Of a stretch of DNA of 55,653 nucleotides, positions 1 to 55,653 are shown piece by piece (position 1 is the stretch's first letter; every line of letters starts with the position of its first letter). Below the pieces are notes generated by a model. It was not told the DNA's origin, made no database searches, and was given only the letters and a program-made list of their open reading frames with translations. The position numbers were made by a program, and so were the translations under genes. The stretch is from Anaerolineales bacterium (GTDB lineage: Bacteria > Chloroflexota > Anaerolineae > Anaerolineales > E44-bin32). The DNA lies in assembly GCA_041302385.1 (NCBI GenBank), contig JBFYRF010000095.1, forward strand, positions 1-55,653, written 5' to 3'.

Positions 1-90
1 GCGCACCTCGAAGCCGGCGGTCGAGAGCGTGAGCTCGATCAACCCGAGCGTGTCCGGCTCGTCGTCAACGACCAGGATGCGTTTTGGCAT
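1..90 (-). CDS. response regulator, receiver domain (first 30 codons only; the gene runs off the window start)
   Basis: Minus-strand ATG at 88-90. Translation MPKRILVVDDEPDTLGLIELTLSTAGFEVR is a CheY-like receiver N-terminus with the DD acidic pocket. Confidence 0.75.
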   Translation of the reverse strand, partial: MPKRILVVDDEPDTLGLIELTLSTAGFEVR

Positions 91-364
91 GACCTCGCTC
101 TCCTGGAGGAATTGTATACCCATGCCCGGGTCCGGCCAATGGCCGCAGGACCGGTCACGACAGGGCGGGTGGACCCGGGGCAGCAATGGGGCTGCCACCC
201 GCGCGGATTCTCGCCACGCTGGGCCTGCCCTCTCGCCGGGAGGCTGGTAACGAACGCATCGTCTCAGATGGCTCCTGCCCGAACCTTCGCTTGCCTGCCC
301 GTGAGGCGCCGCCAGCTCATCCCCCAAGCTGCTGCTCGGCGGGCACTGGTGGCGCGAAAGCCAA

Positions 365-403
365 GAGCCCCTCGAACGCGCTTGGATAGCGCTCGAGGGG
401 CTC
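365..403 (-). terminator. putative terminator hairpin after the 2-oxoacid dehydrogenase operon
   Basis: Perfect 11-bp inverted repeat GAGCCCCTCGA/TCGAGGGGCTC about 50 nt past the E2 stop. There is no clear U-tract. Confidence 0.4.
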
Positions 404-452
404 GGCACAAAGCGGGAGGAAGTCCCCTGGCGGCAGAGCCGGCTCGCGCGGT

Positions 453-1688
453 CTAGAGCACCAGCTGCAGCGGGTGTTCGACCCGCTGGCGCAGCGCCTG
501 CATGAAGCGCGCCCCCTCAGCGCCGTCGGTGACCCGGTGGTCGGCGGAGAGTGTCGCCTTCATTCGCCGGCCGGGGACGATCGCCCCGTCGCGCACAATC
601 GGGACCTGGCGCACAGCCCCGACCGCCAGGATGGCGGCTTCCGGCGGGTTGATGATGGCGGCAAAATGCTCGATCTCGAACATGCCCAGGTTGGAGATGG
701 TGAACGTCGCCCCTTCGATGTCGTCCGGACGGACCCGACCGTCGCGCGCCCGGGCGACGATCCGGCGGACATCCTCCGCCAATTCTGTGAGCGGGCGGCG
801 ATCCGCCTGGCGGGCGACAACGGTCAGCAATCCGTTCTCGGTTGCGACCGCTACTCCGATATGGATCTCCCCATGCCGCAGGATACTGTCGCCCTCCAGC
901 GAGGCATTCAGCGCAGGAACTTCGCCGAGCGCCAGGGCGGCTGCTTTGATGAGGAAATCATTGACCGATAGCTTCTCGGCCTCGGGCAATAGGGCGTTCA
1001 GCTCTGCGCGCAGGTCCATCAGCGGGCCGGCGTCCAGGTCGCTGGTCAGGTAGAAGTGAGGCGCCTGCTGCTTGGAGGCCTGCATGCGCCGGCCGATGGC
1101 GCCGCGCAGCTTGGTAAGGGCGATGCGCTCCGCCTGGATCGACGCGGTTGCGCTGTGTCCGGGGACGATTGCCGGACCTGGCGCCCCGGCGGCGGCTGCT
1201 TCCACGTCGCGCTTGGTGATCCGGCCTCCCGGCCCCGACCCACGCAGGCCAGCCAGCGTCACCCCGTGCTCGGCGGCGAGACGCCGGGCGAGCGGGGAGG
1301 CCTTGACCGGCCCCGCCTCGCCTGTGGCGGGTGCGGTGGCTGGCAGGTGCACGGCGGGCGCACCGGGCGCGACGGGCGCAGCCGCCGGCACGACCGGCGA
1401 GTCCGGCGCGACGGCTTCCCCCAGCAGAGCCGGTAGGTCGATCGGCTCTTCGGCCGTGCCGATTACGGCGATCGGGGCCCCGACCGGTACGCTGATCTTC
1501 TCGGCGACCAGCTGGTTGCGCAGCACGCCAGCTGCTGTGGCCTCCACCTCGACCGTCGCCTTGTCGGTCTCGATCTCGGCCAGGACTTCGCCCTTCTCAA
1601 CCGGCTCGCCCGCGCGCTTCACCCAGCGCACCAGCAAGCCCTCGGCCATGTCGAAACCCAGCTTGGGCATCGCCACCACGGTCGCCAT
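453..1688 (-). CDS. pdhC: dihydrolipoamide acyltransferase, E2 component of the pyruvate/2-oxoacid dehydrogenase complex
   Basis: Lipoyl domain (EIETDKATVEVEA), E3-binding domain (SPLARRLAAEHGV..GSGPGGRITKRDV) and catalytic DHRVTDG motif. The ATG at 1686-1688 overlaps the E1-beta stop (TGATG). The six-frame ORF is 453..1691. Confidence 0.9.
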   Translation of the reverse strand: MATVVAMPKLGFDMAEGLLVRWVKRAGEPVEKGEVLAEIETDKATVEVEATAAGVLRNQLVAEKISVPVGAPIAVIGTAEEPIDLPALLGEAVAPDSPVVPAAAPVAPGAPAVHLPATAPATGEAGPVKASPLARRLAAEHGVTLAGLRGSGPGGRITKRDVEAAAAGAPGPAIVPGHSATASIQAERIALTKLRGAIGRRMQASKQQAPHFYLTSDLDAGPLMDLRAELNALLPEAEKLSVNDFLIKAAALALGEVPALNASLEGDSILRHGEIHIGVAVATENGLLTVVARQADRRPLTELAEDVRRIVARARDGRVRPDDIEGATFTISNLGMFEIEHFAAIINPPEAAILAVGAVRQVPIVRDGAIVPGRRMKATLSADHRVTDGAEGARFMQALRQRVEHPLQLVL

Positions 1689-2659
1689 CACAGCACCGCC
1701 TTCACCGCCGCAATGACATCCGCTTCTTGCGGCATGGCCATCTGTTCCAGGCGGCGGTTGTAGGGTAGGGCGACTTCCTTCTGGCCGACGCGCCGGATCG
1801 GGGCGTCCACATGATCAAAGGCCTGCTCGTACAGTCGGGCACTCACCTCGGCGCCGATCCCGTACGACAGCCACCCCTCTTCAGCAATCACCGCCCGGTT
1901 CGTCTTGCGGAAGGACTCCAGGATAGGGCCCATATCCAGCGGACGCAGCGTGCGCAGATCGACAACCTCGGCCTCGATGCCCTCTTTGGCCAGCTTGTCC
2001 GCCGCCTGCAAGGACACCTGGAGCATCTTGGAGTACGAGATGATCGTTACATCGCCGCCGGGCCGTTGGATCTTGGAAACCCCGATCGGTTCAGTGTAGT
2101 CTCCCTCAGGCACTTCGCCGCGTGCCTGGTACAGCGTGGCATGCTCGATGAACATCGTCGGCTCGCCGCTACGGATGGCTGCCTTGAGCAGGCCCTTGGC
2201 GTCGGCCGGCGTGCCGGGGGCGATCACGTTCAGTCCGGGGAAGTGGGCAAACACCACGTCCGGGGTCTGGGAGTGCGTCGCGCCCAATTGACGTCCGCCT
2301 CCGCTGACGGCGCGAATGACGATCGGCACGCTCATCTGTCCGCCGAACATCGGGCCGAGCTTGGCGGAGTGGTTGACGATCTGATCCATCGCCAGGAAGG
2401 CGAAGTTGATGGTCATCAGTTCAGCGACCGGCCGCAGCCCGGCCAAGGCCGCGCCATTGGCGGCGCCAACAATCACCCCCTCGGCGATCGGAGTGTCGCG
2501 CACGCGCTCCGCACCGAAGTGATCGTAGAAGCCCTTGGTGACCGCATACGTTCCTCCCCAGACCCCGACCTCTTCGCCCATGATGAACACGCGCCGATCG
2601 CGCTCCATCTCCTCCCACAGCGCCTGCGAGATCGCTTCACGCATCGTCAGCATCGCCAT
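1688..2659 (-). CDS. pdhB: 2-oxoacid (pyruvate) dehydrogenase E1 component, beta subunit
   Basis: 323-aa ORF with a transketolase-like pyrimidine-binding and C-terminal domain pattern (DTPIAE.., EHATLY). An AGGTGA Shine-Dalgarno sits 3 nt after the E1-alpha stop. Confidence 0.9.
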   Translation of the reverse strand: MAMLTMREAISQALWEEMERDRRVFIMGEEVGVWGGTYAVTKGFYDHFGAERVRDTPIAEGVIVGAANGAALAGLRPVAELMTINFAFLAMDQIVNHSAKLGPMFGGQMSVPIVIRAVSGGGRQLGATHSQTPDVVFAHFPGLNVIAPGTPADAKGLLKAAIRSGEPTMFIEHATLYQARGEVPEGDYTEPIGVSKIQRPGGDVTIISYSKMLQVSLQAADKLAKEGIEAEVVDLRTLRPLDMGPILESFRKTNRAVIAEEGWLSYGIGAEVSARLYEQAFDHVDAPIRRVGQKEVALPYNRRLEQMAMPQEADVIAAVKAVL

Positions 2660-2662
2660 GGG

Positions 2663-3622
2663 TCACCTCACCTGAGCCTGAAGGTCGGGGAAGACCAACT
2701 CCGGGCCCGGTTCCGGGCTCTCCTCGGCGAAGCGGATGGCATCCTCCACTTCCTCCGCAGCGCTGACATCGAGCGCATCCAGCTCTGCTGCCTTGGCGGT
2801 CTTGCCCTCGATCAAGTGCTGGCGGAAGATGCCGATGGGATCGTCCTCCTGCCACTTCTTGATCTCATCACTGGTTCGGTAGCGCTCGGGGTCGCCCATC
2901 GAGTGCCCGCGGAAGCGGTAGGTGGCGACTTCGAGCAGGAAGGGGCCCTGGCCGCGCACCCGTTCGAGGGCCTGCTCCGCCGCCCGCCGCACCTCGAGCA
3001 CATCCTTGCCCTCGACACGCTCGCTCGGCATCCCGTACCCGGCGGCTTTCTGGCGGATCTCGCCGACTGCGGAGGCGCGCTCAACTGCTGTGCCCATGCC
3101 GTACATGTTGTTCTCGCACACCCACAGCACAGGCAGCTTCCAGACCATCGACAGGTTGAGCGACTCGTGGAAGTAGCCGATATTCGTGGCGCCGTCCCCG
3201 AACATGCAGATCGTGACCGCTGCTTGGCCCTGCATCTGGTCGGCAAGCGCCATGCCGGCTGCCAGCGGCAAGTGGGCTCCGACGATGGCATGCCCACCCC
3301 AGAAGTTGCGCTCGACGTCCGCAAGGTGCATCGAGCCCCCCATGCCCTTCGAGCAGCCGGTGACCTTTCCCAGCAACTCCGCCATGACCTCGCGCGCTGG
3401 GATGCCGCAGGAGATGGCCACGCCGTGGTCGCGGTAGGCGGTGATCACACGGTCTTCCGGGCGGCGGGCAGCGATCAGTCCAGTGCACACCGCTTCCTGT
3501 CCGATGTACAGATGAAGGAACCCGCCGATCTTCCCCTGCTGGTAGAGCTCAGCCGAGCGTTCCTCCAACCGGCGCACCACGACCATCTCGCGGTACATCC
3601 GCAGCAATTCTGTTTTGTCCAT
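2663..3622 (-). CDS. pdhA: 2-oxoacid (pyruvate) dehydrogenase E1 component, alpha subunit (ThDP-binding)
   Basis: GGFLHLYIGQEA, GDGATN (ThDP motif) and YRFRGHSMGDP are typical of heterotetrameric PDH E1-alpha. Start chosen at MDKTELL (ATG ending at 3622). The ORF extension up to 3727 is Arg/Gly-rich and not credible. Confidence 0.9.
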   Translation of the reverse strand: MDKTELLRMYREMVVVRRLEERSAELYQQGKIGGFLHLYIGQEAVCTGLIAARRPEDRVITAYRDHGVAISCGIPAREVMAELLGKVTGCSKGMGGSMHLADVERNFWGGHAIVGAHLPLAAGMALADQMQGQAAVTICMFGDGATNIGYFHESLNLSMVWKLPVLWVCENNMYGMGTAVERASAVGEIRQKAAGYGMPSERVEGKDVLEVRRAAEQALERVRGQGPFLLEVATYRFRGHSMGDPERYRTSDEIKKWQEDDPIGIFRQHLIEGKTAKAAELDALDVSAAEEVEDAIRFAEESPEPGPELVFPDLQAQVR

Positions 3623-3733
3623 ATGAGATCCTCTTCGCCGCACGCGGTAGGGAAGAGCCTGCCCTCGGGCCCCGGTCAGGATGTGCGGCTGTCCTCTGGC
3701 AAGGCACTGCCCCGTGAACCGGGGCAATTGTGG

Positions 3734-3742
3734 ATTATATCA
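3734..3742 (-). promoter_or_regulatory. extended -10 promoter element (TGaTATAAT) upstream of pdhA
   Basis: The reverse complement of 3734-3742 reads TGATATAAT, about 110 nt upstream of the pdhA start. The -35 is weak. Confidence 0.45.
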
Positions 3743-3832
3743 GAACGCCTCAGCTTCCTGACCAGACCACGGGCCGTCCCGTCGGAAGACGGGCGCCAAC
3801 GCCTGGAAGGCCCGGCGGCGGAAGCCACTGGC

Positions 3833-5230
3833 CTACCCGTCCGCCTCGATGCCCAGCGCCCGCAGATCGTACTCCGCCATCGACGGCGTGGCCCGGGCCG
3901 GCAGGTCAATCGACAGGGTGAAGGTTCGTTCTCCAGCGGGCGCCAGGTCGGGCGCCAGGACCTGCCATCCGGCGCCAAGAACCTTCCCCTCCGTCGACCG
4001 AACGGCGGCGAATACACTGGGCGTGACGATCGCATGAGAGGTCGGATTGGAGACTTGGCCGCGGATGAAAGCCCGGCTTCCGGTGAACTCGAAGCTCTCG
4101 ACCTGGAGGTCCAGCAGCACCAGCGCCGCTTCGGCGGCCGAGGCGGGCCGAGATTCTGGACTGCCGCTCATCCCCAGCTCCGTTGGGTCTAGCGAGGCGG
4201 GGAGCGGACCGAACAGCGCCGGCATGCGGACGGAGAATGGGCGGGTCTCGCCGGGGGCAAGCGGCAAGGGGAAGTGAACTTGGACGAGACCGAGAAGCCG
4301 CGGGTCGAGCTCGAACCGCAGGGCGGATTGACCCCACACGGGCTGGGAGCCCACGTTCTCCAGGGCGCCGGTGATGAACCACTCTCCCTGACGCGTGGTT
4401 TGCAGGTCCGGACCGGCGGCGAAGCGCACGTCGACCCTGCGTTCGCCCGTCTCGATTTCGGCGCGCGCATAGGCGACATGGGCCTCGGTCGTCTCCCCCG
4501 CCGGTCCAATGGCGACAAATGGCTGTGAGCTGCGCGGGGCAATGCGGATTGGCCCGGCGCTCCAGGGAAGCAAGCCTGTCGGGTGGCCTTGCGCGTCGAG
4601 CGCCAGCGCGACGAGCTCGCGCACGAGCACGTGGGAGCTGCCCGGATTGGTCAGGCGGCCCAGCAGCGCCGTGGATCCGTCGGCCAACTGCTCCACCCGC
4701 ACGATCTCGGCCTGTAAGGGGGTGTTGGCGGCGCTCGCCGAGCGAACCCGCACAAGCTCGGCGGAGGCCTGCATCCCCTGTTGGCGCGTGACCGGGAATC
4801 TCGCCGAAAAAGGCGAGACATCGGCGGCGTCGAGCTGCGTGAGAGCGGGAGGGACTTCCAGTTCAGCGAGGCGCTTGCCGCTGGGGTCGAACAGAGAAAC
4901 TCGAATCCGCAGGTTGTCGACGGCTTGACCGGATCGGTTAGAGATCAAGCCGACAACGTCCGTCTCGCCGGGACGGCCGGCAGCGACCACGACCGGCGGG
5001 GAGACTTCGATGGACAGCGCAGGAGTTGCGGTCGGCAGGTGATCTTCCGACGACAAGGGGTTGGGGGAGGGTCCCGGCGTTGGGCTGTGCCCAGGCTGGC
5101 TGCACCCGGCCAGCACGGCCGCAATCAACGCCAGGCGAAGGAGTTCAGCCCAACGCCGGCCGCGGGATGGCCCCAGGGCCGGAGGACCGTGCCGGCTCAG
5201 CAGACCGGAGCGCGAGAGTGAGGAGCCCAC
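3833..5230 (-). CDS. secreted lipoprotein of unknown function with four tandem internal repeats of about 100 aa
   Basis: Signal peptide plus lipobox (LIAAVLAGC). Four repeats share the pattern G.(I/L).N.(G/S)...V.......(L/V)...G..(L/G). GTG start with no clear SD. Confidence 0.6.
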   Translation of the reverse strand: MGSSLSRSGLLSRHGPPALGPSRGRRWAELLRLALIAAVLAGCSQPGHSPTPGPSPNPLSSEDHLPTATPALSIEVSPPVVVAAGRPGETDVVGLISNRSGQAVDNLRIRVSLFDPSGKRLAELEVPPALTQLDAADVSPFSARFPVTRQQGMQASAELVRVRSASAANTPLQAEIVRVEQLADGSTALLGRLTNPGSSHVLVRELVALALDAQGHPTGLLPWSAGPIRIAPRSSQPFVAIGPAGETTEAHVAYARAEIETGERRVDVRFAAGPDLQTTRQGEWFITGALENVGSQPVWGQSALRFELDPRLLGLVQVHFPLPLAPGETRPFSVRMPALFGPLPASLDPTELGMSGSPESRPASAAEAALVLLDLQVESFEFTGSRAFIRGQVSNPTSHAIVTPSVFAAVRSTEGKVLGAGWQVLAPDLAPAGERTFTLSIDLPARATPSMAEYDLRALGIEADG

Positions 5231-5241
5231 CGAGTGATAGT

Positions 5242-5269
5242 GCGGGGTCGGGCAACAGCCCGACCCCGC
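5242..5269 (-). terminator. terminator-like hairpin after bfr
   Basis: Perfect 12-bp stem GCGGGGTCGGGC/GCCCGACCCCGC with a 4-nt loop, 17 nt past the bfr stop. No U-tract. Confidence 0.5.
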
Positions 5270-5285
5270 TACGGATCATCGGGGA

Positions 5286-5771
5286 TCAGGATTCTTCCGT
5301 GGCGCCGCTCGACTGCATCGAGAGGTAGCCTTCCAGCGTCATCTGCTCGATCTGGGCAAGCTGAACTTCCGACCAGTGGACGTGGGTCTCCTCGTCCTTC
5401 AGGATCTTGGTCAGCAGGTCGACGGTCGCCTGGTCCGCAACCTGGTGGGCCAGGCCGATGGAGTCGTTGTATCCCTTGACCGCCACCAGCTCCGCCGCCA
5501 GATCGTTCTTGACCATGTCCACCACGTTGGCGCCGATCTTGATCGGGTTGAGCTTGGAAACGACGGGTGACCCTTCCAGATAGATGATGCGAGAGATCAG
5601 CCACTCGGCATGGCGCATCTCATCGATGGCCCGCTTCTCGATCGCCTGGTGCAGCTTGTCGTAGCCCCAATTGGCGCAGGTCTCCGAGTGCACCATATAC
5701 TGGCTGATCGAGGTCAGCTCATCAGCAAGCAGCATGTTGAGGGCGTCGATGATCTTCGGATTGCCTTTCAT
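5286..5771 (-). CDS. bfr: bacterioferritin
   Basis: MKGNPKIIDALNMLLADELTSISQYMVHS..IDEMRHAE..DEETHVHW is colinear with E. coli Bfr, including the ferroxidase ligands and the heme Met (IDEM). GGAAGGAG SD. Confidence 0.9.
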   Translation of the reverse strand: MKGNPKIIDALNMLLADELTSISQYMVHSETCANWGYDKLHQAIEKRAIDEMRHAEWLISRIIYLEGSPVVSKLNPIKIGANVVDMVKNDLAAELVAVKGYNDSIGLAHQVADQATVDLLTKILKDEETHVHWSEVQLAQIEQMTLEGYLSMQSSGATEES

Positions 5772-5905
5772 AGGAAGCTCCTTCCTGGTCGCGAGGTTAC
5801 GGGATTTCGGTTAAGTGTAGCACGGGAGCGCGCGGCCCGCTGCCTGCGTCAGTAACGGGCACGACCGCCCGTCACCGATCAGGTGGGTGCAGCGGCGGCG
5901 CTCGA

Positions 5906-7201
5906 TCAAGCAGGGGTGGGGCGGAGCGCCGACTCGGTCTCGCGCTGGAAGACGCTCAGGCTGATGCGCCCAAGCATGGCCATCGTCGCCAGCAGCCCTA
6001 TGGCTTCGATCAGGAAGACCAGGGCATAGGCCGAGGTCTGATCCCCGAGCAGCCGGAGACCCAGGGTGAACAGCAGCCCGCCCCCAATCGACGCCAGCCC
6101 GTTGCCCAGCGCCTGCGCCAGCGTCCAGGTGCCCATATACAGGCCGGTCAGCTGGTTGACGGCCATGCCCATCATCAGTGCCAGGCCGCCGACGTTGAAC
6201 AAGCCCATGCCCAGTCCCATGAGCAAGATAGCTGGCGCCAACCAGCCCGGCTCGTCCAGCCAGCCGGCAGTTGCCAGCAGCAGGAAGGAGAGCGAGGCAA
6301 TTCCCAACCCAATGCCGGCCGTCGGCCGGTTGCCGATGCGGCGGGCGAGCCAGCCGCCCGCAAATGCCATGCCCGACAGCACACCCACCATCTGGTAGGC
6401 GTTGAAGAGCGTCGTGGCGCGGATATCGAGACCGAAGACATCGCCTCCGTATGGCTCGAGCACCACCTGCTGCAGGAAGAGAAACAAGATGCCCATCATC
6501 AGAAAAACAAAGAAGCGACATGCTTGCTGGCTGCTCCGCAGCAGGCCCCAGGCGCGCCGCAACGGCACGGCCTCGGAGGTCGGCCTGGCTGCGGTCCGGC
6601 GTTCTTGTCCGGCGACCGCCGTGACGGTCAGGATGCCCACAGCCGCGGCGACGGTCAGGAACAGCCCGACGAGCCGCTCGGGAGAATAGGCATCCAGGAT
6701 CTGCACGCCCAGGAAGACGCCGGCCAGGATGCCGATCATCATCATCGACCAGACAATTGAGACCGCGCGGGGGCGCTGTTGCTCGGAGGTCAGGTCAGCC
6801 AACAAGGAGAGGTAGGCTGTGCCCGCAGTGTAGATGCCGAAGCCGAACAGCAGGAAGATCAGCGCTGTGAGCAGAGAAGAGACCGCCGAACCCGCTTCCG
6901 CCTGCATCCACAACGCGCCAAAAGGTGCGGCGATGGTGGCTAGGATGGTCAGGGCGGCCCCTATCAGCACATACGGTGTTCGGTGCAGGCCGCCGAAAGG
7001 ATAGGTGTCTGAGCGATGACCGTACGGGATAGCTGCCAAGGCGGCGAAGTAGTGGATCCCGATCACCAGGCCGATCAGGCCGAGCGGCAGCCCCATCTCG
7101 ACCTTCATCACCCGGTTCAGAATGCCGAGCACAATGATGGAGAGCATGCCCGCGGCGAACTGCCGCAGGCCCAGACGAATGATGCGACCCGTTCCGAGCA
7201 T
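5906..7201 (-). CDS. MFS transporter, PucC/LhaA (BCD) family
   Basis: The N-terminus RLGLRQFAAGMLSIIVLGILNRVMKVEMGLP...GHRSDT...GLHRTPY matches the PucC-family signature, and about 12 TM segments are present. Start taken at MLGTGRII (ATG ending at 7201). The ORF extension to 7711 overlaps moeZ and is Arg/Pro-rich. Confidence 0.7.
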   Translation of the reverse strand: MLGTGRIIRLGLRQFAAGMLSIIVLGILNRVMKVEMGLPLGLIGLVIGIHYFAALAAIPYGHRSDTYPFGGLHRTPYVLIGAALTILATIAAPFGALWMQAEAGSAVSSLLTALIFLLFGFGIYTAGTAYLSLLADLTSEQQRPRAVSIVWSMMMIGILAGVFLGVQILDAYSPERLVGLFLTVAAAVGILTVTAVAGQERRTAARPTSEAVPLRRAWGLLRSSQQACRFFVFLMMGILFLFLQQVVLEPYGGDVFGLDIRATTLFNAYQMVGVLSGMAFAGGWLARRIGNRPTAGIGLGIASLSFLLLATAGWLDEPGWLAPAILLMGLGMGLFNVGGLALMMGMAVNQLTGLYMGTWTLAQALGNGLASIGGGLLFTLGLRLLGDQTSAYALVFLIEAIGLLATMAMLGRISLSVFQRETESALRPTPA

Positions 7202-7395
7202 GTTGGATCCTTGCCGGTGACCTGGAGCGGTCGGCCCAACGCTGGCATTTGTACCACGAAGGCAATTGGCGTCAGATGAGAAGCGGATAAGTGGCGGCGC
7301 CCAAGGATGGCGCGGACACGATGCGGCCGGCTCCCTCGGCCTTGCAGCGCAGCGCCTGATCGATGGCCGCGCGCCGGCCAGGGAGGGTGGGGCGG

Positions 7396-8562
7396 TCAGT
7401 ACAGCGGCAGGCTGAGATCGACCTGCTCGGCCCAGGCATTGATCCCGCCGCGCAGGTTCTTGACCTTGCGGAAGCCCGCCCCGGCCAGCAGTTCGAGCGC
7501 CCGCGCCGAGCGCGTCCCGGACTTGCAGAACACGACCATTTCCCGGGCACTGTCCAACTCGTGCAGCCGGGAGGCCAGCTGACCGAGCGGGATCAGATCG
7601 GCGCCGGCGATCTGCGAGATCTGCAACTCGTGGGGTTCCCGAACGTCCAGCAGCTGCAGCTTCTCTCCGGCGGCCAGGCGCTGCGAGACCTCGGCTGGCT
7701 CGATCTCCCACTCGGACGCCAGGCCGCTGCCTTCCCGGTCGTGGCCGGGGACGCCGCAGAAGGCCTCGTAGTCAATCAGCTCGGTCACCTCGGGCTCCGC
7801 CGAGCACACCTTGCAGGTTGGATTCTTGTTGAGGGTCAACTCGTCGAAGGACATCGACAACGCTTCATACACCAGCAGCTTGCCGATCAGCGGTCGGCCG
7901 ATCCCCAGCAGAACCTTCAACGCCTCGGTGGCCTGCAGCGTGCCGATCGTCCCCGGCAAGACCCCGAACACCCCACCTTCGGCGCAGGATGGGACCAGCC
8001 CTGGAGGAGGCGGCTCGGGGAACAGGCAGCGGTAGCAGGGACCGCGATCGGCCCAGAACACACTGACCTGTCCCTCAAAGCGGAAGATCGAACCGTAGAT
8101 GTTTGGCTTGTGGGTAAGCACGCACAGATCGTTCACCAGGTAGCGCGTCGGGAAGTTGTCGGTCCCGTCGATGATCATCCCGTAGGGCTCGGCGATCCGG
8201 AAGGCGTTCTCCGAGGTGAACGGTTCGTCGTAGACGTCGATCTGGATGGACGGGTTGATGTCGAGCAGACGCTTGCAGGCTGACTCGACCTTGCGCTCCC
8301 CCAGCGTGGACGTGCCATGGACGATCTGCCGCTGCAAGTTGGTGAAATCGACCTGGTCGTAGTCGACCAATCCGATCCGCCCGACGCCGGCCGCCGCAAG
8401 GTACATCGAGACCGGCGAGCCCAGTCCACCCGTCCCGATGATCAGCACCGAGGAATCCTTGAGTCGCTGCTGGCCGGCCAGCCCGACTTCTGACATCAGC
8501 AGATGGCGCGAGTAGCGCAGGATCTCTTCGTGCGACAGGGGTTGCGGGGTCGGGTCTGGCAT
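7396..8562 (-). CDS. moeZ: MoeZ-type adenylyltransferase/sulfurtransferase (ThiF/MoeB E1-like domain plus C-terminal rhodanese)
   Basis: RYSRHLL..GQQRL, the nucleotide loop IIGTGGLGSP, zinc CxxC pairs (CYRC, CKVC), and a C-terminal rhodanese with active-site CKSGTRS. Start at MPDPTPQ (ATG ending at 8562). Confidence 0.85.
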   Translation of the reverse strand: MPDPTPQPLSHEEILRYSRHLLMSEVGLAGQQRLKDSSVLIIGTGGLGSPVSMYLAAAGVGRIGLVDYDQVDFTNLQRQIVHGTSTLGERKVESACKRLLDINPSIQIDVYDEPFTSENAFRIAEPYGMIIDGTDNFPTRYLVNDLCVLTHKPNIYGSIFRFEGQVSVFWADRGPCYRCLFPEPPPPGLVPSCAEGGVFGVLPGTIGTLQATEALKVLLGIGRPLIGKLLVYEALSMSFDELTLNKNPTCKVCSAEPEVTELIDYEAFCGVPGHDREGSGLASEWEIEPAEVSQRLAAGEKLQLLDVREPHELQISQIAGADLIPLGQLASRLHELDSAREMVVFCKSGTRSARALELLAGAGFRKVKNLRGGINAWAEQVDLSLPLY

Positions 8563-8591
8563 GGGATGCGCCTCCGATTCGACTTGCGATT

Positions 8592-9044
8592 CTACCCTCG
8601 AGCTTGCGCCGGCCTGGCCGGAACCCGCGAAGGGTCGGGTGGCCGCTCGCCCAGGGCAGCCAGCTGGCTGGCCAAACGGGCCCCGGAGGTGACGCCGTGA
8701 TTCATTGCGCCCGGGCGACCCCGCGCGTCGGGCAGGAAGTTGATGGGCACGCCAAGCACGCCCCAGGCGTCCGCCAGGCGGGTCTGAGGGGAAGCGTCGG
8801 TCTCTACGACTTGCAGGCTCCTGCCGAAACGCTGACGCAGGCGCTCGAGGGCAGGCCGCTGCACAGTGCGGCATGGCTGAAAGCCAGGTGGGGTGAAGGT
8901 GAGAATCGCCGGACGGCCGCGCCGGTAACCTGGCAGGTCTTGGGCTGCCCTGCTCGCTCGCCGCAGGCTGAGTCTGCACAGTCCCCAGCCGGCAAGAGCC
9001 CCAGGCGCCAGCAGCATCAGAGCGACAACGATCCGTTCGTGCAT
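8592..9044 (-). CDS. membrane-anchored thioredoxin-fold protein with a single-Cys site
   Basis: N-terminal TM (IVVALMLLAPGALAGW), then a thioredoxin-like order ILTFTPPGFQPC...LQVVETD...WGVLGVPINF. The usual WCxxC is reduced to FQPC. The ATG lies 2 nt after the upstream TAG. Confidence 0.55.
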   Translation of the reverse strand: MHERIVVALMLLAPGALAGWGLCRLSLRRASRAAQDLPGYRRGRPAILTFTPPGFQPCRTVQRPALERLRQRFGRSLQVVETDASPQTRLADAWGVLGVPINFLPDARGRPGAMNHGVTSGARLASQLAALGERPPDPSRVPARPAQARG

Positions 9045-9046
9045 GA

Positions 9047-9337
9047 CTAGCGCCTGGGACGGTGGCCAGGATCCGCGCCGGGCGGCGCAGTCGCCGAGAA
9101 TCCGGGGACTGCGGCGCGTTGCAGCCCGTGGTAGAGCGCACATCCTGCGCAGAGCTCGAGGACCAAGTTGGCTGCCGCCAGAGCGATCACGATCCAGGCC
9201 AGCGAACAAGCGAACGCCGGCGCTCCGGCCGGGAACCCTGGCAGCGAAAGCGCAAGTGCGGCCGCGCCCGGTCCCTGGGCGAAACGGTGCGGTTGCGGAT
9301 GATCCTGTAACACCAGCGAACGCACCCAGCCGAGGGG
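9047..9337 (-). other. C-terminal half of a DUF4395-like membrane domain, in frame with the cysO fusion but separated from it by the TGA at 9338-9340
   Basis: Same reading frame as 9338..9796 (an offset of 291 nt, which is 97 codons). Encodes ..HPQPHRFAQGPGAAALAL...LELCAGCALYHG, the conserved second half of DUF4395. Confidence 0.6.
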
Positions 9338-9796
9338 TCACAGCCCGCCATAGATCGGCCGGAAGCTCGGCCGGGAAGCCAGCGCGCCAATCGTCAGGGT
9401 GGCTGCCACTGCGGCGAGCAGCCAGATGACATTGAGGACGTAGGCGGCGAGCAGGAGCACGATGATGATGGCCTGGCTGACTCTCCGGGTTGCATGGTCA
9501 ACCGACTGAAGCGGGGCGGCGTCAACGCCGCCGGCGATGCTCGGCACGATCATCATCCGGTCTCCGGCCGTCAGGGGCGTGGCACCGCCCTGCAGGCTGC
9601 GCACGTCCTGCTCGTTGACAAACAGGTTGACATACTGCCGCAGGGTCTCGGTCTCGTCATACAGATGGGGATTCAACGCCGGGAAGCGCTCGGTGAGAAC
9701 CTCCAGGGCGTGGTCTACGGAGACCGCGTCAAGCGTGACTTCCTTCTGGCCGTCGGCGTACGGGCGCAGCGCCGACGGGATGCGAACGGTGATCAT
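9338..9796 (-). CDS. cysO: CysO-like ubiquitin-fold sulfur carrier, fused beyond its Gly-Gly to the N-terminal half of a DUF4395-like membrane domain
   Basis: MITVRIPSALRPYADGQKEV..YVNLFVNEQDVRSL..GDRMMIVPSIAGG is colinear with mycobacterial CysO. No stop follows the GG, and the frame continues VD..TRRVSQAIIIVLLLAAYVLNVIWLLAAVAATL..RPIYGGL-TGA. The ATG overlaps the mec stop (ATGA). Confidence 0.8.
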   Translation of the reverse strand: MITVRIPSALRPYADGQKEVTLDAVSVDHALEVLTERFPALNPHLYDETETLRQYVNLFVNEQDVRSLQGGATPLTAGDRMMIVPSIAGGVDAAPLQSVDHATRRVSQAIIIVLLLAAYVLNVIWLLAAVAATLTIGALASRPSFRPIYGGL

Positions 9797-10233
9797 GATG
9801 CCTCCTCGGGCAGGATCTCCAACGGTTCTTGGACCATCTCGGCGCGGTCTTCGGTCAGCCGCCAGCAGCGGCTCTCGACGGCGCGGCCGGCCCGAACGCT
9901 GGTGATGACGTATGAGTAGAAGGGCAGAGCCCAATCCCGGTCGAACTCCGAGGGGCGGGGCGGATGATCGGGATGCGAGTGATAGACGCCCAGGATATCG
10001 AGGCCCAGGCGGTCGGCTTCGGCTTCGGCGCGCAGCATGTCGTCCGCCGCCAGGCGGTAGCGCCGGCCGCGCGCCGTGACTTCGAAGGAGTTTGCCAGCC
10101 GGAGCAGGCTTGACCCATGGCGGACGTCCCCCTGCAAGTGTCCCAGGATCAGTCCGGCGCCCTCTTCTGGATAGTGCGCCTGACCATCGTCCCAGATCCG
10201 CTGGAGCACCGATTGCGGCAGACAGAGAGTCAT
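9793..10233 (-). CDS. mec: JAMM/MPN+ zinc metalloprotease (Mec-like)
   Basis: Catalytic Glu (YPEEGAGLILG) and JAMM motif HSHPDHPPRPSEFD (HxHx7SxxD). 146 aa. ATGA overlaps with both cysM and cysO. Confidence 0.85.
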   Translation of the reverse strand: MTLCLPQSVLQRIWDDGQAHYPEEGAGLILGHLQGDVRHGSSLLRLANSFEVTARGRRYRLAADDMLRAEAEADRLGLDILGVYHSHPDHPPRPSEFDRDWALPFYSYVITSVRAGRAVESRCWRLTEDRAEMVQEPLEILPEEAS

Positions 10234-11180
10234 GATTCACTCCAGAAGGGGGCATCGAGGTACTTCCACCCCGAATCCGGAAACACGGCCGCCACCAACC
10301 CTCGCTCCAGCCTTTCGGCCACCTGGAAGGCGGCCACCGCCGCCGCGGCCGCCGATACTCCCACCAGCAGGCCTTCTTCGCGCGCCAGGCGGCGGGCCAT
10401 GGCATAGGCGGCTTCGGTGGAAACCGCCACGTGTTGGGTGGGCACACCCTCGTCGAAGATCGACGGAACGCGGCTCGAGGCAAGGTGCTTCAACCCCTCA
10501 AGCCCGTGCAGCGGGCCGTCGGGCTGGACGCTGATGCAGGCGATGCCCGGCACATGCTCGCGCAGGTAGCGCCCGGTGCCGGTCATCGTTCCGGTTGTGC
10601 CAAGCCCGGCGACGAAGTGCGTGATCTCGCCCTTCGTCTGCTGCAGCAGTTCCGGACCCGTGGTCTCGAAGTGCGCCCGCCAGTTGGCCGGGTTGCTGTA
10701 CTGGTCCAGGTACAGGTAGCGCCCGGGATTGGCTGTGGCCAGTTCGGCGGCGACGGCGCGGGCTCCTTCGGTGCCTTCGGTGGGATCGGTCAGCGTCAGC
10801 TCGACGCTGAACGCGCGCAGGATCTGCAGCCGCTCCCGACTGGCATTGGATGGGATTGCCAGGTGCAGGCGCAGGCCCAGGGCGGCGCCGTAGGTCGCGT
10901 AGGCGATGCCCATGTTGCCCGAGGTCGAGTCGAGCAGCACGGTCTCATCCGTGATTCGGTTTGATGCCATCGCTGCCTGCAGGATGGCCACGGCCGGGCG
11001 GTCCTTGACCGAACCGCCAGGGTTGAACCACTCCGCCTTGGCCATCACCCGCACCCCTGGCGCAAGCTCAGCGCCGAGCCGGTCCAGCGGCAACAGGGGC
11101 GTGTTGCCGACCCAGCGTGTCAGCTGCGCCGGCGCCGCCGGGGCGGGGAAGTGAGACTCGACGTACTGCGTTGCGTTCAT
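10230..11180 (-). CDS. cysM: cysteine synthase B-type PLP enzyme (CysM, probable CysO-thiocarboxylate-dependent)
   Basis: GNTPLLPL, PLP-lysine region NPGGSVKDRPA, SGNMG and GLGTTGT loops. Operon context with mec, cysO and moeZ. Confidence 0.85.
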   Translation of the reverse strand: MNATQYVESHFPAPAAPAQLTRWVGNTPLLPLDRLGAELAPGVRVMAKAEWFNPGGSVKDRPAVAILQAAMASNRITDETVLLDSTSGNMGIAYATYGAALGLRLHLAIPSNASRERLQILRAFSVELTLTDPTEGTEGARAVAAELATANPGRYLYLDQYSNPANWRAHFETTGPELLQQTKGEITHFVAGLGTTGTMTGTGRYLREHVPGIACISVQPDGPLHGLEGLKHLASSRVPSIFDEGVPTQHVAVSTEAAYAMARRLAREEGLLVGVSAAAAAVAAFQVAERLERGLVAAVFPDSGWKYLDAPFWSES

Positions 11181-11276
11181 CCGGAACTCCGGGAATACAG
11201 GACGGCCAACAGTGAGCAGGATGCGGCAATCCTCGTCCGCAGGGTCAGGCTGCTGCGGGGACGCCGTCCGCCATCT

Positions 11277-11386
11277 GTTGGTCGTCAGCCACCGCCGTTT
11301 CCGCCGGTGAGTTGCCAGCCTGGGTCATTTCACCCGAGCGGTACGGCGATCACCCCCGCCCGGGACATTTGCAGCTCATGACCAAC
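11277..11386 (-). promoter_or_regulatory. candidate SAM-I-clan (SAM-IV-like) riboswitch aptamer in the cysM leader
   Basis: Minus-strand RNA. P1 is GUUGGUC/GACCAAC. The 5' GGUCAUGAG is identical to the start of SAM-IV aptamers. There is a long P2 hairpin (CCCGGGCGG/CCGCUCGGG) with a UGAAAUGA internal loop, a conserved GGCAAC, and a P3 hairpin capped by a GAAA tetraloop. About 110 nt, about 95 nt upstream of the cysM ATG. Judged by eye only. Confidence 0.45.
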
Positions 11387-11412
11387 ACCGATTAACTAGA
11401 TATTTTTGATAC

Positions 11413-11441
11413 ATATTATTCAATTGTCGTTCCGCTGTCAA
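11413..11441 (-). promoter_or_regulatory. sigma-70-type promoter of the cysM operon (TTGACA-17 nt-TAATAT)
   Basis: The reverse complement gives TTGACA (11436-11441), a 17-nt spacer and TAATAT (11413-11418), inside the only AT-rich patch of this region. Confidence 0.6.
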
Positions 11442-12108
11442 GGGAGTGCCTTGCTTCACGGGCAGGGGCGGACCGGGCACAGGCTCGGGACAATGCGATC
11501 TGGGCATCGCGCCCGCGGACAGTCAATGGGTTCGCCACACGCCGGGGAGCCGCCGAGTCCTCCAGGACCTGCCGGGCCGACGCAATAGCTTGCAGGGTGG
11601 GGGGGCCGACCAGGCGCGTGCAGGGCAATGCAGTCCTGCTGCCGCGCCCCACCAGCCTGACGGTCGGGTCCCACACCTGCCGCGCTGAGCCATGCCTGCA
11701 CGGGGGCGCCGGTGGCGGGTGCCCGGCCGGGGAGCAGACTCCCTTTGTGGTCGCCTGGGCCGGGCGGCGCTCCCTTCTCCCCTTCGGTCACCCCCCTTGG
11801 TTGTGCCGCATCTCACGCCGTCCCCGGATGCCGGAGGCGGTGATCCGCTCGCCAGCGCTTGGGGAACCCGGCAAGCGGGGGTGAGGCAGTGTTCCAGTTC
11901 TCCGGCGAAATGCCAGGCTGCACCCAGCCATTCAGCCGCTTCTGACTGAAAACACCCTGGTTGGGCGTCAGCGGGGCAGGGCGGTAGAACGGGTCCGAGA
12001 TGGATCGCCCGGGCTGGTCCTGCCGGGCGACCGCCCCGACAATACCCCTGGCACGGGGCTTGCAGGCTCGGGGTGACTCGCGAGCCGGGGTGCACCCCGC
12101 TGCCCGCT

Positions 12109-12117
12109 TGCTATAAT
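12109..12117 (+). promoter_or_regulatory. extended -10 promoter (TGcTATAAT) for the amidase/L,D-transpeptidase genes
   Basis: TGCTATAAT lies 26 nt upstream of the ATG at 12143. Confidence 0.5.
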
Positions 12118-12142
12118 CGTTAACTGGAGACAGGGCACAGAC

Positions 12143-12973
12143 ATGTGGCGGTCAATCTTCCCGGGTACGGATCGGATCCAGCAGGAGCAGACGGCGCGCC
12201 TGGTTCTGCGCCACCTGTCGCTCACCCTGGGGGTGGCCTTCGTCCTGGCGACGGTGTTCACCGCCTGGACGCCGGCCAGCCTGAATCCCAGTGACCTGGT
12301 CGGCCAGCTCGTACTGGGCCTCGACCAGGAGCCGGGGCAGGCACCCGCCTCTGCCGTCAACCTGCCGGCCCTGTTCGGCCCGCAGGCGAGCATCGTCGGG
12401 ATCGTTGCCGGACACTCTGGCACTCATCCCGACTCGGGCCTGGAAGATCCGGGTGCGGTATGCCCCGACGGCCTGACGGAAGTCGAGGTCAATCGACAGA
12501 TCGCCAAGCTGGTTGTCCGGGGACTTGAGGCGGCGGGCATACCAGCCGAGCTGCTTGACGAGTGGGATGATCGGCTGGGCGGTTACCGGGCGGCGGCGCT
12601 GGTCTCCATCCATGCCGATGCCTGTGTGTGGGTCAATGAGCAGGCGACGGGCTACAAGGTGGCTGCCGCGCCGGATTCGCCGACGCCCGAGCGGGCGGCA
12701 CGCCTGGTCTCCTGCCTGGAGGACCGCTACGGGCGGACCACCGGGCTGCTCTTCCACCCGGGAAGCATCACGCGTGACATGACCGAATATCACTCGTTCT
12801 ATGAGATCCACGGCCAGACGCCGGCGGCGATCATCGAGACCGGCTTCCTGTACCTCGATCGCGAATTCCTGACCTCAAACCCCGAGCTCGCAGCCGACGG
12901 CATCGTCGACGGCATCCTGTGCTACTTGAACAACGAGCCAGTTGATCTGGACCCGGCGCAGCCCCAGCCATGA
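12143..12973 (+). CDS. N-acetylmuramoyl-L-alanine amidase (Amidase_3 family), membrane-anchored
   Basis: GIVAGHSG..DPGA...EVEVN..IA..., ALVSIHADA and AAIIETGFL match the AmiC/CwlD-type zinc amidase pattern. N-terminal TM segment. Confidence 0.8.
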   Translation: MWRSIFPGTDRIQQEQTARLVLRHLSLTLGVAFVLATVFTAWTPASLNPSDLVGQLVLGLDQEPGQAPASAVNLPALFGPQASIVGIVAGHSGTHPDSGLEDPGAVCPDGLTEVEVNRQIAKLVVRGLEAAGIPAELLDEWDDRLGGYRAAALVSIHADACVWVNEQATGYKVAAAPDSPTPERAARLVSCLEDRYGRTTGLLFHPGSITRDMTEYHSFYEIHGQTPAAIIETGFLYLDREFLTSNPELAADGIVDGILCYLNNEPVDLDPAQPQP

Positions 12974-13965
12974 CCCCATCGGAAACGAGTGGGCCTGACC
13001 TCGCCGCAGCGCTGGAGGCGGCCCGGCAGGCGCTAGAGCGGGGGGACAAGGCCACAGCCCGCCGCCAGGCCCGCCATGCCGCCGCGCTCGACCCACGTGC
13101 CGAAACGCCGTGGCTGTTCCTGGCGGCGGCGTCTGAGCCGCGGGCCGGATTGGCGTATGCCGCGCGGGCGCTGGAGCTCAACCCCAAGAGCCGCCCCGCC
13201 CGCAAGGCGATCCGCTGGCTGGTGCGGCGCCTGCCGCGCACCGAACAGAAGGCCGCCCTGCAGGAAGCCCGCATCCCGGAGGACCTGGCCCTCAGCATTC
13301 TGCCGATCGAGGCCCTCTCGGCCCGGCGCTGGCTCTCCCCGGCGGTGTTGCTGCCGGCACTGATTCTGGTGGGCGCCATGGCGCTCTGGTTGGGCGGGCA
13401 GCCGGTCGATGCGCGCCAGCCGCAACTGGCGCCGCCCCTGGCCGACAAGGCGACCCTCACCCCAACGCTTACGCCGACCTCGACCTTCACCCCGACACCG
13501 ACCGAAACGCCCACCCCCACGGTGACGCTCACGCCGACGATCACGCCCACGCCGAGCCCGCGGCCGGATGTATCGTGGGAGTACACCACTGACCCGAGCC
13601 AGCTGGCGGATGAAGGGCGCTGGATCAACGTTGACCTCGGGGCACAGCAGGTGACCGCGTATGAGGGCGCGACGGCGGTGCGCACTTTCGTCGTCTCGAC
13701 GGGCACCTGGCGCCATCCGACCCTCACCGGCCAGTTCCGCATCTACCTCAAGTACCGCTCCACACCGATGGCCGGTCCGGGCTACTACCTGCCGGGCGTG
13801 CCCTTCACCATGTACTACTACCGCGGGTATGCCGTGCATGGAACCTACTGGCACAACAACTTCGGCACGCCGATGAGCCATGGCTGTGTCAACCTGCGCA
13901 CGCCAGATGCCGAGTGGCTGTATGGGTTCGCCGACATCGGAACCCTGGTCAACGTCCACCCGTGA
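12970..13965 (+). CDS. L,D-transpeptidase (YkuD domain) with an N-terminal helical/TPR-like region, a TM segment and a Thr/Pro linker
   Basis: C-terminal YAVHGTYWHNNFGTPMSHGCVNL (the HG..SHGC catalytic motif). Linker TLTPTLTPTSTFTPTPTETPTPTVTLTPTITPTPSP. ATGA overlap with the amidase gene. Confidence 0.85.
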   Translation: MTPSETSGPDLAAALEAARQALERGDKATARRQARHAAALDPRAETPWLFLAAASEPRAGLAYAARALELNPKSRPARKAIRWLVRRLPRTEQKAALQEARIPEDLALSILPIEALSARRWLSPAVLLPALILVGAMALWLGGQPVDARQPQLAPPLADKATLTPTLTPTSTFTPTPTETPTPTVTLTPTITPTPSPRPDVSWEYTTDPSQLADEGRWINVDLGAQQVTAYEGATAVRTFVVSTGTWRHPTLTGQFRIYLKYRSTPMAGPGYYLPGVPFTMYYYRGYAVHGTYWHNNFGTPMSHGCVNLRTPDAEWLYGFADIGTLVNVHP

Positions 13966-14015
13966 CGGCGCGCAGCCTGCATCCCTGCCCGAGGCAAGAA
14001 CCCGAAACGCGCTCG

Positions 14016-15056
14016 ATGCTGGACGCCATCGACCTGCCTGAACCCCTGAGCCGGCGCGCCTTCCTGCAGGCGGCTGGCTTCGGCCTGCTGGCGCTGGGTG
14101 TACCGGTGGTGTGGCGCGGCAGGCCGCTGGGGCTGCCGGCCGGTCAGCTGGGCCGCGTCGCCGAGGCCAGGCTTGACGCCTATCGCGCCCCCTCCTTCGG
14201 GGCGCCCCGTGTCCGCAGCCTGGCGCGGGATGACCTGCTGGTGCTGGATGCGGCGGTCGTCGGCGATCGCTACCCCGAGCACAACCGGGTTTGGTACGAA
14301 GTTGGCCGCGTCGGCTTCGTCCACTCGGGCGGGATCCAGCCGGTGCGCAACGACCCGGCGGCCCCGGTGGCCGAAATCCCCTGGACCGGACTGCTGGCCG
14401 AGGTGTGCACGCCGTATGTCGACAGCCATCTCGAGCCCGACAGCAACTCCGCCCGCCAGTACCGCTACTACTTCGAGACCACTCACTGGGTGACCGGGGT
14501 GCATCGCGATGCTCACGGCCGGGAGTGGTATAGGATTTTCGACGACAAGCTGGAGCGGGAGTTCTTCGTCCGCGCCGAGAACCTGCGGCCGATCCCGTTG
14601 GCTGAGCTCATCCCGATCTCCTCCGAGGTCCCGGCAGACGACAAGCGCATCGAAGTCAGCATGGCGCAACAGTGGGTGCAGTGCTATGAAGGCAGCGACC
14701 TGGTGTTCTCCACCCGTGTCTCGACCGGCCAGCCAACCCGGGACAAGCGCTATGAGACGCCCCGTGGACGCTTCTCAATCAACCGCAAGCGTGCCTCACG
14801 GCATATGGCCGAGGGCAACCTGGCGACAGGGTATGACCTGCCTGGCGTGCCATGGGTAGCCTACCTGACTTCCGATGGGATCGCTTTCCATGGGACCTAC
14901 TGGCACAATGACTTCGGCGCGCCGCGCAGCCACGGGTGCGTCAACCTGACCCCGCAAGCCGCAAAATGGTTGTACCGCTGGACCCAGCCCGTGGTGCCGA
15001 TGCATGAGCAGCAGGTGTGGAGCGGAGACGGCACGCCGGTTCTCATCAAGATCTAA
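14016..15056 (+). CDS. L,D-transpeptidase (YkuD domain) with a twin-arginine signal
   Basis: Tat-like SRRAFLQAAGFGLLALG at the N-terminus. C-terminal IAFHGTYWHNDFGAPRSHGCVNL. Start at MLDAIDL (ATG 14016). The six-frame ORF begins at 13914 and overlaps the previous gene. Confidence 0.85.
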   Translation: MLDAIDLPEPLSRRAFLQAAGFGLLALGVPVVWRGRPLGLPAGQLGRVAEARLDAYRAPSFGAPRVRSLARDDLLVLDAAVVGDRYPEHNRVWYEVGRVGFVHSGGIQPVRNDPAAPVAEIPWTGLLAEVCTPYVDSHLEPDSNSARQYRYYFETTHWVTGVHRDAHGREWYRIFDDKLEREFFVRAENLRPIPLAELIPISSEVPADDKRIEVSMAQQWVQCYEGSDLVFSTRVSTGQPTRDKRYETPRGRFSINRKRASRHMAEGNLATGYDLPGVPWVAYLTSDGIAFHGTYWHNDFGAPRSHGCVNLTPQAAKWLYRWTQPVVPMHEQQVWSGDGTPVLIKI

Positions 15057-15076
15057 CGCAGCGACGCTAGAATCAC

Positions 15077-15553
15077 GTGAACTTGGAAGAGGTGCCGCTG
15101 GGTGCGGAGAAAGGCATTGGGATGATGGGTCACAAGGCGTTGTTCGAGGGCCTGGTGGTTGACGAGACCGAGCAGCCTGTCGCTGTGAAGATGGTGGGTG
15201 ATCAGGCGTTCTATGTCGTGGATGATGACGGTTTCCTGCGTCACATTGAGGGCGAAGGCATCGATCGCCAGGTTGTGGAGCAGCTGGTAGGGATGATTCA
15301 AGGCAACGAAGAGCTCATCGCGCGGGGCACCATGCAAATGATCGGGCAGGAGGACATCTTCACCAAGGCTGCCATCGAATCCTCGCTTCGCCAGGCGCCC
15401 GATCAGACCGATCTGCTCTTGCAGCAGGGCCTGCCCGAGGAGGCGCGCCTTTGGCTGGGGATGCTCGGCTTCCGCGTGGTGGTGGACCTGCACGGGACGG
15501 TGCTCCGCATCGATCAGCCCCAGGCGCCGGAGCCGCTGGATCCCCCAGAATAG
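15077..15553 (+). CDS. hypothetical acidic protein, no family recognised
   Basis: 158-aa ORF with coding-like composition. GTG at 15077 or ATG at 15122 as the start. No motif recognised. Confidence 0.5.
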   Translation: MNLEEVPLGAEKGIGMMGHKALFEGLVVDETEQPVAVKMVGDQAFYVVDDDGFLRHIEGEGIDRQVVEQLVGMIQGNEELIARGTMQMIGQEDIFTKAAIESSLRQAPDQTDLLLQQGLPEEARLWLGMLGFRVVVDLHGTVLRIDQPQAPEPLDPPE

Positions 15554-15690
15554 CGTCAGCCCTGCGCAGAATCTCTAAGGCGGACGGTTGTACAATTCTG
15601 TGACCCTCTCGGGGCTGCGGGCGGTCGGCCGCTTGGCCCCAGACGGCCGGGCAGGTGGCTGATAGCGGATCGCTGGCAGGAGGTTGGCGC

Positions 15691-16527
15691 GTGGGATTGT
15701 CCGAACACATCCAGGATGTCAACGAAAGCACATTCGAGCTGGACGTGCTGATGCGCTCGCACGAAGTCCCGGTGGTGGTGGATTTCTGGGCGCCCTGGTG
15801 CGGGCCCTGCCGCTCGCTTGGGCCGCTGCTGGAGCGGCTGGCGATCGAGGGCGGCGGGTCGTTCGTCCTGGCGAAGGTCAACGTGGATGATAACCCCGGC
15901 CTGGCGGTGCGCTACGGCGTGCAGGGGATCCCGGCGGTTAAGGGTTTCCGCAATGGGGAGATCTCGGGCGAGTTCGTCGGCGCTCAACCCGAAGGTGTGG
16001 TGCGCCGTTTCCTGGAGAAGCTGGCTCCCGGGGAAGCGCGGCAGCAATTGCAGGAAGCGAATGTGCTGTTGGGAACCCGTCACTGGGCGGAGGCTGAGAG
16101 TGCCTATCGGGGCGTGTTGGCGGAGTCCGAGGGTAACCCCGCTGCGGCGCTCGGGTTGGTGAAGTGCCTGATCCTGCTCGGCCGCGGCAAGGAAGCGCTG
16201 GAATTGCTGGCCGCCTTCCCGCCGGGCAACGAGTGGGCGGAGGCCGAGAAACTGCGGCCGCTGGCGCAACTCTTGGCCGATGTCGAGGGCAATGGCGAGC
16301 GGCCGGCGGACGATCCACTGTCGGCGCAGCTGTATCAATCGGCCCGCCTGCTGTCGCGCGGGAACCTCGAGGCCGGGATGGACGGGTTTCTCGACATCCT
16401 GCGCCAGGACAAGTACTTCCGCAAAGGATTGCCGAAGAACGTCTTGCTGTCGTTATTTGCCTTGCTCGGCGATGACGATCCACTGACGCGTCAGTACCGC
16501 GACGAGCTGGCCTCGATTCTGTTCTAG
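15691..16527 (+). CDS. thioredoxin domain (WCGPC) fused to a TPR-like C-terminal domain, YbbN/CnoX-like
   Basis: VVVDFWAPWCGPCRSL...GIPAVKGF, followed by a helical repeat region. GTG at 15691 is preceded by GGAGG. The ORF opens at 15655. Confidence 0.8.
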   Translation: MGLSEHIQDVNESTFELDVLMRSHEVPVVVDFWAPWCGPCRSLGPLLERLAIEGGGSFVLAKVNVDDNPGLAVRYGVQGIPAVKGFRNGEISGEFVGAQPEGVVRRFLEKLAPGEARQQLQEANVLLGTRHWAEAESAYRGVLAESEGNPAAALGLVKCLILLGRGKEALELLAAFPPGNEWAEAEKLRPLAQLLADVEGNGERPADDPLSAQLYQSARLLSRGNLEAGMDGFLDILRQDKYFRKGLPKNVLLSLFALLGDDDPLTRQYRDELASILF

Positions 16528-16777
16528 GCAATCGACGGCCTCACCCGGGACCGAACGGAATGCCAGTCGGCGCGGTCCTATGGCGCGGGGTCCATTCCAT
16601 CAGGACGACCGCCGATACGAGGGCGCCCGATGGTCCCCCATGGGGAAAGCCGCCTTTGGCGTGATCGGTCGCTGTCAATCTGGCGAGTGCGGGCGCCTTG
16701 GCGGACGGTGACGGCTGGGGGGCCATCCCCGTACTCGCTCCAAGCGCCGTCCTTCGGGGCTTGGGCGGCCGGTTGCG

Positions 16778-19030
16778 CTAGGCGCCAAGCGGCTCCGCCT
16801 TGGCAATCCGGCACAGAGCGGTGCGCAGCGGGTACGACCCCAGCTCGGGATTGCAGTGTTCCGGGTCATCGCTCAGGCAGACGTTGATGTTCGATTCAAA
16901 GGCGCCATGCAACGACGGTTCCGCGCCGGGCATCTCCGGATACCACCAGCCATGTTCTGCATCGATGATCTGGGGGTCCATCTTGTCGAAGAGCTGGACC
17001 CTTTGACGGATCCGCCCGCGCTTGGTTTCAATCCAGATCCAGTCGCCTTCGCTGATCCCCTCGGCGTGCGCCGTCTGAGGGTGAACCCGGACGATGGGGT
17101 CGGGATGGTGCTTGCGCACGGACTCAACCTGTCGCCACTCGGAATGGTAGTAGTACAAGATCCTTCGGCCGTCAATGAGCGTGTAGGGATACTGCCGCGC
17201 CAGCTCGGGGTCCCCTTGCGGGCTCTCCGGGGGGACAAGGTACTTGGGCAGGGGGTCGTAGCCCAAGGCCTCCAGCACGGTGGAGCGTAGTTCCACCTTG
17301 CCTGTCGTTGTGGCAAACCCCTGCTTCTCATACTTCTTCTCGACCACAGGGCGAAGGATGATCCTTGGGAACGTCTTAAGCGTGTAGCCCAGCGGCGCAA
17401 GCCGGTAGTCGAGCGCCTCCTCCAGCGTCTCCCATGGCCAGTCTGCTTCCTGACCGAGTCGGATGCCGAGTTCGCGCCAGATGTCGTAATCCCGGTAATG
17501 TGCATAGGCGCCGGGCAGGATGTGCGGCAAGACAGCCTGGCGCGCCCAGATGTAGCTGCCATAGTCGCTGAAGGACCACACGTCAGGCCGTTCAAGCCAG
17601 GTTGCGGCCGGAAGCACATAGTCGGCCAGCTCGGCGCTGGGAGTCATGAAGAACTCATTGACCACGTACAGCTGCAGGTTGGGGCTCTTCAAGGCCTCGT
17701 AGACGGACTGGGTCGCGATTTCAGTCACCATTGGATTGCTGTGCGTCGTGAACAGAGCCGTGATCGGGTAGGGATCGCCGGTGATGATCGTGCGATAGGC
17801 GCTCGGAGTATGGCACTGACACTGGTGGAACATCTCGTTGACCGGAGCGCCCCAGACTCGGGTGATGTTCCGCATGAGCATGATCTGTGTGTCATAGCTG
17901 GACAAGCGAAACCTCTGCGCCCCGATCATCTTTTGCCATTGGGACTCGGGCAGCCTGTCCCACAGCTCCATATCCCGCGTGGGCACGAAGCCTGGAGGTC
18001 CCATCTGGATCTCGCCGCCTTTGACGTCCAGGTTCCCACAGATGGCCGAGAGGATCCATCGGGCGTGGAGGGCCTGTGTAGAAGAGAAGGAATGCTCCAG
18101 CCCCATGCCTTCGATGCAGCATGCCGGCCCATTCCTTGCGTAGAGGCGCGCCGCCTGCTGCACCAGGTGTGGCGTCAGTCCCGTGATCTCCGAGACCCGC
18201 AACAGTGGATACTCCTTCAGCCGTTCAACCAGGCTGTCGAAGCCGTAGCACCATCGGTCGACGAAGTCCTTGTCGTAGAGTCCCTCATCCACCACAACGC
18301 CGATCATGCCCAGGAGAAGGGCGGAGTCGGTGCCGGGGTGCAGCGGCAGCCACAGGTCAGCCATGGCCGCCGATTTCGTTTGGCACGGATCCACCACGAT
18401 CAGCTTCGCGCCGCGTTGCCTGGCTTCTAACAGAGCCTTGGCGACCATCGGTCTGGCGGTCAACGGCTCCGCCCCCAGCAGGAGCACGCAGTTGGCGTCC
18501 TTGCTCAGCGCGTAGTTCGGGAACATTCCGGTGATCGCATCGGCGACAATGGACCGCGGGCCAAAGCAGATCCGCTCCTGTCCGAGCAGGTTCGGAGAGC
18601 CGAACAGGTTGAAGAAGCGAGCGCGGTACTCGTCGTGCGTACGGGCCGTGCCGCCCGAGGCTGCCAGCGTCTCAGGACCGTAGCAATCCCGGAGCGTCTC
18701 AAGCTTTCCGGCGATTTCGTCCAGCGCCTCGGACCACTCGAGCCTCTGCCACCTGCCTTCGCCACGCTCTCCCGCGCGCTTCATCGGATAGTTAACCCGC
18801 CCGGGATGATAGATGTACTCGGCGGCGGCCTTGCGTCGGACACACCCGGCTCTGGGGGGGTGACAATCGATCGGCCACTCCGGGTCTTCTTCGAGTTTGA
18901 GCAGCCTGCCTTCTCTGACGTGCGCCAGCAACCCGCACTCTGCCTTGCACCAGAAGCAGACGGTGGGTCTCACTTGGGGTGCTGTGCCGATGTCGGTTTC
19001 ATTGTGCGGTACGTGTCGCGGATTTCCCAT
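16778..19030 (-). CDS. molybdopterin (bis-MGD) oxidoreductase catalytic subunit, cytoplasmic, substrate unknown
   Basis: N-terminal FeS motif CFWCKAECG...C, an MGD-binding domain order similar to the acetylene-hydratase/thiosulfate-reductase branch, and no Tat signal. 750 aa. Confidence 0.85.
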   Translation of the reverse strand: MGNPRHVPHNETDIGTAPQVRPTVCFWCKAECGLLAHVREGRLLKLEEDPEWPIDCHPPRAGCVRRKAAAEYIYHPGRVNYPMKRAGERGEGRWQRLEWSEALDEIAGKLETLRDCYGPETLAASGGTARTHDEYRARFFNLFGSPNLLGQERICFGPRSIVADAITGMFPNYALSKDANCVLLLGAEPLTARPMVAKALLEARQRGAKLIVVDPCQTKSAAMADLWLPLHPGTDSALLLGMIGVVVDEGLYDKDFVDRWCYGFDSLVERLKEYPLLRVSEITGLTPHLVQQAARLYARNGPACCIEGMGLEHSFSSTQALHARWILSAICGNLDVKGGEIQMGPPGFVPTRDMELWDRLPESQWQKMIGAQRFRLSSYDTQIMLMRNITRVWGAPVNEMFHQCQCHTPSAYRTIITGDPYPITALFTTHSNPMVTEIATQSVYEALKSPNLQLYVVNEFFMTPSAELADYVLPAATWLERPDVWSFSDYGSYIWARQAVLPHILPGAYAHYRDYDIWRELGIRLGQEADWPWETLEEALDYRLAPLGYTLKTFPRIILRPVVEKKYEKQGFATTTGKVELRSTVLEALGYDPLPKYLVPPESPQGDPELARQYPYTLIDGRRILYYYHSEWRQVESVRKHHPDPIVRVHPQTAHAEGISEGDWIWIETKRGRIRQRVQLFDKMDPQIIDAEHGWWYPEMPGAEPSLHGAFESNINVCLSDDPEHCNPELGSYPLRTALCRIAKAEPLGA

Positions 19031-19034
19031 TCAA

Positions 19035-19062
19035 GTCTCCATCCATCAGGATCGGGAGAGAC
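19035..19062 (-). promoter_or_regulatory. hairpin pairing the GGAG Shine-Dalgarno of the molybdoenzyme gene
   Basis: Minus-strand GUCUCU...(16 nt)...GGAGAC. The GGAG lies 6 nt before the AUG and is base-paired in the 3' arm. Confidence 0.3.
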
Positions 19063-19751
19063 GCGGCCAAGATTCTTCGCGCGAAGCATGCATGCGAGTC
19101 TTAGCACAGAGCGGGGGAATCGACGAGTCAAGATCGCGGGGAGGAGATCGGGGTGGCCCCCGGGTTGTTCCTGCACCTGAGGCCAAGCCTCGGAGTGTTG
19201 GCCGACCGCAGGGACCACCCGGGGCGCGTGTGCCATCGAGACGATTCCTGTTCTTGGTCCAGCTACCAGAGAGCTGGGGATGCTGGTCAGTGTGAGGCGT
19301 GCGTCTCTGCATCGGGAGAACTGCCCCCGGATGCGCCGACAGCCTTCGCGCAATCGGCGGGAGGCCGTGCCGGGAAGGAGCTCGGCTCTCGTCCCGTCGT
19401 GAACTCGCGATCGGGAATCGCGTCGCCGATGGCGGGTCCAGCCATTTCGGTATGTCTCAGGTATCTCCCGAACTGGATCCTGGTGGACCACGTCACGGAT
19501 GATGCTGGCACTTCGAGGGTGGAGCGAGGGGAAGTCCTGGGCTCGCCTGGAGCCTTCGAGCGGGGGCGTCGTAGGCGGACGGGGGAGCGAACTCCGACCC
19601 TCCGATCCGATCAGGCCCCGCGCCCGAATCCCAAGGATCGGTTGCCCAGCTCAGACCGGTCCGCCGATGCGCCGAGGGTAGGGGGGCGTTCCTCGGGCGT
19701 CGACCCAAGCGCCGGTGATGGGACCAGTTCGGACCGCATCAGTCTTGGTTA

Positions 19752-19781
19752 TTGACAGGCGGCCCGAAGTCGGGGTATCCT
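19752..19781 (+). promoter_or_regulatory. candidate promoter TTGACA-18 nt-TATCCT for the nitroreductase operon
   Basis: TTGACA at 19752-19757 and TATCCT at 19776-19781. This leaves a leader of about 170 nt that includes a GUCCG-GAAA-CGGAC hairpin. Confidence 0.4.
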
Positions 19782-19958
19782 TCGATTGTATCATCTTATG
19801 AGCCTTCGTTTCATGGATTGAAACTCGCGCTGCCGCAGGTGCGCAAGGTCGGGCGCCTGAGGTCTCGTGCCTGACATGGCGCTGCGTCCGGAAACGGACG
19901 GCGAAGGCGGAACCCCACCTGGGGATTCCGAACATGTAAAGGGGAGGGGAGGCAGAGG

Positions 19959-20633
19959 ATGTCAGAGATGTTCACGCTGGCCGATGCCGCGCTGAAGGTG
20001 ATTCAGGATCGCCGCAGCATCCGCGAGTACACCGACGAGCCAGTGTCCGAACAGGACCTCGACCGGATCCTGGAGGCGGCGCGGCAGGCTCCCTCGGGGG
20101 AGAACGCCCAACCCTGGCGCTATGTCATTGTCAAAGATGCGGAGACGCGCAAGAAACTCGGCGCGATCGCTGGCGGGGGGAGTGGGAGGCGCTTCACGGC
20201 GGAGTTTGTCACCAAGAAGATGCAGGAACGCTTCACCGGGTTACAGGACGAGGCCAAGAAGCGCGCCGCCTTCGAGAAGCTGACCTCAGGTCAGGTGTCG
20301 ACCTTCCTGGCAGGCGCACCGGTCAACATTCTGGTGTGCGGGAAGAAAGATGTCTGGGACCTTCCCTACGATACCTCGGCGGCGATCGAGAACATCCTGC
20401 TGATGGTGACCGCCCTGGGGCTTGGCGCCTGCTGGGTGATTGCCCCCTGCATCGATATTCGCGATGAGGAGCGGATCAAGACGCTGCTCGGATTGCCGGA
20501 GGAATTCAAGGCGGTGAGCATCATTGCCATCGGCCATCCGACCCGGCCCCACCGGCCGCGACCACGCCTCCCGATCCACGAACTGGTCTTCCGGGAGACG
20601 TGGGGCGAAGCCTACTACAAGGAACCGGCATGA
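19959..20633 (+). CDS. nitroreductase-family flavoprotein
   Basis: RRSIREYTDEPV...ILEAARQAPSGENAQPWRYVIV is the classic nitroreductase N-terminal signature. GGGGAGGGGAGG SD. Confidence 0.85.
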   Translation: MSEMFTLADAALKVIQDRRSIREYTDEPVSEQDLDRILEAARQAPSGENAQPWRYVIVKDAETRKKLGAIAGGGSGRRFTAEFVTKKMQERFTGLQDEAKKRAAFEKLTSGQVSTFLAGAPVNILVCGKKDVWDLPYDTSAAIENILLMVTALGLGACWVIAPCIDIRDEERIKTLLGLPEEFKAVSIIAIGHPTRPHRPRPRLPIHELVFRETWGEAYYKEPA

Positions 20634-21094
20634 GCGACAAGACGCTTCCCCTCAGCTACTCGAACAACCTGATCTTCGAGCTGGAGAAGGCTTTCTACGA
20701 CGAGCGGGGGAAGGGTGCCCGCTTCCGGGTGACCACGGTCGGCCAACGCTACTTCCGGGAGCGCTGCCTCCCCAAGCTTGCCTCGTCTGAGATCAGCGAC
20801 ATCCTGGGGACCGTCGGCAGCCTGTTGAAGGCCGATGGGATCGCCGCCGAGGTCAGCTGGGTCAATGAGGAGCGCCTGCTGCGCGTGCGCGTGGAGGGCT
20901 GTGTGCATCGCCCGGTTGAGGAGGCCATGCTGGCGCACGGAGTCGAGCCGTTCACCTGCATTCCGGCGAACCTGATGGTGCTGGCGATTGAGGAGAAGCT
21001 GGATCGGCCGGTGGAACTGGCCGAGATCAAGCTTGAAGAAGGCGGCTGCGCGCTGCTGCTGGTTGTGTTCGACCAACGGCCCACATTGGGCTAG
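20630..21094 (+). CDS. small Cys-containing protein, tentatively V4R/hydrocarbon-binding-like
   Basis: 154 aa. ATGA overlap with the nitroreductase stop. The pattern VEGCVHRP...FTCIP...EEGGCALLLVVF resembles V4R small-molecule-binding domains. Assignment is weak. Confidence 0.45.
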   Translation: MSDKTLPLSYSNNLIFELEKAFYDERGKGARFRVTTVGQRYFRERCLPKLASSEISDILGTVGSLLKADGIAAEVSWVNEERLLRVRVEGCVHRPVEEAMLAHGVEPFTCIPANLMVLAIEEKLDRPVELAEIKLEEGGCALLLVVFDQRPTLG

Positions 21095-21102
21095 GAGGGG
21101 CG

Positions 21103-22002
21103 ATGACAAAGCTGGTCACGCTGTCGGAGGCCGTCGCCTCGATCCCCTCCGGCTCGCACGTCTCCCTGTCGGGTTTCGCCATTACCCGATGCAACATGGC
21201 CTTCGCCCGCGAGATGATCCGTCAGCAGATCAACCACCTGACGGTCTCCCAATGTGTGGGAGCGATGGACGCCGACCTGCTGGTCGGCGCCGGTGCGGTG
21301 GACCGGATCATCTACGGCGGTGGCTCACTCGATCGCTTTGGCCGATTGGCGTGCGTTAATCGGGGGATCGAGGACGGGAGCCTGCAGGCCGAGGAGTACA
21401 GCAGTCTGTCGATCGCCTTCCGCTATCTGGCAGGGGCATTGGGGTTGCCGTTCATCCCCATCCGCTCGCTGCGCGGATCGGATCTGTTGCGTCGCCTGGA
21501 AGAACGATCGCCGGGAGATGTGGCGATGATCGAGGATCCATTCACGCATGAAACCTGGCTGGCGCTGAAACCCCTGCTGCCGGATGTGGCCGTGGTGCAG
21601 GTGCAGGTGGCGGATGCCCAGGGCAATGCATGGATCCGTGGGCCCCGCTGGGACAACACCGAGCAGGCGCGCGCCAGCCGGCGAACCATTGTGCTGGCCG
21701 AGCAGATCGTGGAGGGGGAAGTGATCCGCCAGGATCCCGAGCGGACGGTCATCCCAGGCTTGCTGGTGTCCCACGTCGTCGAGCTTCCCTTCGGCGCCCA
21801 CCCAACCTCGGTCTATGGGGTGTATGACTACGATGCCAGGGCGATCGAAGGCTACGTCAAGGCGACGCGCGAGCCGCAGGGCATCCGGGCCTACCTCGAA
21901 GAGTATGTCTTCGGCCTGAAGGACCATCCGGCCTACCTGGACAAGATCGGCGGGCAGGCCCGTCTGGCGGATCTCGCCGCTGACCCGGTGCTCGGGTACT
22001 GA
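21103..22002 (+). CDS. family I CoA-transferase, subunit A (glutaconate CoA-transferase GctA-like)
   Basis: KLVTLSEAVASIPSGSHVSLSGF..., ..IIYGGGSLDRF.., and PDVAVVQVQVADAQGN fit the GctA/AtoD-like pattern. GGAGG SD. Confidence 0.75.
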   Translation: MTKLVTLSEAVASIPSGSHVSLSGFAITRCNMAFAREMIRQQINHLTVSQCVGAMDADLLVGAGAVDRIIYGGGSLDRFGRLACVNRGIEDGSLQAEEYSSLSIAFRYLAGALGLPFIPIRSLRGSDLLRRLEERSPGDVAMIEDPFTHETWLALKPLLPDVAVVQVQVADAQGNAWIRGPRWDNTEQARASRRTIVLAEQIVEGEVIRQDPERTVIPGLLVSHVVELPFGAHPTSVYGVYDYDARAIEGYVKATREPQGIRAYLEEYVFGLKDHPAYLDKIGGQARLADLAADPVLGY

Positions 22003-22017
22003 GGAGGGGTGATCGCC

Positions 22018-22782
22018 ATGGGATTGGACTATTCCCCGTCGGAACTGATGGCGGTCGCAGGCGCCCGCGAGATCAGGAATGGAGAGGTCGTGGCGGTGGG
22101 CTTAGGGCTGCCAGTCGTCGCCTCCTTCCTGGCCAAGCTGACGCATGCCCCGGACATGACCATCCTGTTTGAACTGGGCGTGATCGATCCCGAGCCGAGG
22201 GACAGCGGCGTGGGATTGGCTGATCCACGCGTCTGGTATCGGGCTCGGGTGCTGAGCAGTTTTGTCGACATCCTGGGCGCAGTGCTGCACAAGGGGCGGG
22301 TCGATGTCGGCTTCCTGGGCGGGCTGGAAACGGATATGTACGGCAACCTGAACACCAGCCTGGTGGGGGACCCGCACGGCGAGTTCCGGCACATGGTGGG
22401 CAGCGGCGGCGCCAACGACATCGCCTCGTGCGCCCAGAGGACGATCATCATCATGCGCCATGAGGCGCGCAAACTTCGCCAGACCATCTCCTTTGTGACC
22501 AGCCCGGGCTTCGTCACCGGAGGGGATAGCCGGCGGCAGGCGGGTCTGCCGGGGGGGCCAAGCCGGGTGATCACCGACAAGGCGATTTTTGGGTTCGATC
22601 CTGAGTCCCGCAAGATGACGATCGTGTCCATCCATCCGGGGAATACGGTGGACGACGTCGTGGGCACGATGGGGTTCGCGCCCCTCGTTCCGGCCAGGGT
22701 CCCGTTCACCGATCCGCCGGAAGCGAGCCAGCTGAAGATGATCCGCGAGACCATCGATCCGGAGCGCATGTACATGGGGTAG
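22018..22782 (+). CDS. family I CoA-transferase, subunit B (GctB-like)
   Basis: Beta-subunit pattern with a candidate catalytic Glu in TILFELGVI and a GSGGAND loop. The ATG at 22018 is preceded by GAGGAGGGG. The ORF opens at GTG 22009. Confidence 0.75.
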   Translation: MGLDYSPSELMAVAGAREIRNGEVVAVGLGLPVVASFLAKLTHAPDMTILFELGVIDPEPRDSGVGLADPRVWYRARVLSSFVDILGAVLHKGRVDVGFLGGLETDMYGNLNTSLVGDPHGEFRHMVGSGGANDIASCAQRTIIIMRHEARKLRQTISFVTSPGFVTGGDSRRQAGLPGGPSRVITDKAIFGFDPESRKMTIVSIHPGNTVDDVVGTMGFAPLVPARVPFTDPPEASQLKMIRETIDPERMYMG

Positions 22783-22823
22783 CCCGTTGGGTGTTGGTTT
22801 GAATTCGAGTCGTGCGAGGTAGC

Positions 22824-23045
22824 ATGCCCTACATTGTGACGGATGCCTGTACCCAGTGCGGAGCCTGTGTGGCGGGCTGTGAGAGCGATGCGATCACGGA
22901 AGGCGAGACCCAGTCGCACATCGACGTCGCCATCTGTGTCGAGTGCGGGACGTGTATGCGCAACTGCCCGTTCGATGCGATAATCTACCAGACTGAATCC
23001 GAGGCGCTCGCCTCGCTGTCGCCACGAGAGACCGGGGACCCCTAG
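22824..23045 (+). CDS. 2x[4Fe-4S] ferredoxin
   Basis: CTQCGACVAGC and CVECGTCMRNCP cluster motifs. 73 aa from the ATG at 22824. Confidence 0.85.
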   Translation: MPYIVTDACTQCGACVAGCESDAITEGETQSHIDVAICVECGTCMRNCPFDAIIYQTESEALASLSPRETGDP

Positions 23046-23091
23046 CCCCGGGGCGGCGCGGGGTCAGCCCGAGATGGGGTGAAATCGCGCG

Positions 23092-23865
23092 GTGTCACAA
23101 GAGAACGGTAGCACCAATGTTCGCGCTGTAGAGCGTGCCCTCCAGATTCTGGGATGTTTCGATGACAAACACCCGGAGCGCGGGGTGTCGGAGATCGCCC
23201 AGGCCGTTGGCCTGCACAAGGCGACCACGCACCGCATCGTGACCACCCTGGTCTCGTACGGATACCTGGAGCGCGCCGAAGATGGGCAACGCTATCGGCT
23301 CGGCGTGCGGCTGGCCAACCTGGGTTTCATGGTGATGCGGCGAATGGACCTGAGGCGGGAGGCCATGCCGATCATGACCGATCTCGCCTCCCGGCTCGAT
23401 GAGACCTGCGACCTGAGCGTCTTCAACCGCGGCGAGGTGTACTTCGTCGAGGTGGTTCAGGGCAGCCGGGCGCTGACGATTGCCGCAGCCGTTGGCCGCA
23501 GCCTGCCCGTGCATGCCACCGCCAGCGGCAAAGTGCTGTTGGCTTTCTTACCCGAGGCGGCGTCAGAGATCCCCCTCGAGGGCCCACTGGTTGCACATAC
23601 CCATCGGACGATCACGCGCCCGGCCGAGTTGCACAGGCATCTGGATGTCGTCCGTTCCCAGGGGTACGCCGTCGATGATGAGGAACTCGAACTGGGCGTG
23701 CGGGCCGTCTCGGCGGCGGTGCGCGACCGAGATGGGAACGTGGTCGGCGCCCTGAGCGTCACCTGCCCCACCAGCCGCCTGCCGCTCGATCGGGTTCCGG
23801 CCATCGCAACTGAAGCTCGGCAGGCGGCTGACGCGATCTCCCGCCGGCTCGGCTGGCAAGGGTAG
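23092..23865 (+). CDS. IclR-family transcriptional regulator
   Basis: N-terminal wHTH (VERALQILGCF..VSEIAQAVGLHKATTHRIVTTL) and a C-terminal IclR effector domain (ASGKVLLAF..). Confidence 0.9.
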   Translation: MSQENGSTNVRAVERALQILGCFDDKHPERGVSEIAQAVGLHKATTHRIVTTLVSYGYLERAEDGQRYRLGVRLANLGFMVMRRMDLRREAMPIMTDLASRLDETCDLSVFNRGEVYFVEVVQGSRALTIAAAVGRSLPVHATASGKVLLAFLPEAASEIPLEGPLVAHTHRTITRPAELHRHLDVVRSQGYAVDDEELELGVRAVSAAVRDRDGNVVGALSVTCPTSRLPLDRVPAIATEARQAADAISRRLGWQG

Positions 23866-24022
23866 TCCGGGGCTCCACCCAGCGACCTGCCCGCCCGTGG
23901 TCTGCACGCGCCATCCCCATCCTGTGACCAGGTCCTAGCAGCCGACTCCGCTGATTCTCCGTTCCTGCAGGGGCCCCCTGAGTCCGCGTGGTCTCCCCAG
24001 TTGTTCCACCAGACGAAACGTA

Positions 24023-24050
24023 TTGACAACAGGTGAGACGATGCTAGACT
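24023..24050 (+). promoter_or_regulatory. promoter TTGACA-16 nt-TAGACT for the sugar-type ABC operon
   Basis: TTGACA at 24023-24028 and TAGACT at 24045-24050, about 75 nt upstream of the SBP ATG, which has a GAGGAGGA SD. Confidence 0.5.
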
Positions 24051-24125
24051 CCGAGGCGAACACGCCGGAAGTGCTCAGCCGCACAAGCGCCTGAGCTCGA
24101 CATCTGGTCTTCGAGGAGGAAGCCA

Positions 24126-25325
24126 ATGAAGAAGTCCGTAGCCCTCTTGCTCGTCATCGGTCTGGCGCTGGCATGGGCCTGCGCACCCGCAGCCACGCAA
24201 GTGGCACCGGCGGAGCCCGCCGAGCCGGCGGCGACCACCGCCCCGGCCGAACCCGCCGAACCCGCTGCGGAGAAGGGGGTCATCGCAGTCGCGCTGCCCG
24301 CACTGGACAATCCCCTGATGCTGGCGCTGAGCGACGCATTCACCAACGCCTTTGGCGCGGAATACGACGTCCAGGTATCCAGCGCCGACGGCAATCCCAA
24401 CACCCAGGCGACCCAGATCGAGAACTACACCGGCATGGCGCCCAAGATGATGTTCGTGATGGCGGTTGAGGCCAGCAGCCTGCTGCCGAAGCTCGAGGCG
24501 GCTCGTGCCGCGGGCATCCCGGTGATGGTCGTCGGCGGAGAGCCGGGGGAGTCCGGACGGGATGCGGTAATGAAGATCGACCAATTCCTCGCCGGGGAGT
24601 ACGCCGCCCTGATGGCCAAGAATTGGGTCGAGGTCAACTACCCTGACGCGCCCGAGGGCTCGATCGAGACCGCCGTGTTCACCTCGTCGCTGAACACTGA
24701 GGCGGCAGAGCGCTCCGCCGGCCTGCTGATGATCAGCGAGCCGTTCCTGAAGAACAGCAAGGCCGAGTACATCGATGCCGAGGGGACGCCGATCTCGGAT
24801 GACCAGGGCACCTACGTCGCCGGAAAGTCCGAGGCCGACCGCGTGCCGAATCCGGTCTATGTCCCGGCGGTCAAGATCGTTCAGACCCCGGCGGCTGAGA
24901 TGTTCCAGGCCGGGCAGACGACGATGCAAAACATCCTGACCACCAACCCGAATGTGAAGCTCGTCCTGGCCTATGCATCGGATGGGGGCGCAGGCGCCTC
25001 TCAGGCGATCATGGATGAGTACGCCAAGGGCGCCACCAGCGTGATCCAGGATCTGGCGAAGGTGGCGGTCTTTGGGGTTGGGATGTTCGGACCCGAGGCC
25101 GACGCCATTCTGGCCTCGTCCCAGGGCGAGGGCGTGTTCCGTGGGGCCGTGGCCTTCGGCGGCGGGGATCTCCCAGGCACCACCGTGGCCATCGCCAGCA
25201 AGATCATCAACGGCGAGGCCTTTGATGAGGTCACCTGGGATCCGCTGGCGCTGGCGACGGCCGTCAACGGCGAACTCAGTGTGGTCCCGATGCCCAACTC
25301 GGGAGTCATCCGCGGCACGCCGTAG
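24126..25325 (+). CDS. ABC transporter substrate-binding lipoprotein (periplasmic-binding-protein type I, sugar-like)
   Basis: Lipobox LALAWAC, an Ala/Pro/Glu linker (PAEPAEPAATTAPAEPAEPAAE), then an RbsB/FrcB-like fold pattern (IAVALPALDNP..). Confidence 0.8.
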   Translation: MKKSVALLLVIGLALAWACAPAATQVAPAEPAEPAATTAPAEPAEPAAEKGVIAVALPALDNPLMLALSDAFTNAFGAEYDVQVSSADGNPNTQATQIENYTGMAPKMMFVMAVEASSLLPKLEAARAAGIPVMVVGGEPGESGRDAVMKIDQFLAGEYAALMAKNWVEVNYPDAPEGSIETAVFTSSLNTEAAERSAGLLMISEPFLKNSKAEYIDAEGTPISDDQGTYVAGKSEADRVPNPVYVPAVKIVQTPAAEMFQAGQTTMQNILTTNPNVKLVLAYASDGGAGASQAIMDEYAKGATSVIQDLAKVAVFGVGMFGPEADAILASSQGEGVFRGAVAFGGGDLPGTTVAIASKIINGEAFDEVTWDPLALATAVNGELSVVPMPNSGVIRGTP

Positions 25326-25391
25326 TCCGGCGAGCCCCATGCAGGGGCGTCGGCCGCCGCCGTCAGGTACGCGGCCACGCCCGGTATCTGC

Positions 25392-25438
25392 CGAAGGGCT
25401 GGGGGCTTGAGCCCGTATAGGACTCCCCCAGCCCTTCG
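25392..25438 (+). terminator. strong hairpin (attenuator/terminator) between the SBP and ATPase genes
   Basis: 14-bp perfect stem CGAAGGGCTGGGGG/CCCCCAGCCCTTCG followed by TGTTTGG. Confidence 0.55.
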
Positions 25439-25542
25439 TGTTTGGACGAAGGGAATGCATGCTTGCGCGTGAGGGGCAGTTGAGCCACGATTCGTTTGCC
25501 TGAAGTCGGGCGGCCGATCAGACGGTCCCTTGAGGGAGCAGG

Positions 25543-26331
25543 ATGAGCTCTAACTATGTCGTCGAGATGAAGGGGATCTCCAAGAGCTTCGGTGGGGTTC
25601 AAGCGTTGCGCAAGGTCGACCTGGAGTTGCGCCGGGGCGAGATCATGGGCCTGGTCGGCGACAACGGCGCCGGCAAGTCCACCCTGATGAAGGTGCTCTC
25701 GGGCGCTCACCTGGCAGACGAGGGGGAGCTCCGCATCGACGGCGCGCCCGTCGACATTCAGACGCCCCACGACGCCTTCCGGCTGGGGATCGGCATGATC
25801 TACCAGGACCTGGCGCTGTTCAACAACCTGGATGTTGCCCGGAATATCTTCGTTGGCCGGGACCTAGCGCGCGGCCCTTGGAACGCCTTGCTGGACAAGA
25901 AGAAGATGTATGCGCGCGCCGAGGCGCTGATACGCGAGCTTCGGGTGGACATCCAGTCGCCCAAGTTGAGCGTGGCCCGCATGTCAGGCGGCCAGCGGCA
26001 GATGGTGGCGTGCGCCCGCGCCATCGCCTTTGAATCCAAGATCCTGATCATGGACGAGCCGACGGCGGCCCTCGGGGTGACGGAGGCGAGCAAGCTGCTG
26101 GCGCTGATCAAGCACCTGAAAGGGATGGGCCTGTCGATCCTGCTGATCACGCAACGCATCCCCGACATCCTGGCGATCGCCGATCGCGTCTTCGTGCTCA
26201 AGGGCGGACGGCGACAGGATGTGCTCGAGGTCGACAAGGTGACGCTGGATGATGTTGTCACGTTGATCGTCAAGGGCAAGGATGGCGCTGTCGTCGAGCC
26301 GCCGGCTGTGGAGTATCCGTCCTTTGGCTAG
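25543..26331 (+). CDS. ABC transporter ATP-binding protein (single NBD, FrcA-like sugar type)
   Basis: Walker A GDNGAGKST, signature MSGGQRQ, Walker B ILIMDEP. Confidence 0.9.
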   Translation: MSSNYVVEMKGISKSFGGVQALRKVDLELRRGEIMGLVGDNGAGKSTLMKVLSGAHLADEGELRIDGAPVDIQTPHDAFRLGIGMIYQDLALFNNLDVARNIFVGRDLARGPWNALLDKKKMYARAEALIRELRVDIQSPKLSVARMSGGQRQMVACARAIAFESKILIMDEPTAALGVTEASKLLALIKHLKGMGLSILLITQRIPDILAIADRVFVLKGGRRQDVLEVDKVTLDDVVTLIVKGKDGAVVEPPAVEYPSFG

Positions 26332-26494
26332 CCGTCGGATCGGGTTCCGGTTGGCGTCGCTCGCGGTGCCAACGGTGCCGAGCGCGGTGCAGGAGCCAAC
26401 CGCAGCCAGGTGACCCGGCATGCCCCAGGGATGGGAAGGGCGCCACCGGCAACAGCGAACGGAGGGCATGCATGGAGACGCATGAGGTGATGCA

Positions 26495-27490
26495 GTGAAG
26501 GTCGATCTCAGCGGGTTGAAGAAGTATGCCGTGATGTTCGTGTTGCTCGGGCTGATGGTGCTGTTTTCCTTCACCAGCCCGTACTTCCTGACCGTGCGCA
26601 ACCTGACCAACATCATCACGCAGAATACCTACTTCGTCATTGTGGCGGTTGGCCTGGCCTTCGTCATGATCGGTGGGGGCATTGATCTCTCTGTCGGGTA
26701 CCAGATGTCGCTGATCGGCGTGGTGACGGCGATGATGATGGTCGAGTTCGATCTGCCCGTCTGGCTGTCGGTGGGCACAGGGCTGTTGCTCGGCACTTCG
26801 CTCGGGCTGCTTAACGGACTGATCGTGACCAGCATCCGCATCTTTCCGTTGATCGCCACCCTGGCGACCGCCGCCATCTTTCAAGGCATCTCCTACCTCA
26901 TCTCCCAAGCGCGGACATTCCGTGACTACCCCGACCAGTTTCTGGTCTTGACCAAGGGCAAGCTCCTGGGCATCCCGGTGGATGTCTGGCTGGCGCTGCT
27001 GATTGTCGTTCTGGCGACGTTGGCCTTCAACGAGCTCGTGTACGGATCGAGGGTGCTTGCACTGGGCGGCAGCGAGGAGGGTTCGCGCCTGGCCGGGATC
27101 AACATCCGCTGGATGAAGATCTCCACCTACACGCTGTGTGGCTTCCTGACCGCAATCGGCACGATGGTGATGTTGTCCAAGGCGAACACTGTGAACTCGT
27201 CCTTTGGACCGGGGACCGAGTTCATCTGCCTGACGGCCGCCATCGTTGGGGGGATCAGCTTCATGGGCGGGGAAGGCAGCATCCCGGCGTTGGTGGCAGG
27301 GGTGTTCACGCTGGCGATCGTGGGGAATGGGATGCAGCTTGCGGGCTGGGGCACCTATGCCCAGTACATCGTGAGAGGCCTGATTCTGCTGGGCGCGGTG
27401 GCATTCGACGAGTATCAACGTAGCGGGAACCTGGATCGGTGGCTACGCCGCAGGCATCCGGCCAAGGTGGCCGGAGGGCAGAGCCGGTGA
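26495..27490 (+). CDS. ABC transporter permease (RbsC/FrcC-like)
   Basis: About 10 TM segments, with the IGGIDLSVG motif typical of ribose-type permeases. GTG start after GAGGTGA. Confidence 0.85.
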   Translation: MKVDLSGLKKYAVMFVLLGLMVLFSFTSPYFLTVRNLTNIITQNTYFVIVAVGLAFVMIGGGIDLSVGYQMSLIGVVTAMMMVEFDLPVWLSVGTGLLLGTSLGLLNGLIVTSIRIFPLIATLATAAIFQGISYLISQARTFRDYPDQFLVLTKGKLLGIPVDVWLALLIVVLATLAFNELVYGSRVLALGGSEEGSRLAGINIRWMKISTYTLCGFLTAIGTMVMLSKANTVNSSFGPGTEFICLTAAIVGGISFMGGEGSIPALVAGVFTLAIVGNGMQLAGWGTYAQYIVRGLILLGAVAFDEYQRSGNLDRWLRRRHPAKVAGGQSR

Positions 27491-27558
27491 CGGGCCCAGG
27501 GTCGGGCCCGGGGCAAGTCAGACACGCCGGCGAAGTACGCCGCGGTCCTCCCGGGGCG

Positions 27559-28443
27559 ATGCCACCCCCCGGCATGCTGGGACTGCGTCCCGAGCCGGCG
27601 AACGTCAGCCATATTCGTCGCAAATGGCTGGATGTGCCGTATGCACCGGTTTCTTTGGCGCAGCAGCTGGATCTCTATCTGCCAGAGACCGGGGATGGGC
27701 CCTTCCCCGTGATCGTGCACATCCACGGCGGCGGCTTCGCTATAGGTGACAAGCGCGACCCGCCTGTGCTTCCCTGGTTGTCGGCGCTGGACCGCGGCTA
27801 CGCTGTCGTCAGCCTGAACTACCGCCTAAGCGGGGAGGCCATCTTCCCCGCCGGGATTCACGATGTCAAGGCTGCGATCCGCTGGCTGCGAGCCAACGCT
27901 GATGCGTTTCAACTCGATCCCCGGCGGATGGCAGCCTGCGGAGGGTCTTCCGGGGGCAATTTTGCGGCCATGCTCTGCCTCACGCCTGGCGTGGCAGAGC
28001 TCGAAGACTTGAGCCTCGGCAGCCCCGAGCATTCATGTGACGTGCAGGCGGGGGTGGACCTTTTCGGCCCGACTGACTTCCTGCGCATGGATGACCAGTT
28101 CACCGAGAGCGGGCGTGGGCAGGCGATTCACTGCCTGCCGGACTCGCCGGAGTCGCGCTACCTGGGCGCTCCGATCAGCGAGGTCCCGGTCCTGGTCCGT
28201 CGGGCAAGTCCAATGACCTACATCCATCCCGACATGCCCCCAATCCTGATTCAACACGGTCGCCAGGATCGCCTCGTTCCCGTCGAGCAGTCGATCCTGT
28301 TCGCCGAGGCGCTTGCCCGGAAGGTCTCCCCCGACCGGTTCGCCTTCGACATCCTGGAGACGGCCGACCACGGCGACCCGCAGTTTGAAACGGAAGCCAA
28401 CATGCGGCGCGTGTTCGATTTCCTGGATGAGCAACTTCGCTGA
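27559..28443 (+). CDS. alpha/beta-hydrolase esterase (HSL-like, HGGG oxyanion motif)
   Basis: HIHGGGF oxyanion motif and nucleophile elbow GGSSGGN. Start at ATG 27559 or 27574. The ORF opens at 27439 and overlaps the permease. Confidence 0.8.
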   Translation: MPPPGMLGLRPEPANVSHIRRKWLDVPYAPVSLAQQLDLYLPETGDGPFPVIVHIHGGGFAIGDKRDPPVLPWLSALDRGYAVVSLNYRLSGEAIFPAGIHDVKAAIRWLRANADAFQLDPRRMAACGGSSGGNFAAMLCLTPGVAELEDLSLGSPEHSCDVQAGVDLFGPTDFLRMDDQFTESGRGQAIHCLPDSPESRYLGAPISEVPVLVRRASPMTYIHPDMPPILIQHGRQDRLVPVEQSILFAEALARKVSPDRFAFDILETADHGDPQFETEANMRRVFDFLDEQLR

Positions 28444-28489
28444 CAGGGCGGGGTAGCCGCCATACCGCGATCGCCGCCGAGGGAATCGG

Positions 28490-29407
28490 ATGATCATGGA
28501 ACCGAAGACGCCTTCAGCCGTACACTATGCCATCGCCGAGGCCCCGCCGCCCGCCAACACCGACCACATCGCCCGCAAGTGGCTCGACATCCCCTACGCC
28601 ACAATCTCGCTGGCACAACGGCTCGACATCTACCTGCCAGACGCCGGAGAAGGACCATTTCCGGTGATCCTCTCCATCCACGGTGGAGCCTTCATGGGAT
28701 GCGACAAGGCCGACATGCAAGTGCTGGCGATGCTGGAGGGTCTCCAGCGCGGCTACGCTGTCGCCGCGCTGAACTACCGTCTGAGCGGTGAAGCGCAGTT
28801 CCCTGCGCTGGTCCACGATGTCAAAGCCGCCGTGCGCTGGGTACGGGCGCATGCGGCGGAGTTTGGATTGGATGAGGGAAGAATCGCCGCTTGGGGCGGG
28901 TCGGCCGGCGGGTATTTGAGCTCGATGCTCGGCACTTCCGCGGGCGTTGCTGCCCTCGAAGACCTCAGCCTGGGCAATCCCGATCAGCCAAGTCACATCC
29001 AGGCGGTTGTCGATTGGTTCGGGCCAACCAACTTCCTGAAGATGGATGAGCAACTGGTTGCAGCCGGCATGCCGCCCGTCAAGGGCCAGGAGCACAACGG
29101 CCCGCAGTCGCCGGAATCCCTCCTGCTCGGGGGGCCGATCCCGGAGATCCCCGAAAGGGTGCAAGCGGCGAACCCCGAAACCTACATCCACCAAGGGGCT
29201 CCGCCCTTCCTGATCCAGCATGGAACGCGGGACGCGGTCGTCCCGGCACAGCAATCGGTCGAGTTTGCCGAGAAGCTCCGCCAGACGCTGGGCGAGCGAC
29301 AGGTGACCCTGGAACTTCTCGAGGGCGCCGAGCATGGGGATCCGCAGTTCGAGGCACCGGAGAAAGTCGATCGCGTCCTGGATTTCCTCGATCACTGCCT
29401 CAAGTAG
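28490..29407 (+). CDS. alpha/beta-hydrolase esterase, tandem paralogue of 27559..28443
   Basis: SIHGGAF and GGSAGGY motifs. Colinear with the preceding protein (IARKWLDIPYA..SLAQ.LD(I/L)YLP..G.GPFPVI..). Confidence 0.8.
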   Translation: MIMEPKTPSAVHYAIAEAPPPANTDHIARKWLDIPYATISLAQRLDIYLPDAGEGPFPVILSIHGGAFMGCDKADMQVLAMLEGLQRGYAVAALNYRLSGEAQFPALVHDVKAAVRWVRAHAAEFGLDEGRIAAWGGSAGGYLSSMLGTSAGVAALEDLSLGNPDQPSHIQAVVDWFGPTNFLKMDEQLVAAGMPPVKGQEHNGPQSPESLLLGGPIPEIPERVQAANPETYIHQGAPPFLIQHGTRDAVVPAQQSVEFAEKLRQTLGERQVTLELLEGAEHGDPQFEAPEKVDRVLDFLDHCLK

Positions 29408-29912
29408 CGGTGGCGCTCTCCGAATCACCGGAGGGGCACATGCGGCCGGCCGCAGCATAGTCGTACCTAACCCAAACGTGAGTCCAACCGAACCCCCGGG
29501 TGGCTGGCAGGGAAGGTCCTGTCAACGCCCAGTCTTTCTGCTTGTCTGGTAGCTGGCGATGGAATGGACGTGATGGGCTAGGGAGAGGTAGGGGCACCCC
29601 AGAGACAACCTTCCTGCGGCCAGTAGCTGTATGATCCGGGCAGGCGATTGGGGGGCGATGGCGCTGAGGCCAGGACCTCCCTCCGAAGGATGGCTGGCGG
29701 CGACGAGGCAGACACGGGAAGCTCCCGGTTCGAGATCCGACCACCAGGCCCTGTGCTCCTTTGGGGTCGGATACGGGCCCGGGTGCCGGGCGTGAATGGA
29801 TCGCTGGGCGGAATGCATTCATTGTGCGGTTGAGTGCCGCAGTGGGGATGCAGCCACGTGTGCCTCCCGGCTGTGCCGCTGCGCGTCCTGAGCCCAAGGC
29901 CGGTGACCATTC

Positions 29913-31022
29913 TCAGAGCCCCAAGGGCGAGATCTCGACTTGCAGCTCGTCAGCCAACGTGCGCAGCGCCCGCTGCACGCCGGGGGTGATCTCCACACCC
30001 TCCGCGAGCACGCGCTGGCTGTGGGAATAGGCCTTCTCTCCGGCCGTGTAGATCCGACCTTGCCCCGGCGCCTTCCTCGAGGCGCGGAGTTCGCGCATCA
30101 TGCTGCCGACGATCCGCTGGAAATCCGCCAGCGGGAGGAAGCGTTCGACATCGATTGCCAGGAAGAAATGGCCGATGCGCAGGAACTGCAGGTTACCCTC
30201 GGCGTCGTGATCGTGCAGGCCGGACAGATAGGTGCCGTTCTGGAAGGCCGCCGAGAAGATCTCGACCAGCGCCGCCAGCCCGTATCCCTTGTGGCCGCCG
30301 AGGAGTTCGCCCAAGCCGCCAATCGGGAGCAGGGCGGCCACATCCCGGTTCATCTGTTCGATCAGGCCGGCCGTCTCGGTGACGGCCGTCCCGTCCTCAC
30401 CGATCGCCCAGCCCTGCGGGATCGGCTTGCCGGCGCGCGCCGCCACCTCGATCTTGCCGCGGGTGACGATCGAGGTGGAGGCATCGAACAGGAAGGGGAA
30501 AAGCTCGTCGGTCGGGGCGCCGACGGCGATCGGGTTGGTGCCCAGCATGGGCTGTGCGCCGAAGGTTGGGGCGGTCGATGGATGGGCGTTGGTGACGCTG
30601 ATGCCGACCATACCCTCTCGAACGGCCATCATGGCGTAGTAGCCGGCGATGCCATAGTGGCTGGAGTTGCGCACGGCGACGGCGCCCAGTCCGTGGCTGC
30701 GCGCCTTCTCGATCGCCATGCGCATGGCGCGCTGACCGATGACCATCCCCATGCCATTGTGACCATCGAGGACGGCAGTCGTCTCCGTCTCCTTGACGAT
30801 CGTCGGGATGGATGCCGGCAGCTGCAGCCCGGCCTTGATTCGTTCGTGATACATCGCAAGATGGGCAATCCCATGTGAGGCAATCCCCCACAGATCCGCG
30901 GTGATGAGCACATCGGTGATGACCCCAGCATCCGCCGAGGGCACCCCCATGGCTTCCAGACTCGTCCGCATGAAGGACTTCAGTCGATCTATGTCGACTC
31001 GGGTTGATCTTTCCGTCATCAT
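29913..31022 (-). CDS. Ldh_2-family (malate/L-lactate/ureidoglycolate-type) NAD(P)H oxidoreductase
   Basis: ..ADLWGIASHGIAHLAMY.., ..RNSSHYG.. and ..GGHKGYGLA.. are typical Ldh_2 motifs. Start at ATGATG (31022 or 31019) after AAGGAAGGG. Confidence 0.8.
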   Translation of the reverse strand: MMTERSTRVDIDRLKSFMRTSLEAMGVPSADAGVITDVLITADLWGIASHGIAHLAMYHERIKAGLQLPASIPTIVKETETTAVLDGHNGMGMVIGQRAMRMAIEKARSHGLGAVAVRNSSHYGIAGYYAMMAVREGMVGISVTNAHPSTAPTFGAQPMLGTNPIAVGAPTDELFPFLFDASTSIVTRGKIEVAARAGKPIPQGWAIGEDGTAVTETAGLIEQMNRDVAALLPIGGLGELLGGHKGYGLAALVEIFSAAFQNGTYLSGLHDHDAEGNLQFLRIGHFFLAIDVERFLPLADFQRIVGSMMRELRASRKAPGQGRIYTAGEKAYSHSQRVLAEGVEITPGVQRALRTLADELQVEISPLGL

Positions 31023-31057
31023 CGCCCTTCCTTTGTCGGACCCCACCCGGTCCGGGT

Positions 31058-32077
31058 TCACGGACTGGCCGTCGGATTCTCTCCCGGCCCCTCTCCGGAT
31101 TCAGCGAAAGGTGCGCCGAGCACGGCCTTAATGATCCCATCGCTGCGCCGCTCATACAGCTCGAAGGCTTGCGTCGCCGCCTGGATCGGGAAGCGATGGG
31201 TCACCAGGGCTGCGAGTTCGTCTTGCTGCGCCAGAAATACCTCGCGGGCCTTCTCGAGATACTCCGCCCAGGGAGGCGTGACGACAGCGCGCAGCACGCC
31301 ATTCTTGCGGAAGAAGGCCTCGAACTCGACTGTGTATGCCGGCTGATCTGGAATCCCGAACGCCAGGATTTCGCCGCGTGGGTGCAACAGGCGAATGCAG
31401 TCATTAAGGGTTTGGGTTTGATGTCCAACTGCTTCGATGCACAGGTCGGGGGAGACCCAACCTTCGACCTCTGCGTGTGATCGCAGCGCCAGCTCGGAGG
31501 CTGGCATGGGGTAGGCCTGCGTGGCCCCATGCTGGCGCGCCGCAGCGCAACGGTAGGGCAGTGGGTCGATGCCGAGTATATGCTCCGCACCGCCCTGGCG
31601 CAGCAGGCGGCAGAACATCAACCCGATGGCCCCCAGCCCCACGACGGCGACGGTCCGACCTTGCACGCTGCCCAACTGGTCCACGGCAAACAGAACGGTC
31701 GAGAGGGGCTGGATCAGGGTGCTCTCGCCGCACGTTTCGAGCGACGGAGGCAGCCGCACCGCCCTGGAGGCCTGCGCCTCGAAAAACTCCGCCAGACCAG
31801 CATCGCCGTCGGGGATTGCCGCCACGATGTCGCCGGGATGGAAGCCAGCCGAGCTGCTGGCCACCACCGTTCCCACGCACTCATGCACGTGGGCCCCAGG
31901 CGCCAGCGGGTAGCGGAGACCTGGCTTCTCACCCGTGAAGTACGGGGTGTCGCTGCCGCAGAATGAGACGAAGCGCGTACGAACCACAAGTCGGCCGCTG
32001 AGGGCCAGATCGAAAGCGGGAGGATCGAGCTCCACGACTTCGAACCTTCGCGCTTGGCGGAGCTGCAGTGCTTTCAT
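31058..32077 (-). CDS. zinc-type medium-chain alcohol/polyol dehydrogenase (MDR family)
   Basis: MKALQL..., the FCGSD and HE zinc-ligand region, and a Rossmann GLGAIG. ATG ending at 32077 preceded by GGAGGGG. The ORF extension to 32380 is not credible. Confidence 0.8.
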   Translation of the reverse strand: MKALQLRQARRFEVVELDPPAFDLALSGRLVVRTRFVSFCGSDTPYFTGEKPGLRYPLAPGAHVHECVGTVVASSSAGFHPGDIVAAIPDGDAGLAEFFEAQASRAVRLPPSLETCGESTLIQPLSTVLFAVDQLGSVQGRTVAVVGLGAIGLMFCRLLRQGGAEHILGIDPLPYRCAAARQHGATQAYPMPASELALRSHAEVEGWVSPDLCIEAVGHQTQTLNDCIRLLHPRGEILAFGIPDQPAYTVEFEAFFRKNGVLRAVVTPPWAEYLEKAREVFLAQQDELAALVTHRFPIQAATQAFELYERRSDGIIKAVLGAPFAESGEGPGENPTASP

Positions 32078-32518
32078 GTGCCCCTCCAGGAGGCGATGCG
32101 GGAGCCTGTTGGAGAGGCGAGAACGGGTTGAAGCGCAATAGGTTGCCGAAGCCCGTTCTTCGCGTTGAGTGCAAGTGAGCCTGAGTGGACGGATGGGGCG
32201 TCGAGCGTCAGCCTGCGCCTTGCTGGCGCATCTGTCGGAGGGCGCGGCGGGCAATACTGAGAGGGCAGCCGGAAGCCTGTCCCGGGCTGAGCCGCGATTC
32301 GCTTGCGAGGCGGGCTTGCTGCCTGCGCCGATCTGGCACGGCCAAGGTGGAGCCAAGAGGGGGCCAGCGCAAGAATCCAAGTGCCCGAAGGGAGTTTCAT
32401 GTGATGAGACCGCATTTCACCTTCAAGCGTAGCATGGCCGGCCGATACGGTCAAGCTTGTGAGATGCACGGGCCGTCCGGGATGCTGCACCCATAGGAGT
32501 TGCACCTGCTGAAACGGC

Positions 32519-32547
32519 TTGACAATTGGTGATACAGCCCCTATACT
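32519..32547 (+). promoter_or_regulatory. promoter TTGACA-17 nt-TATACT for iclR and downstream genes
   Basis: TTGACA at 32519-32524 and TATACT at 32542-32547, about 80 nt upstream of the ATG at 32627. Confidence 0.6.
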
Positions 32548-32626
32548 TGGTTATGAGAGGGTGTTCCGACAGGTGAAACCGCCTGGCGCTGCGCGGAGTT
32601 CCCCCGGGGGAGGAGGTAGGCGGGCC

Positions 32627-33451
32627 ATGTCGTTGTCGGTTCGGGCAGTGGACCGTGCGCTGGCAATCCTCCTATGTTTCACGCCTTCCGATGGGGGGCT
32701 GACGCTGACCCAGATCGCGGAACGCGTTGAGATCCACAAGAGCACGGCCCACCGGCTGCTTGCCACCCTTGAAGCCAAACGCTTTGTGCATCGGGACAAG
32801 ACCACGGGCTTGTATCGGCCGGGCGTCCAGCTGGTGGAACTGGCATCCCTCGTCTTGCGCGACATGGACTTGCAGCACTGGGCCGAGCCATATCTTCAAT
32901 CGCTGGCCACCGAATGTGGGGAGACGGTGGACCTGGCGGCGCTCGACGGAACCGACGTCGTCTACCTACAGGTGATCGACAGCCCACAACGGATCAAGAT
33001 CGCGGCGGCGGTTGGCCAGCGGCTGCCCGCGCACTGCACAGCAACCGGGAAGGCATTTCTAGCCCACCTGCCGCCGACACAGGTGACCGCCATGCTGGGG
33101 ACTGAGCTCCGCCGCTTCACCAAGAACACGGTGGCCTCGATTCCCGACCTGCGCCGGGAGCTCCAGACGATCCGGCAACGCGGCTTCGCCATGTCGGAGC
33201 AGGAATTTGAGCCGGACATCAATGCCTTGGCCGCGCCGATCCTGGACGCCCACGAGTTTCCGGTGGCGGTGGTTGCCGTGGTGGGGCCCTCGTTCCGCCT
33301 GACGCGTGAGCGCATGCTTGCGCTGGGCCCTGCGCTGCGGGCCACCACCCAGGCGATTGCCCGCGAGGCCGGCCTGGAGGCGCTCTCCCGCCTTCTGCCG
33401 ACACGCGGGTTTGTCTCCGACCCTCAACCCCGACCAGAGAGGATTCCCTAG
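32627..33451 (+). CDS. IclR-family transcriptional regulator
   Basis: VDRALAILLCF..LTQIAERVEIHKSTAHRLLATL plus an effector domain (ATGKAFLAHL). GGAGGAGG SD. Confidence 0.9.
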   Translation: MSLSVRAVDRALAILLCFTPSDGGLTLTQIAERVEIHKSTAHRLLATLEAKRFVHRDKTTGLYRPGVQLVELASLVLRDMDLQHWAEPYLQSLATECGETVDLAALDGTDVVYLQVIDSPQRIKIAAAVGQRLPAHCTATGKAFLAHLPPTQVTAMLGTELRRFTKNTVASIPDLRRELQTIRQRGFAMSEQEFEPDINALAAPILDAHEFPVAVVAVVGPSFRLTRERMLALGPALRATTQAIAREAGLEALSRLLPTRGFVSDPQPRPERIP

Positions 33452-33814
33452 ATGAGCAAGCCTCCGTTCGTTCGCGCCGCGGATGTCGAAGGTGAGTTCC
33501 GCACCCCGCCTCGGGTGTCCAAACTGCTGCTGGCGCCGAAGTTCGGCGGCGTGACCCACCTGTCCATGGGCATGAACGTCACCGAGGTCGGCAGCATGAT
33601 CCCCGATCATGTCCACGAAAGCTCCGAAGAAGTCTTGTTCCTCATCAGCGGACGAGCCCGCCTGGTGATCGAGGGCGAGGGGGAGTGGGAGATCGGGCCG
33701 GAGACCGCCTTCTATTCACCGATCGGCAAGAAGCACAGACTGGAGAATATCGGCGATGAACCCCTCAAGCTCGTGTGGGTGTACTCGCCGCCGCTGCCGG
33801 CGCACCTGGCCTGA
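33452..33814 (+). CDS. cupin-domain protein
   Basis: The pattern HVHESSEEVLFLISG...FYSPIGKKHRLEN fits the two cupin motifs. The ATG abuts the iclR stop (TAGATG). Confidence 0.8.
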   Translation: MSKPPFVRAADVEGEFRTPPRVSKLLLAPKFGGVTHLSMGMNVTEVGSMIPDHVHESSEEVLFLISGRARLVIEGEGEWEIGPETAFYSPIGKKHRLENIGDEPLKLVWVYSPPLPAHLA

Positions 33815-33856
33815 CCCGCCGGCGTCTCATCCCTTTCGCCATGGAGCATACCCGCT

Positions 33857-34771
33857 ATGTTTGAAGAGACTCGGAAGTACCTGAAGCAGATCAACATGCC
33901 GACGGGCGATCTGTTCGACATGCCCACATCGTCGGCCCGCTTTCCCGACGGGGGCGCCTACCGCATCGAGGTCCCAACTGTGAATTCGGCGGAAGCCGTG
34001 GGCGCGCTGCTCGACACGGCTACCAAGAACGACATCACCATCAACCGGGTGACAGAGACCTATGGCATGTTCCGCCACACCCGGGCGGAGCTCAAGGAAT
34101 ACTGCCGGCTGTGCAACCAGTACGGCGCCGAGTTGCTGCTCTCGATCGGACCACGCGCCACGTATGACACCGGCGCCACCGTGCTCTCTGCGCAAGGCGT
34201 CCGGATCAGCTACCGGCTGCGCGGCATGGAGCAGGTGTTGCGTGGGGTCGAAGACATCAAGCGCGGGTACGACATTGGCTGCCGCGGCTTCCTGATCTAT
34301 GACGAAGGCATGCTGTGGCTCATTGGCCAGATGCGCAAGGACGGCGCGCTGCCCAAGGACATCATCTTCAAGACCTCCGCCCATCTGGGGCAGTGCAACC
34401 CGTGCTCCTTCAAGCTGCTGGAAAGCCTCGGCGCCGACAGCATCAACCCCGTGCGCGATCTTCAGATCCCAATGATCGCCGCGCTCCGGGCAGCGGTGAA
34501 GGTCCCGCTGGATGTCCACACCGACAACCCGCCCGGCTCTGGCGGCTTCATTCGCGTCTACGAGGCCCCAGAGATCGTGCGCGTGGCGGCCCCGGTGCAC
34601 TGCAAGACCGGCAACTCCGTGGTCAGCAGCCACGGCGAGCTGACCTCCGCCAACGATGGTCGCCTCATGGCAGACCAGGCGGCCATCGTTGTCGAAATGG
34701 TCCGCAAGTACTACCCCGAGGCCAAGCAGTCGCCGAAGGGGTCGGCCGACCTCTTCCTGCCCCAGGCTTGA
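33857..34771 (+). CDS. conserved-looking protein of unknown function (304 aa), no family recognised
   Basis: Clean coding composition and an alternating beta/alpha-like pattern (possible TIM-barrel). No motif I can name. Operon position is between the cupin and creatininase-fold genes. Confidence 0.6.
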   Translation: MFEETRKYLKQINMPTGDLFDMPTSSARFPDGGAYRIEVPTVNSAEAVGALLDTATKNDITINRVTETYGMFRHTRAELKEYCRLCNQYGAELLLSIGPRATYDTGATVLSAQGVRISYRLRGMEQVLRGVEDIKRGYDIGCRGFLIYDEGMLWLIGQMRKDGALPKDIIFKTSAHLGQCNPCSFKLLESLGADSINPVRDLQIPMIAALRAAVKVPLDVHTDNPPGSGGFIRVYEAPEIVRVAAPVHCKTGNSVVSSHGELTSANDGRLMADQAAIVVEMVRKYYPEAKQSPKGSADLFLPQA

Positions 34772-34810
34772 GTCTGCGTCAGCTCTCGGACCTGTTGGAA
34801 AGGAGCAAGG

Positions 34811-35776
34811 ATGGGCAAGTGGCAGATCCCTCCCGATGGCGGTCATATGGAGCGGCCGTCCGGACTGTATGTCCAGACGATGAATATGACGGAGATCGGG
34901 GAACGTCTGAAGAAGAATGATCTGATCATCATTCCCGTGGGAAGCACGGAGTGTCACGGCGCCGGCCAGCCGCTTGGCGAGGACATCTTCCTGGTCACAC
35001 GCATGGTCGAGCAGGTCGCCATGAAGATGGGATGCACGATGGCCGAGCCCGTCTGGTACGGCTCGCACCCCTTCAATCACCTCGGCATGCCCGGGACGGT
35101 GGTCGTCCCGGAGGACATCTTCCTCGGCCAGCTGCGGGCAATCATCGCCGGCTTCTGGAACATGGGCTTCCGCAAGCAGATCTTCGTCAACGGCCACGGC
35201 CAGGAAGAAGTCATTCCGCTGGCCCTTCACCAGTTTGCCAAGAAGTACCAGGTGCCTGCCGTCCTGGTGTCCTTGCATTGGCCGACGGCGATTCATGACC
35301 TTCTCAAGGACAAGGCCCACGGCGGCCCCTTCGACACTCCGTTCCAGCACGCCTGCGAGATCGAGGCCTCCTTCGGCCTCGCCTTGTTCCCTGAGTTCAT
35401 TCACATGGACCTGGTGGTCGACACCAAGCCGGAAGGCTTCCTACCGCCCGGGCATGTTGACAAAGGGGGCGAGGTCTACCACCTGCCGATCAAGGGCCAT
35501 GAGCACGTGGGCCTGGGAGGGATCGAGGTCACGGTCTATCCCGAAGGTGTCATCGGGCGGCCATCCCTGGGAGATGCCGAGAAGGCCAGGCCCGGGATCG
35601 AAGCGTTCATGGACTACCTGTCCAAGCTGATCGACGACATCATGACCCGCTTCCCGGCGGGCGTTCTGCCTCCGACCGACAAGATGACGATGCGGGATCC
35701 TGAAGAGATTGAAGCTCTGTTGAAGGGACCGCTGAACGGGGGCAAGCACATCTATACCGTGGCCTATCCGCCGTAG
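34811..35776 (+). CDS. creatininase-family metal-dependent amidohydrolase
   Basis: LIIIPVGSTECHG and IFVNGHGQ are creatininase/ArfB/MftE-family signatures. AAGGAG SD. Confidence 0.8.
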   Translation: MGKWQIPPDGGHMERPSGLYVQTMNMTEIGERLKKNDLIIIPVGSTECHGAGQPLGEDIFLVTRMVEQVAMKMGCTMAEPVWYGSHPFNHLGMPGTVVVPEDIFLGQLRAIIAGFWNMGFRKQIFVNGHGQEEVIPLALHQFAKKYQVPAVLVSLHWPTAIHDLLKDKAHGGPFDTPFQHACEIEASFGLALFPEFIHMDLVVDTKPEGFLPPGHVDKGGEVYHLPIKGHEHVGLGGIEVTVYPEGVIGRPSLGDAEKARPGIEAFMDYLSKLIDDIMTRFPAGVLPPTDKMTMRDPEEIEALLKGPLNGGKHIYTVAYPP

Positions 35777-35919
35777 TGGAGAGGCATGCTTCGTCGGCGC
35801 GGCGGCGACGGGACACGGCTGCCTCTGCGGGGTCTTAAGGCCTGAGGGGCTTGCCAGATGGCGGACTGTCGTCCGTCTCAGGGTCGGCATAAAGGCCCAT
35901 GCGTTCGAAGGACAAAGCG

Positions 35920-37632
35920 ATGAATCTGCTCCGGGTTGACATGCGCCAGCAACGGACGTGGTTGGAGCCAACCCCCGCAGCCTATGAGCATCAAGGAGGG
36001 CGCGGCCTGACGGCCGCCATCCTGCTGGCCGAGACCGATCCAGCTGCCGAGGCGCTGGGCCCGCACAACAAGCTGATCGTGGCACCCGGACTGCTCGGCG
36101 GTACAGGCGTCTCGACAGCCGGCCGGCTCTCGATCGGCGCCAAGAGCCCGCTGACCGGGGGGGTGAAGGAGGCCAAAGCCGGGGGGACCGCGGGCGACAC
36201 CCTGGCCCGGCATGGCCTGAAGGCGATCGTTGCGGAGGGCAAGGCCGACTCGGATGCGATGTACATCCTGCATGTCTCCAAAGATACGGCCGAGCTGATC
36301 CCCGCCGCGTCGGCCAAGGGCCTCGGCACCTATGCAACCGCCGAGTGGGCCTGGCGGGAGTTCGGGGAAGGTTGCACGGTCCTATCGATCGGGCAAGCAG
36401 GCGAGTACCGGCTGACCGGCGCGGCCATCGCGGTCACCGGCGAAGGTGAACAACGCAGCAACATCGCCGCTCGCGGCGGGCTGGGTGCCGTGATGGGCAG
36501 CAAGGGACTGAAGGCCATCGTGATCGACAAGGCGCAAGGGCTGGCGGTGGCGTTGGCTGATGCCGATCTCTTCCGAGCGGCGATGAAGCGGTTCGCGCTA
36601 GAACTGACGAACGACCCGAAGCTTGGGCCCAAGGGCGGGACGCACATGTACGGCACCGCCGCGATCACGGCGGCAGTCAACGAGATGGGTTCCTTGCCGA
36701 CGCGCAACTTCTCCGACGGCTCGTTTGAAGAGTCCGCCAGCCTGCGGGGAGAGCACTTGCGGGAAACGATCCTCGGACGCCAAGGGCGGATCGGCACGCG
36801 CTGCATGCCGGGCTGTGTCATCGCCTGCCGCAATGTCTATGTGGATGACACAGGGCAACCACTGGTCGGCACGCTGCAGTACGAGACGATCGCGCTGGTG
36901 GGTTCCAACCTGGGACTCAGCGACCTGGACCACGTCGCTCGCCTCAACTACCTGTGCAACGACTTCGGGCTGGACACGATTGAGACGGGCGCGGCCCTGG
37001 GCGTCCTGATCGAGGCCGGGCTGGCAGCCTTTGGCGATTTCGAGGGCATCACGGCGTTGCTGCTCCAGGTCGGCCAGGGCACGCCCTTGGGGCGGTTGAT
37101 CGGATCGGGCGCGGCGGCCTGCGGGCGCGCCTATGGCATTCGCCGCGTGCCCGTGGTGATGGGGCAGGCAATGCCCGGTTACGATCCGCGCAGCCTCAAG
37201 GGAAATGGCGTCACCTATGCCACCTCCCCGCAGGGCGCCGACCACACGGCGGGCAATGCCTTCGGCGCCCGCAACCAGGTCAATCCTTTGAGCATCGAAG
37301 GCCAGCGTCAGCTATCGCTCAAGCTCCAGATCCTCTCCGCCATGCTCGACAGCACCGGACTCTGCCTGTTCGCCCGGCCGCCTGTGATCGCCGATCCGCA
37401 ATTGATGGTGGACATGCTCAACGGCCGCTTTGGCTGGGGGTGGAGCGCCAAGGACCTGGACACAGCGAATCGGGCGATCTTGCGAACAGAGCTCGAGTTT
37501 AACCGCCGCGCCGGGATCACCCCGGCGGACCATCGCATCCCGGAGTACATGCGTCAGGAGCCGTTGGCTCCCCACGGAGCGGTGTTCGATGTTCCAGACT
37601 CCGAGCTGGATGCCGTGTTCGACGAGCTTTGA
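35920..37632 (+). CDS. aor: aldehyde:ferredoxin oxidoreductase family tungsten/molybdopterin enzyme
   Basis: N-terminal LRVDM....GGRGLTAAIL...LGPHNKLIVAPGLLGGTG..AGRLSIGAKSPLTGG and C-terminal AOR domains 2 and 3. The ORF opens at 35899. Confidence 0.85.
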   Translation: MNLLRVDMRQQRTWLEPTPAAYEHQGGRGLTAAILLAETDPAAEALGPHNKLIVAPGLLGGTGVSTAGRLSIGAKSPLTGGVKEAKAGGTAGDTLARHGLKAIVAEGKADSDAMYILHVSKDTAELIPAASAKGLGTYATAEWAWREFGEGCTVLSIGQAGEYRLTGAAIAVTGEGEQRSNIAARGGLGAVMGSKGLKAIVIDKAQGLAVALADADLFRAAMKRFALELTNDPKLGPKGGTHMYGTAAITAAVNEMGSLPTRNFSDGSFEESASLRGEHLRETILGRQGRIGTRCMPGCVIACRNVYVDDTGQPLVGTLQYETIALVGSNLGLSDLDHVARLNYLCNDFGLDTIETGAALGVLIEAGLAAFGDFEGITALLLQVGQGTPLGRLIGSGAAACGRAYGIRRVPVVMGQAMPGYDPRSLKGNGVTYATSPQGADHTAGNAFGARNQVNPLSIEGQRQLSLKLQILSAMLDSTGLCLFARPPVIADPQLMVDMLNGRFGWGWSAKDLDTANRAILRTELEFNRRAGITPADHRIPEYMRQEPLAPHGAVFDVPDSELDAVFDEL

Positions 37633-37639
37633 TCCGACG

Positions 37640-37864
37640 ATGGCAGTCGATGTCGAGCTGTTTGGGCAGTTCTCGGTTGGGCGGCCGGCCCGCCAGGTGC
37701 TGGAAGTGACGCAGGGGATCACTGCGAAGGAGATCGCCCTCCGGGTCGGCCTGAATCCGGATGAGGTTGGCCTGGTGTCGATCGACGGCGTGCTGTGCGA
37801 AATGGAGGAAGCGGTGCCTGGCGACTGCCGGTTGTGCTTCTTCCCGCCCATGACGGGAGGCTGA
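37640..37864 (+). CDS. MoaD/ThiS-like ubiquitin-fold sulfur carrier with a free C-terminal Gly-Gly
   Basis: 74 aa ending ..CFFPPMTGG-stop. The ATG is 7 nt after the aor stop. Confidence 0.75.
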   Translation: MAVDVELFGQFSVGRPARQVLEVTQGITAKEIALRVGLNPDEVGLVSIDGVLCEMEEAVPGDCRLCFFPPMTGG

Positions 37865-38165
37865 AGTCGGTTTGAGACACGCTCCGAATCGCTGAGGTTC
37901 TGTCTGGCTCGGTGGGGCCACGATCTGACCTTGTCAGATTGCTGTTGACTCTGTAGTTCGGCAATGTGAGGGCAGGGATGACGGTCCGGCTCGTCGCATG
38001 GCATGTTGTCGACACAGGCGAACCGATTGATGACCATGGGGCCTTGCGGCCTGCGTGCGATCTTTGCGCGGGCCGCATGCTGATTCGTGGCCAGTTCGCG
38101 CTGCCGGCAGCCTGCCTCGGACTGGCCGGCCGGCACGGAAGCGCAGGATAACGGAGGTCAACTGC

Positions 38166-38894
38166 ATGACTGAATTGAAGGTGAAGGGCCTCAGCAAGTC
38201 GTTTGGTGGCCTGGCGGCCGTGCAGGACCTGGATTTTGAAGTCGAGCCTGGCGGGATCCTTGGCCTGATCGGTCCGAACGGCTCGGGCAAGACGACCACC
38301 TTGAACCTGATTTCAGGCTTCCTCAAACCCGACTCGGGAGAGGTGCATTTCCAGGGCAAGGACGTGGCCGGCTTTCCGAGGAATCGGTTGTCGCGTGAGG
38401 GAATCGCCCGCACGTTTCAGCTGATCAAGCCGTTTCTTGAGTTCACCGCTCTGCAAAATGTGATGGTGGGCCGGGCCTACGGCCATGAGGCGGCGAAGAG
38501 CTTGAAGCAGGCGGAAGAGGAATCACGCGAGATCCTCGACCGCGTCGACCTGCTCGCAAAAGCCGATCGCCTGGCCAAGGACCTGACGCTCATGGAGCGT
38601 AAGAAGCTGGAGTTGGCGCGAGCGCTGGCCACCCGTCCCCGGCTCCTGTTGCTGGACGAGCTGATGGCAGGGCTGAATCCGAAGGAGACCGACGACGCCT
38701 GCATGCTGATCAACCGCATCCGGGAATCGAACATCTCCTTGATCGTGGTCGAGCATATCGTCAAGGCGATCTGCGGAGTCTCCGACCACATCGTGGTTCT
38801 GAACATGGGCCGCAAGATCGCGGAGGGCCCGCCCGACCAGATCATCCACGACCCCACCGTGATCGAGGTCTACCTGGGGAAAGCCCATGCTTGA
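38166..38894 (+). CDS. livG: branched-chain amino acid-type ABC transporter ATPase (LivG-like)
   Basis: GPNGSGKTT Walker A and a LivG-like N-terminus LKVKGLSKSFGGL.A. ACGGAGGT SD. The ORF opens at 38055. Confidence 0.85.
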   Translation: MTELKVKGLSKSFGGLAAVQDLDFEVEPGGILGLIGPNGSGKTTTLNLISGFLKPDSGEVHFQGKDVAGFPRNRLSREGIARTFQLIKPFLEFTALQNVMVGRAYGHEAAKSLKQAEEESREILDRVDLLAKADRLAKDLTLMERKKLELARALATRPRLLLLDELMAGLNPKETDDACMLINRIRESNISLIVVEHIVKAICGVSDHIVVLNMGRKIAEGPPDQIIHDPTVIEVYLGKAHA

Positions 38895-39588
38895 GATCAC
38901 CAACATCAGCGCCTACTACGGCGACCTGCAAGCACTCTGGGATATATCGCTGATCGTGAATGAGGGGGAGCTGGTGGCGCTCGTCGGTCCGAATGGCGCG
39001 GGCAAGACCACCAGCCTCCGGGTCATCACGGGTCTTCTCAGGTCGCCCACCGGCTCGGTCCGCTTCGTGGGGACGGACCTGGGACGTCTAACGACCCACC
39101 GCATTGTCGAACTGGGGATCTCTCAGGTGCCGGAAGGCGGGCGGGTCTTCGCCGAGATGAGTGTGCTGGAGAACCTGGAGCTGGGGGCCTTTGTGAGTGA
39201 CGCCCGGAAGCAGCGCCAGGAGACGATGGCCTGGGTGTTCAAGATCTTCCCTCGCCTTGAGGAGCGGATCACGCAGCGCGCCGGGACGCTGAGCGGGGGA
39301 GAGCGTCAGATGCTGGCGATTGCTCGGGCGTTGATGTCCAAGCCCCGCCTGCTGCTTCTCGACGAACCTTCGTTTGGCCTGGCTCCGATCCTGGTGGAGC
39401 AGATGTTCGAGATGATCACCGGGATCAATCGGCAAGGGGTCACTGTCCTGCTGATCGAACAGAACGTGCGGGCGGCGCTTGAACTCGCCCACCGGGCCTA
39501 TGTGCTCGAAAACGGCAGGATCGTCGGCCAGGGGCATGGTGAGGAACTGCTGTCTTTCGAATCCGTCAAGAGCGCCTACCTGGCGTAG
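38887..39588 (+). CDS. livF: branched-chain amino acid-type ABC transporter ATPase (LivF-like)
   Basis: MLEI.N..AYYG, GPNGAGKTT, LSGGERQML. Overlaps livG by 8 nt. Confidence 0.85.
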   Translation: MLEITNISAYYGDLQALWDISLIVNEGELVALVGPNGAGKTTSLRVITGLLRSPTGSVRFVGTDLGRLTTHRIVELGISQVPEGGRVFAEMSVLENLELGAFVSDARKQRQETMAWVFKIFPRLEERITQRAGTLSGGERQMLAIARALMSKPRLLLLDEPSFGLAPILVEQMFEMITGINRQGVTVLLIEQNVRAALELAHRAYVLENGRIVGQGHGEELLSFESVKSAYLA

Positions 39589-39608
39589 GTTGAGGGAAAG
39601 AGGTCTCC

Positions 39609-40490
39609 ATGCTTGAACCGCTAGCCCAAAGCCTGGTGTTCGGAGTTCTTGTCGGTGGCATCTACGGATTGGCAGCCCTCGGCCTGTCCCTGGTCTTCGG
39701 CGTCACCAAGTTCCTCAATGTATCCCATGGTGAGCTGCTGATGTTCGGGGGCTATGCCAGCTTCTGGGTCTTCGTGCTGTGGGGCGTCGATCCATTTCTA
39801 ACGATACCCTTTGCCGTGATCTTCCTGGCCTTGATCGGGCTGGTGCTGTACAAGCTGCTCTTCGCCCGCATGGTCAAGCTGCCGGAAGAGGTGAAGATCC
39901 GCAACACCCTGCTGATCGGCTTCGGGCTCTCGCTCATCCTGCAGAACATCGCCCTGCGCTTGTGGACGGCCGATGATCGGAGCATCACAACGTTCTACTC
40001 AGGGGCCGCCATCACCTTCCTCGGTGTTCGCTTCCCGGTCGTGCGGCTGATCAGCCTGGGGATCGCCCTGGTCTGCTTCCTGGCTCTCCACCAATTCCTC
40101 CACCGGACCTTCACCGGGAAGGCGATCCGCGCCACGGTGGAGGACTGGGAGGCGGCCGCCATGATGGGCATCGACACCCAGCGCGTGTCGCAGTTGGCCT
40201 TCATCATCGGGGCGAGCCTGGCCGGCATCGCCGGCACGCTCGTCGCCATCGGCTACTCGATCGATCCGTCCATGGGATTGGAGTGGACACTCGTCGCGCT
40301 GATCACGATGGTATTGGGCGGCCTTGGCAGCATCATGGGAACCCTGGTCGGTGGCCTGTTGCTCGGGGTGACCCAGGCGGCAACTTCGTTCTTCCTGGGT
40401 GGCACCTACCGGGAGATTGTGGGTCTGCTGATCTTCCTCCTGGTCCTGGTCCTCCGTCCCCAGGGCCTGCTCGGGACCAAGCGGGAGTAG
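39609..40490 (+). CDS. livH: branched-chain amino acid-type ABC permease (LivH-like)
   Basis: 293 aa, multi-TM, LivH-like N-terminus (LVFGVLVGGIYGLAALGLSLVFGV). Confidence 0.85.
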   Translation: MLEPLAQSLVFGVLVGGIYGLAALGLSLVFGVTKFLNVSHGELLMFGGYASFWVFVLWGVDPFLTIPFAVIFLALIGLVLYKLLFARMVKLPEEVKIRNTLLIGFGLSLILQNIALRLWTADDRSITTFYSGAAITFLGVRFPVVRLISLGIALVCFLALHQFLHRTFTGKAIRATVEDWEAAAMMGIDTQRVSQLAFIIGASLAGIAGTLVAIGYSIDPSMGLEWTLVALITMVLGGLGSIMGTLVGGLLLGVTQAATSFFLGGTYREIVGLLIFLLVLVLRPQGLLGTKRE

Positions 40491-40494
40491 GCCG

Positions 40495-41457
40495 ATGGAC
40501 TATCGAGCCGTCTTGCGGATCGTGCTGATCGGGGCGCTGCTGCTCGGGCTGATCGCCCTGCCGAGCCTGGTGGAGAAGGACAGCATTATCAACCTGGTGG
40601 TCCTGATCCTGTTGTACGTCACGCTGGCCTCAAGCTGGAACATCCTGGGGGGGTACACCGGACAGACCAACCTGGGTCATGCCGCCTTCTTCGGCCTGGG
40701 CAGCCTGGTCACCCGTATGCTGTGGACATCAGGGTTTCCCCTCTTCCCGTCCATGCTGCTGGGGTGCGCCGTAGCCGTGGCCCTTGCGCTGATCATCGGC
40801 GTCCCGGCGTTCAAGCTGCGTGGAGCCTATTTCGCCATCGGCACACTGGCCCTGGGACAGGTCCTGTTTGTCACGGTCGGGAACGAGTTCCCGCTGATTT
40901 CCGCTCTGCCGGCCAAGGCGCTGGCGTCGTACGAGCTGCTGCCCCGCTACTATTTCTTCGTGGGGATGGCGGTGGTGACGGTCGCCGCTTCCTACCTGCT
41001 GGCGCATTCACGCCTGGGGCTGGGGATGATGGCGGTGCGAGAGCAGGAGGATGCCGCCGAGTCGCTGGGCGTGAGCGCCTTGCGGCACAAGCTGATCGCC
41101 CTGGTCATCAGCGCCTTCTTTGCCGGCCTGGCGGGGGGGGGCTTTGCCTTCTATCACGTCAGCTATTACCCGCAATTCCCCTTCGCCCCGGTCTGGACGT
41201 TCGACGCCGTCATGATGACCTACATCGGGGGCGTCGGTACCATCGTGGGTCCGGTGATCGGCGCCCTCTTCTACGTCGTGATCAAAGAGTATCTGGCGCT
41301 GAATCTGGTCGAACTTCATCTGATCGTCTTCGGAACGCTGTTCATCCTGGTCGTGCTGTTCCTGCCCGGAGGGTTGGTGGAAGCCTGGTCGAAGATCCGG
41401 AGACAGTATCTCCGGCGAACAACACCGAAGGAAGTCGAGCCGTCGACAACAGACTGA
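40495..41457 (+). CDS. livM: branched-chain amino acid-type ABC permease (LivM-like)
   Basis: 320 aa, multi-TM, with the LivM motif NILGGYTGQ.NLGHAAFFG. Confidence 0.85.
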   Translation: MDYRAVLRIVLIGALLLGLIALPSLVEKDSIINLVVLILLYVTLASSWNILGGYTGQTNLGHAAFFGLGSLVTRMLWTSGFPLFPSMLLGCAVAVALALIIGVPAFKLRGAYFAIGTLALGQVLFVTVGNEFPLISALPAKALASYELLPRYYFFVGMAVVTVAASYLLAHSRLGLGMMAVREQEDAAESLGVSALRHKLIALVISAFFAGLAGGGFAFYHVSYYPQFPFAPVWTFDAVMMTYIGGVGTIVGPVIGALFYVVIKEYLALNLVELHLIVFGTLFILVVLFLPGGLVEAWSKIRRQYLRRTTPKEVEPSTTD

Positions 41458-41578
41458 TACGGAGAAACTCAGCACAAGCCTGGCCCGCCGGCCAGAGGAG
41501 GACCCAGCGTATGGCCTGATCCGATCCACCACACCGATGAACCACCTTCTCATCCGACACGGAAAGGGAGGAAGAGTC

Positions 41579-42871
41579 ATGAAGGCAAGGCTTTCCATCG
41601 CGCTCGCGTTGCTGCTCATCCTGAGCCTGGTGTTGGCCAGCTGCGCGCCGGCTCCGGCTCCGACCGAGGCGCCTGTGGCGGCGCCGACCGAGGCGCCCGT
41701 GGCGGCGCCCACCGAGGCGATTCCGCCACCTCCGGCGCCCGAGTACATCGAATTCGGCGCCTCCATCCCCATGACCGGGAAGTACGGCTCGCTCGGCAAC
41801 ATGGTGCTCCCCGGCTACCAGTATGCGGTGGATGCGATCAACGCCGCTGGCGGGATCTACGTCGAGGAATACGATGCCACGATCCCTGTCCGCCTGACGT
41901 ACTATGATGATGAGTCCGACCCGACCAAGGCGGTCAGCAAGCTTGAGTCGCTGTTCTCCGATCAGGACGTGACCGTGTACCTGGGCGGCGCAGGCAGCGA
42001 TATGCATGCCGCCACGGCGGCCATCGCCGAGAAGAACCAGGTGCCGTACTGCGGCGTCGCCTTCGCCCTGTGGCAGATCCATCAACAGGGGTACCGCTAT
42101 CTGTTCTCACCGTTCCCCAAGTCCCCCAACCAGGCCAAGGATGTGTTTGAGATCCTGAATGCCAATGTGCCCGAAGGCGAGCGGCCCACCAAGGTGGCGA
42201 TCTTCGCCGAAACGACCGACTGGGGGAAGGAGCTCGGTGGGCTGTGGGCGGAGAACGCCCCCGAGTACGGCTATGAGGTTGTGGTCTATGAGGAGTATGC
42301 GCCCAGGACTGAGGACATGTCCGGGATGATCCTCAAGGCCAAGAATGCTGGAGCCGAGATGTTGCTGGCTCTGCCGGCTCCACCGGACGGCATCGCCATG
42401 TTCAAGCAAATGGCGGAGCTGGGCTGGGCGCCCAAGTTCAGCCTGGTCATCCGTGCCCCGGAGGGCGTCAACTGGGGCACCGATATGGGCACGGCCGGTG
42501 AGTACGTCACCATCTTCCCCGGCTGGCACCACGCAGCGAACTTCGAAGGGGTCGATGAGATCAACGCCCGGTATCAGGAGGAGTTCGGCCGACCGGCCGA
42601 CCTGCTGACCGGCCCGGCTTACGCCTGCGTGCAGATCTTCGCCGATGCCATCGAGCGCGCCGGCACGCTCGATCGGGAAGCCGTGCGAGACGCGGTTGCT
42701 GCCACGGACATGAGCACAGTTGTCGGGCCTGTGACCTTCAATGAGGACGGAACAGGCAACGTGTTGAACCCGCTGATCCAGTGGCAGAACGGCCAACTGG
42801 AACTGGTGTGGCCACCTGAGCATCAGTCCGCCGAGCTCGCTTACCCGGCACCGCCGTTCGACGAGCGGTAG
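41579..42871 (+). CDS. livK: LIV-type (PBP type I) substrate-binding lipoprotein
   Basis: Lipobox LVLASC, an Ala/Pro linker, then a Leu/Ile/Val-binding-protein-like pattern (..IPMTGKYGSLG..). ATG after GGGAGGAAG. The ORF opens at 41537. Confidence 0.8.
   Translation: MKARLSIALALLLILSLVLASCAPAPAPTEAPVAAPTEAPVAAPTEAIPPPPAPEYIEFGASIPMTGKYGSLGNMVLPGYQYAVDAINAAGGIYVEEYDATIPVRLTYYDDESDPTKAVSKLESLFSDQDVTVYLGGAGSDMHAATAAIAEKNQVPYCGVAFALWQIHQQGYRYLFSPFPKSPNQAKDVFEILNANVPEGERPTKVAIFAETTDWGKELGGLWAENAPEYGYEVVVYEEYAPRTEDMSGMILKAKNAGAEMLLALPAPPDGIAMFKQMAELGWAPKFSLVIRAPEGVNWGTDMGTAGEYVTIFPGWHHAANFEGVDEINARYQEEFGRPADLLTGPAYACVQIFADAIERAGTLDREAVRDAVAATDMSTVVGPVTFNEDGTGNVLNPLIQWQNGQLELVWPPEHQSAELAYPAPPFDER
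41657..41719 (+). repeat. 24-bp tandem repeat (2.6 copies) encoding the APTEAPVA linker of the SBP
   Basis: GCTCCGACCGAGGCGCCTGTGGCG / GCGCCGACCGAGGCGCCCGTGGCG / GCGCCCACCGAGGCG. Confidence 0.8.
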
Positions 42872-43005
42872 CCACAGGAAGGATCGCGACCAATGGCGAG
42901 GCGCGCCGAGGGGCAGTCCGATCTCCAGTCAAGTTGGATCGTCCCACTGACGCGCCTCGTGCAGGTGCCAGACAACGCACCGCGAAAGAACGTGGGGAGT
43001 GGACC

Positions 43006-44133
43006 TTGACCGAGGGTACTCGGCAAGGTCCGCTCCCCATGCATCGCATCCGCCGGGTGGCGCAGCCCACCACGCGCCTCACGCAGTCCATCGGGCGAAT
43101 CGATCTGCGGGATACTGCCTACGGACTTGCCGCTCGCGGCGAGTATGGCGTGGCGGTGCAGCGCGGCGTGCAGAACAGTCCGCCTGGAAGATACCCGCTT
43201 TCGGCTGCCCAGAAGGAAGTCCTGGATCATCTCGCTACCTTCCAACCGAAGACGACCGCCAGGCAAATCGCCCCCATTCCTCAGGATGCCGCTGCAATCA
43301 CGAATCACGTGAAGGCGCTGGGTTACTTCCTCAAGGCGGACCTGGTCGCCACCTGCAAGGTGCCTGTCTCTGCCTACTACAGCCACGACAAGGCGGGTGA
43401 GCCGGTCGCTCCCCGCTTCGAAAACGCCATAGTCTTCATCATGCGCAAGGATCTGCCCTCGGTTCAAGCCTCGACCGGAACCGATTGGATGGGGGATCCC
43501 ATCAGCTTCCAGGCCTACGCCCACCTCGGGCTGGTGGCGGAGACGATCGCCAGCTACGTGCGTCGACTGGGGTGGGAAGCCTCCCCTCAATACGGTCCGT
43601 CGTTTGTAGATCACTACTCCGTCCTGCTCCCGCCGCTGTTGCTTGCCGCCGGGGTTGGGGAAGTCTCCCGCATCGGGATCATCCTGAACCCGTTCCTGGG
43701 CGCGGCCTATAAGGCGGCCGCCATCCTGACCGACATGCCGCTCGTCCCGGATCAGCCGATTGACTTCGGCCTGCAGGGCTTTTGCCAGGACTGCCGGATC
43801 TGTGCGGACAACTGTCCCAGCCAGGCGATCTCGGCGGGCGACAAGGTGCTCTACAACGGCTATGAGACCTGGAAGCTCAACACCCAGCGCTGTGCCAGCT
43901 ACAACTTCACCCACAAGAACGGGACGCTGTGCAACCGGTGCGTCAAGAGCTGTCCTTGGACCCATCCCACAACCTGGCAGCACAATCTGGTGCGCTACTC
44001 CGTCATGCGCTCCGGCCTGGCGAGGCGGATCGCCATCTGGTCCTCCTCGAGGCCGGGCTCCGTCAAAGGCAAGCCGGAAGAGAAGTGGTGGTTCGATATC
44101 GAGTATTCGGAAGGCCGGCTGGCCGAGCGCTAG
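43006..44133 (+). CDS. reductive-dehalogenase-family (RdhA-like) corrinoid/FeS protein without a Tat signal
   Basis: ..ILNPFLGAAYKAAAILTDMPLVPDQPIDFGLQGFCQDCRICADNCPSQAI.. plus a second cluster motif C..x..CNRCVKSCPW. Start uncertain: TTG 43006 after GGGGAG, or ATG 43039. The ORF opens at 42934. Confidence 0.7.
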   Translation: MTEGTRQGPLPMHRIRRVAQPTTRLTQSIGRIDLRDTAYGLAARGEYGVAVQRGVQNSPPGRYPLSAAQKEVLDHLATFQPKTTARQIAPIPQDAAAITNHVKALGYFLKADLVATCKVPVSAYYSHDKAGEPVAPRFENAIVFIMRKDLPSVQASTGTDWMGDPISFQAYAHLGLVAETIASYVRRLGWEASPQYGPSFVDHYSVLLPPLLLAAGVGEVSRIGIILNPFLGAAYKAAAILTDMPLVPDQPIDFGLQGFCQDCRICADNCPSQAISAGDKVLYNGYETWKLNTQRCASYNFTHKNGTLCNRCVKSCPWTHPTTWQHNLVRYSVMRSGLARRIAIWSSSRPGSVKGKPEEKWWFDIEYSEGRLAER

Positions 44134-44576
44134 GGCTGGGTCGGCCCGTTGACCGAGGCCACATGTGCCTCGCCCCACGGAATCTCAAGGCGAGGAATTC
44201 GCCTTCCATGTGAGTCCGCTCCTCTGCAGACGCCGCTTGCCCTGGCTTCTGCGCTCAGGCCCGCTGGGCGACTCCCGTTCCCCGGAGCAATGCAATGGGC
44301 AGGGACGGTTCCCGCCCGGGTCCATGGGGCAGTGAGTTCCCCCCCTGCATTGGCTGGGGGCGGCGCCGGGCACACGGGGCATGGAAGCGAGACGATCCGA
44401 CGGGAGGCTGCCCGGCTGAGCCTCCTCGACCTTCAGCCTGCAGGAGATGTCCGCGACGAGGGGACGTCTTCCCCACGTCGCGCGCCTTGGTGTTGTCGGT
44501 GGGGCTGAGTGGGGTGCGGATGCGGGCGATGCGCACCCAGAGTCATCTGTCAAGCGGCAACCGCCGCTTCTGCTCG

Positions 44577-45491
44577 CTACTTGCCGGGTGAACCCTCGAG
44601 CACCAGCGTTCCCCATGTTGTCGGGTTGAGCAGCCTGCGCGTGGCAACACTCGAGACCATGCTCTGCTGGACAGTGGCCCCGGCCTTATCGTTGTCGGAC
44701 AGTGAGAGGGCAAATCCGAAGCTCAGACCGTCGGCTGGGGTGATCCCAAAGGTGCTCCAGGGGATCTGAGCTTCGAGCACGTAGCCATCGCCGCTGGCCT
44801 TGGCCTTGAGGGTGACCCCGCTCAGCTTGCCGGCAAGCGCTGCCGGGAACCAGCGATAGGCCTCTGGCGCTCGGCCGGCGAAGTCGCCAGCGGAAAGGCC
44901 GATCTGGTAGTCGTCGCTGCTCAGGTAGGTCGAGGTCAGATCCGCAGCCAGGTTGGCGTCGAGTTGGATCTCGACGTCGTCGCCCAGATACAGCCTCGAA
45001 CCACTTGCCAGCTGCACGTGCTTGTCGTCGCGCACGCCGATCGCAAGATAGAGCGAGCTCTCGTCCCATCCGATGTAGTACGACCCGGAGCAATCGGCCG
45101 ACCCCGTCCAGTTGTTGCTGCCGAAGACGATCTGGTTAGCGGCGTACACGGTCGAGGTCCACTCGGCCAGATCACCGTCGATCGTGGGCGGCGAGGCGAG
45201 GCGCACGGCGCGAACCGGTGTCCCATTGGGCCGTGCCTTTGAGGGGTCGAGGGTCGCCGCCGGGGTGAGCGCCAGGGTCGCGGCCGGCCCGGTGGGGGTC
45301 AGTGTCGGGGGTGACTGCGTTGGGACCAGCGCCTGGGTCTCCGTCGCCGTGGGTTGGAAGATGGCCGTGAGCGTAGCGTTGGGCGTGGGCAATACGATCG
45401 GCGTCGGCGCGGTCATCCCGGGCAGGGCGCAGGCCGGAATCGCCAGGGCGATGCAAGCCAGCAGCATCCAGGTCCTATTGCGGTCGCTCAT
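44577..45491 (-). CDS. secreted CBM9/DOMON-like carbohydrate-binding-domain protein with a Thr/Pro linker
   Basis: Signal/lipobox-like LLACIALAIPAC, a Thr/Pro linker, then PPTIDGDLAEW...YIGWDESSLYLAIGVRDD...DDVEIQLD (CBM9-like pattern). ATG ending at 45491 after GAGGAG. The ORF extension overlaps the tRNA. Confidence 0.7.
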   Translation of the reverse strand: MSDRNRTWMLLACIALAIPACALPGMTAPTPIVLPTPNATLTAIFQPTATETQALVPTQSPPTLTPTGPAATLALTPAATLDPSKARPNGTPVRAVRLASPPTIDGDLAEWTSTVYAANQIVFGSNNWTGSADCSGSYYIGWDESSLYLAIGVRDDKHVQLASGSRLYLGDDVEIQLDANLAADLTSTYLSSDDYQIGLSAGDFAGRAPEAYRWFPAALAGKLSGVTLKAKASGDGYVLEAQIPWSTFGITPADGLSFGFALSLSDNDKAGATVQQSMVSSVATRRLLNPTTWGTLVLEGSPGK

Positions 45492-45541
45492 CTCTACTCC
45501 TCGCTCGGCCAAGCCGCCGGGCAGCGTCGAATGGGGCGGGT

Positions 45542-45625
45542 GGGAGTCGAACCCACACGAGGTTGCCCTCAAGGGATTTTAAGTCCCCGGCGTCTGCCAG
45601 TTCCGCCACCGCCCCCGGCAGAGGA
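45542..45625 (-). tRNA. tRNA-Leu (anticodon UAA)
   Basis: 84-nt cloverleaf. Acceptor stem GGGGCGG/CCGCCCC plus discriminator A. Anticodon stem GGGGA/UCCCU with loop CUUAAAA. Long variable arm (GAGG..CCUC). T-arm GUGGG-UUCGACU-CCCAC. CCA is not encoded. Confidence 0.92.
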
Positions 45626-45657
45626 TTGTATATCAGCCGGGGTGCGGCTGGTAGACG

Positions 45658-46176
45658 CTAGCCTGGAGGGCAAACGTCGTCAAACGTCACTTCGGGCAAT
45701 CGTGCCTGCAGGGCGCCGGGCTCGGAGCTGGTGCTTGACACCCACACCCAGGCGTGCAGGTCGCCGTCGCGCACCGGCTGGGCGCGGGCGCCGAGGGGTG
45801 AGTACACCCACTGGCCGTCTGCGCCGTGGGTGAAGTAGGCCCAGTAGCTGCAGCTACCCAGGCTGTTGCACTCGCAGAAACAGCCCTCAGCCGGGAATCG
45901 GCAGCCCTCGCCGTCGATGGCGCACACGATTGAACCCATCGAGTTGGCGGCGTCAAGGCTGACCTCCCAGCCCGCGTCGAGCAGCACCTGCTCCCCATTG
46001 CTCTTGTCGCCCCTCAGCTGGACGCAGGCTTGCTGCACGTCTCCGCTGGGGCCGCGCACAACGAGCGCCGCTCGCCCAGCATTGGGTGGGGCGGGCGCAC
46101 GGCACCCGCTCAGCGCGGCGGCAACGAGCAGGATCAGCAGCACGCTCGGCCCGAGGATTGAACGCGTGGGGTACAA
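45658..46176 (-). CDS. lipoprotein, tentatively DUF4430-like, with a Cys-rich insert
   Basis: Lipobox AAALSGC. The C-terminal SYWAYF..G...W..S..G......RDGD...WVW resembles DUF4430. Start tentatively TTG at 46176 after GGAGG. The ORF extends to 46293. Confidence 0.5.
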   Translation of the reverse strand: MYPTRSILGPSVLLILLVAAALSGCRAPAPPNAGRAALVVRGPSGDVQQACVQLRGDKSNGEQVLLDAGWEVSLDAANSMGSIVCAIDGEGCRFPAEGCFCECNSLGSCSYWAYFTHGADGQWVYSPLGARAQPVRDGDLHAWVWVSSTSSEPGALQARLPEVTFDDVCPPG

Positions 46177-46292
46177 GTGACGCTTCGCCTCCAGCTCACC
46201 CGATCGGGCAAGGTCACAGGTTATGATAGCCGCCGATCGGCGGGGCGCAAGCGGCTCGACCCTCCCTCGGCGCCGGCCACCGACAGACTGCA

Positions 46293-46301
46293 TGCTATAA
46301 T
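46293..46301 (+). promoter_or_regulatory. extended -10 promoter (TGcTATAAT) for secA
   Basis: TGCTATAAT ends 21 nt upstream of the secA ATG. Confidence 0.5.
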
Positions 46302-46322
46302 GCGCGCCCGAGGTCGGTTTCC

Positions 46323-49300
46323 ATGCTCAAGAACATCGGCAAGATCGTTGGCGGCGATCCCATCCGTCGCCAACTTGCGCGCTACGCGGATCAGGTCGAC
46401 CAGATCAATGCGCTTGAACCTCGCATGCGCTCGCTGAGCGAGGCTGAGTTGCGCGCGCTGACGGGCGACTTCCGCCGCCGGCTGCAGGCTGGAGAAGGGC
46501 ATGCCGCCCTCATGGCTGAGGCCTTCGCTGCCGTGCGCGAGGCGTCGGTACGAACCGTCGGGCTTCGCCATTTCGACGTCCAGCTGGTCGGCGGGATCAT
46601 CCTGCACGAGGGCAAGATCGCCGAGATGCGCACCGGCGAGGGCAAGACGTTGGTGGCGACGCTGCCCATGTATCTCAACGGCCTGGACGGCCAGGGTGTG
46701 CACTTGGTCACCGTGAACGATTACCTTGCCCGGCGCGATGCGCGCTGGATGGGCCCGATCTTTCACGCCCTCGGCATGCAGGTCGGCGTGCTGCAGGAAG
46801 CGGCGCGCACCGAGCATGGGCGCAAGGCGTTCGTCTTCGATCCCGAGCGCAGCTCCGTCCAGGAGGACGCCCACCAGCTCCGGCTGGTGGACCGCAAGCA
46901 GGCCTACGCGGCGGATATCACCTACGGCACAAACAACGAGTTCGGTTTCGACTACCTGCGGGACAACATGGCCATCTCGCTGGAGGGGCGCTCCCAACGC
47001 GGCCATCACTACGCCATCCTGGACGAGGTCGACAACATTCTGATCGATGAGGCCCGCACCCCGCTGATCATCTCCGGGCCCTCCCAGGAAGACCCGCAGC
47101 TGTACGAGCAGATGGCTCGCGTGGTGAGCCAGCTTCGGCCGGAGGACTATGAGGTCAACGAGCGCAACCGCACGGTTGTGCTCAGCGAGGCCGGCGAGCA
47201 GCATATCGAGCAGCTGCTGGGCGCTCCACTGCGCGACCCCGACCGGCCGGAGGACATCGCTCCTGAGCAGGCGCGGCTGTTGGGTCACCTGGAGCAGGCG
47301 CTGCGGGCAGAGCATCTGTTCAAGCGCAATAAGAACTACGTCGTTCAGGCGGGACGAGTGATCATCGTGGACGAGTTCACCGGGCGCATGATGGCCGGCC
47401 GGCGCTGGTCCGACGGACTGCACCAGGCGGTCGAGGCCAAAGAGGGCGTGAAGGTGCGCGAGGAGAACGTGACCTACGCCACCGTCACGCTGCAGAACTA
47501 CTTCCGCATGTATCGCAAGCTGTCCGGGATGACCGGCACCGCCCTGACCGAGGCCGAGGAATTCAACAAGATCTACAAGGTGGATGTCATCCCGCTGCCG
47601 ACCAACCTGGAATTCATCGCCAGCCGCCCGGAGAGCGATCTGCTGGAGGTCGACTACCGCGAGGACGGGTCGCGCTTCAGCTTCTTCACGCGCAAAGACG
47701 ATCCTGAGCAGTCGCCGGCTTTCTGGCGGCGCAAGGACTACCCCGACCTGGTCTACCGCACCGAGGAATCCAAGCTGCGGGCAATCGCCCAGGAGATCCT
47801 GATCCGGCATGTGCGCGGCCAGCCGATGCTGGTCGGCACCACCTCGGTCGAGCTCTCGGAGCGGCTGTCCGGTCGGCTGCGGGCGGAGCCGCTGCAGCGG
47901 ATGGCGACCGCCGTACTGCTGCGCGACGAGTACCTTCGCCAGCATGAGATCTCTGATCCGGCGACCCGCGTCGAGCCCCTGTTGCCCCTGCACCAGCCGC
48001 TGGAGGCGCTGACCCCGGCGGTGATACGCCCAATCGCCAAGGAGCTGGATCTCGTCCCCAACCCGACCCGTCCCGAGAATCTTGAGAGGCTGCGCCAGGC
48101 CCTGGGGCTGTCGTCGGAGGACGATGAGCGCCTGCTGCAGGCGCTGGAGGCCGGCATCCGGCATGCCGTGCTCAACGCCAAGAAGCACGATGAGGAGTCG
48201 CGCATCATCGCTGGCGCCGGAGCGCTGGGTGCGGTAACGATCGCCACCAACATGGCCGGACGCGGGGTGGACATCAAGCTGGGCGGGGAAGTCGCCGAGG
48301 AGGTCCTGGCCGCTGTCAACCGCGTGCTGAGGCGTTCCGGCATCGCCGACCCCGAAGTGCTCAACATGGAGGAACGGCTCGAGGCCGTGAGCCGCCTGGG
48401 GCTGGAAGATCTCGGGATCTACGACGCGGAGATCGAGCTGTTCCGCCAGTTCATCGCCGAGGAGAAGCGGGTCAAGCACGTCGGCGGGCTACATGTGATC
48501 GGTTCGGAGCGCCACGAGGCGCGCCGGATCGACAATCAGCTGCGCGGCCGCGCCGGCCGCCAGGGCGATCCGGGGTCGTCGCAGTTCTTCCTCTCGCTGC
48601 AGGATGAACTGATGCGCTTGTTCGGCGGGGAGCAAGTGGCCTCGCTGATGCAGCGCTTGAATATCGACGACAGCGTGCCGATCGCCCATTCGATCGTCAA
48701 CAAGACCATTGAGCAGGCGCAGACCCGGGTTGAAGGAGCCAACTTCGACACCCGCAAGCACCTGCTGGAGTACGACGACGTCCTGAACAACCAGCGGGAG
48801 GTGTACTACGGGCTGCGCAACCGGGTATTCTCCAAGCATGACCTGACGTCTGATATCCAGGAGATGGAGTCCGCCGAGGTCGAAGCCCACATCGTTGCCG
48901 CGCTGGCGGATGAGGAGGGCCCCTGGCGCCTGCTCGCCTGGTTGGAGGAGGCTCAGCCGACGCTCAACCTTGAATCGAGCGATCCCTATCCCTCCTATAT
49001 GCTGCGCTTGCTGAAGGACTCGCTCGCCTCCGCGGGCTCGGGGGAGGAACTCAAGCTCGGGCTGCTTGACATCGCCCGACGCTCGCTCGATGGCCAGTAT
49101 GCCCACCTGGTGAAGGCACTGGACGCGATCCTGGTGAGCACGCTTGACCGCCTCGAGGCCCAGGTTAAGCAGCGCGTCGAGGAGGCCGAGTTGGCGGTCC
49201 AGGGCGTGCTGCTCGAAGCGGAGGAGCAGGAGAAGGAGCTCGACCCGCGCAGCATCGTCCAAGCCCTCGAGCGGGTGGCCGGACTGCGCCTGCAGCTTGA

Positions 49301-50318
49301 CGCGGCAGGTCTGGAGCAGCTGCGCGAGGATCCGGCACGGCTGCAACGGATGCTGCCGGATCTGGTTGAGGCCAGCATCGGTGTGCGCGCCTGGGCGGGT
49401 GCGGTGCAGGCGATGGAACGCCGGCTTGGGGAGAGCCTGGGACTGGAAGCTGCCCTGAAGGCGCCGATCGACTGGGATCAGGCCGAGGACGAGCTGCGGG
49501 CTGCGCTGGACCAACTCTGGCAACGCCGACAGCAAGAGACGCTCAGCGAGATGCAGCGCGAACTGCAGGATTGGATCGCCCAGGGCGACCCGGCCGATCC
49601 GGCGCTGCGCATCCGGCTGCTCGTACGGATGAGCTACGGGCAGCGCGCCTTCTTCGACCGGCGCACCCACCAGAAGCGGTCGGTGATGGTGGCGCGCCTG
49701 ATGTATCCGTTCTTGGCCGTCGAGCTGCTGCCGACCCTGGAGATCAAGCACCTGGCCGACGACATCCTCGAGCACCTGGGCGGCGCCCACGAGGCGCTGT
49801 ATACCGCTCTCGGATCCGGTGAGCTGCGAAGAATGCGGGACCTCGGGGCGGACGGCCTGTCGGAGGAGCAGGCGGAACTGCTCGCCAAGGCGCGCCAGGC
49901 CGACGAAGATATCCCCCTGCCGGAGGGCCCGGTGGCCGACTGGCCCGATCCCGTTCGCCAGGCGGCGGCCCCGCTGCTGGGCAGGTTGATCGCCAGCCAG
50001 TCGTATCGGCGCCTGATCCTTTCCGTCGGCGACCGGCTGTGGGTGGACTACCTGACGGAGATGGAGGCGCTCAGGACGTCGATCGGCCTCGAGGCCTATG
50101 GTCAACGCGACCCGCTGGTGCAGTACAAGAGCCGCGCCTCGGACATGTTCCGCCAACTGATGCATGACATTCGCGCCGGAGTGATCTCGCGCATCTTCCG
50201 CATCCAGGCGCCTGCGCCACAGGCGGAGTCCGCCCGTCCGACTGTGGCGGGTGGGGAGCCTGCGCCTCAGGCCCAGCCGGCGCCCCAGGCAGGAAAGCGC
50301 AAGCGTCGCCGGCACTGA
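46323..50318 (+). CDS. secA: preprotein translocase ATPase SecA, unusually long (1331 aa)
   Basis: Walker A MRTGEGKTL, DEAD-like ILDEVDNILIDEARTPLIIS, NBD2 TNMAGRGVDIKLGG and RGRAGRQGDPG, and a C-terminal scaffold LWVDYL..MEALR..IGLEAYGQRDPLVQYK. Confidence 0.95.
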   Translation: MLKNIGKIVGGDPIRRQLARYADQVDQINALEPRMRSLSEAELRALTGDFRRRLQAGEGHAALMAEAFAAVREASVRTVGLRHFDVQLVGGIILHEGKIAEMRTGEGKTLVATLPMYLNGLDGQGVHLVTVNDYLARRDARWMGPIFHALGMQVGVLQEAARTEHGRKAFVFDPERSSVQEDAHQLRLVDRKQAYAADITYGTNNEFGFDYLRDNMAISLEGRSQRGHHYAILDEVDNILIDEARTPLIISGPSQEDPQLYEQMARVVSQLRPEDYEVNERNRTVVLSEAGEQHIEQLLGAPLRDPDRPEDIAPEQARLLGHLEQALRAEHLFKRNKNYVVQAGRVIIVDEFTGRMMAGRRWSDGLHQAVEAKEGVKVREENVTYATVTLQNYFRMYRKLSGMTGTALTEAEEFNKIYKVDVIPLPTNLEFIASRPESDLLEVDYREDGSRFSFFTRKDDPEQSPAFWRRKDYPDLVYRTEESKLRAIAQEILIRHVRGQPMLVGTTSVELSERLSGRLRAEPLQRMATAVLLRDEYLRQHEISDPATRVEPLLPLHQPLEALTPAVIRPIAKELDLVPNPTRPENLERLRQALGLSSEDDERLLQALEAGIRHAVLNAKKHDEESRIIAGAGALGAVTIATNMAGRGVDIKLGGEVAEEVLAAVNRVLRRSGIADPEVLNMEERLEAVSRLGLEDLGIYDAEIELFRQFIAEEKRVKHVGGLHVIGSERHEARRIDNQLRGRAGRQGDPGSSQFFLSLQDELMRLFGGEQVASLMQRLNIDDSVPIAHSIVNKTIEQAQTRVEGANFDTRKHLLEYDDVLNNQREVYYGLRNRVFSKHDLTSDIQEMESAEVEAHIVAALADEEGPWRLLAWLEEAQPTLNLESSDPYPSYMLRLLKDSLASAGSGEELKLGLLDIARRSLDGQYAHLVKALDAILVSTLDRLEAQVKQRVEEAELAVQGVLLEAEEQEKELDPRSIVQALERVAGLRLQLDAAGLEQLREDPARLQRMLPDLVEASIGVRAWAGAVQAMERRLGESLGLEAALKAPIDWDQAEDELRAALDQLWQRRQQETLSEMQRELQDWIAQGDPADPALRIRLLVRMSYGQRAFFDRRTHQKRSVMVARLMYPFLAVELLPTLEIKHLADDILEHLGGAHEALYTALGSGELRRMRDLGADGLSEEQAELLAKARQADEDIPLPEGPVADWPDPVRQAAAPLLGRLIASQSYRRLILSVGDRLWVDYLTEMEALRTSIGLEAYGQRDPLVQYKSRASDMFRQLMHDIRAGVISRIFRIQAPAPQAESARPTVAGGEPAPQAQPAPQAGKRKRRRH

Positions 50319-50511
50319 GCGGGCCGATCCTGGCACCAGATTAGCCCGCGCCGCCGGTAGGAGCGACGTACCCCCCGATATCCTGCCCACAGCGGGCGGG
50401 ACCATCCTCCCAATATGGCGCCCAAGACGCTTGTGATAGCCTAAGTCTGTGCAGCGGCGGCAGCCGCTGCCTTCGAGAGGGCAGGCGTTGGCGTTCCTAT
50501 CCGACCCGTTT

Positions 50512-51534
50512 ATGCAATCTATGATCGACTTCCCGAAGGTCGAACTCCACCGGCACCTGGAGGGCTCACTGCGGATGTCGACTGTGCTCGACGTCGCCCG
50601 CCACGAGGGCCTGTTTTCCGGGTGGAGTGAAGCTCAGTTGGCTGCGGCCGTGCGGGTGAACGGGCATGAGCCGCACAATTGGGCGAACTTCCTCGGCAAA
50701 TTTGACACGCTGCGGGGGCTCTACGCTTCGCCCGAGGTGATCGACCGCATCACCCGCGAGGCCATCGAGGACGCCGCTGGCAATGGAGTGCGCCACCTGG
50801 AGCTCCGCTTCACGCCGGCGACGCTGGCGCGCCGACGCCGGTTCCCTATTGATCAGGTCTTCGCCTGGGTGGTCGCTGCCGCCAACGCGGCGGGTCGGGC
50901 GCATGCGATCTCGGTCCGCCTGATCGCCAGCATCAACCGGCATGAGTCCATTGAAGAAGCAGAACGCGTCGCTGCAACGGCGTGCGAGTGGATTGGACGG
51001 GGGGTGGTGGGGCTCGACCTGGCCGGCAACGAGGTCGAGTTTCCCGCTGAGCCGTTCCGCGCGATCTTCCTGCAGGCCCGTCAGGCCGGGCTTGGCCTGA
51101 CCGTGCACGCCGGGGAGTGGACCGGGGCGGCCAGCGTCGAGCATGCCATGGTCGCCATGCAGGCCGACCGGATTGCCCACGGCGTGCGCATCCTCGAAGA
51201 TGAACGCCTGGTGGCGATAGCCGTCGAGCGGCGCATCTGCTTCGAGGTCTGCCTGACGAGCAATGTGCTCTCAGGGGTGGTCGCCCGACTGGAGGATCAT
51301 CCGCTGCCCCGCATGATCGAAGCCGGGCTGCAGGTGACTCTCAACACCGACGACCCCTCGGTGTGTGGCGTACAGCTGAGCGACGAATACGCCCGGGCGG
51401 TGACCCGCCTGGGTCTTTCGACGGTGACCCTGGCGGGCATGGTGCTGGCGGCGAACCAGGCCAGCTTCCTGCCCGGCCGTGAGAAGATGCGACTGGAGAC
51501 GGAGCTGCGGCCGGAGCTGTTGGCGCTGGCCTGA
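50512..51534 (+). CDS. add: adenosine deaminase
   Basis: KVELHRHLEGS, HAGE and LNTDDP metal and catalytic motifs. ATG at 50512 or 50521. The ORF opens at GTG 50449. Confidence 0.85.
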   Translation: MQSMIDFPKVELHRHLEGSLRMSTVLDVARHEGLFSGWSEAQLAAAVRVNGHEPHNWANFLGKFDTLRGLYASPEVIDRITREAIEDAAGNGVRHLELRFTPATLARRRRFPIDQVFAWVVAAANAAGRAHAISVRLIASINRHESIEEAERVAATACEWIGRGVVGLDLAGNEVEFPAEPFRAIFLQARQAGLGLTVHAGEWTGAASVEHAMVAMQADRIAHGVRILEDERLVAIAVERRICFEVCLTSNVLSGVVARLEDHPLPRMIEAGLQVTLNTDDPSVCGVQLSDEYARAVTRLGLSTVTLAGMVLAANQASFLPGREKMRLETELRPELLALA

Positions 51535-51561
51535 CCCAGCTGTGTCCGGAGTGCCTGCGGG

Positions 51562-52431
51562 GTGCAGTTCGGAGATCTGGAAGTCCACTTGGTCAATGAC
51601 GGCCAGGTGCACGTCGATGTCGGCGGCGCATTTGGCCTGACGCCGCGCGCCCTCTACCGTTCGTACTTCGACCCGGACGAACAGAACGCGGTCCCCATGA
51701 CGCTCAACTGCATGCTCGTCCGTTCACGCGGGCTGACGATCCTGGTCGACACCGGACTGGGGGATCGTCTGACGCCTGAGGAGACTCGCCGATGGCGGCT
51801 TGAGCGGCCAGACGGCGGACTGCTTGCAGGCCTGCAGCGCCTGGGGGTGACCGCTGAGGACGTCGACCTCGTGGTCAACACACACCTGCACGCCGACCAC
51901 TGCGCCGGCAACACCCTCCTGCAAGACGGGCGCCTGGTTCCGGTCTTTCCGCGCGCGACCTATCTGGTCCAGCGCCTGGAATGGGCGGAGGCCGTGAACC
52001 CGGATGCCCGCACGCGGGGAACGTACTTCGGCGAGAACTACATGCCGCTGCTGGAAACCGGGCAGCTGGAGCTGCTGCACGGGGATGTGGAGCTGACGGA
52101 TCAGGTCCGTTTGATGGTCACGCCAGGCCATACCCGTGGACACCAGTCGGTGGTGCTTGAGTCCGGGACGTGGCGCGGGTTGTTTGTCGGCGACATGGCC
52201 AGCTACGCCGCCCACTTCGAACGCACCGGCTGGGTAACTGCCTACGATGTGTTGCCGTTGGAGAGCATCGCTACCAAGGAGCGCTGGCAGGCCTGGGCGG
52301 CCGAGCAGGGTGCCTGGCTGTTCTTCGAGCACGATCCCGAGAGGCCGATCGGTTGTCTTGAGCCGCAAGCCGGCCGGTGGAAAGTGGTACCGCCGCCTGT
52401 TGCGGCTAGCTCCGCTCCTCCCACTCACTGA
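51562..52431 (+). CDS. MBL-fold metallo-hydrolase (lactonase-like)
   Basis: HLHADHCAGN (HxHxDH) and a downstream TPGHTRGH. GTG start. Confidence 0.8.
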   Translation: MQFGDLEVHLVNDGQVHVDVGGAFGLTPRALYRSYFDPDEQNAVPMTLNCMLVRSRGLTILVDTGLGDRLTPEETRRWRLERPDGGLLAGLQRLGVTAEDVDLVVNTHLHADHCAGNTLLQDGRLVPVFPRATYLVQRLEWAEAVNPDARTRGTYFGENYMPLLETGQLELLHGDVELTDQVRLMVTPGHTRGHQSVVLESGTWRGLFVGDMASYAAHFERTGWVTAYDVLPLESIATKERWQAWAAEQGAWLFFEHDPERPIGCLEPQAGRWKVVPPPVAASSAPPTH

Positions 52432-53164
52432 CCGATTCGCGAATCAACTGATTGATCTTGGCATCCGGGACCTGATCCAGCGGATACGACTGCAGTCCGA
52501 TCAGCACGCGCACGCCGCCTTCGGGGCTTGGCGCCAGGCGGATGCCTTGAGGCAGCTCCGGCGCCAGCGCCAGCTTCCGTTCGAGGATAGCGTTGATCTG
52601 GTCGAGCATGCTGCCGCCTCGCAGGGCAGCTTCCTCCGTCCGGCGCTCCTCGGTGGGCCTGAGCTTGGGAGGAGCGGCGAACCAGGTCTGAAGATCTCGG
52701 GCGGCCGTCTCCAGGCGCAGCCAGTCACCCGAGGCGCGCAGCTCGTCCACCGTGCGATACTGGCGCGGCCCCACCGCGATCAACAGGGCGCCGGTCACCT
52801 CATCCCGCAGCAGGCGCCCTACGTCGACCGTGCGCGCTGGGGGAGGGGCTGCGGCGACCGCGGCGGGCTGTGCCGGCGGAGTGGGAGGAGGTGCGGCGAG
52901 GGCAGCAGGCTGGTCCAGCGGCGTGGGAGGCGGCGCCGGCGGCGTGGCAGGTGGGGCCTGCAGGGAGGGGGGCGGCGCTGCGGCGCGGGCTGCCGGCTCG
53001 GGCGGCGCGGACGCTGGGGGAACGACGATCTGCGCTCCCTCCTGAGCCGACTCGGGGCCGGCAGAGCTCTCACTGCGCCGGCTGAGGATTAGCGCATACG
53101 CCAGAATGGCCAGCGCGATTCCGGCGACGATCAGCAGCAAGCCAAAGATCAAAGTTGTGCTCAT
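52406..53164 (-). CDS. membrane-anchored protein with a Pro/Ala-rich linker, unknown function
   Basis: N-terminal TM (LIFGLLLIVAGIALAILAYALIL), about 80 aa of P/A-rich sequence, and a C-terminal globular region of about 130 aa. ATGA overlap with the mutM stop. Confidence 0.6.
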   Translation of the reverse strand: MSTTLIFGLLLIVAGIALAILAYALILSRRSESSAGPESAQEGAQIVVPPASAPPEPAARAAAPPPSLQAPPATPPAPPPTPLDQPAALAAPPPTPPAQPAAVAAAPPPARTVDVGRLLRDEVTGALLIAVGPRQYRTVDELRASGDWLRLETAARDLQTWFAAPPKLRPTEERRTEEAALRGGSMLDQINAILERKLALAPELPQGIRLAPSPEGGVRVLIGLQSYPLDQVPDAKINQLIRESVSEWEERS

Positions 53165-53994
53165 CCGACACCTCGTGGCTCGGGCTGACAGCGCGGGCAG
53201 AAGTGGGTGCTGCGCTGGGCTTGAACGATCCGCTCAATCGGTGTGCCGCACACCGGGCATGGCTCACCGCCTCGCTGGTAGACGCGGAAGTGGTTCTGAT
53301 ACTCGCCGCCGCGGTACACCCAATCGATGCTCGACCCATTCCGGCGCAGCCCCTCTTGGAGCGTTTCCCGGATGCCGTTCCACAGACGGCGTGCATCCTC
53401 CGTGCCAAGCCTGTGGCTGGGGAGGAGAGGATGCAGGTGGGCAAGGTGCAGGGCCTCGTCGGTGTAGATGTTGCCCAGCCCGGCGACGAAGCTCTGATCC
53501 ATCAGCAGCGGTTTGAGGGCGCGGCGGTGCGCCGTCAGGCGGTGGTGGAGCGCTTCGGGGGTGAAGGCCTCATCGAGCGGATCTGGCCCCAGGGCGCCGA
53601 GGCGGGGTGACGGATCGGTGACCAGGAACAGCCTCCCGAACTTGCGCGCATCGCTGAACCGCAGGTCCCAGCCACTCTGCAGATGGAGCACCGTGCGATC
53701 GAACCGCCCGGCGGGACTGTCACTGGGCACCACAACCAGGTCCCCGCTCATCTTCAGGTGGACAAGCAAGCAGGCGTCGCTCAGGGGGAGCACCAGGTAT
53801 TTGCCTCGCCGCAACACGCCCTGGATGGTCTGCTGGCGGATACGTCGGCGAAAGGCGCCCGGGGCTGGTTCGCCGATGTGCCGCGGCCAGCGCATGGTCA
53901 CACTCGAGAAGGTTTGTCCGGGAAGGGCTGGTGCACCCTGATGTCCAAGGCGCAGGTTGCGGGCAATCGTCTCCACTTCCGGGAGCTCCGGCAT
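53161..53994 (-). CDS. mutM: formamidopyrimidine-DNA glycosylase
   Basis: N-terminal MPELPEVE (catalytic Pro2/Glu3), an H2TH region, and a C-terminal zinc finger CPVCG...FCPRC. Confidence 0.92.
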   Translation of the reverse strand: MPELPEVETIARNLRLGHQGAPALPGQTFSSVTMRWPRHIGEPAPGAFRRRIRQQTIQGVLRRGKYLVLPLSDACLLVHLKMSGDLVVVPSDSPAGRFDRTVLHLQSGWDLRFSDARKFGRLFLVTDPSPRLGALGPDPLDEAFTPEALHHRLTAHRRALKPLLMDQSFVAGLGNIYTDEALHLAHLHPLLPSHRLGTEDARRLWNGIRETLQEGLRRNGSSIDWVYRGGEYQNHFRVYQRGGEPCPVCGTPIERIVQAQRSTHFCPRCQPEPRGVG

Positions 53995-54057
53995 GCCGCG
54001 GATTATACAGTAGCCTGTTGGCGCACTTGCCTGGGAAGATCGTCCTTTGGTCCCGCC

Positions 54058-54618
54058 TCAGTGACAATCGACCAGGTCGCGGATCGCTGCCAGCTTCGCC
54101 GGGCCGATGCCCGGGACATCCAGCAGCTGGTCGACTGCCTGGAATGGGCCGTGAGCTTGGCGATACTCGACGATGGCGTCTGCCAGGCTCGGGCCGATCC
54201 CCGGGAGAAGGTCGAGCTCGGCGGCGGTGGCGCTGTTCAAGGGGATAAGCGCCGAATCGGAAGGTGGGGCCGCTGCAGACGAGCCTGCTTCGAGGCGGGG
54301 CTCGGCCTCGGCAGCCGGCACGACCAACCGCTCACCGTCAGCCACTGCGGCCGCCAGGTTGAGCGCACCGAGCTGTGCCTTGCTCGTCGCGCCACCGGCG
54401 GCCTGGATCGCCTCGGCAACGATCGAGCCCGCGGGGAGGCTGATCACTCCGGGCTGGACGACCGCCCCAGAAACGTGCACCCGCAACGGAGGGGGAGTGG
54501 GTGGAGGGTCAAGCAGGATGGGATGGCCGCGCGGCGGCGACAGCAAGAGGAACAACAGCCCCGACGCCAGCAGGCCGCTGAACAACCCCCCGATGAAGGG
54601 CGCTGCCTGTCGGAGCAT
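54058..54618 (-). CDS. comEA: ComEA-family helix-hairpin-helix DNA-binding competence protein
   Basis: N-terminal TM, an SLBB-like VHVSGAVVQPGV region, and C-terminal tandem HhH LNSATAAELDLLPGIGPSLADAIV...LLDVPGIGPAKL. ATG at 54618, or GTG at 54624. Confidence 0.85.
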   Translation of the reverse strand: MLRQAAPFIGGLFSGLLASGLLFLLLSPPRGHPILLDPPPTPPPLRVHVSGAVVQPGVISLPAGSIVAEAIQAAGGATSKAQLGALNLAAAVADGERLVVPAAEAEPRLEAGSSAAAPPSDSALIPLNSATAAELDLLPGIGPSLADAIVEYRQAHGPFQAVDQLLDVPGIGPAKLAAIRDLVDCH

Positions 54619-54810
54619 GTTCACCCCCTGTCTCCGCCGGCACCAGAGTCAGTCTACATCAAACGCCAAGCCCCGCCAACGGGTGGCTGGCTCGGCGTCC
54701 GGGTACGCTGCCTGGCCGGGCCGCCTTCACGCGAGCCGGCCGTGGCGTCGGACTATCGCGGAGTGGTGGGCGGTTGGTGGTCACTGGGGCATGGCCAGGG
54801 ACCAGAAGTA

Positions 54811-54870
54811 GGGGATCGCCACCCCCCCCGCCCATCTCCCGTGGGACGCTTTTCCCTCCCCGCCTGCATG
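54811..54870. repeat. copy A of a C/G-rich intergenic repeat of about 60 bp
   Basis: GGGGATCGCCACCCCCCCCGCCCATCTCCCGTGGGACGCTTTTCCCTCCCCGCCTGCATG aligns without gaps to 55046-55106 at about 43 of 61 positions. Shared blocks are GGGGAT, CCAT.TCCC, GGAC and TTTCCCTCC..CTGCA. Confidence 0.6.
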
Positions 54871-55040
54871 CGGTGGTTGATGCCGACCTCCGGTCTCCGG
54901 GTGAGACCACCGGCCGAGTGTCGGCTTGACGCTCGCGATCGCGGCTGGGTTGCCTCAGAGTAAGGATCTGCTTGAATGCGCTCGGCGAGGGAGCATCCTG
55001 CAACCGCCCGGCGTCTGAGACTCGTTTCCCAGGGGACCGG

Positions 55041-55107
55041 GGGGAGGGGATGCCAATCCCCTCCCCCCATGTCCCCTAGGACCCCTTTCCCTCCACCTCT
55101 GCACACC
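55041..55107. repeat. copy B of the same repeat, with a perfect 11-bp palindromic hairpin
   Basis: GGGGAGGGGAT-gcca-ATCCCCTCCCC (55041-55066), followed by CCATGTCCCCTAGGACCCCTTTCCCTCCACCTCTGCA. Confidence 0.6.
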
Positions 55108-55469
55108 TGCACCTGCGCCACACCGCAGGCCGTCTCGCCCCGGCGGTCCGCCGGGGCTTGCGGCCCGAACGGGGTGCGGTGCAGGTGAGCGGCGGTTGTG
55201 AGGCAATGCAGACGGCTTCACGATCCGCCGCACGGGTGCCGGTTCGCCGCTCGTGCCCTTGACTGGGCAGCGCCTCAAGGCTCCAACGTCAATCCCGATG
55301 CGGTAGCGGGAAGAGGAAGAAGGGGGAGATCCGCTGCACATGTGGCAAGCCGGTCTACGTGGGGAAGCCTGGAATGTTCCTTGGCGGCACAGCGAAGGCC
55401 AAGCGTGGGGTTGCGCGGCGGGTCGTCGCGGCTAGGAAAGACCCCGTTCTCCGCCGCTTGGCGGGGGTT

Positions 55470-55581
55470 CGGGGGATGCAATCCCCCGGACTCCCGCTCC
55501 CCCTCGGGGGAGCGGGAAGGGGTGAGGGGGCGAGCTTCCGCACGCGGCGAGCGGGAAGGGGCGACGGGGCGAAGGGGTGAG
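55470..55581. repeat. cluster of related G-rich palindromes and direct repeats
   Basis: Hairpin CGGGGGAT-gca-ATCCCCCG (55470-55488). Hairpin TCCCGCTCCCCC/GGGGGAGCGGGA (55492-55517). A 25-nt direct repeat GAGCGGGAAGGGGTGAGGGGGCGAG (55510-55534) and GAGCGGGAAGGGGCGACGGGGCGAA (55549-55573). Confidence 0.65.
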
Positions 55582-55610
55582 AATCGGCGCACTGGCACTA
55601 AAATCGCCGC

Positions 55611-55653
55611 ATGTCCTCCTACTTCACCCGCCAGGGCGATGATGGATACTCTG
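55611..55653 (+). CDS. 5' end of a gene, possibly a PduO-type ATP:cob(I)alamin adenosyltransferase
   Basis: MSSYFTRQGDDGYS.. resembles the (I/Y)(Y/F)T(R/K)xGDxGxT N-terminus of PduO-type adenosyltransferases. Only 14 codons are in the window. Confidence 0.35.
   Translation, partial: MSSYFTRQGDDGYS

Follow-up and report, generated by a model that had tools for sequence, protein, structure and literature searches.

The minus-strand operon described here is, in our favoured explanation, a CysO operon of the Anaerolineae in which the sulfur carrier is made as a CysO::DUF4395 precursor, cut after its Gly-Gly likely by the JAMM protease Mec, and in which an accessory module of DUF4395 and a thioredoxin (Trx) has been lost in this species. 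We hold this explanation to be probably correct as a whole. It concerns a 55,653-nt stretch of Anaerolineales DNA (the window) and draws on the reading frame, the neighbouring genes, homologous loci and sequences from the same population.

The cysO frame continues past Gly-Gly and meets a TGA within DUF4395

Read directly from the sequence, the minus-strand ORF starts with the ATG at 9796-9794 and gives the product MITVRIP...MMIVPSIAGG, in which SIAGG forms residues 86-90. The Gly-Gly codons, GGC GGC at 9532-9527, are followed by GTT GAC, bearing out the first-pass annotation, according to which no stop follows the Gly-Gly of CysO. The frame runs on to a TGA at 9340-9338, so that the encoded product has 152 aa, with 62 codons after Gly-Gly compared with about 160 in intact homologs; past the TGA the same frame is open for 96 more codons, up to a TAG at 9049-9047. 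Gly-Gly is not the free C-terminus of the translated product and, since residues are encoded past it, would be exposed only after proteolysis. In place of a read-level check of the junction, we compared independent assemblies: the 12/12 aligned DNAs, comprising the window and 11 population relatives (together the population sequences), carry the same GGCGGCGTT junction.

With the TGA entered as a placeholder residue, Pfam matched ThiS at aa 4-90 (E = 1.8e-9, 38.4 bits, cut-off 22.5) and DUF4395 at aa 99-227, over profile positions 1-130 of 130 (E = 9.7e-18). The second, full-length match upholds the claim that the same frame runs into DUF4395 across the TGA; it is colinear across that codon and is no chance open frame in DNA of 65.6% GC. 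A complete DUF4395 (PF14340) in one polypeptide is obtained only if the TGA is read through. The claimed colinearity with CysO also stood. Both NCBIfam matches of the CysO-like domain, to SAMP1/MoaD families, were under their cut-offs. A Foldseek search with an AF2 model of the nearest intact homolog, P0001 (mean pLDDT 90.9, with pLDDT <50 only at residues 88-91), returned Mycobacterium tuberculosis CysO as the best PDB match (3dwg_C; E = 2.4e-7, TM 0.86, 36% identity). As for the CysO-DUF4395 membrane fusion that had been proposed, the in-frame fusion stands and is conserved in homologs, whereas the membrane domain in the window is interrupted by the TGA, the product being CysO plus a 62-aa remnant.

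The gene lies in an operon with the order cysM, mec, cysO::DUF4395, trx, moeZ (Pfam; Table 1). The ATGA overlap of the mec stop and the cysO start was confirmed, and 17 related loci show this 4-nt overlap too; moeZ, which had been placed 1.2 kb downstream, has its ATG at 8562 (1.23 kb). The thioredoxin-like gene between the cysO fusion and moeZ was absent from the earlier annotation. In Mec the JAMM motif E...HSHx7Sx2D is intact, and E..HSHPDHPPRPSEFD is readable in the translation. The cysM product is off consensus at 5/74 conserved columns, within the range of other species, and moeZ at a typical 6/208; the departures of the ThiS and JAB domains at conserved columns also fall within the range of other species. 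CysO, Mec, CysM and MoeZ look intact, and the association of a CysO-like carrier with an E1-like enzyme, CysM and Mec is present here and kept in related loci. Rfam returned one tRNA only across the window.

Table 1. Features of the operon in the window, in order of transcription
Feature	Position	Strand	Basis
cysM-like PLP-dependent cysteine synthase, 316 aa	10230..11180	-	Pfam PALP E 1.6e-61; own PALP profile matched full-length
mec-like JAMM/Prok-JAB metalloprotease, 146 aa	9793..10233	-	Pfam Prok-JAB E 6.9e-22
CysO-like ubiquitin-fold sulfur-carrier domain, aa 1-90, ends SIAGG	9527..9796	-	Pfam ThiS; homolog model vs 3dwg_C
Linker and first half of DUF4395 (VDH motif, membrane helices 1-2), aa 91-152	9341..9526	-	own DUF4395 profile positions 4-61; helices from homolog AF2 model
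In-frame TGA inside DUF4395, fixed nonsense codon	9338..9340	-	K/R column in relatives; TGA in 12/12 sequences
Second half of DUF4395 (PHRFAQ motif, helices 3-4, CxGC motif, Pro-rich tail), in frame past the stop, decaying remnant	9050..9337	-	own DUF4395 profile positions 65-158, E 6e-33
Membrane-anchored thioredoxin-like gene, active site FQPC not CxxC	8592..9044	-	alignment with orthologs; Phe codon TTT at 8880-8882
moeZ-like E1 (ThiF) plus rhodanese, 388 aa	7396..8562	-	Pfam ThiF E 3.6e-80, Rhodanese E 4.9e-16

Fused and free CysO alternate among Anaerolineae loci

A search for cysO-DUF4395 fusions in relatives found ThiS and DUF4395 in one uninterrupted ORF of about 250 aa in at least 228 protein clusters. 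The architecture, of which the first-pass annotation knew no description, is not unique: hundreds of public Anaerolineae sequences carry the fusion, under the names 'DUF4395 family protein' or 'molybdopterin converting factor small subunit'. Counting fused and unfused forms alike, relatives of the DUF4395 domain occur in at least 551 species genomes, mostly of Anaerolineae, and DUF4395 falls into about 811 clusters at 50% identity; tblastn of the domain against plasmids gave no match.

The operon PALP, JAB, ThiS::DUF4395, Trx, ThiF-Rhodanese is conserved in Anaerolineae loci. These loci do not always encode two separate genes: 24 have the fusion, 12 keep the two as separate neighbouring genes, in 19 ThiS comes behind Trx, and at one locus CysO is fused to MoeZ. 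Free CysO in related species ends at GG or at GG plus 1-19 residues. Fused and free layouts interleave on the DUF4395 tree, where at least 11 state changes are needed, a rough count of fusion and fission events given that the neighbor-joining tree of the 160-aa domain is noisy. To judge from these sequences, the fused and free forms of CysO are interchangeable.

Probable release of CysO after Gly-Gly

Orthologous loci encode a separate CysO ending at GG, and a fused ubiquitin-like domain must accordingly be released to work, which supports the need for release that had been argued for the fused carrier. The likely release site, as far as the P0001 model and the linker from GG to the VDH motif (3 to 12 residues long, depending on the locus) indicate, is at GG. 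Two marks of a precursor-type carrier are present, namely residues after Gly-Gly and a neighbouring JAMM protein with an intact E..HxHx7Sx2D motif. A precursor matured by Mec would be the most economical reading, and in this species Mec presumably trims the 62-residue remnant tail.

In the mechanism that we propose, translation in this clade often yields CysO as the ubiquitin-fold front part of DUF4395, a protein with four helices in the inner membrane, with a short flexible linker predicted to begin directly past the invariant Gly-Gly. A cut after Gly-Gly would be needed before adenylation and thiocarboxylation by MoeZ and before the use of CysO by CysM. Mec hydrolyses the CysO-cysteine bond, and by analogy to this activity, as well as to MoaX, QbsE/QbsD and CxnE/CxnF, the adjacent, translationally coupled Mec would most likely make the cut.

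Were the fused ThiS never released, it might stay on the membrane protein for good and, in a docking or regulatory role, recruit MoeZ, CysM or Mec to it, as could be imagined from the frequent adaptor role of fused beta-grasp domains (PMC1779556) and from the conserved DUF4395 site (VDH motif), which lies only 3 to 12 residues from GG in the fused proteins. The sulfur chemistry would then fall to another, free carrier, but no second ThiS gene was found within about 5 kb of fused loci, and the fused and free forms that interleave on the tree occupy the same operon position. Permanent tethering is also at odds with the AGG (A88, G89 and G90), which is invariant in 112/112 fused proteins as it is in free carriers, with the P0001 model, in which the junction is the sole low-confidence stretch, and with the fused carrier MoaX, which is cut after GG and needs the cut for activity (PMC4326299). 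We consider tethering without release unlikely and retain maturation by Mec as the preferred reading.

Probable decay of DUF4395 and its thioredoxin partner

The TGA interrupts DUF4395 after the second membrane helix, in the loop between helices 2 and 3, at a column that holds Lys in 57, Arg in 24, Ala in one and Leu in one of 83 species. No intact allele was found in the same species, the best full-length match among 5.8 billion proteins being 68% identical. Decay was gauged by departures at conserved columns and by within-population polymorphism, the nearest intact relative (68% aa identity) being too divergent for unsaturated dS.

The DUF4395 of the window is off consensus at 15/54 conserved columns, at 10 of them uniquely; other species depart at 1.6 columns on average and at 5 at most. 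Among the changes, W197C, G214E and Y223H alter residues that are invariant among the 112 fused homologs, and the near-invariant W224 has become G. The family-invariant DUF4395 residues (VDH, PHRFAQ, W, NLFxGFCxGCxxYYW) are thus not kept as a set in the window. In the segment past the stop, 7 changes fall at columns conserved at 90% or more (mean 1.07, maximum 6 in the 112 homologs), among them the invariant W, G and Y beside CxGC. Identity to P0001 is 84% for ThiS, 50% for DUF4395 before the TGA and 64% after it, unlike pairs of intact homologs, in which the domain identities are balanced. Across the 12 population sequences, the CysO domain has 0 variable sites; of the polymorphisms in the 288 nt of DUF4395 past the TGA, 5 are nonsynonymous and 5 synonymous. 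If only common nonsynonymous polymorphisms are counted, post-TGA DUF4395 together with Trx (738 nt) has 6 and the core genes (2419 nt) have 1 (Fisher p = 9e-4, with linked sites treated as independent).

The thioredoxin neighbour has a C to F change in its active site (FQPC), with the TTT codon in 12/12 population sequences; 76/78 resolved loci have a CxxC thioredoxin. It is off consensus at 4/25 conserved columns, all 4 unique, and Pfam gave no match to the gene at E <= 0.01, whereas its orthologs match PF00085. A profile search for a second DUF4395 or Trx copy within the 55.6-kb window found none; a second intact DUF4395-Trx copy may lie elsewhere in the genome. By these sequence comparisons, the whole DUF4395 domain and its thioredoxin partner show relaxed constraint.

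The post-TGA segment retains the PHRFAQ and CxGC motifs and has no further stop or indel over its 96 codons, which may mean recent inactivation of DUF4395 or some read-through product. A stronger version of the latter, in which read-through or recoding of the TGA still yields the full fusion as a working CysO-DUF4395, would account for the DUF4395 match that stays in register across the TGA and for the C directly after it, UGA followed by C being a leaky, weak termination context in E. coli. Such a product would, however, carry the 7 changes at well-conserved columns and the common nonsynonymous polymorphisms listed above and would be paired with a thioredoxin that lacks a catalytic Cys. The downstream hairpin is also not beyond chance (MFE -27.3 kcal/mol vs a shuffle mean of -26.5, z = -0.22). 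A working read-through fusion is in our estimate improbable. Selenocysteine at the TGA was ruled out, with Lys/Arg in 81/83 species and Cys in none at this column, no such hairpin and no relevant Rfam match.

DUF4395 might also have been split in two, one polypeptide with CysO and helices 1-2 and another, of 92 aa from GTG 9325, with helices 3-4, the two reassembling in the membrane. Termination-reinitiation is conceivable at this in-frame GTG, 13 nt past the TGA, and the downstream half keeps the CxGC motif, but no clear Shine-Dalgarno sequence lies upstream of GTG 9325, and the excess of changes at invariant positions together with the polymorphism pattern speaks against purifying selection on that half. 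The arrangement was seen in no other of 84 species-level loci, and gene callers left the downstream half uncalled on 10/10 of the population contigs listed; we regard a split domain as very unlikely. An error of sequencing or assembly is a scarcely credible cause of the missing stop past GG, or of the TGA, even though the DNA probably comes from a metagenome-derived genome and some related metagenome-assembled genomes have genes in pieces (L003, L023, L027): sequencing error was rejected because the identical 152-aa product recurs in at least 10 samples, on 22 contigs in all (JGI, NCBI, Logan), five distinct protein variants end at the same codon, and the 12/12 independent assemblies aligned share the TGA at 9338-9340 as well as the junction.

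Returning to the preferred reading, the module would have been lost here by mutation, through the Lys/Arg-to-TGA change, the many substitutions at otherwise invariant DUF4395 positions and the thioredoxin Cys to Phe change. The core genes would be retained, and the gene would now yield CysO with a 62-residue hydrophobic remnant tail, still in need of trimming at Gly-Gly. In annotation, the gene is best called cysO with a truncated remnant of DUF4395, and its thioredoxin neighbour degenerate; the labels of intact fusion and of selenoprotein should both be avoided.

DUF4395 and thioredoxin as a candidate module

Trx lies after DUF4395 in 88/88 loci scanned, and some proteins join the two as DUF4395::Trx by way of a hydrophilic linker. 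Together, DUF4395 and the thioredoxin gene always behind it may constitute a separate two-protein accessory module. Because DUF4395 and Trx have decayed as a pair with the core pathway kept, the window suggests that this module is accessory and not essential. The conserved Asp/His/CxGC residues of DUF4395 and the CxxC of the thioredoxin are predicted to lie at the cytoplasmic membrane face (positive-inside rule and fusions), and our guess is that the pair could serve as a dithiol or sulfur relay for MoeZ/CysO.

In the literature searched, DUF4395 is mentioned only in passing, with no functional data. A Foldseek search of the PDB for its structural relatives gave ThiS-fold matches only, with no match to the membrane part better than E about 0.7, and a profile search of PDB sequences with DUF4395 gave one chance match (E 0.65). 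A lead to its function comes from three independent fusions, ThiS::DUF4395, DUF4395::Trx and ThiS::MoeZ, and from the strict pairing, which tie DUF4395 to thioredoxin and to the CysO cysteine pathway.

A bolder proposal, which we offer tentatively and think somewhat doubtful, is that DUF4395 and Trx form an unrecognised cytoplasm-facing membrane thiol/sulfur relay for the CysO/MoeZ cysteine route (e.g. feeding sulfur to MoeZ or resolving its acyl-disulfide intermediate), with CysO made as a ubiquitin-like fusion freed by Mec. If true, bacteria would have their own equivalent of the ubiquitin-fusion precursors of eukaryotes, and the window species would be a natural double knock-out of the relay. 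The fusion also offers a natural substrate with which to ask whether Mec-type JAMM proteases process precursors besides hydrolysing the CysO-cysteine adduct, a question that bears on the origin of ubiquitin-type processing in bacteria.

Comparison with known systems

The CysO/CysM/Mec/MoeZ pathway of M. tuberculosis shares its four components with the window: the carrier has the ThiS/MoaD fold, the cysteine synthase is a PLP enzyme, the protease is of the JAMM type and the E1 carries a rhodanese domain. In mycobacteria CysO stops at Gly-Gly, whereas the frame here continues into a membrane domain; the operon here also contains an inserted DUF4395-thioredoxin pair and includes moeZ. A CysO-type operon with a Chloroflexus example has been catalogued as type 4c, and it was proposed in 2006 that JAB peptidases free fused ThiS/MoaD (both PMC1779556).

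Precursor sulfur carriers are already known in MoaX, QbsE and CxnE. In M. tuberculosis the molybdopterin synthase MoaX, a MoaD-MoaE fusion, is cleaved precisely behind its Gly-Gly, as its activity requires (PMC4326299), and as in the fusion described here, the ubiquitin-fold sulfur carrier is the N-terminal part. The partner in MoaX is a soluble enzyme subunit that binds the carrier C-terminus, whereas here it is a four-helix membrane protein, and a JAMM gene adjoins the fusion here, whereas MoaX has no assigned protease. For QbsE (GG-CF, with QbsD) and CxnE (GG plus 10 aa, with CxnF), a neighbouring JAMM protease has been proposed or reported to strip the residues before adenylation (PMC5925218). 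The many free CysO genes of Anaerolineae with 1-19 residues past GG resemble these carriers; however, the extensions of QbsE and CxnE are short peptides in secondary-metabolite clusters, whereas here the carrier of a primary cysteine pathway is followed by an entire conserved domain, of about 160 aa in relatives and reduced to a 62-aa remnant in the window.

For DUF4395 itself, the VKOR-thioredoxin and DsbB/DsbA pairs provide a works-like analogy only: in each, a membrane protein of four helices bears a CxxC-type motif at the membrane surface and is paired or fused with a thioredoxin-fold partner. The predicted active face of DUF4395 is cytoplasmic and not periplasmic as in VKOR/DsbB. Membership of DUF4395 in those families was rejected, with no VKOR or DsbB among the Foldseek matches and the PDB profile search empty as well.

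Eukaryotic ubiquitin precursors are N-terminal fusions to ribosomal proteins, freed at Gly-Gly by a deubiquitinase-type protease so that the parts are equimolar. Compared with these ubiquitin-ribosomal protein precursors, the CysO::DUF4395 fusion belongs to another domain of life and has a different protease and a different partner, and the likeness is one of logic alone.

A cysO gene that reads into a DUF4395 domain

The first-pass annotation had claimed that the cysO frame meets no stop after its Gly-Gly and continues into DUF4395 with one in-frame TGA, and every particular was borne out by sequence reading and Pfam. The product runs MITVRIP...IVPSIAGG, with the codons of the two Gly at 9527-9532 followed directly by GTT GAC, and the frame stays open to the TGA and, past it, for 96 further codons to a TAG at 9047-9049. 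On the TGA-bridged product, Pfam places ThiS at residues 4-90 and DUF4395 at residues 99-227, covering all 130 profile positions (E 9.7e-18). The reported ATGA overlap between the JAMM gene stop and the cysO start can likewise be read in the sequence.

Genes of the cysO operon in the window
Feature	Coordinates	Strand	Details
Five co-directional genes	11180-7396	-	packed tightly or overlapping; order PALP, JAMM, fusion ORF, Trx-like, E1-rhodanese
PLP-dependent cysteine synthase	10230-11180	-	Pfam PALP E 1.6e-61
JAMM/Prok-JAB protease	9793-10233	-	Pfam E 6.9e-22; motif HSHPDHPPRPSEFD
Fusion ORF	ATG 9796, TGA 9338-9340	-	152 aa
Small thioredoxin-like ORF, between fusion and moeZ	8592-9044	-	without Pfam match at E <= 0.01
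E1-rhodanese protein	7396-8562	-	ThiF E 3.6e-80; Rhodanese E 4.9e-16

Relatives, where the first-pass annotation had suggested looking, also carry cysO-DUF4395 fusions, with at least 228 clusters (E <= 1e-5) among 5.8 billion proteins. Nearly all of the 120 fusion clusters listed are 245-260 aa and join PF02597 (ThiS) to PF14340 (DUF4395) within a single unbroken ORF, and their source labels, where given, are Chloroflexota or Anaerolineales; such proteins are present but unremarked in public databases. Across 112 aligned fused homologs, residues A88, G89 and G90 never vary. P0001, the intact homolog nearest to the window product (68% overall identity), has an AlphaFold2 model with a mean pLDDT of 90.9; four long helices (101-120, 124-140, 167-189 and 193-213) come after its beta-grasp domain, and pLDDT drops below 50 only at residues 88-91, exactly the Gly-Gly junction. 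Foldseek ranked M. tuberculosis CysO (3dwg_C, E 2.4e-7, TM 0.86) first for the N-terminal domain, with archaeal SAMP1 proteins and Urm1 behind it, and gave no significant match for the membrane part of P0001.

Gene context of DUF4395 across species

A DUF4395-only profile run against one genome per species matched at least 551 genomes; almost all of the best 80 are Anaerolineae, including the cultured Thermanaerothrix daxensis and T. solaris. We built profiles for six protein families and scanned every fetched locus (L handles). A Trx gene follows DUF4395 by 6-92 nt in 88/88 loci, with a CxxC motif in 76 of the 78 where the motif pattern was resolved. Across 84 non-redundant loci, cysO is fused to DUF4395 in 24, is a separate gene adjoining DUF4395 in a different frame in 12, lies downstream of the Trx gene next to moeZ in 19, takes another order in one and is absent from the fetched stretch in 28, which hold the DUF4395-Trx pair only. 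Fused and unfused sequences interleave on a neighbor-joining tree built from the DUF4395 domain, with at least 11 state changes (a rough count since the domain is short), indicating that fusion and fission recur.

Free CysO ends in GG or in GG plus 1-19 residues. Tails past GG (GG-SS, GG-RP, GG-AKG, GG-RPVAAQ... and others) were noted at L010, L016, L017, L023, L026, L029, L035, L041, L046, L050, L061-L064, L066, L068, L069 and L087; given these many tailed proteins, trimming after Gly-Gly may be a rule in the Anaerolineae clade. At L032:5944-7377, from a Chloroflexota MAG, CysO is fused directly, and in frame, to its own E1-rhodanese (...SIAGGSSAPLLPELTREEILRYSRHLL..., i.e. SIAGG then SSAPLLPELTREEILRYSRHLL), a second carrier-fusion type that would need a cut after Gly-Gly. 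At L033, L038, L055, L075, L085 and L087, a PALP cysteine-synthase-like gene follows DUF4395-Trx, with no JAB detected in the fetched stretch, another recurrent tie of the pair to cysteine synthesis. MAGs labeled Spirochaetia/Spirochaetota carry DUF4395-Trx and no cysO (L019, L036, L052, L053, L059, L083, L085), and their DUF4395 sequences group together on the tree; either a second phylum truly has the pair, or the contigs were mis-binned. PALP is in two pieces at L003, L023 and L027, and ThiF-Rhodanese in three at L027, probably through assembly frameshifts. Since core genes are broken in some MAGs, stops seen there in single assemblies need independent assemblies.

A degenerate copy in the window's species

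The fusion in the window is a degenerate copy. Among 83 species, the TGA column is Lys in 57, Arg in 24 and Cys in none, and a 76-nt stretch that begins just ahead of the TGA and extends downstream is no more stably folded than its shuffled versions (z = -0.22); the TGA is thus a nonsense codon, and selenocysteine was rejected on the same grounds. An identical 152-aa product is encoded on 22 contigs, which come from at least 10 samples (six JGI metagenomes, three NCBI MAGs and one Logan run), five protein variants share the one stop site, and no intact allele above 68% identity was found in the database of 5.8 billion proteins. The Trx-like gene is membrane-anchored, and its active site reads FQPC rather than CxxC in 12/12 population sequences (Phe codon 8880-8882), a change limited to the window's lineage among the loci resolved. 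Gene callers left the full Trx-like ORF uncalled on the 10 population contigs listed, several calling an antisense 117-aa ORF in its place.

We counted departures at columns at least 90% conserved across species.

Departures from conserved columns in the window proteins
Domain	Window departures	Unique to window	Other species
DUF4395	15/54	10	mean 1.6, max 5
Thioredoxin	4/25	4	max 3 unique
ThiS	3/26	0	window within range
JAB	3/36	0	max 3
PALP	5/74	3	window within range
ThiF-Rhodanese	6/208	3	window within range

Identity to the nearest intact homolog is 84% for the ThiS domain and 50% and 64% for the two DUF4395 parts, whereas both domains are equally conserved between intact homologs. Population sequences show no variable site in the ThiS domain and several common nonsynonymous polymorphisms in the Trx-like gene; such polymorphisms number 6 in 738 nt of post-TGA and Trx sequence versus 1 across the four core genes (2419 nt; Fisher p = 9e-4, approximate because sites are linked). 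This comparison leaves out 28 variable sites in mec (9829-10141), all singletons; missing-data counts suggest that most stem from one contig, which may represent a divergent haplotype, a recombinant or an assembly chimera.

Read-through of the stop codon may yield full-length protein, as 96 codons are open past the TGA and the next nucleotide is C, but the dead thioredoxin, together with substitutions at invariant positions beside the CxGC motif, makes a functional product unlikely. The same objections apply to a split DUF4395 whose second piece restarts at GTG 9325, and no other species has such a split. An artefact is excluded by the agreement of independent assemblies, all 12 aligned population DNAs carrying the TGA, as the first-pass annotation had read it. 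The simplest reading of these comparisons is that the DUF4395-Trx module has been lost from the species and the CysO pathway has persisted, the 5' part of the fusion gene surviving because it encodes CysO. The gene's product would be CysO carrying a 62-residue tail with two hydrophobic helices, a tail that would still need removal at Gly-Gly.

Predicted topology and possible role of the DUF4395-Trx module

DUF4395 and Trx constitute a two-protein module of their own. Searching 1.84 billion representative proteins with a profile gave 811 DUF4395 clusters (E <= 1e-3); these include the DUF4395::Trx fusions P0262 (268 aa) and P0368 (271 aa), whose interdomain linker is hydrophilic, positively charged and without a membrane helix. 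Fusion to cytoplasmic ThiS implies a cytoplasmic DUF4395 N-terminus, which, with four helices, would make the long basic loop 2-3 and the C-terminal tail cytoplasmic too. All the conserved polar residues, D100/H101, D165, H170/R171, C216-x-G-C219, Y222/Y223 and R227, would then be located at the cytoplasmic surface of the membrane. Trx begins with a short hydrophobic anchor and a run of Arg; these and its helix-free attachment to the DUF4395 C-terminus in the fusions suggest that it should face the same side. We speculate that the module is a putative dithiol or sulfur relay serving MoeZ/CysO.

Proposed release of CysO and comparison with known carriers

Fused CysO would have to be released, given free GG-ending CysO in the same operon type, the invariant Gly-Gly and no second carrier gene found at fused loci; MoeZ would then adenylate and thiocarboxylate it for use by CysM. 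The obvious candidate for the releasing enzyme is the adjacent JAMM protease; at 17 loci its gene and cysO share 4 nt, stop over start. Mec acts on the CysO-cysteine adduct, an activity that fits this role. The analysis establishes how the fusion is built and that it is conserved; its cleavage and the protease that would cut it are inferred.

Operons of this type were listed by Iyer, Burroughs and Aravind, who also predicted the release of fused ThiS/MoaD by JAB peptidases (PMC1779556). QbsE (GG-CF) and CxnE, with ten residues past its GG, are described as JAMM-trimmed precursors (PMC5925218), and the MoaD-MoaE fusion MoaX is cut at Gly82/Ser83, a cut required for activity (PMC4326299); all of these are precedents for the release of fused CysO. 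That ThiS stays permanently tethered across the family is unlikely in light of MoaX, the unvarying Gly-Gly, the absence of another carrier gene and the way free and fused orthologs intermingle. Sulfur carriers of the ubiquitin fold that are fused or made as precursors are already a known kind. New here, and not described in the literature searched, where DUF4395 receives only two passing mentions, are the carrier's partner, a conserved membrane protein, and the comparative link between DUF4395, thioredoxin and CysO-dependent cysteine synthesis.
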